DNA of 34,793 nt from a virus. Positions within the stretch are counted from its first letter, which is position 1, and every line of letters begins with the position of its first letter. Location of the stretch: the IMG/VR virus record IMGVR_UViG_3300045988_167882, positions 1-34,793 of that record; one strand, 5' to 3'. The notes under the pieces are model-generated. The model made no database searches. It was not told the origin of the DNA and saw only the letters and a list, made by a program, of their open reading frames with translations. The translations under genes and the position numbers were made by a program. This document shows positions 1 to 34,793 of the stretch, piece by piece.

Positions 1-119
1 GGAACATATGAAATATTAAATTTTGATACGGCATCCGATACGGCTCACGAGGACATTAATAAACAAAACAAAACAAAACATAATAATACATCATCAAAAA
101 ATGATGATGCAAAAAAAGA
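1..119. repeat. Terminal direct repeat; identical copy at 34675-34793 (circular contig overlap, unique genome 34,674 bp)
   Basis: Base-by-base comparison: ggaacatatgaaatattaaattttgatacggcatcc...gatgatgcaaaaaaaga occurs at both ends. The ORF starting at 34420 continues in frame into 1-378. Confidence 0.95.
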
Positions 120-378
120 ACTAAAAAAACATTTTGAGCTTATTTGGGATATATATCCTCATAAACTAGGTAAAGCTAAAGCGGAAGAATATTTCCTTAA
201 ATGGGTAAAGGGTAGAAAGATAAATGGTACTACTATTAAACTTACAGACAAGCAAATGTATTTAGCTGTAAAAAAATATAAAAAAGAATGTGAAGATAAA
301 CAAATTGAACAGCAATATATAAAATACGGAGATACGTTCTTTAATAAAGCAATATTGGACTATGTAGAAAATGGATAA
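1..378 (+). CDS. Replisome organizer / DnaD-like replication initiation protein, C-terminal part (N-terminal part at 34420-34793; one 210-aa ORF across the junction)
   Basis: Frame 1 is open from base 1 to TAA 376-378 (..KELKKHFELIWDIYPHKLGKAKAEEYFLKWVKGRK..DYVENG*). It is in frame with ATG 34420 once the 119-bp overlap is removed. Position immediately upstream of the helicase genes is typical of phage replisome organizers. Confidence 0.7.
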   Translation, partial: GTYEILNFDTASDTAHEDINKQNKTKHNNTSSKNDDAKKELKKHFELIWDIYPHKLGKAKAEEYFLKWVKGRKINGTTIKLTDKQMYLAVKKYKKECEDKQIEQQYIKYGDTFFNKAILDYVENG

Positions 379-946
379 ATTTGCAGAAATAAAAAACCTT
401 TTAAAAGGGGAAGAAGTAGTACGACATTATCTTGGAAAGCCCGATAAACAAACTAGCACAGGTATTTGGTATAAAAGTCCATTTAGACATGAGAAAACAG
501 CAAGTTTTTGTGTTTCAGAAAAAGGAATACATGACTTCGGAAGCAGTGAACATTACGACATAATAAGCTTTATTGCTAAATATTTTAATACAGACAATTA
601 CAGAGCTTTAAAGATATTATGCAATGATTTTAATCTTAGTTTATTAAACGAAAAGCAAGACAATGAAACAATAAAAAAACTAAAATTCAAAAGACAACAA
701 GAACAAAAAAGAAGACAGAAAATTGAATTATGGTTCAAGGAAAAATTTCAAAATGTTTGCAATGAGTTAAGTGAAAATGAAAAACTTATGAAGATATTTG
801 AAAATAGTTGTTATTTCGATACTTTAAGTATTTTGTATGATAGACAAGTAAAGCTTGAAATTGAATTTGAGGAAATGCAGATTACGAAAGATAAAGAAAA
901 ATATTATGAAATATACGAAAGGAGCCATAAATGGAAGAAGCTGTAA
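371..946 (+). CDS. Primase zinc-ribbon-like protein (DnaG N-terminal domain-like, metal ligands lost, no TOPRIM/catalytic domain)
   Basis: 191-aa ORF. YKSPFRHEKTASFCV..IHDFGSSEHYDIISFI follows the DnaG CHC2 pattern CPFHxEKTPSF..CFGCGxxGD, but with Cys replaced by Ser/Asp/Ser. Start overlaps the upstream stop (ATGGATAA). Confidence 0.6.
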   Translation: MDKFAEIKNLLKGEEVVRHYLGKPDKQTSTGIWYKSPFRHEKTASFCVSEKGIHDFGSSEHYDIISFIAKYFNTDNYRALKILCNDFNLSLLNEKQDNETIKKLKFKRQQEQKRRQKIELWFKEKFQNVCNELSENEKLMKIFENSCYFDTLSILYDRQVKLEIEFEEMQITKDKEKYYEIYERSHKWKKL

Positions 947-1890
947 AGACAGAGAAGCAAGAATTGTATTATAGATTAGATGATTACAAATACACAGATA
1001 TACCAAAAACAAGAGTATTATCTGGGATAAGAGAACTTGATTATAATACAAAAGGATTTGAAATGGGTTGTATAACGATTTGGACTGGATTTACAAATGC
1101 AGGAAAAACAACAGTAATGACAATGTTAGCAAAAAATACAATTCAGCAAGGAGAAAGAGTATTCTTTTTCAATGGAGAACAAACAAAAGAAGATTTCAAA
1201 AACAATTTATATATTCAGTCATCGCAATCAAATGATTTAGTTCATAAACAATTTAAAAGCAGTTGTGTATTTGACACATTTGTAAATCTTCAAAAAGCGA
1301 CATTACTTGAAAAACTTCTTGGTAACAAAATTTTTATATACAACAATGAAGCACCAAGAAATATCAACACATTAATAAAAGCAATGGAAGAAATAAATCA
1401 AAGAGAAAAAATAAGAGTGTTTTTCTTAGACAATTTTATGCAAATTGATATGCGAAGTGACAACATATTTCAAGAACAAACGAACATAATGGAAAAGTTA
1501 AGAACATTTGCAATAAATAAAAAAATACATATACATCTAGTCGCACATCCACGTAAAATTGAAAGATTTCAAACAAGATTAAGTTTATATGATATTGCAG
1601 GTAGTTCAAACATAGTAAATAAAGCATACAACATAATATCAATTTTAAGAGTAGATACAGTTCAAAAAGAGAGTAAAGACTATGAAAAACTACAAAAAGA
1701 TTTATTAAATGAAAAGTATAACATTGAAGATGTAGATACCGTACTTGAAGTATTAAAAACAAAAGGAGAAAGATGTGGACTTGTAGGATTGAAATATCTA
1801 AAAGAAACAAAAACATATATAGAAAGTTCAAAAATGACAAACGAGGAAATAGAAAAACAGAGATATAAAGGAGATGAAATACCTTGGTAG
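931..1890 (+). CDS. DnaB-like replicative helicase (RecA-type C-terminal domain)
   Basis: 319-aa ORF. SD AAAGGAG 7 nt upstream. Walker A GFTNAGKTT, Walker B-like RVFFLDNFMQ, HLVAHPRK arginine-finger region. Confidence 0.8.
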   Translation: MEEAVKTEKQELYYRLDDYKYTDIPKTRVLSGIRELDYNTKGFEMGCITIWTGFTNAGKTTVMTMLAKNTIQQGERVFFFNGEQTKEDFKNNLYIQSSQSNDLVHKQFKSSCVFDTFVNLQKATLLEKLLGNKIFIYNNEAPRNINTLIKAMEEINQREKIRVFFLDNFMQIDMRSDNIFQEQTNIMEKLRTFAINKKIHIHLVAHPRKIERFQTRLSLYDIAGSSNIVNKAYNIISILRVDTVQKESKDYEKLQKDLLNEKYNIEDVDTVLEVLKTKGERCGLVGLKYLKETKTYIESSKMTNEEIEKQRYKGDEIPW

Positions 1891-2090
1891 AACAACAAAA
1901 ATTAGAATACAATTTTATTTTAAATAGATATTATAACGGAATAAATTATGTAGAAAAACATCCAGATGAGTTTGATAAATATATAGGGAAAATTATGGAA
2001 TTTAAAAATAGATTAGAAGAACTAATAACCCAAATTGAAAATGTTGAAAATGTAAAAGAAGATGAGATATTAGGAGGGTTTAAAATATGA
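1884..2090 (+). CDS. Hypothetical protein (TTG start, overlaps helicase stop)
   Basis: 68-aa ORF, SD AAAGGAGA upstream, tight packing in the operon. Confidence 0.5.
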   Translation: MVEQQKLEYNFILNRYYNGINYVEKHPDEFDKYIGKIMEFKNRLEELITQIENVENVKEDEILGGFKI

Positions 2091-2218
2091 TTGAAATAAA
2101 TGAAGAACAATTATTAAACTTTGAAGAACAATTATTAAGCTTTAAAGAAGTAGATAGAAATGAGATTTTAAAGCAAATAATTTTAAGAATATCAAATACA
2201 CAGGGAGGTAACAAATGA
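2087..2218 (+). CDS. Small hypothetical protein (43 aa) containing a 21-bp tandem repeat
   Basis: ATG 2087 overlaps the upstream stop (ATATGA). Product MIEINEEQLLNFEEQLLSFKEVDRNEILKQIILRISNTQGGNK. Stop overlaps the next ATG. Below the ORF-track cutoff. Confidence 0.4.
   Translation: MIEINEEQLLNFEEQLLSFKEVDRNEILKQIILRISNTQGGNK
2102..2143. repeat. Tandem direct repeat 2 x 21 bp (gaagaacaattattaaacttt / gaagaacaattattaagcttt)
   Basis: Read directly; 20/21 identity. Confidence 0.85.
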
Positions 2219-2526
2219 GAAGAAAAGATGTACAAAATAAAACAAGAGAAATATTGCGAACAGAACCTTACTCACGTGAAAACGATGGCTATCTAATAAG
2301 ACGAGTTATAGAAGAACTAGAACCAGATTTGTATAAAAACAGTTTTAAAACAATCATGGACAATCTTCAATTTTCAGGAATAAGCATTGAAAGTATAACA
2401 AGAGCTAGAAGAAAGTTTTTTGAAGATAATCCAGAGTTGAAAATAGACAAAGCGGAAAAAGCAAGACGAGAAAAAGAGCAAGAATATTATTTAGAATATT
2501 CAAGACATATACCAAGAATTGATTAG
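2215..2526 (+). CDS. Hypothetical protein
   Basis: 103-aa ORF, SD GGGAGG 6 nt upstream. Confidence 0.65.
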   Translation: MRRKDVQNKTREILRTEPYSRENDGYLIRRVIEELEPDLYKNSFKTIMDNLQFSGISIESITRARRKFFEDNPELKIDKAEKARREKEQEYYLEYSRHIPRID

Positions 2527-2539
2527 AAAGGAGTTCGTT

Positions 2540-2758
2540 ATGATTAAGAGGTTAAAAAATATAAAAATATCAAAAGAGTTTAAGATGAAATATCCCAGAA
2601 CATTAAAGCTAATAAGTAAAATGGAATATTACTTAAGAAATAACAAATTTGAACAGCCAATAGTAATAAACAAAGACAATGTTTTAGTAGATGGCTATAC
2701 AAGTTACATAATAGCACAAATGCTAAATAAAAAATGGGTAAGAGTGGAAAGAGTATGA
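2540..2758 (+). CDS. Small protein, possibly ParB N-terminal-domain-like
   Basis: ATG 2540 has SD AAAGGAG at 7-nt spacing; the track start 2519 is a TTG without SD. QPIVINKDNVLVDGYTSYIIAQMLN resembles the ParB/Srx core (weak). Confidence 0.5.
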   Translation: MIKRLKNIKISKEFKMKYPRTLKLISKMEYYLRNNKFEQPIVINKDNVLVDGYTSYIIAQMLNKKWVRVERV

Positions 2759-2914
2759 AACAGTTAGCAGACATGCCAGGAATATGCAAATATTGTGTAC
2801 GGGTGTTTGAGACTAGAAGATGAAAACTTTAAAAGTAGATACAGATGCAAAGACTTTGAAGCTAATCAAATAAACTGGCAAGATTTAATGAGAGAGGAAT
2901 TAAAGAAAAAGTGA
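2755..2914 (+). CDS. Small Cys-rich protein, reading frame interrupted (+1 shift needed at CGG 2800-2802)
   Basis: ATG 2755 gives MKQLADMPGICKYCV-CGG..TGA 2821. The +1 frame continues GCLRLEDENFKSRYRCKDFEANQINWQDLMREELKKK to TGA 2912-2914, which overlaps the next gene's GTG. Confidence 0.45.
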
Positions 2915-3486
2915 ATAGAATTGAAATACCATTTAGATTACCAAGCTTAAATCAAGAAAAATGGAAATATATTAAAAATTCAAGTGAATATGAAATATCA
3001 ACATTGGGAAATATCCGTAGAAACAAAAGAAATTTAAAAATTTCGGACAAACCAACATATAAAATAATTAGGTTGAAATTAGATGATAAATACAAAACAT
3101 ACTATATACATAGATTGGTTGCAGAAACTTTTGTTCCAAATGTAAATAAAAAAGAATTTGTTAATCATAAAGATGGCAACAAGCATAACAATAATATTGA
3201 TAATTTAGAGTGGTGTACAAGACAAGAAAATGAGATACATGCTTGGAAAAACGGATTAAAAGAGAAAATAAGAGAGACATCAAAAGAAAATCTTAAAATA
3301 GCTAGAAAATATATACATGTAAACAAACCAGTCAATCAATTTGATTTAAATATGAATTTTATAAAAAAATGGGATTCAGCATTTCAAGCGCAAAAAAAGA
3401 TTGGAATAGATAGCTCAGCGATAAGCAAATGTTGTAATAATAAATTAAAGAAAGCAGGTGGTTATATATGGCAATTTGCAAAATAG
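2911..3486 (+). CDS. HNH homing endonuclease (NUMOD4 + HNH_3 + C-terminal DNA-binding motif). The first 15 codons duplicate the 5' end of the rusA-like gene.
   Basis: 191-aa ORF, GTG start. EKWKYIKNSSEYEISTLGNIRR is NUMOD4-like. HRLVAETFVPN..VNHKDGNKHNNNIDNLEW is the HNH motif. GIDSSAISKCCNNKLKKAGGYIW is a NUMOD1/IENR-like helix. Confidence 0.85.
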   Translation: MNRIEIPFRLPSLNQEKWKYIKNSSEYEISTLGNIRRNKRNLKISDKPTYKIIRLKLDDKYKTYYIHRLVAETFVPNVNKKEFVNHKDGNKHNNNIDNLEWCTRQENEIHAWKNGLKEKIRETSKENLKIARKYIHVNKPVNQFDLNMNFIKKWDSAFQAQKKIGIDSSAISKCCNNKLKKAGGYIWQFAK

Positions 3487-3515
3487 AAATACCTTTTAGA
3501 TTGCCATCTCTCTGA
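3468..3515 (+). pseudogene. 5' fragment of the RusA-like resolvase gene (MAICKIEIPFRLPSL*), 2 nt out of frame with 3563-3829
   Basis: SD AGGTGG 6 nt upstream of ATG 3468. Deleting one CT from tctctctg (3507-3514) joins it to ..NQYINECRKNRFAGANMKKNIES... Confidence 0.55.
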
Positions 3516-3562
3516 ATCAATACATAAATGAGTGTAGAAAAAATAGATTTGCAGGTGCAAAT

Positions 3563-3829
3563 ATGAAGAAGAATATTGAAAGCGATATAGGCTATTATAT
3601 AAATTTATTACCTCAATATAAAAGACCTGTTAGAATCCATTTTCATTGGGTAGAAGAGAACAAAAAAAGAGATTTAGATAATGTATGTTTCGCTAAAAAA
3701 TTTATATTGGATTCAATGGTAAAAGCAGGAAAACTTAAAGATGATAACAGAAACTTTGTAAAGGGATTTACAGATACATTTGAATATGGCAAAGAATCAA
3801 AAGTTATTTTAGAAATTGAGGAGGAATAA
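3563..3829 (+). CDS. rusA: RusA-like Holliday junction resolvase (N-terminally truncated as an intact ORF)
   Basis: KKRDLDNVCFAKKFILDSMVKAGKLKDDNRNFV matches the RusA catalytic region RRRDLDNLxKxxxDALxxAGxxxDD. The upstream in-frame sequence SLNQYINECRKNRFAGAN matches the RusA N-terminal PSxNxYxxxxR motif but is closed by a stop at 3497. Confidence 0.75.
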   Translation: MKKNIESDIGYYINLLPQYKRPVRIHFHWVEENKKRDLDNVCFAKKFILDSMVKAGKLKDDNRNFVKGFTDTFEYGKESKVILEIEEE

Positions 3830-3831
3830 AA

Positions 3832-4254
3832 ATGTCATTTGATTTAGACGATGAAGAATTAAAAGCAACAAGAGAGAGTAATGGAGCAGATAGAAGAGGT
3901 ATAGAAAATTTAATAGAAGAATTAACAAAAGTACGACCTGATGAGTTAAGCACAGAAGGATTAAAATTATTTAATAAAATTAATGAAATAATCGATAAAA
4001 ATAAAGAGCTAAAAGAAGAGAATAAAACATTAAATGAAAGAAATCAATATCTAGTAAAATACAGAGCCAAATTAGAAAAAGAGCTTTATGAAAGTAATGA
4101 AAATTACATACCTGTTTCTTTAGTAGAAGAAAAGATAGAAGAATATCAAAATAATATGAAATTATATGAAAATGAAACACACAATATATTTAATGAAAAT
4201 AATATTAGACAAGAAGTTATAACAGTTTTACAAGAATTATTAGAAAAGAGGTAA
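3832..4254 (+). CDS. Hypothetical coiled-coil protein
   Basis: 140-aa ORF, SD GAGGAGG upstream. Confidence 0.65.
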   Translation: MSFDLDDEELKATRESNGADRRGIENLIEELTKVRPDELSTEGLKLFNKINEIIDKNKELKEENKTLNERNQYLVKYRAKLEKELYESNENYIPVSLVEEKIEEYQNNMKLYENETHNIFNENNIRQEVITVLQELLEKR

Positions 4255-4259
4255 TAGAA

Positions 4260-4502
4260 ATGTTGGAATTTCAAAAATGGTTAGATGAAAATTGGGAAAA
4301 AGATAATATGTTTCCACCTTATTTAGATGCTCAATTTGCAATAGATTTTTTATGTAATTATCTACTTGGCGAGGATTATTACATAGTAAATCCTTTATGC
4401 ACAGCACAAGCTAATTGCGAAATTGTACACGATATACTATATAAATATTCTAAAAGATATAGAAAAGAATATAAAAAAAGAGTTAGGAGGACTAAACAAT
4501 GA
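4260..4502 (+). CDS. Hypothetical protein
   Basis: 80-aa ORF, SD AAGAGG. Confidence 0.6.
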   Translation: MLEFQKWLDENWEKDNMFPPYLDAQFAIDFLCNYLLGEDYYIVNPLCTAQANCEIVHDILYKYSKRYRKEYKKRVRRTKQ

Positions 4503-4831
4503 ATGAAGAAGAAGCAATAGAACAGTTAAAAATAATCAAAAACAATATAGATAAAAAATATATTAATACTAAAAACTCAAATGCAATAGAAACAGTCCTA
4601 AATCTATTAGAAGAGAAAGATAAGATAATAAATTCAATAAAAGAATATGCACAACAAGAGATAGATTTTGCAACAGAAGATATAGAAGATTATATAGATG
4701 ACGATAGAGAAGGCAATAAAGATATTATAGGCGAACTAAAAGAGTGGAGAGAGCATTGGAAAGATATTATAAGAATAATGAACAATGAAAAAACTTATAT
4801 AGATTTTGAATATAAAGTAGAGAAGGAATAG
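4499..4831 (+). CDS. Hypothetical coiled-coil protein (paralog family with 6148 and 6715)
   Basis: 110-aa ORF, SD AGGAGG, ATGA overlap. N-terminus MNEEEAIEQLK..NAIETVLNLLEEK is shared with 6715 (MKEEEKKAIERLK..RAIDTILNLIAKL). Confidence 0.65.
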   Translation: MNEEEAIEQLKIIKNNIDKKYINTKNSNAIETVLNLLEEKDKIINSIKEYAQQEIDFATEDIEDYIDDDREGNKDIIGELKEWREHWKDIIRIMNNEKTYIDFEYKVEKE

Positions 4832-4835
4832 TGGT

Positions 4836-5093
4836 ATGTTAAAAATAAGAGATGATGCAGATTTAAAAGAACTTGAAAAGTATAGATTTGAGTTAGATGG
4901 TAATACATATAAGTATTTTATAGCAAAAAACAAATGTGTTTATGTATGTATTCATGACAGAAAAATAATAAGACCAGAATTACCAGTAATAACAAGTAGA
5001 ATAAAAGCTATTTTTACATCTAAAAAGCCATACCAAAAATTAAGTGAAATAATGTATAGGTTAGACAAAGCCGATTTAGTTGTAAAGGAGTAA
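4836..5093 (+). CDS. Hypothetical protein
   Basis: 85-aa ORF in the operon. Confidence 0.55.
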   Translation: MLKIRDDADLKELEKYRFELDGNTYKYFIAKNKCVYVCIHDRKIIRPELPVITSRIKAIFTSKKPYQKLSEIMYRLDKADLVVKE

Positions 5094-5095
5094 AT

Positions 5096-5263
5096 ATGAG
5101 CGAAGAAGAAAAAATAAAAATAGCAATGGATTTAGCAAAACAAGGAATAGACTTAGAAGACGTCGAGAAAATTTGTTTAGATTTAGTAAAATGTTTTAAA
5201 CCTGTTATTGATTTAGCAGTAAAAAACAAAAAAATATTGGATGAGTATACAAGGAGTAAATAA
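5096..5263 (+). CDS. Hypothetical protein (55 aa)
   Basis: ATG 5096 with SD AAAGGAG. Product MSEEEKIKIAMDLAKQGIDLEDVEKICLDLVKCFKPVIDLAVKNKKILDEYTRSK. Fills the gap between tracked ORFs. Confidence 0.5.
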   Translation: MSEEEKIKIAMDLAKQGIDLEDVEKICLDLVKCFKPVIDLAVKNKKILDEYTRSK

Positions 5264-5266
5264 GAT

Positions 5267-5542
5267 ATGGAACATAATTGCTATATAGGAGAATGGTTAG
5301 ATTATGAAAATGCTGAATTAGTAACATATGATGATTTAAAAGAAAAGGTAAAAAATAATAATGAAACATTTGAATATGGATTAATCACATATGGCGAAAA
5401 TTTTGTGAATGGGCTTATGAAAGAATTAAAGATAAAGAATTATTTTGACAAAAGAAAAAATACTAATTTTAATAGATTTAATTATTGCCCATATTGCGGT
5501 AAAAAAATAGATTGGAAAGAATTAAAAGAGAGGAGTAAATAA
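5267..5542 (+). CDS. Hypothetical protein with C-terminal CPYCG half zinc-ribbon
   Basis: 91-aa ORF, SD AAGGAG. Confidence 0.6.
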   Translation: MEHNCYIGEWLDYENAELVTYDDLKEKVKNNNETFEYGLITYGENFVNGLMKELKIKNYFDKRKNTNFNRFNYCPYCGKKIDWKELKERSK

Positions 5543-5545
5543 GAT

Positions 5546-5872
5546 ATGAGTAAAGAGGAAATATCTAAAGAAACAAAAAATACTTTACAAAATTGTTGGG
5601 TTATGACAACAAATCACGAACTAGATAATGAAAATAGAAAATTAAAAGAAGCTATAACTGAAATATTAGATAAAACTATGACTTCAACAGAAAAAAGCGA
5701 ATATTGGTATAAGTATTATATAGAACATAAACAATACAATGATGATTTAGAATATAACAAAAAAATATTAAAAGACTGGTCAAATATTTTAAAAGATATG
5801 GGAAATAGAAATTATCCTTATTGCTATGCTATTGATAGAATTTTAACAGAGCTGGAGAGGAGTGATACATAG
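5546..5872 (+). CDS. Hypothetical protein
   Basis: 108-aa ORF, SD GAGAGGAG. Confidence 0.6.
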   Translation: MSKEEISKETKNTLQNCWVMTTNHELDNENRKLKEAITEILDKTMTSTEKSEYWYKYYIEHKQYNDDLEYNKKILKDWSNILKDMGNRNYPYCYAIDRILTELERSDT

Positions 5873-6147
5873 TGAAAGAAAAAATAAATAAAAGAACAAC
5901 TAAAGATAGTATTGAATATTTGGAACTACAGTGTATTGTTAATAATAGAATACATGATTATATTTCAAAATATCATAATTACCCTAAATACATCAAATTA
6001 CCTTTATGGATATTTGACTGCTTAAAACAAACAATGTGTGAAGTAGATTTAAAGATAGATTATAAAACAGGAGAGTTTACATTCTTTAATTTAAAAGTTT
6101 GTGAAACTGTTAGCATAGAAAAACCAGAAGAAATCGAGGTGTTTTAA
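5872..6147 (+). CDS. Hypothetical protein (GTG start)
   Basis: 91-aa ORF, SD GGAGAGGAG, overlaps the upstream stop by 1 nt. Confidence 0.55.
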   Translation: MKEKINKRTTKDSIEYLELQCIVNNRIHDYISKYHNYPKYIKLPLWIFDCLKQTMCEVDLKIDYKTGEFTFFNLKVCETVSIEKPEEIEVF

Positions 6148-6492
6148 GTGAAAGAAAATAGTATAGAAGAAGATATAAAAATATTAGAAAGAAGAATAAA
6201 TAACTGGCAACCTTATAAAAACATAAGATTTGCTACTTCTGCGGGAGAAGAAATAAAAAAAGAAAATAAGGCAATAGAACATATTTTATTAGATTATAAA
6301 AGAGTATTAAAAGAGAATGAAGAATTAAAAATAAGCAATAAAGAAATAGACAAAGAATGTAGTAGATTAGAGAAAAAAGAAGTTGAATTAATTAATGAAA
6401 ATGAACATTATGAAGATTTAATATATGCATTAAAAACTTATTATGACATTACAGAAGAAGATTTAGAAGAATGTATGAAAAAGGATAGATGA
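6148..6492 (+). CDS. Hypothetical coiled-coil protein (GTG start)
   Basis: 114-aa ORF, SD GAGGTG. KAIEHILLDYKRVLKENEELK is similar to 6715 RAIDTILNLIAKLQRENEELK. Confidence 0.6.
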   Translation: MKENSIEEDIKILERRINNWQPYKNIRFATSAGEEIKKENKAIEHILLDYKRVLKENEELKISNKEIDKECSRLEKKEVELINENEHYEDLIYALKTYYDITEEDLEECMKKDR

Positions 6493-6506
6493 GAAGTGAG
6501 GAATAA

Positions 6507-6743
6507 ATGAACGAGAAAGAAAAGAAAATCATAGCTGAAAATAAATATGCAAAAGAATTAATCAAGAAAGTTAAAGAAATAGAAATTGGATTAAATTATT
6601 ATATAGAGCGTTCGCAACAGTTGGAAAATGAACTTAGTCAATATAAAATAATGTATGAAAATCGTGTAGAAGAGTATTTAAAATTAACAAAACAAGTTGA
6701 ATATGGAGGAACAAATGAAAGAGGAAGAAAAGAAGGCTATTGA
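6507..6743 (+). CDS. Hypothetical coiled-coil protein
   Basis: 78-aa ORF, SD GTGAGGA. Confidence 0.55.
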   Translation: MNEKEKKIIAENKYAKELIKKVKEIEIGLNYYIERSQQLENELSQYKIMYENRVEEYLKLTKQVEYGGTNERGRKEGY

Positions 6744-7029
6744 AAGATTAAAAGAAATAGCGACGAACACATATGCAGAAGGAAAAGCTAGAGCAATAGA
6801 TACAATATTAAATTTAATAGCAAAACTACAAAGAGAGAATGAAGAATTAAAAGCAGAAATACAAGAAAAAGAAAAACTAATAAATGCATTAGTAGATTAC
6901 ATAGTAAAAGAAGATATAGATGAATTAGTATGCAAGCACATAAAATGTGTAGATAATGAAGAAGAAAAAGATTGCAGAGAATGTGTAAAGAAATTCTTTG
7001 AAAGTAAAATAAAAGAAAGTGAGAATTAA
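6715..7029 (+). CDS. Hypothetical coiled-coil protein with C-terminal Cys cluster
   Basis: ATG 6715 is preceded by GGAGGA (6705-6710). The track start 6697 is a TTG. Confidence 0.6.
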   Translation: MKEEEKKAIERLKEIATNTYAEGKARAIDTILNLIAKLQRENEELKAEIQEKEKLINALVDYIVKEDIDELVCKHIKCVDNEEEKDCRECVKKFFESKIKESEN

Positions 7030-7031
7030 TT

Positions 7032-7328
7032 ATGAATATTGAAAGATTAAAAAAAGAAATTGATATGCAAACTAGGAATGGTAGAACAGAAGTATATATA
7101 AGATTAGCAGATATAAAAGAGCTAGTAGAAGGCTTAGAAGGTACATATGGAGATAACAGGATGCTAATAGAAGCAGATTACATAGAAGAACTAATTGCAG
7201 AATATGAAGAAAAGCATAAAAATAATTTTAAAGAAAGTTTAAAAGTAAAGAAACCTATTGAACACTGGGACACAAAATTAACTGATTTTAATGAAAAAGG
7301 ATTTACATTTGAACCCATAGAAAGATAG
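7032..7328 (+). CDS. Hypothetical protein
   Basis: 98-aa ORF. Confidence 0.6.
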   Translation: MNIERLKKEIDMQTRNGRTEVYIRLADIKELVEGLEGTYGDNRMLIEADYIEELIAEYEEKHKNNFKESLKVKKPIEHWDTKLTDFNEKGFTFEPIER

Positions 7329-7342
7329 AGAGGTGTAAACAA

Positions 7343-7498
7343 ATGACAAAAATATGTGAAACTTGTAAATATTATTTAGCAGGTAGAGGTAAATACGGAA
7401 CAGGAATATGTAAATCAACAAATTCAAATAAAAGAAATAAGAATTTTGTTCTAAAAAAAGAGACATGTTCTAAATGGGAAAGGAGAACGAATGAATAA
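7343..7498 (+). CDS. Small Cys-rich (zinc-ribbon-like) protein, 51 aa
   Basis: SD GAGAGGTG. Product MTKICETCKYYLAGRGKYGTGICKSTNSNKRNKNFVLKKETCSKWERRTNE. Overlaps the next start. Confidence 0.5.
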   Translation: MTKICETCKYYLAGRGKYGTGICKSTNSNKRNKNFVLKKETCSKWERRTNE

Positions 7499-7919
7499 AA
7501 TAAGCAGAGAAGAATATAAAGAAGCAAAAGGATGTTTAAAAAGATATAACTATAATTGCATAAATATAATGAACATAAGAGCAGATATAATGAGTTTAGG
7601 TGGGCAAGGAATAGATGGTATGCCAAAAGCTCCTTATGCGATTTCAGATAGAGTATTTAACAGTGTTATAAAATTACAAGAAGATGAACATTTGCAGAAA
7701 TCAATAAAAGAATACAAAGCAGTTGTACAAGCTCTAGAATTAGTTAATAAAGACTGCAAAGAGTTATTTGAAAAATATTACATACAAAGCAAATCAAAAT
7801 GGGATATAATCAATTCTGGTATGTCTGAAAGGACATTTGGAAGAAGAAAACAAGAATTAATATATGCAGTTGGAAATGAATTAAAAAAAGTTGGCATAAA
7901 TTTGGCAAAAAAACAGTAA
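7491..7919 (+). CDS. ArpU/RinA-family late-gene transcriptional activator (sigma region-4-like)
   Basis: 142-aa ORF, SD AAAGGAG. N-terminal YKEAKGCLKRYNYN..ADIMSLGG and C-terminal SERTFGRRKQELIYAVGNEL are typical of ArpU-type regulators. Last gene before the packaging region. Confidence 0.7.
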   Translation: MNKISREEYKEAKGCLKRYNYNCINIMNIRADIMSLGGQGIDGMPKAPYAISDRVFNSVIKLQEDEHLQKSIKEYKAVVQALELVNKDCKELFEKYYIQSKSKWDIINSGMSERTFGRRKQELIYAVGNELKKVGINLAKKQ

Positions 7920-8015
7920 AAAAACGTGTTAAAATAGTATCAGTGAAAGTAGCAGATAGAAATATCTCATTAGACCGAGCTACTAAAATAAAAGAGCAAA
8001 GAAGCGCTCCCTAAA

Positions 8016-8050
8016 AGAGCTGACGTTTTAAATGTCAGCTCTTTAAATTT
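8016..8050 (+). terminator. Rho-independent terminator after the late regulator
   Basis: Stem agagctgac (8016-8024) / gtcagctct (8034-8042), followed by ttaaattt. Confidence 0.7.
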
Positions 8051-8077
8051 GATAAATTTATATAAAAATGGTATAAT
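8049..8077 (+). promoter_or_regulatory. Sigma-A type promoter Pa
   Basis: TTGATA - 17 nt - TATAAT, with TGG immediately upstream of the -10. Confidence 0.6.
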
Positions 8078-8111
8078 AACATTAGAGATTAAATAAATTA
8101 AACAAAAAGTA

Positions 8112-8140
8112 TTGATTTTTTAAAATTACTCTAGTATAAT
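8112..8140 (+). promoter_or_regulatory. Sigma-A type promoter Pb
   Basis: TTGATT - 17 nt - TATAAT. Confidence 0.65.
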
Positions 8141-8146
8141 ATTAAT

Positions 8147-8269
8147 ACTGAAATGATAAAGTGATAATCATAGGAGGTTTTTATCAGCCAACCATTTCAA
8201 AGTAAGCATTAATACTTATCCATATAAGGAGAACAAAAAATACTAGAGACGGCAATCTCTAGTATTTTA
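8147..8269 (+). ncRNA. Candidate antitoxin sRNA (about 120 nt) of a par/Fst-like type I TA locus
   Basis: Lies between promoter Pb and the terminator at 8235-8270. No ORF with a usable start. Segment 8201-8223 (agtaagcattaatacttatccat) is a direct repeat of 8324-8347, so the RNA is complementary to the start-codon region of the opposite-strand peptide mRNA. Confidence 0.5.
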
Positions 8270-8270
8270 A
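8235..8270. terminator. Bidirectional rho-independent terminator
   Basis: aaaaaa-tactagaga-cggcaa-tctctagta-tttt: 9-bp stem flanked by an A-run and a T-run. Confidence 0.75.
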
Positions 8271-8281
8271 TATGTATTAGA

Positions 8282-8347
8282 TTATTTAAATAATTCTAAG
8301 ATTAAATAAATAAACACTAATACAGTAAGCATTATTACTTTATCCAT
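8282..8347 (-). CDS. Candidate type I toxin: 21-aa hydrophobic peptide MDKVIMLTVLVFIYLILELFK
   Basis: SD AAAGGTGGTGA (complement of 8352-8362) 7 nt from the ATG; a second in-frame ATG lies at 8350. Own consensus promoter at 8395-8423. Terminates at the shared terminator. Confidence 0.5.
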   Translation of the reverse strand: MDKVIMLTVLVFIYLILELFK

Positions 8348-8394
8348 CATATCACCACCTTTCACAGGATAAGTAATATAGAAGAACAAAAAAT

Positions 8395-8423
8395 ATTATA
8401 CTATGAGTTAGAAAAATAATCAA
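8395..8423 (-). promoter_or_regulatory. Sigma-A type promoter for the peptide gene
   Basis: The minus strand reads TTGATT - 17 nt - TATAAT. Confidence 0.65.
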
Positions 8424-8446
8424 CATAAAAATACAAAATTATACAA

Positions 8447-8478
8447 AGAGCTTATCAAAAACGATAGGCTCTTTTATA
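8447..8478. terminator. Hairpin terminator (bidirectional appearance)
   Basis: agagcttatc / gataggctct: 10-bp stem with one G-U pair, loop aaaaac, T-rich on both sides. Confidence 0.55.
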
Positions 8479-8480
8479 TT

Positions 8481-8550
8481 GCCATTTACAAGTCAGTAGT
8501 GAGAAAGATACGTCTCATAAGTCTACTACTAAATTCTAGAAGTAAATGGC
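8481..8550. other. Extended imperfect inverted repeat / candidate structured RNA
   Basis: gccatttac (8481-8489) pairs with gtaaatggc (8542-8550). Inner pairs are agtagt/actact and gaga/tctc. No ORF. Confidence 0.4.
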
Positions 8551-8939
8551 ACTAATTAGTTATTAACAATACTAGGTAAGTTAATATAAATTGGCTTTAA
8601 AAAGCCTCCTTTCGTAGAATAAAAATGGTGTAACTAGAGCTTTCCTAGTGAGTTCTAATAAAGTATAAAATAATATGTAGTGATATATTATCTAAAGTGA
8701 AAGCCAGTCCAATGTGGAATAATAGATAGAGTTTGCAAACGGTATATCATTACATAGTATTTTATATAACATTAAACAAATTTATATGCAGTGCGAAGTA
8801 TGTGTAGCAGAATGGCAAAAAGTAATCTATTATAGATGAAATACAAGATATTCAGTTCTAGAGTGCAATTATATATAACTTACATATTTCGTAGTATTTA
8901 TAAAAATATCAAAAAAAATGCAAACATTTTTATGAAAAG

Positions 8940-8968
8940 TTGACATAACAAAAACGATGTTGTATAAT
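8940..8968 (+). promoter_or_regulatory. Consensus sigma-A promoter of a moron
   Basis: TTGACA - 17 nt - TATAAT, exact consensus. Confidence 0.75.
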
Positions 8969-9025
8969 TACAAAGTAACTTGTAGTAGATGTATTTTTAA
9001 AGCAAATGCTTTAGGAGGTAGAAAT

Positions 9026-9247
9026 ATGAGTTATTGGAATGGAAGTTATGAGGATAGTACGGAAGGACAACAGACACTTGAAGACGATATCTTTGACGCT
9101 GGATTAGGTAAGTTTGCTTATCCATGCGGAAGTGGAACTATCAAGGAAACTCAAAATTCTATTAATGTATATTTTCCAGACAGCAATGATCCAAGTGGAC
9201 ATTCGCATATGGGTGTAAACAGAAATGGAGATTTCTATCAAAAATAA
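9026..9247 (+). CDS. Hypothetical 73-aa acidic protein (moron with its own promoter and terminator)
   Basis: ATG 9026 has SD AGGAGG at 7-nt spacing. The track start 8957 would lie inside the promoter. Product MSYWNGSYEDSTEGQQTLEDD... Confidence 0.7.
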   Translation: MSYWNGSYEDSTEGQQTLEDDIFDAGLGKFAYPCGSGTIKETQNSINVYFPDSNDPSGHSHMGVNRNGDFYQK

Positions 9248-9270
9248 CATTTCATACAAATGTTATAAAA

Positions 9271-9303
9271 AAAAGGGCACTGATTATTTCAGTGCTTTTT
9301 TTA
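9271..9303 (+). terminator. Rho-independent terminator
   Basis: gcactg / cagtgc stem, T7 run, A-run upstream. Confidence 0.75.
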
Positions 9304-9334
9304 TGTAATAAATTAAATCAAAAGAGGTAAATAT

Positions 9335-9490
9335 ATGAAAATAGAATGTACAGTACAAGAATTAATTGAATTAATTGAGAACAAAAAAGAAACACCAGTT
9401 GTTTTTACGACTGGTGTTTCAAGTATAAAAGTTGATAAAACTATTCCATGTGACCGATTGAAAAACCAATTATTTGGTCAACAAATATAA
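9335..9490 (+). CDS. Questionable 51-aa ORF
   Basis: SD AAGAGG at 7-nt spacing. However, the ORF contains the terminator hairpin of the convergent gene and overlaps that gene's 3' end. Confidence 0.3.
   Translation: MKIECTVQELIELIENKKETPVVFTTGVSSIKVDKTIPCDRLKNQLFGQQI
9377..9420 (-). terminator. Rho-independent terminator of the minus-strand gene
   Basis: Perfect 11-bp stem gaaacaccagt / actggtgtttc, followed on the minus strand by TTTTTTGTT. Confidence 0.75.
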
Positions 9491-9836
9491 TAGCAAATGG
9501 CATTTTGACTTTTTTTAAACTTGTAAAAACATCAACATCTTCAAGCTCTATAGTAAGTGAATTTTCAGATATTTCAATATTATTTTTACTATCCTCTGAA
9601 TTTTCATAAGCAGCTAATGATGATTGGTACATTTTATCGAAACAAGTTAAAATATCATCATTTTCTGTAACTGTTGTGTCAGAGAAATTGATTGGCTTTT
9701 TAAGTACACCTTGATAAATACCATTTGATGTATGAATTATTAATTTATCAGTACTTGAACCAGATTTTTTTAAAGCAGATAGTATTGAATTAATAATTTG
9801 AATTTTGCTATACTTTCTTGAAAAGAATTTTTTCAT
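9441..9836 (-). CDS. Hypothetical 131-aa protein, the only minus-strand gene in the late region (lysogeny-expressed moron candidate)
   Basis: Internal ATG at 9836 has SD GAGGTGA. The 200-aa track ORF has a low-complexity N-terminal extension. Extended -10 (TGCTATACT) upstream, with its own terminator. Confidence 0.7.
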   Translation of the reverse strand: MKKFFSRKYSKIQIINSILSALKKSGSSTDKLIIHTSNGIYQGVLKKPINFSDTTVTENDDILTCFDKMYQSSLAAYENSEDSKNNIEISENSLTIELEDVDVFTSLKKVKMPFAIIFVDQIIGFSIGHME

Positions 9837-9929
9837 AATATTCACCTCACTTTCAATACAAGTATAGCAAAATAAAAGTGTGAAATATGTCAAAGTATGT
9901 CGAAATATAAAATCAAAAGAGGAATGCAT

Positions 9930-10097
9930 ATGAAAAGAAAAGGAAGTTCTATAGCAGCAGAAATAGTTGCTGATTGGAGAAGAGAAGAATACTATAAAAA
10001 AAGAATAAAACAAAATAAATGCATAATAGACTCTAAAAAGCAATGTGATATTTGTAAGTATAGAGAAGCTTGTGAAGATAAGGCATTAATAAAATAG
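9930..10097 (+). CDS. Hypothetical basic 55-aa protein with C-terminal CDICKYREAC motif
   Basis: ATG 9930 has SD AAAGAGGA. Confidence 0.55.
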   Translation: MKRKGSSIAAEIVADWRREEYYKKRIKQNKCIIDSKKQCDICKYREACEDKALIK

Positions 10098-10106
10098 GAG
10101 GAAATT

Positions 10107-10247
10107 ATGTTGAATTTATTAATAAACATATTGATATGTTGTGGAATTATATTAGCTTCTTTTATAGCTATATGTTTAGCAATAATAGCAGTATATATAT
10201 TAATGTTAATTATTAAAATAGTTTTAAATGAGCTGAATAAAAAGTAG
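10107..10247 (+). CDS. Small hydrophobic membrane peptide, 46 aa
   Basis: SD AGGAGG. Product MLNLLINILICCGIILASFIAICLAIIAVYILMLIIKIVLNELNKK. Confidence 0.55.
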   Translation: MLNLLINILICCGIILASFIAICLAIIAVYILMLIIKIVLNELNKK

Positions 10248-10257
10248 GTGGAGGTAG

Positions 10258-10635
10258 ATGGCTAATGAACAAAATTTAATACCATGGAATAAACGAACCA
10301 AGAGCGAACAGAGAGAATATGCAAAAAAAGGTGGTCAAAAATCAGGAGAAGTAAGACGACAAAGAAAAGCTATGAAAGAACAAATGGAAATGTTATTATC
10401 ACTACCGTTTAAACAACAAAAACAATTAAAATTTATTGAAGATTTAGGAATAGAAACAGATGACATAGATAATCAAATGGCACTTTTAGTAGCAATGTAT
10501 GGAAAAGCATTAAAAGGAGATGTACAAGCATTTAATACTATAAGAGAAGTAGCTCAAGATGAAAAAACAAATAATAACAATAATAGAATTGAAATAATAA
10601 ATGACTTACCAGAGGATGATGAAGATGAGAGTTAG
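10258..10635 (+). CDS. terS: Terminase small subunit
   Basis: 125-aa ORF, SD GGTGGAGG. KGGQKSGEVRRQRKAMKE motif and an acidic tail. Directly upstream of TerL. Confidence 0.75.
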   Translation: MANEQNLIPWNKRTKSEQREYAKKGGQKSGEVRRQRKAMKEQMEMLLSLPFKQQKQLKFIEDLGIETDDIDNQMALLVAMYGKALKGDVQAFNTIREVAQDEKTNNNNNRIEIINDLPEDDEDES

Positions 10636-11992
10636 AATAAAAGACATTATAGCTCCACATTTTTGGAATACATTTAATAGTAAAAAAACGAATCAAATAT
10701 ACAAAGGTGGAAGAAGTTCTACGAAATCTTCAATGATTTCCATAAAAATAGTATATAACTGTTTAAATAATAACAACTGTTCTGGGGTAATATTAAGAAA
10801 ACACCAAAATCAATTAAGAAAATCTGTATATAAAGAAATAAAAAGAGCTTGTAAAAGATTAGGGCTAGAAGAAGGAATTGATTATGATGCTAAATTATCA
10901 CCAATGGAAATACAGTTCAATAATGGAAATACAATTTATTTTGCAGGTGGAGATGATTATGAAGCTGTAAAAGGAATGATAGATGAAAATACTCTTATAA
11001 AAATGGTATGGTTCGAGGAATTAACAGGATGGGATAATCCAGAAGATGTAGACCAAATAAAAGCTACTTTTATGAGAGGTAATGATGATTGGTTTATTAC
11101 TTTTTATTCATTTAATCCACCAAAAAATAAGTTTGACTGGGTAAACAAATGGACAGAAGAAAAAGAAAAGAGTAATAACTATTTAGTTAATCAAAGCGAC
11201 TATAGGACAGTTCCAAAAGAATGGCTAGGACAAATAGCTATACAAGAAGCAGAAGAATTAAAACAAAATGATGAAAAACGTTACAAATGGATTTACTTAG
11301 GTGAGGTAATAGGATTAGAGGGACTTATATATAATCCTGATTTAATAGAATATGTAGATGAAGATTACATAGAGCAAAACAAGATAAAAATATTATATAT
11401 AGATTTTGCCATAGATAGTGGACATCAAACATCAGCAACAGCAGTAGGATGTTATGGACTAGGAAATGATGGATATTGGTATTTATTAGATACATACTAT
11501 TACAGTCCTCATGAAAAGTCAGTAAAGAAAGCACCAAGTGAATTAAGTAAAGATATATTCGATTTTGAAGTTACTATGATAAAAAAATATAAAACAGTAA
11601 TGGATAAAGAAACAATAGATTCAGCAGAAGGAGCATTGAGAAATCAATTTTTTAAAGATTATGGAAGAAGATTACATCCAGTTGATAAAGGAACAGACAA
11701 AGAACAACTAATAGAATATTCTCAAGACTTTCTATCAAAAAGAAAATTTAGAGTATTAAATAATAATAATAATAAGATATTCAAAAAAGAAAATGAAAAC
11801 TATATGTGGGTAAAAGATAGTGTAGAAAAGGGAAAGCCAACTCCAGATAAAACGGAGAAGGCTTTTTTAAGTTCAGAAAAATACTATAACACATATACCA
11901 AAGATTATGCTTATAGCTATGGAGACCACACACAAGATAATTTTCAATATTGGATAAAAGATAATTTACAAAAGCTAGGCTTAAAATATTAG
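10625..11992 (+). CDS. terL: Terminase large subunit (PBSX-type)
   Basis: Walker A-like KGGRSSTKSS near the N-terminus, FEELTG (Walker B region), nuclease-half DSGHQTSATA. The start could also be 10601. Confidence 0.85.
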   Translation: MRVRIKDIIAPHFWNTFNSKKTNQIYKGGRSSTKSSMISIKIVYNCLNNNNCSGVILRKHQNQLRKSVYKEIKRACKRLGLEEGIDYDAKLSPMEIQFNNGNTIYFAGGDDYEAVKGMIDENTLIKMVWFEELTGWDNPEDVDQIKATFMRGNDDWFITFYSFNPPKNKFDWVNKWTEEKEKSNNYLVNQSDYRTVPKEWLGQIAIQEAEELKQNDEKRYKWIYLGEVIGLEGLIYNPDLIEYVDEDYIEQNKIKILYIDFAIDSGHQTSATAVGCYGLGNDGYWYLLDTYYYSPHEKSVKKAPSELSKDIFDFEVTMIKKYKTVMDKETIDSAEGALRNQFFKDYGRRLHPVDKGTDKEQLIEYSQDFLSKRKFRVLNNNNNKIFKKENENYMWVKDSVEKGKPTPDKTEKAFLSSEKYYNTYTKDYAYSYGDHTQDNFQYWIKDNLQKLGLKY

Positions 11993-12001
11993 GAGGAAAA
12001 A

Positions 12002-13444
12002 ATGGATTTATATAATAATATAGCTAGTGTATTAAGTAAAAAAGGAATAAATGTAACAGTTGGAAGTATATATGATTTAATGGCCATATGGAAACAATGG
12101 TACAGAGGAAGTGTAAATGACTTTCATTATTATACTGAAAGAATAAACGGAACAGATGTAGAATGTGAAAGACTTACAATGAATATGCCTAAAAAAGTAT
12201 GTGAAGATTTAACTAAGTTATTATGGACAGAAAAAACAAAAATAGAATTAAGTAGTCAAAATGCTACGAAAAGATTATGGGAAGTTTTAGATAGTAAAGA
12301 AAATTCTTTTACAAAAAACTTTCCTGTTTTTTTGGAAAAAGCAATGTTAGCATTAGGTAATGGAGCTTTAGTAGAATATAAAGATGGGAACAATAAAACA
12401 ATAATAGATTATATTGATGGAGATGTTGTTTTACCTTACAAATATACAAATAGTTACATAAACGGAATGATAGCAGTTAGTAGATTTATGGAAGAAGTAG
12501 GAAAAAAGAAAATATATTACACACATTTAACATATCATGAATTTTTAGGGGATGTATATATAAAATATAATGAGTTATACACATCCAAAGCAGAAGGAGA
12601 ACTTGGAAAAGAAACAGATTTTTCTAGTAAGTTTCCTAATGTAAAAGAAGAAGAAATTATAAGAACAAAAAATCCACATTTTCAAATAGTTAAACCTAAT
12701 TTAGCAAACAATTTTGATACTAATAGTCCAATGGGAATTAGTATATTAGCAAACAGTATTGATAGATTTAAAGCAATAGATATAAAATACGACAGTTTTA
12801 ATAATGAGTTTATATTAGGAAAGAAAAGAATTGTAGTAAGTCAAAGTGCATTAAAAGGTAAAATGGAAACAGACACAAAAGGAAATACAAGATTTATACA
12901 ATACTTTGATGAAAATGACAAAGCATATCAAGCATTAAATGTTGATAGTGACCAAATGAAAGAACCTGTAAAAGAAATAGATATGTCTTTAAGATATCAA
13001 GAGCATATTGATAGTATAAATGCAGAACTTAATTGGTTAGCTGACAATATAGGATTAGGAAGTAATTATTATGAATTTGATGGACAAAGTGTAAAAACAG
13101 CAACAGAAGTAATAAGTGAAAACAGCAAAGCTTTCAGAACAAGAGAACATTACTTATCAATAGTAAACGATGCAGTATATGACTTAGTAAAAGCAATATG
13201 CGAAATAGAAGGAATAAAAACAACTAAAATAACAATTACACCTGATGATAGCATAATAGAAGATAAAAACACAGAACAATTAAGAGCACAACAAGAAGTA
13301 ACAGCAGGATTAAGAAGCAAGAAATCATATTTAATGGATATTAAAGGAATGTCAGAACAAGAAGCAGAAGAAGAACTACAAAAAATACAAGACGAGAAGA
13401 TGAGTAATCAGGAAGCTTTTGGAATAATACCAAGTGAGGAGTGA
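12002..13444 (+). CDS. Portal protein (SPP1 gp6-like)
   Basis: 480-aa ORF after TerL, SD AGGAGG. Size, position and acidic C-terminus fit. Confidence 0.8.
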   Translation: MDLYNNIASVLSKKGINVTVGSIYDLMAIWKQWYRGSVNDFHYYTERINGTDVECERLTMNMPKKVCEDLTKLLWTEKTKIELSSQNATKRLWEVLDSKENSFTKNFPVFLEKAMLALGNGALVEYKDGNNKTIIDYIDGDVVLPYKYTNSYINGMIAVSRFMEEVGKKKIYYTHLTYHEFLGDVYIKYNELYTSKAEGELGKETDFSSKFPNVKEEEIIRTKNPHFQIVKPNLANNFDTNSPMGISILANSIDRFKAIDIKYDSFNNEFILGKKRIVVSQSALKGKMETDTKGNTRFIQYFDENDKAYQALNVDSDQMKEPVKEIDMSLRYQEHIDSINAELNWLADNIGLGSNYYEFDGQSVKTATEVISENSKAFRTREHYLSIVNDAVYDLVKAICEIEGIKTTKITITPDDSIIEDKNTEQLRAQQEVTAGLRSKKSYLMDIKGMSEQEAEEELQKIQDEKMSNQEAFGIIPSEE

Positions 13445-13449
13445 TATAA

Positions 13450-14961
13450 ATGTTAACTCCAGAACAATGGAATCAAATAGGAAAACAAGCAGAACAAATT
13501 TATAGTCAATTAGAACTAGAAATAATACAAGAAATAGCAGAAAGAATAGCAAATGTAGGATATGCAAATACTGTTGTTTTAAATGACATTCTGATAGCTG
13601 AAGAAATGGGATTAATGTATCAAGATATAATTCAATTAGTTGCTAAATATAATAATACCTCAGCAAGTCAGATAAAAGGAATATTTGAAACTGCTGGGGT
13701 TAATTCATTGAAATATGATGATAATATTTATAAATTAGCAGGATTAAATCCAGTGCCATTAAAACAAAGTGGAAGTATGTGGAATTTATTAGAAGCAACA
13801 GCGTTAAAAACACACAATAATTTAAATAACTTAGTAATGACAACAGCGAGTACTGCTCAAACTCAATTTTACAATGCGATGAATAAAGCATATATGGAAG
13901 TAAGTACAGGAGTAAAAAGTTATTCTCAAGCAATTACAGATACAATTAAAGAACTAAGTAATCAAGGTTCTTATATAACATATCCATCAGGGCAACATAG
14001 AAGCATTGAAAGTGCAATTAGAATGAATATTGTAACATCAGTGAATCAAACTTGTGGGAAATTACAAGAAATGAGAGCCGATGAATTAGGTTGGGATTTA
14101 ATGGAGTTAACTGCACACAGTGGAGCAAGACCTGAACATGCAGAATGGCAAGGTAGAATAGTAAGTAGAAGTGGACAAAAAGGCTATTTAAGTTTAGACG
14201 ACATAGGCTATGGAGAAGTAACAGGGTTTAAAGGTGTAAATTGTAGGCACGATTGGAGACCGTACTACAAAGGAAGTACAAGAACGTATAAAGATAAAGA
14301 ATTACAAGAAATGGCTAATGAAACTGTTACATACAACGGACGAGAAATAAGCAAATACGAAGCTACACAGATACAAAGGAAAATGGAAAGGCAAATAAGA
14401 CAAGACAAAAAAGAAATAGTAGGATTGCAAGGAATATTAACAAGCAACAATACTGATATAGATTTAGAAGAAGTACAAAATAAATTTAGACTTACTTCTA
14501 GTCAGCTAAAGCAAAAAGAGCTTATATTAAATAACTTTTTAAATCAAACAGGATTAAGAAGAGATAAAACTAGAGAAGTAGTAAATGGGATCGATAGAAG
14601 TTTGTCGCAGAAGATAGTCCAGGGTTCTAAAAAAATTGAAAAAAATAAGGAATTGTTGTATAATAGTATTATTCCATTAGATAAGAAATTAGGTTTTATA
14701 GACAATAATGCAACACAAGCTTTTATACCTAAAGGAGCAGAAATAACAAATATAGTTGAAATAGCAGGGAAAAATTCAAAAGAATTTAGAAATGCATACA
14801 AGTATGTAAAATTATATGGTGGTAAATTACAAAATTGGAGTAAAAGAGCTGGAAAAATAGAAAGCGATAAATATGTATTCGACATACACTGGGTTCAAGG
14901 AGAAAATGGTATATTTACGGAATGGAAAATAAAAAGCAAAAAGTTAAAAGGAGGGATTTAG
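13450..14961 (+). CDS. MuF / SPP1 gp7-like minor head protein with a long C-terminal extension
   Basis: ELTAHSGARPEHAEWQGRIVS..GFKGVNCRHDWRPY is the Phage_Mu_F signature. About 230 further residues follow it. Confidence 0.8.
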   Translation: MLTPEQWNQIGKQAEQIYSQLELEIIQEIAERIANVGYANTVVLNDILIAEEMGLMYQDIIQLVAKYNNTSASQIKGIFETAGVNSLKYDDNIYKLAGLNPVPLKQSGSMWNLLEATALKTHNNLNNLVMTTASTAQTQFYNAMNKAYMEVSTGVKSYSQAITDTIKELSNQGSYITYPSGQHRSIESAIRMNIVTSVNQTCGKLQEMRADELGWDLMELTAHSGARPEHAEWQGRIVSRSGQKGYLSLDDIGYGEVTGFKGVNCRHDWRPYYKGSTRTYKDKELQEMANETVTYNGREISKYEATQIQRKMERQIRQDKKEIVGLQGILTSNNTDIDLEEVQNKFRLTSSQLKQKELILNNFLNQTGLRRDKTREVVNGIDRSLSQKIVQGSKKIEKNKELLYNSIIPLDKKLGFIDNNATQAFIPKGAEITNIVEIAGKNSKEFRNAYKYVKLYGGKLQNWSKRAGKIESDKYVFDIHWVQGENGIFTEWKIKSKKLKGGI

Positions 14962-15195
14962 TTGAAAGTAAGATATATTGGCAAAAGCTTTGGAGTAGAA
15001 AGTTTAACAGATGGTAAAATTTACGAATGTATTGGGATAGAAGATGGAATGTTAAGAATAATAGATGATAGTCAAGATGATTATCTTTATTCAGCTATAA
15101 AACCTGCTTCATTAGAAAATATGGATTTGTGTGGTAAATGGGAAATAGTTGAAGATAATGAAAACAAAGACTTAGAAAAATTAATAAATAGTTAA
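14962..15195 (+). CDS. Small acidic protein (TTG start), candidate immunity protein
   Basis: 77-aa ORF, SD AAGGAGGG at 6-nt spacing, immediately after the MuF stop, followed by a terminator. Confidence 0.55.
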   Translation: MKVRYIGKSFGVESLTDGKIYECIGIEDGMLRIIDDSQDDYLYSAIKPASLENMDLCGKWEIVEDNENKDLEKLINS

Positions 15196-15197
15196 TC

Positions 15198-15224
15198 AAA
15201 GCACCGTAAGAGGTGTCTTTTTTA
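15198..15224 (+). terminator. Rho-independent terminator
   Basis: gcacc/ggtgt stem plus T6. Two more hairpins follow (15231-15262, 15263-15290). Confidence 0.6.
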
Positions 15225-23146: not shown

Positions 23147-24703
23147 ATGATAAAAAGAATTGTTTATAATAACAAAGCATTTAAAATAATAAATGATTGC
23201 GGGTTTTCTAGGTCAAATAGTGAAGTCACCTTTAATGATATAACAATAGATTTTACAGGATATACACTTGCTGATATTCCTGTAAAATATCAAGAAGTAA
23301 AGTTAATTGAAGTAGAAAATGAAACAAAGTTAACAGAAGGAACAGTATTGTTTACTGGTTTTGTTGATAGCATAAAATTATCTACTATGAAAATGAGTTC
23401 TGAAAACAGAGAACTTACATTAACACTCCTAAGCCCATTAAAAATGGCAACAGTAAGAACAGCTACAATAAATGGCACTTATACAATGTCAGATGCAATA
23501 ACAAGAATTTTAGAGCCATTAACAAATGATGGATTTATAATAGCAGAAATGAATGTACCAAACACTCAAATATTAGTATCATATATTATGCAATCAATTG
23601 AAAGTGTAATGAATGAAATATGTTTAAAACATAACATATTTTGGTATATAGATGAGAACAAAAATATATATGTAAATTCAATAAATTATCTGTTTGGAAA
23701 AAATGTAGCAAAAGAAATAACAGATACTAAAAAGGAAAAAGGATTATTTGGTATAGAACCTAGCATTGAAAGTGTTGATTATGCAAATGTAATCAATATA
23801 AAAAATGCTAGGTTAATTTATAAGTCAGAAGCAGTTTCCGAAGCATATGTTATTAACTATGATGGATTTGCGTTTCTTACATTGCCTAAAACGGTAAAAA
23901 AAGGAGATAATGTTGAATTAAATTATCCAATAATTATCAGTAAGGAAATTGCAAAACAAGTATTGAAAGAAAATGGAGATGACACATCTTTAACATTATT
24001 TGAAATAGCAGAAGGAACAAATATATATTCAATTATTTATAATGCTACAACAAATGAATTTGAAACAACAGGTTCTATTACATATAGTGATGACGAAGGC
24101 GATGAGGGAACAATAGTATTGCAAAGAGACAGTTTCTTTAATAATTTAATAACTTCTTTTAAATACAATGGAGAAACAGATATAATAATAGATACAATTT
24201 TAAGTAATACTGCATTAAGATATATAAAAATGCAATTTATGTATTCAAGAGAAATTGAAAAATTAAAAGGTGTTATTAGTGATAGTGGGCAAATTGAAAA
24301 AATAGTAGATGCAAATGAAACTTGGTATACATTAAAAGAATTAATCAATTATGCAAGAAGTTTAATTATGCAAGATACTAATAAAGTCAATTCTATAGTC
24401 TTAAAATATGACATAGACCCAGAGCTAAAAGTTGGAGATATAGTTGATATAGAATTACCAAAATTCTTTTCAGAGGGCAAATTTGCAGTAACAAAAATAG
24501 ATTATACATATGTTTCTGATTTAGAACAAAATTGGACAATCATATTGCAAAATTCAGCTTTATTAAGTAGCTATATTGATATATTTAGACCTAAGAGTTC
24601 ACAAGAAACAGAAACTCAAAATAGTAGTTTAGTAATTAGTGAATTTGTTGAGGAAGGGGTCAACGAAGTTCACGAATTATACACACCAGAAGCGGAGGTG
24701 TAA
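23147..24703 (+). CDS. Distal tail protein (Dit-like)
   Basis: ATG 23147 with SD AGGTG. 518 aa, directly after the tape measure gene. Confidence 0.65.
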   Translation: MIKRIVYNNKAFKIINDCGFSRSNSEVTFNDITIDFTGYTLADIPVKYQEVKLIEVENETKLTEGTVLFTGFVDSIKLSTMKMSSENRELTLTLLSPLKMATVRTATINGTYTMSDAITRILEPLTNDGFIIAEMNVPNTQILVSYIMQSIESVMNEICLKHNIFWYIDENKNIYVNSINYLFGKNVAKEITDTKKEKGLFGIEPSIESVDYANVINIKNARLIYKSEAVSEAYVINYDGFAFLTLPKTVKKGDNVELNYPIIISKEIAKQVLKENGDDTSLTLFEIAEGTNIYSIIYNATTNEFETTGSITYSDDEGDEGTIVLQRDSFFNNLITSFKYNGETDIIIDTILSNTALRYIKMQFMYSREIEKLKGVISDSGQIEKIVDANETWYTLKELINYARSLIMQDTNKVNSIVLKYDIDPELKVGDIVDIELPKFFSEGKFAVTKIDYTYVSDLEQNWTIILQNSALLSSYIDIFRPKSSQETETQNSSLVISEFVEEGVNEVHELYTPEAEV

Positions 24704-24704
24704 G

Positions 24705-25736
24705 ATGAAAGTTAAAAACGAATATATTATTATAAAAAATGGAAACAAACAAATTAAACTACAAAATTTAATACTAAATAAATATTTAGATTTAATAACT
24801 GAAAATCAAACTTTAAATAGCATACAAAGAAACAATTTAGAAATGGAAAGTTGTTATCTTAAATTTGACGAGCCACTTGAGTTTGATGAAAATAGCACAG
24901 TGACAAGCGATAATTTTGATATAACATTTGCTTATGAAGATATGAATATAAATTCATCTAACAAACAAATTGAAGTCAATTATTTATACACAAGTATTCC
25001 TAAAAGATTTAAAATATTTGATATTAGTAATGGAGGATACATTTATTCTCTAGAAGACTATATAGGAAGAAAAATAACAGCAATAGGATTTGGTCCTTCA
25101 TATGATGATGAAGCAATAGAATTATATGCTTGTGTAGATACAAGAAATTATAACTTATACATAGAAGATGTAAACAAATTATTTAGCATTAGTAGAAGAG
25201 ATATATTTTCAACTGATGCTAATTTTTATTGTCCTAGCAAACTAGTTGATAGCCCAATACATTTATTTAGTAAAATGCCATTTTTAGCTTCAAGAAGTGA
25301 TTATGGATATTTTGCAGTACCAGTCAGTATCGGACTAGGATTAACATATCAAACTATATCAGAAGAATATTCTATATTGCCATATAGTGAACATATTGAA
25401 GTAGGAACTAGATTACTTAAGATACTTAATGAACTAAATGTCACTTATAGTGATAATGGATTATATCCAGAATCTGACTTATTTCCTTCTGAAAATTTGT
25501 GGCCAGCAAGAAAGATAACAGAGGGAATATTCCCAAGTTTAAATGTATATCCTGGGGAGACTGTATATCCGTTAGAAGTACCTTATCAATATGTTCAAAT
25601 AAAATATGAAATATTCAAGATTACTGTAACAAATACTGTAGCAACCAAAGAAGATACAGGACAATACTATTTAATAAGTATACCTATAAATGGTAGAGAA
25701 AAGATAAAAACAAATATTTATTATGAGAGAGCCTAA
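24705..25736 (+). CDS. Tail/baseplate structural protein
   Basis: ATG 24705 with SD GGAGGTG. 343 aa. Confidence 0.6.
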   Translation: MKVKNEYIIIKNGNKQIKLQNLILNKYLDLITENQTLNSIQRNNLEMESCYLKFDEPLEFDENSTVTSDNFDITFAYEDMNINSSNKQIEVNYLYTSIPKRFKIFDISNGGYIYSLEDYIGRKITAIGFGPSYDDEAIELYACVDTRNYNLYIEDVNKLFSISRRDIFSTDANFYCPSKLVDSPIHLFSKMPFLASRSDYGYFAVPVSIGLGLTYQTISEEYSILPYSEHIEVGTRLLKILNELNVTYSDNGLYPESDLFPSENLWPARKITEGIFPSLNVYPGETVYPLEVPYQYVQIKYEIFKITVTNTVATKEDTGQYYLISIPINGREKIKTNIYYERA

Positions 25737-25764
25737 GGGCTCTTTTTTAAATGGAGGTAAAATT

Positions 25765-26277
25765 ATGGAAAAAATAAATTGGATAAATGGACAAAGTGGT
25801 GGAACACCGATTAGCGCTGAGAACTTAAATCTTATGCAGGATAATGCAGAAGAAGCAATAAAAGAAGTTACAGCAAATTTAGAACAATTAAAGATAGATG
25901 TAACAAACAGTAATGTATATTCAACAGAAGAAAAAATAATAGGAGTTTGGATAGATGGTAAACTTATTTATAGAAAAACAATGAAAATATCTTCAATAAC
26001 AGGTAAAACAGTTGCAATTAGTTTAAGTGAATTAAATATTGATGAAATATTTTTTGATTTTTCTAAAAGCAATTACAAGTGGAAAGATGCAAGCAGAACA
26101 TTGCCAATAGTGTCTGCAAATGTTTATGGAGACAATGTTACAAGTAATATAGTTCCGCAAGAACAAACTAATATATTTTATAATACAAGTGATAAAAAAC
26201 TTTATTGTGAATTTGGACTTAATAGACCTATTAAAGAAGCTGTTGTTACAATAGACTACACGAAAACAACAGATTAG
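25765..26277 (+). CDS. Tail fibre / receptor-binding protein
   Basis: ATG 25765 with SD GGAGG. The N-terminus INWINGQSGGTPISAENLNLMQDN is a common Firmicute phage fibre motif. Confidence 0.6.
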   Translation: MEKINWINGQSGGTPISAENLNLMQDNAEEAIKEVTANLEQLKIDVTNSNVYSTEEKIIGVWIDGKLIYRKTMKISSITGKTVAISLSELNIDEIFFDFSKSNYKWKDASRTLPIVSANVYGDNVTSNIVPQEQTNIFYNTSDKKLYCEFGLNRPIKEAVVTIDYTKTTD

Positions 26278-26290
26278 AAAGGAGAAAAAA

Positions 26291-26665
26291 GTGCAAGTAT
26301 TATTAAAAGATAAGTATTTTACAGGAATTTATACTGTAAATGGAAAACTTGAAGGTGGTATTGAAGTAAACGAATTACCACCAGAAAAAGACAGCAATAA
26401 AATGTTAGCATATAAATTAGAAAATGAAAACTGGGTATTTGATGAAAATAAATATCAAGAAATATTAAATGTAGAGGCAGAAGAGAAAAAACAAGCTAAA
26501 ATAAAAGAGTTGCAAAGTGAACTAAATGAATCAGACTATAAAATAATAAAATGCAATGAATATGAATTAGCTGGATTAGAATTGCCTTATGATATAGAAG
26601 AATTACATAAACAAAGACAAGCCTTAAGAGACAAAATAAACAAGCTTCAAGAAAGTGAGGGCTAA
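26291..26665 (+). CDS. Hypothetical protein (XkdW-like/fibre-associated position), GTG start
   Basis: 124-aa ORF, SD AAAGGAG. Confidence 0.5.
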   Translation: MQVLLKDKYFTGIYTVNGKLEGGIEVNELPPEKDSNKMLAYKLENENWVFDENKYQEILNVEAEEKKQAKIKELQSELNESDYKIIKCNEYELAGLELPYDIEELHKQRQALRDKINKLQESEG

Positions 26666-26668
26666 CTA

Positions 26669-26911
26669 ATGGAATCAATAATAGTAGCAATTATAACAGG
26701 CGGACTATCTCTAATAGGAGTTATAATAACAAATGTAAAAAGCAGTAAAGACATAGAAAATAAATTAAGTGTACAACAGGCAGTAACAGATACAAAAATA
26801 GAAGAACTTACAAGAGAAGTACGAATGCATAATAATTTTGCTCAAAGAGTTCCAGTTATAGAGGAACAAATAAAAGTAATAAATCATAGAATTACTGATT
26901 TAGAAAAGTAA
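26669..26911 (+). CDS. BhlA/UviB-like holin
   Basis: 80 aa. N-terminal TM IIVAIITGGLSLIGVIITNV followed by a charged coiled coil. Directly upstream of the lysin. Confidence 0.65.
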   Translation: MESIIVAIITGGLSLIGVIITNVKSSKDIENKLSVQQAVTDTKIEELTREVRMHNNFAQRVPVIEEQIKVINHRITDLEK

Positions 26912-26925
26912 GGAGGGCAATAAGA

Positions 26926-28293
26926 ATGAGAAATAAAATATTAACAATAGCGGTAGCAATATTAACAGCTACTGCTATTTTATTTGGTGTATATGTAAAT
27001 TATACAGAAACAGGAAAAATAGATAAAGATAAAGTAAATGAAGCAGTAGACACAATAGTGGATGCAATAAACACATATGAAATGACAAATGAGCAAGTAG
27101 AAGCTTTACCAACCACAGAAGTGGTCGAACAAACAGAAGAACAAGAAAATGCAGTTGAACAAACTATAGAAAACGAAAACTTTGAATTACAAGGCGAGAT
27201 AGCCTATGAAGGAGCTAAAGCTCAATCTTGGAATGTAGAATTAGGAGATTACAAAGGACTAACATACTATTCTCAATTAGACTCAAGATGGGCAAATAAA
27301 CCATACACAAGTTGTAATAACGGTTCACAAACAATAGGTTCAAGTGGTTGCGCACCAACGTGTGCTAGTATGATAGTTACTGCTACAAAAGGAGCAATAA
27401 CACCAGACACAATGTGCAATTTGTTTGTTAAATATGGCTATAGAAGTTCAAACAACGGAACATATTTAAGTGCATTTAGAGCAGTAGCAGATGAATTTGA
27501 TATTGCTTACGAAGAAACATACAACTTAGACAGAGCAGTAGATTTGTTAAGGAATAATCATTATGTAGCTGCAAGTTGTGCAAATGGGTTATTCACAACA
27601 GGAGGACATTTAATATTAATAGTAGGAATCGATGGAGATACATTAAAAATATATGATCCTTATCTTTATTCAGGAAAATTTGAAACATCTACCAGAAGAG
27701 GAAAAGTAACAGTTTCAGGAAATACTGTATATTGTTCAATAGATAACTTTAGAAGATATGCGAACTATACTAGATTCTTTGCATATGCTCACGATGAAAA
27801 TGTACCAACAAATAATACAAAACCAGTTGTTACAAATACATATACAAGATATGTTAAAGCAAATGGTGGATTAAATGTAAGATATTCTCCTAACGGAAAG
27901 AAAGTTGGAGCAATAACAAATGGAACACAAGTAACAATATATTCAACAAATGGCAACTGGTCAGAAATAGGAACTAACAGATGGATTTGTAGCGATTATC
28001 TAACAAGTTATATGCCTAGCAAGAAAAAATCTACTACAACTAAATCTCGCAAATATACTACAGGAAAATACAAAGTAACATCTAATTTAAATGTAAGAAC
28101 AGGAGCAGGAACAAAATATGCAAGAAAGAGTTATAAACAACTATCTGCAAATGCTAGATTACAAAATCGAAAATTAGGTGGAGAATATTCTGGATATAGA
28201 AAAGGTGTAGTATGCACAGTTACAAAAATAAAAAGCAACTGGGGATATACAAAATCTGGATGGATTTGTTTAGATTATTGTAAAAAAATATAA
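26926..28293 (+). CDS. Endolysin: N-terminal signal-anchor, C39-like (papain-fold) peptidase, two SH3 domains
   Basis: TM ILTIAVAILTATAILFGVYV. YYSQLDSRWANKPY..SSGCAPTCASMIV..GGHLILIVG..YDPY is C39_2-like. Two SH3b-like repeats (LNVRYSPNGKKVG.., LNVRTGAGTKYA..). Confidence 0.75.
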   Translation: MRNKILTIAVAILTATAILFGVYVNYTETGKIDKDKVNEAVDTIVDAINTYEMTNEQVEALPTTEVVEQTEEQENAVEQTIENENFELQGEIAYEGAKAQSWNVELGDYKGLTYYSQLDSRWANKPYTSCNNGSQTIGSSGCAPTCASMIVTATKGAITPDTMCNLFVKYGYRSSNNGTYLSAFRAVADEFDIAYEETYNLDRAVDLLRNNHYVAASCANGLFTTGGHLILIVGIDGDTLKIYDPYLYSGKFETSTRRGKVTVSGNTVYCSIDNFRRYANYTRFFAYAHDENVPTNNTKPVVTNTYTRYVKANGGLNVRYSPNGKKVGAITNGTQVTIYSTNGNWSEIGTNRWICSDYLTSYMPSKKKSTTTKSRKYTTGKYKVTSNLNVRTGAGTKYARKSYKQLSANARLQNRKLGGEYSGYRKGVVCTVTKIKSNWGYTKSGWICLDYCKKI

Positions 28294-28298
28294 AAGTT

Positions 28299-28337
28299 AG
28301 AGCTAGATTAATTAATTTTAGTCTAGCTCTTTTTTTG
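28299..28337 (+). terminator. Rho-independent terminator of the late operon
   Basis: agagctaga / tctagctct stem, T6 run. Confidence 0.8.
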
Positions 28338-28459
28338 TGCTAAAAATCAGCAAAATTGAGGCATAAAACTATATTACTTTAAAATTTAAATGCCTTAAAA
28401 TTGATTGTCGTGAGTCAAATTTTGACTGAAATTAAGGGATTTTTCTAAATAAAAGGTCA

Positions 28460-28488
28460 TTGAAAAAAATAAAAATATATGTTATAAT
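28460..28488 (+). promoter_or_regulatory. Sigma-A type promoter P1
   Basis: TTGAAA - 17 nt - TATAAT. Confidence 0.55.
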
Positions 28489-28489
28489 G

Positions 28490-28518
28490 TTGACAGAAAA
28501 TAAAAGAAATGCTAATAT
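28490..28518 (+). promoter_or_regulatory. Sigma-A type promoter P2
   Basis: TTGACA - 17 nt - TAATAT. Confidence 0.6.
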
Positions 28519-28574
28519 ATTTGTTACAAAAATATTACAAAAGCATTACTTTTATGAAATATTTAATTGTAATA

Positions 28575-28603
28575 TTGACACTTAAGAAATTTATGTATAT
28601 AAA
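28575..28603 (+). promoter_or_regulatory. Sigma-A type promoter P3
   Basis: TTGACA - 17 nt - TATAAA. Confidence 0.6.
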
Positions 28604-28609
28604 ATGTAC

Positions 28610-28707
28610 GAATGAATATAATAAATAAGAAAGTAAGGGTTGTCCCTTACATTCCCAAATTATCAGAATTGGAGTTTGTGTGGCTAGCGCAAACTTCACT
28701 TTTTTTA
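28610..28707 (+). ncRNA. Candidate antisense RNA overlapping the 3' end of the 69-aa gene
   Basis: Downstream of P3. Ends at hairpin agtttg..caaact (28673-28695) plus a T7 run (28700-28706). No ORF with SD. Confidence 0.4.
28621..28650 (-). terminator. Terminator of the 69-aa gene
   Basis: gtaaggg/cccttac stem overlapping the stop codon, followed on the minus strand by TTTCTTATTT. Confidence 0.6.
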
Positions 28708-28856
28708 TCTATCGGCATAATTGCCAATTTAGCTTCAAAACCTTTCCCTAACTTAGTAGGTTTAGAATAATGCAATTCCTTTAAGAAATTGGTAGCTTTT
28801 TCACAAAGATAGCCTAAAGCGAAAACTAAAACCACGATAGCTATTATAATCTCCAT
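28647..28856 (-). CDS. Small membrane-anchored protein, 69 aa (toxin or exclusion candidate)
   Basis: Strong SD GGGAGGTGAG. N-terminal TM IIIAIVVLVFALGYL. Own promoter, long structured leader, own terminator. Confidence 0.7.
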   Translation of the reverse strand: MEIIIAIVVLVFALGYLCEKATNFLKELHYSKPTKLGKGFEAKLAIMPIDKKSEVCASHTNSNSDNLGM

Positions 28857-29000
28857 TTACTCACCTCCCAAAACGAAAATATAAACTGTCATTCTTAGAT
28901 GCAGTATATCAGCAGTTGTGAAAGATATACTGCTGTATACCAGCAATAACAACTGCTGATTAATACACCTAAGATGTCGCTGGTGAGTATTCTAATAATT
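28857..29000 (-). promoter_or_regulatory. Structured 5' leader with anti-SD pairing
   Basis: tactcacc (28858-28865, overlapping the SD) and ggtgagta (28982-28989, leader 5' end) are perfect complements. A nested 12-bp inverted repeat atcagcagttgt / acaactgctgat and gcagtatat / atatactgc lie between them. Confidence 0.55.
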
Positions 29001-29007
29001 TGAAAAT

Positions 29008-29036
29008 ATATTATCAAAAATATATATCTATGTCAA
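29008..29036 (-). promoter_or_regulatory. Sigma-A type promoter of the 69-aa gene
   Basis: The minus strand reads TTGACA - 17 nt - TAATAT. Confidence 0.65.
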
Positions 29037-29116
29037 TAAAAAATAAAATGTTACAAACTTCGACAAAATAATCACTTTTAATGTGCTATAATTAACATAA
29101 CAAAGGAAGTGATAGT

Positions 29117-29281
29117 ATGAATATTTATAAGAAAAGTATTAATTACTTAAAAAAGCAGAATAAATATTTTACTAAAACTCAATGGAATAAAATAGCAAAT
29201 GAAAACAATTTATTAAGTGCAAGAACAATAGAATATCTTTCAGGGAAAACTTTAAAAAAATTAATTAATGAAAATGCCTAG
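29117..29281 (+). CDS. Hypothetical 54-aa protein
   Basis: SD AGGAAG. Product MNIYKKSINYLKKQNKYFTKTQWNKIANENNLLSARTIEYLSGKTLKKLINENA. TGCTATAAT extended -10 upstream. The terminator overlaps the stop. Confidence 0.5.
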   Translation: MNIYKKSINYLKKQNKYFTKTQWNKIANENNLLSARTIEYLSGKTLKKLINENA

Positions 29282-29304
29282 TATAAAACTAGGCATCATC
29301 TTTT
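29274..29304 (+). terminator. Rho-independent terminator
   Basis: atgcctagt / actaggcat stem, then catctttt. Confidence 0.65.
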
Positions 29305-29393
29305 ATATTTAAAACTAAAACTAAATCTAACCAAAACACATCAATATTACATTGACAAAAGCAAAAGAATGATATAATATTAAAGCATAATTT

Positions 29394-29481
29394 TTGACAA
29401 CTTTTTGACAACTTTTTAATGAGAAAATATGTACAAATTACAAAAAATAGACAACTAATTTATCTATTTAAAAGTTGTCAA
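29394..29481. repeat. attP arm (P): TTGACAACTTT x2 direct (29394-29404, 29405-29415) and x1 inverted (29471-29481); candidate integrase arm-type sites
   Basis: Exact 11-mers read directly. The same 11-mer recurs at 29614-29624 and 29626-29636 on the other side of the tRNA fragment. Confidence 0.7.
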
Positions 29482-29513
29482 AACATAGCAAACAAGCTAA
29501 AAAACACTGATAT

Positions 29514-29553
29514 GCCTGCATAGCTCAGTTGGTAGAGTGCAGCCTTGGTAAGG
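29514..29553 (+). other. tRNA-Thr(GGU) 5' fragment (positions 1-40) = probable attP core
   Basis: gcctgca-ta-gctc-agttggta-gagt-g-cagcc-ttGGTaa-gg fits acceptor arm, D-arm, anticodon stem and loop. The tRNA fold ends after position 40. Flanked by arm repeats and adjacent to int. Confidence 0.7.
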
Positions 29554-29575
29554 AAAAATTCGAATAACTTAAAAT

Positions 29576-29611
29576 AGACTTGTATGTAGAAATACAAGTC
29601 TTTATTTTTTT
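29576..29611 (+). terminator. Rho-independent terminator (also downstream of int on the other strand)
   Basis: agacttgtat / atacaagtct 10-bp stem, then TTATTTTTTT. Confidence 0.75.
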
Positions 29612-29613
29612 GC

Positions 29614-29636
29614 TTGACAACTTTATTGACAACTTT
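29614..29636. repeat. attP arm (P'): TTGACAACTTT x2 direct, overlapping the int stop codon
   Basis: 29614-29624 and 29626-29636, exact copies. Confidence 0.7.
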
Positions 29637-30741
29637 TTTCTATAGTTTTACAGATGTAACTATTTATTAATTCATCTGCATTTTCTCTTTCTTCGTCCAA
29701 ATGAGTGTATATGTTATAAACCATATCTGCAGAAGAATGCCCCATTAATTCTTGGGCTTTTTTAATTTTTACTCCAGCATAATATAACATTGTACAATAA
29801 GAATGTCTTAATTGATAATAAGAGAATTTAATTTTTTCATCTTCATTTTCTATATTTTTATTTATAGTTGTTAAAAAAGAATCTAAATGAGTTTTTAAGG
29901 CTTGTTTGGTTAACATAGCATATTTATCAGTTTCTTTAGTAAAAACGTATTCAATTTGATTTTCAGAGCAATAAGCTAGTCTTTCAGATAATAGTTCAAT
30001 TAAAAAATCTGGGATAGGTACTTTTCTATTCTTTAAATTTTTAGTAGGCTTTTTTACAGGTTGATTTCTTGCAAGAGAAACAGCTTTATTAATATTTAAT
30101 CGTTTATTAATTAAATCAACATCATGTATAGTTAAAGCTACAGCTTCTTCTGGCCTTAGACCGCAATATCTAAGTAATAATATAAATAATCCGTATTTAT
30201 GAGTTAAACCCAAATTAAAAACTTTTAAATCTTCTGATTGTTTCAAAGGCTTTCTTTCAGTCTTAGGAAACTTTGGAGCAGTTATTCCTAAAGCTACATT
30301 TTTAGATATAACATCATTTATAACAGCATCATTTAAAATTCTTTTACAATCTGCTAAAGTACGCTTAGTTAAATCAGTATATCCTTTTTTAGATAAGTCT
30401 GTTACAATTTCTTTTATATGATGATTTTTAAGATTTTTTAATTTTATATTTCCTATATATTCATTTAAATGTTTAATTCTATTTCGAATAGAATCTTGTG
30501 TAGAAATTTCTCTAAGAGAACAATTTATTTCAAACCATTTTTCAGCATATTGCTTGAATGTGATGTTGTTATTATCAATTAAAAGTCCATTGTTAATTTT
30601 ATATTTTAAATCAATGTATTGTTCATATAAATTAGAGGGTTCGTTAGAATAAATATATGTTGGTTTACTATTTATTGTTATCTTTTTCATCAATCTTCCA
30701 TCTTTTCTAATTGTATAATTCATATTTTTATATTTTGGCAT
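29623..30741 (-). CDS. int: Tyrosine integrase
   Basis: 372 aa, SD GGAGGAA. RYCGLRPEEA (catalytic Arg), LRHSYCT..GHSS..Y motif (R-H-x-x-...-H-...-Y) at the C-terminus. Confidence 0.9.
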   Translation of the reverse strand: MPKYKNMNYTIRKDGRLMKKITINSKPTYIYSNEPSNLYEQYIDLKYKINNGLLIDNNNITFKQYAEKWFEINCSLREISTQDSIRNRIKHLNEYIGNIKLKNLKNHHIKEIVTDLSKKGYTDLTKRTLADCKRILNDAVINDVISKNVALGITAPKFPKTERKPLKQSEDLKVFNLGLTHKYGLFILLLRYCGLRPEEAVALTIHDVDLINKRLNINKAVSLARNQPVKKPTKNLKNRKVPIPDFLIELLSERLAYCSENQIEYVFTKETDKYAMLTKQALKTHLDSFLTTINKNIENEDEKIKFSYYQLRHSYCTMLYYAGVKIKKAQELMGHSSADMVYNIYTHLDEERENADELINSYICKTIEKSCQ

Positions 30742-30751
30742 AATTCCTCCT

Positions 30752-30784
30752 TAAAAAATAAGATAAGTATTTTCAACTTATCTT
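30752..30784 (-). terminator. Terminator between repressor and int
   Basis: aagataagt / acttatctt 9-bp stem, followed on the minus strand by ATTTTTT. Confidence 0.6.
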
Positions 30785-31431
30785 TAGTTAATTTCAAATT
30801 TTCCTATGTATTTTCCTAATATCTTAATAGGGGTGTTTTTATCATATATTTGTGTTTTTATATCAGGGTCATCTGTAACAGTAGAATCTGGTTCAAGAAC
30901 AACAATATCTCCTTTTTGTGTAAAATGCTTTAATGTTGCTGTATAACCATTAACAAGGACAACTGCAATTTCTCCATCTTCAACACTGTCTTGTTTTCTA
31001 ATAAGAGCATAAGCACCATTCCTAACAACTTTATTCATACTTTCTCCGTTAACTTTTAGAAAAAAGCATTCTTCTGGATTTATAATACCCATTAGGTTAG
31101 GGTCAATAGGTAAATAACCCTCAAGGCATTCTTCCGCCCAATTAGGTTGTCCAGCTGAAATTTGACCATAAACAGGTACCATATAGAATTTGTTAGTTTG
31201 TTCATTATCACTTATTTTATCTTCTACTAAATCACTTTTTAAAATATTAAAATAATTTGCTAACATTTCAATTTTATCTATTCTAGGATAATATAAAGCA
31301 TTGCACCAACTTGAAACTGTAGAATATGGAATGTTTGTTATTTGGGCAATATCATTTCTAGTTTTATTATATTTTTCCATATAGTATTTTAGATTTTTAG
31401 AAAAAACCTCTTTATTACCTAAATCACTCAT
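30784..31431 (-). CDS. CI/LexA-like repressor (HTH_XRE + S24 peptidase)
   Basis: ATG at 31431 has SD GGAGG; the track start 31482 lacks one. HTH KTRNDIAQITNIPYSTVSSW. S24 motifs VNGESM and ATLKHF. Confidence 0.85.
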   Translation of the reverse strand: MSDLGNKEVFSKNLKYYMEKYNKTRNDIAQITNIPYSTVSSWCNALYYPRIDKIEMLANYFNILKSDLVEDKISDNEQTNKFYMVPVYGQISAGQPNWAEECLEGYLPIDPNLMGIINPEECFFLKVNGESMNKVVRNGAYALIRKQDSVEDGEIAVVLVNGYTATLKHFTQKGDIVVLEPDSTVTDDPDIKTQIYDKNTPIKILGKYIGKFEIN

Positions 31432-31522
31432 TTTATATAACCTCCACGTATTTATAGTAACATATTTTTTAGAAAAATGCAAAAAAAATTATAGAAAAAC
31501 TGAATTTTTTTTAAAAAAACTA

Positions 31523-31551
31523 TTGACATTATAGTTAAATTATAATATAAT
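31523..31551 (+). promoter_or_regulatory. Early rightward promoter (PR-like)
   Basis: TTGACA - 17 nt - TATAAT in the divergent repressor/cro intergenic region. Confidence 0.65.
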
Positions 31552-31583
31552 TCGGACAGTTAAAGAGAGGGGAGGATATATAA

Positions 31584-31781
31584 ATGGAAAAAGCAACACT
31601 AAAAGCATTAAGAATTAATAAAGGAATGACATTAGAACAAGCCTCAAAAAAGCTTGGTATAAATATTGTTACATTATCTAGTTATGAAAATGCAAAAACA
31701 TTTCCAGATGTACAAATAATAAATAAAATATTAAATTTATATGAAACTACATATGATAATATTAATTTTTTATGCAATTAG
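31584..31781 (+). CDS. cro: Cro-like HTH_XRE regulator
   Basis: 65 aa, SD GGGGAGGA. MTLEQASKKLGINIVTLSSYENAKTFP. Confidence 0.8.
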   Translation: MEKATLKALRINKGMTLEQASKKLGINIVTLSSYENAKTFPDVQIINKILNLYETTYDNINFLCN

Positions 31782-31893
31782 ATTATAATTAAACTGTAAT
31801 AGAAAAACTAGAATAAAAAAATACTTGACAAATAAAAACTTACGTTTTTATCAAACAAAAAGAAAATATATAAAATAGAGAGGAGGAAGAAAA

Positions 31894-34793: not shown

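Follow-up and report, generated by a model that had tools for sequence, protein, structure and literature searches.

Type I toxin–antitoxin systems are badly under-annotated, since their toxins fall below the length limits of gene callers and their antitoxins are RNAs; the Ibs toxins of Escherichia coli are usually overlooked by gene callers (PMC2887945). The par/Fst architecture used here for comparison, known from plasmid pAD1 of Enterococcus faecalis, is taken from PMC7472228: the par terminator yields complementary 3′ hairpins, the PXXXG motif is essential for the toxicity of Fst, and a YUNR motif is not universal among par homologues. Within Clostridia, validated type I systems are limited to Clostridioides difficile (PMC6563280). 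There, the modules are often located in prophages, and a role in the stabilisation of mobile elements was suggested (PMC6563280, PMC7699646); the toxins are 30–59 aa long with a Lys-rich C-terminal region, and the antitoxins display a long continuous overlap with their targets, which suggests a degradation mechanism (PMC6563280).

The locus described here lies in a stretch of viral DNA of 34,793 nucleotides, hereafter the window. Comparison with related sequences indicates that it is probably a moron of a temperate Clostridia phage, namely a type I toxin–antitoxin cassette under RNA control of the par type. A first-pass annotation of this DNA had proposed a par-like logic of convergent promoters, shared terminator and opposed repeats, which is indeed conserved in 20 cassettes. 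Its label ‘Fst-like’ holds for the RNA architecture and is limited to it here, as the peptide does not belong to Fst/Ldr by any tested criterion. The putative toxin family is new and its predicted regulation par-type. Computation establishes the sequence elements (table 1) and their conservation, the co-variation of the segments that pair, the purifying selection acting on the ORF and the accessory nature of the cassette; the toxicity of the peptide, the transcript ends, the relative stabilities of the two RNAs and the biological role of the cassette are inferred.

Table 1. Features of the predicted cassette (positions in the window).
Feature	Position	Strand	Remarks
Accessory cassette (moron)	8047–8556		insertion relative to L001, the closest relative phage
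P1, distal sRNA promoter	8049–8077	+	TTGATA-17-TATAAT; 11/12, TG extended -10; isoform of ~185 nt
P2, proximal sRNA promoter	8112–8140	+	TTGATT-17-TATAAT; 10/12
Predicted antitoxin sRNA	8147–8268	+	~122 nt from P2; ends deduced from promoter and terminator positions
DR1, sRNA copy	8201–8223	+	complementary to toxin mRNA codons 1–8
DR2, sRNA copy	8227–8245	+	AGGAGAACAAAAAATACTA; GGAGAAC pairs with mRNA 5′ end GUUCUUC
Predicted toxin mRNA	8235–8388	-	~154 nt; 5′ stem-loop masks SD and AUG
T1, shared bidirectional intrinsic terminator	8237–8268		called on both strands
Predicted toxin ORF	8282–8347	-	21 aa, MDKVIMLTVLVFIYLILELFK; ATG 8347 to TAA 8282
DR1, toxin copy	8324–8347	-	start codon to codon 8
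Shine–Dalgarno (SD)	8352–8363	-	GAAAGGTGGTGA; conserved in classes A and B
DR2, toxin copy	8380–8398	-	part of -10 box, predicted TSS and first 9 nt of mRNA
Toxin promoter	8395–8423	-	TTGATT-17-TATAAT; 10/12; predicted TSS near 8388
T2, cassette-closing terminator	8445–8478	+	inverted repeat; AAAGAGCTTATC-loop-GATAGGCTCTTT then TTATATT
Extra long hairpin	8477–8554		within insertion; absent from other cassettes

The phage that carries this locus encodes an integrase, an S24/HTH repressor and a large terminase, and is a temperate phage of gut Clostridia; a 20-kb portion of the window, compared with GenBank phages by megablast, gave no match. The insertion, approximately 510 bases long, was found by BLAST of window positions 7920–8960 against L001–L044: in L001, the site is free of the cassette and gtcagctctttaa directly abuts ttatgattattaccagtatactagg. 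Other phages hold unrelated cargo at the equivalent site (L003 and L028), and in L025, P1, P2 and T2 flank a different cargo, and T2 is found behind unrelated cargo in both L028 and L025. The 62-aa protein of L025 had no meaningful match in Pfam/NCBIfam.

Twenty distinct related cassettes were retrieved, from contigs of gut phages, from MAGs of Clostridia and from a single phage in GenBank; they span different hosts, phages and genomic contexts. Across the cassette, the sequence of ENA contig UOOA01036562 matches the window exactly. All have in common the bidirectional terminator, promoters with a 17-nt spacing and an ORF of 21–26 aa, and their peptides sort into five classes. On these comparisons, the cassette is a mobile moron, one member of a family with five classes of predicted peptide. 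Searches of GenBank phages with the cassette (blastn) returned a single weak match, which is a real, unannotated cassette in PQ006095.1, and none with a class-C peptide (tblastn); a scan for the degenerate pattern ILKMF[DE] gave mostly random matches and one new cassette, L153. The peptide family is annotated nowhere. In Pfam-A and NCBIfam (E ≤ 10), no toxin-related model matched any of the five classes, such short peptides giving these searches low power, and a full-text search of the literature with the peptide strings found no match. With Rfam 15 (cmscan of positions 7400–9400, E ≤ 10), weak matches far below the gathering scores were obtained, none of them over 8060–8424. Of the covariance and peptide searches suggested in the first-pass annotation, those of Rfam, Pfam and NCBIfam gave no relevant match.

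On the minus strand, the promoter, SD and 21-aa ORF of the first-pass annotation were all found where it had placed them. The promoter is kept, with its 17-nt spacing and a match of 10/12, in all 18 cassettes with a complete 5′ flank, and every predicted toxin mRNA begins with G(U/C)(U/C) at +7. A second in-frame ATG, at 8350, would give a peptide of 22 aa; the start at 8347 is favoured because it leaves an SD spacing of 7 nt, like that of the other toxin classes. The mRNA is predicted to fold at −43.2 kcal/mol (z −5.7), the SD being largely paired (P(unpaired) 0.17), and the same masking is predicted in the 17 family mRNAs out of 17 that could be modelled (P(unpaired) ≤0.26), with anti-SD partners that differ between peptide classes. 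For the first six nucleotides of the mRNA, P(unpaired) is 0.21 in the window and ranges from 0.2 to 0.98 in other members. The GRAVY of the 21-aa peptide is 1.8, and the peptides of classes A and B are extremely hydrophobic; those of classes C and D are Lys-rich, with a net charge of +4 and a GRAVY of 0.5–0.8. The putative toxin ORF is under purifying selection, as estimated by pN/pS values of 0.26 (class A, from seven cassettes), 0.26 (class B) and 0.31 (class C). The first-pass annotation had asked whether the ORF might be disrupted in relatives: it is intact, with neither frameshifts nor stops, and its length is fixed within each class.

On the plus strand, the same annotation had described two tandem promoters and an ORF-less transcript of about 120 nt, and this description agrees with the promoter scores, with the length predicted for the P2 RNA and with the lack of any ORF of at least 20 aa on that strand between 8014 and 8733. 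A TGGTATAAT box at the position of P1 is conserved in many cassettes, and a P2 equivalent (10–12/12, 17-nt spacing) exists in 17 of 19, a count in which the automatic search had misplaced the promoter of L064 and L070. Promoter-like hexamers are common in this DNA of 25% GC, and the region shows no excess of promoter-like sites (11 found versus 13.3 expected); the case for the promoters therefore rests on their near-consensus scores and on positional conservation across the 19 cassettes. Terminator-like sites number 6 for 0.3 expected. The predicted sRNA folds at −28.1 kcal/mol (z −4.5) into three parts, namely a 5′ hairpin (8149–8199), an open recognition region (8200–8236) and the terminator hairpin, and this layout recurs in the other cassettes.

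The hairpin that had been proposed to terminate transcription in both directions was called as a terminator on either strand. It consists of A6, TACTAGAGA-CGGCAA-TCTCTAGTA and T4, with a stem of 13–14 bp that is conserved in 19 cassettes and includes one compensated pair (A-T to T-A). In the plus direction, its U-tract is a short one, UUUU followed by AAUAU, which leaves the position of the sRNA 3′ end uncertain. T2, with its plus-strand T-run, is kept in most cassettes.

Several other functions were considered for the sRNA gene and rejected. A conserved small ORF was rejected, as AGGAGG followed by ATC/ATT occurs in the window and L053 but spacing and sequence vary, and the other classes are devoid of this arrangement. 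An antiterminator pairing between the terminator and a copy of CTCTAGTA in the P2 spacer was discarded, this copy being absent from L065 and altered in L066, with no co-variation between copy and terminator. Direct pairing with the SD was likewise dismissed as a general mechanism: the anti-SD CCUCCUUUCU, present in most sRNA 5′ domains, is missing from the window and L053, is predicted to be sequestered within a hairpin of the sRNA itself, and could not form a nested structure together with DR1 pairing.

The link between the two predicted RNAs lies in the direct repeats. DR1, reported in the first-pass annotation, is present; it is not the sole repeat, as a second one, DR2, follows it. The DR1 copies are 94% identical without gaps over 8201–8217 and 8324–8340, and extend to 8223 and 8347 with one indel; the DR2 copies are 89% identical. 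AT-rich DNA often contains short repeats in two copies, and several others were listed in the region. In the predicted duplex, pairing extends over the AUG and codons 1–8, as had been claimed, and also includes the mRNA 5′ end; uninterrupted overlap between the two RNAs is confined to the terminator region (approx. 34 nt). In the folding check that had been suggested, the cofold ddG reached −23.8 kcal/mol versus −3.0 ± 1.9 for shuffled sRNAs (minimum −9.6), each RNA retaining its own hairpins. When read on its minus strand, the sRNA gene presents the start of the 5′-UTR and then the start-codon region, the SD segment having been deleted; this order, DR2 then DR1, fits the earlier proposal that the toxin 5′ end was duplicated there and that the copy has decayed.

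Across the family, the sRNA segment located just 5′ of the terminator tracks the 5′ end and first codons of its own toxin. Averaged over cognate pairs, the sRNA/mRNA duplex had an energy of −30.9 kcal/mol, compared with −23.8 within classes and −15.3 ± 4.7 between classes; the absolute values are inflated, as duplexfold takes no account of intramolecular structure and tolerates large loops. In 13 of the 18 rows, the best partner was the cognate one, and none of 100,000 permutations attained the cognate mean; within classes, the permutation fraction was p = 0.0004 for A and p = 0.008 for C. In class A, the DR1 core reads GTAAGCA, GCAAGCA, GCGAGCA or GCCAACA, each mirrored in the toxin and its own sRNA, and two of these mirrored changes are synonymous Leu changes. 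DR2 pairing also co-varies across classes (GGAAAC/GUUUCC, AAUGGC/GCCAUU, AAUGAC/GUCAUU). The similarity of the repeat copies could partly reflect gene conversion rather than selection for pairing.

These results bear unequally on the other readings of the locus. The antisense regulation may be real and the peptide a tightly dosed small membrane peptide instead of a growth-arresting toxin, its level being tuned by the sRNA; it might then, for instance, serve to exclude superinfecting phages, to modulate a membrane protein of the host or to time lysis, or be secreted and act like a PSM or bacteriocin. The composition of the class C and D peptides, unlike that of simple transmembrane helices, is consistent with this, as is the use of the slot as a general moron site (L003, L028). 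However, three layers of repression, i.e. [quoted passage not shown] A second possibility is that the chief function of the plus-strand RNA lies elsewhere, as a phage sRNA acting in trans on targets of the host or phage or simply as a promoter–terminator insulator at the early/late gene boundary, and that its similarity to the toxin is a leftover of duplication. Pairing through the repeats leaves unexplained, in the sRNA 5′ domain, the SD-like AGGAGG of the window and L053 and the anti-SD-like CCUCCUUUCU of most other members, and the promoters and T2 do flank different cargo in L025. Yet a relic evolving neutrally would not keep pace with the substitutions of its neighbour, synonymous ones included, across five classes, and the sRNA is always accompanied by a convergent toxin ORF; this possibility thus seems highly improbable. 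A functionless coincidence of AT-rich promoter-like hexamers with a palindrome and a short ORF, to which the unenriched promoter-like sites and the frequency of short repeats might point, is effectively refuted by the comparative data, namely element-by-element conservation in 20 cassettes, purifying selection on the ORF and a pairing unmatched in 100,000 permutations.

Under the preferred reading, that of a type I toxin–antitoxin cassette, the near-consensus promoter of the minus strand would produce an mRNA for a membrane peptide of 21 aa, and the 5′ stem-loop of this mRNA would hide SD and AUG and keep translation poor. The two plus-strand promoters would produce a non-coding RNA ending at T1 (approx. 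122 nt, or 185 nt from P1), whose open region of about 40 nt is expected to pair with the toxin mRNA in two intermolecular helices, one between DR2 and the extreme 5′ end of the mRNA, the other between DR1 and the stretch from the start codon to codon 8. With the SD hairpin left between these helices, we propose that ribosomes are kept from loading and that RNases are presented with a long duplex. As in par, contact may be nucleated by the complementary loops of the terminator. Read-through on the plus strand past T1, predicted to be weaker in that direction, would run antisense across the entire toxin gene and end at T2. In a lysogen, the cassette would probably act as an addiction or abortive-infection device: if the element were no longer transcribed, the antitoxin would decay and membrane damage by the peptide would follow.

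A wider interpretation, for which we consider the balance about even, is that these cassettes form an undescribed phage-borne type I superfamily of gut Clostridia, in which one antitoxin chassis was re-targeted to at least five dissimilar peptides of 21–26 aa by copying toxin 5′ ends, with a role in prophage addiction or abortive infection; the conserved chassis would then comprise the promoters, the 5′ hairpin and the TACTAGAG terminator. If so, no type I toxins shorter than these peptides would be known from Gram-positive bacteria, and the par regulatory architecture would not be tied to the Fst peptide. The cassettes would also represent a new kind of moron cargo for temperate gut phages and a set of candidate minimal membrane toxins, and they offer a natural co-variation series for an antitoxin tracking its target, with four mirrored variants in one class and five classes overall. 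Systems from C. difficile already serve as tools for counter-selection and containment, and the present peptides, if toxic, could provide such tools for low-GC anaerobes.

Several described systems share part of this organization. Like the Ibs/Sib pairs of E. coli, the window cassette encodes an ultra-short, extremely hydrophobic peptide (Ibs: 18–19 aa; PMC2887945), of a hydropathy comparable to that of IbsC; however, the Sib RNAs are fully overlapping antisense RNAs, from Gram-negative, chromosomal loci without shared terminator or direct-repeat logic. With SprA1/SprA1AS (PepA1) of Staphylococcus aureus, a system covered in part by PMC6563280, the cassette shares a 3′ overlap, a repression (here predicted) through separate, non-overlapping complementarity to the start region and a small (here predicted) membrane peptide borne by a mobile element, whereas PepA1 (30 aa) belongs to the Fst family and no sequence similarity to it was detected. 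The prophage modules of C. difficile (CD0977.1-RCd11, CD2517.1-RCd8) come from the same class, Clostridia, and also comprise convergent toxin and antisense genes, but differ from the present cassette with its 21-aa peptide and its pairing through two short repeats and the terminator.

The comparison with par concerns the locus of pAD1 (RNA I/Fst, RNA II) and the par-like Fst loci. The window peptide, 21 aa long versus 33 aa for Fst, displays neither PXXXG nor the conserved Trp/Val position nor a charged C-terminal tail; P, G and W are all absent from MDKVIMLTVLVFIYLILELFK, and three residues follow its hydrophobic core. Since PXXXG is missing, toxicity is not transferable from Fst by homology. 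Unlike RNA II (approx. 40–65 nt), the sRNAs are approximately 105–137 nt long with a 5′ hairpin of their own, one of the repeats is predicted to contact the very 5′ end of the mRNA instead of flanking the SD, and no YUNR motif was found in the terminator loop of the window (UGCC/UUGCCG). Nevertheless, convergent promoters with a shared bidirectional terminator, two direct repeats read in opposite directions, a predicted pairing of the sRNA around the translation start and a predicted intramolecular 5′ stem-loop masking the SD of the toxin mRNA are all features of par, found here in a cassette that is phage-borne in Clostridia.

The locus is probably, and we think with good reason, a par-type type I toxin-antitoxin moron carrying a new ultra-short toxin family, a reading drawn from sequence comparison in which toxicity is itself predicted. 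The host element is a temperate tailed phage (approx. 27% GC), and the cassette sits in 1 kb of non-coding DNA that separates a 142-aa ORF (7491-7919, without Pfam match) from the packaging genes. The interval proposed in the first-pass annotation, 8049-8478, is the span from P1, the distal sRNA promoter, through T2, the plus-strand terminator closing the cassette. The minus-strand promoter, SD and 21-aa ORF described there were found again at the same positions, as were the two tandem plus-strand promoters with their ORF-less transcript region (no plus-strand ORF of at least 20 aa between 8014 and 8733 in an ORF search) and the bidirectional hairpin, called as an intrinsic terminator in both orientations. 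The direct repeat it reported was likewise recovered (DR1), but a second one (DR2) had gone unlisted.

Features of the window, with position, strand and means of detection
Feature	Position	Strand	Basis
P1 (11/12, with TG)	8049-8077	+	consensus scan
P2 (10/12)	8112-8140	+	consensus scan
DR1 (94%)	8201-8217 / 8324-8340		repeat search
DR2 (89%)	8227-8245 / 8380-8398		repeat search
Shared hairpin, intrinsic terminator T1	8237-8268	both	terminator scoring
Toxin ORF M(M)DKVIMLTVLVFIYLILELFK	tandem ATGs 8350 and 8347, TAA 8284-8282	-	strand reading
SD GAAAGGTGGTGA	8363-8352	-	strand reading
Toxin promoter TTGATT-17-TATAAT	8423-8395	-	strand reading, consensus scan
T2 terminator	8445-8478	+	
Large terminase	10601-11992		Pfam
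Endolysin-like protein	26926-28293		Pfam
Tyrosine integrase	29623-30741	-	Pfam
S24/HTH repressor	30784-31482	-	Pfam

Between the tandem starts, 8347 (21 aa) is favoured by its 7-nt spacing from GGTGG, a spacing found in the other toxin classes too. Terminator-like sites are frequent in the 2-kb region (six versus 0.3 expected). In this 25%-GC DNA, hexamer pairs resembling promoters are no more frequent than expected (11 found versus 13.3 expected), so that the promoter calls rest on near-consensus quality and on conservation: in 17 of 19 cassettes P2, the proximal sRNA promoter, reaches 10-12/12 at a spacing of 17 nt, and the toxin promoter, also spaced at 17 nt, reaches 10/12 in each of the 18 cassettes with a complete 5' flank. 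Two promoters for the sRNA versus one for the toxin suggest an excess of antitoxin. T1 ends in UUUU when read on the plus strand and in the longer UUUUUU when read on the minus strand; a portion of the plus-strand transcripts may run through it, fully antisense to the toxin gene, and would halt at T2.

BLAST comparison of the site with 44 loci encoding relatives of the 142-aa ORF showed that, in the nearest relatives (L001-L003), similarity to the window ends at approximately 8046 and restarts at approximately 8557. In L001 the site is empty, with sequence continuous across the junction (4560-4575), and unrelated cargo occupies it elsewhere: a small ORF of approximately 80-85 aa in L003 (4570-4850), and a promoter, an 83-aa ORF and T2 in L028 (4600-4960). 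By these observations, 8047-8556 is an accessory insert and its site a moron hot spot, bordered by the terminator of the 142-aa ORF and by a conserved A(T/C)(G/A)CTAGGTA inverted-repeat motif. Two further loci, L025 and L026, display the window-type slot (4750-5410), with P1/P2-like promoters and T2, but different cargo, namely a minus-strand gene for a 62-aa protein (MEWLLGIAVILFVLDSLVEKITALLKQLK...) that has a transmembrane segment at its N terminus and a charged tail, convergent with a plus-strand transcript without ORF; this module may represent a second, unrelated type I system on a shared chassis. A class-A cassette in another phage contig (L046, 5418-5493) stands immediately downstream of a tRNA-Met gene, outside the window's slot, which indicates that the cassette moves between genomic contexts. 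Elsewhere in the window, a very hydrophobic 46-aa ORF (10107-10247, plus strand; MLNLLINILICCGIILASFIAICLAIIAVYILMLIIKIVLNELNKK) lies just upstream of a 125-aa ORF (10258-10635, no Pfam match) that precedes the large terminase gene.

Searching with DNA patterns from the sRNA 3' end and terminator, we retrieved homologous cassettes from IMG/VR contigs and from Clostridia MAGs of human, rabbit and goat gut, amounting to about two dozen contigs out of 2.9 million IMG/VR records, with the MAGs in addition. A human gut contig (L062) carries a cassette identical to that of the window. Once duplicates were removed, 20 distinct cassettes remained, all of which have the terminator TACTAGAG...CTCTAGTA or a near variant of it, the sRNA side and a convergent SD-led ORF of 21-26 aa. 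The locus is a member of a small modular superfamily. An exact-pattern scan of IMG/VR for the SD and start region of class A turned up class-A genes within such cassettes only. One GenBank phage, Bajarodcaudo virus 4 (PQ006095.1), carries its cassette unannotated: within 38237-38700 the deposited record annotates neither the 22-aa toxin nor the sRNA, and a ‘hypothetical protein’ CDS is annotated over the sRNA promoter region instead. An uncultured Clostridiaceae MAG (L050, CAMXOP010000042.1) contains a CRISPR array at approximately 2336-3745 (minus strand; 22 repeats, repeat GTATTAATTTAAATATAGTAGAATGTAAAG), of which one spacer, TAGGGAGAACAAAAAAAATACTAGAGAACGCAATCTC, matches the class-B sRNA 3' end and terminator (L020, L051, L067), the sole difference being an A-run one base longer. 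This match links the phages to Clostridiaceae hosts and marks the cassette itself as a CRISPR target.

In most cassettes CTCTAGTA occurs twice, in the P2 spacer (8127-8134 in the window) and in the terminator 3' arm (8257-8264). P2 and the toxin promoter have -10 regions that are exact inverted copies of each other (8132-8143 versus 8392-8403; TAGTATAATATT). These copies suggest that the cassette arose via internal duplications. An antiterminator role for the P2-spacer copy was considered and found unsupported. Directly after T2, a long imperfect hairpin (8477-8554; GCCATTTAC...GTAAATGGC, with an inner stem) forms part of the insertion and is missing from all other cassettes (fold of 8440-8560, z -6.9).

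Five classes of peptide can be distinguished: A, M(M)DK[VLF]IML[AT]VL[VA][FL]IYLIL[ES]LF[KR] (seven members, the window among them); B, M..[IFL]IKL[LIV]VLIIIA[CY]ILKMFD (five members); C, MKNFFKIFVKLYVLKTIKDILKMFE-like (five members); D, MSKWIKLFVKVYVVTLLYKIFKGFCE (one distinct cassette, on three contigs); and E, MNNLFRVVALIVIYLILKQFGN / MKSFFKLLALLLIYLIFKNFDN (two members). ORF length is fixed in each class, with zero frameshifts or internal stops; variable sites are mostly third codon positions, replacements are conservative (V/L/F, A/T, K/R), and pooled pN/pS is 0.26, 0.26 and 0.31 for A, B and C, respectively. With a GRAVY of 1.8, the window peptide is very hydrophobic; its 14-residue uncharged core lies between D3-K4 and E19/K22 (22-aa numbering).

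The complementarity of the sRNA to the toxin mRNA start region, already proposed in the first-pass annotation, is supported by cofolding and by co-variation across the family. On the plus strand, DR1 and DR2 are adjacent in the sRNA gene, just ahead of the terminator; in the toxin gene the two blocks are approximately 30 nt apart, with the SD in between. For the window, two intermolecular helices are predicted, one joining sRNA GGAGAAC to the 5'-terminal 9 nt of the toxin mRNA and the other joining sRNA AGUAAGCAUUAAUACUUAUCCAU to AUGGAUAAAGUAAUAAUGCUUACU, leaving the SD hairpin between them and the 5' and terminator hairpins of both RNAs intact (ddG -23.8 kcal/mol, versus -3.0 +/- 1.9 for shuffled sRNA). 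Across the family DR2 co-changes (for instance GGAGAAC/GUUCUC, GGAAAC/GUUUCC, AAUGGC/GCCAUU, AAUGAC/GUCAUU) and DR1 tracks the toxin's first codons. Duplex energies were calculated for all combinations of 18 recognition segments (55 nt) and 18 mRNAs (TSS to AUG+33): cognate pairs averaged -30.9 kcal/mol, non-cognate pairs of the same class -23.8 and pairs of different classes -15.3 +/- 4.7. The cognate was the best partner in its row in 13/18 cases, no random re-pairing out of 100,000 reached the cognate mean, and the signal holds within class A (p=0.0004) and class C (p=0.008). The class-A DR1 core exists as GTAAGCA (window), GCAAGCA (L049, L054, L068), GCGAGCA (L075) and GCCAACA (L046), each found in both toxin and sRNA copies; in L075 and L046 the change is to a synonymous Leu codon in the toxin, mirrored in the sRNA. 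The exception is L053 (sRNA GTAAGCA versus toxin GCAAGCA), where a G-U wobble pair is still possible. Such mirroring is what selection for pairing would predict. Gene conversion still active between the copies may add to their likeness, though it would itself need to be maintained.

The predicted toxin mRNAs all start G(U/C)(U/C) at +7, and that of the window is predicted to fold stably (-43.2 kcal/mol, z -5.7), its 5' end pairing with the region next to the SD and at the AUG. The predictions pair the SD in each of the 17 mRNAs modelled (P unpaired 0.26 or less), with anti-SD partners CAUAUUAC in A, ACCUCCUU in some B and UUCCUCC in C; in these models the SD-masking structure is maintained despite changing sequence. 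The sRNAs share a layout of 5' hairpin, open stretch of approximately 40 nt and terminator. Most of them (L046, L049, L054, L020 and L051 among others) carry an anti-SD-like CCUCCUUUCU in the 5' hairpin, where the window (8171-8176) and L053 have the opposite, SD-like motif AGGAGG; neither is accounted for by DR pairing.

Known par loci combine convergent promoters, a bidirectional terminator, DRa/DRb repeats, a 5'-SL masking the SD and a 5'-UH (PMC7472228). The initial label of par/Fst-like thus holds for the RNA architecture, in which four of these five features were found by computation, with mixed predictions for the fifth, the upstream helix; the optional YUNR loop motif is absent from the window cassette. 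It does not hold for the peptide, which lacks the Fst/Ldr signature of PXXXG, conserved Trp and charged tail (PMC7472228). As, moreover, the peptide matched no Pfam or NCBIfam family and the cassette RNA no Rfam family, we class the system as par-like in its working rather than as a member of the Fst family. Our literature search, of partial coverage, returned no account of these peptides, nor of Clostridia phages with par-type cassettes. Among the known Gram-positive type I toxins, those of B. subtilis measure 28-60 aa and those of C. difficile and its phages 30-59 aa (PMC6563280); the window peptide, at 21 aa, falls at the Ibs end of the size scale.
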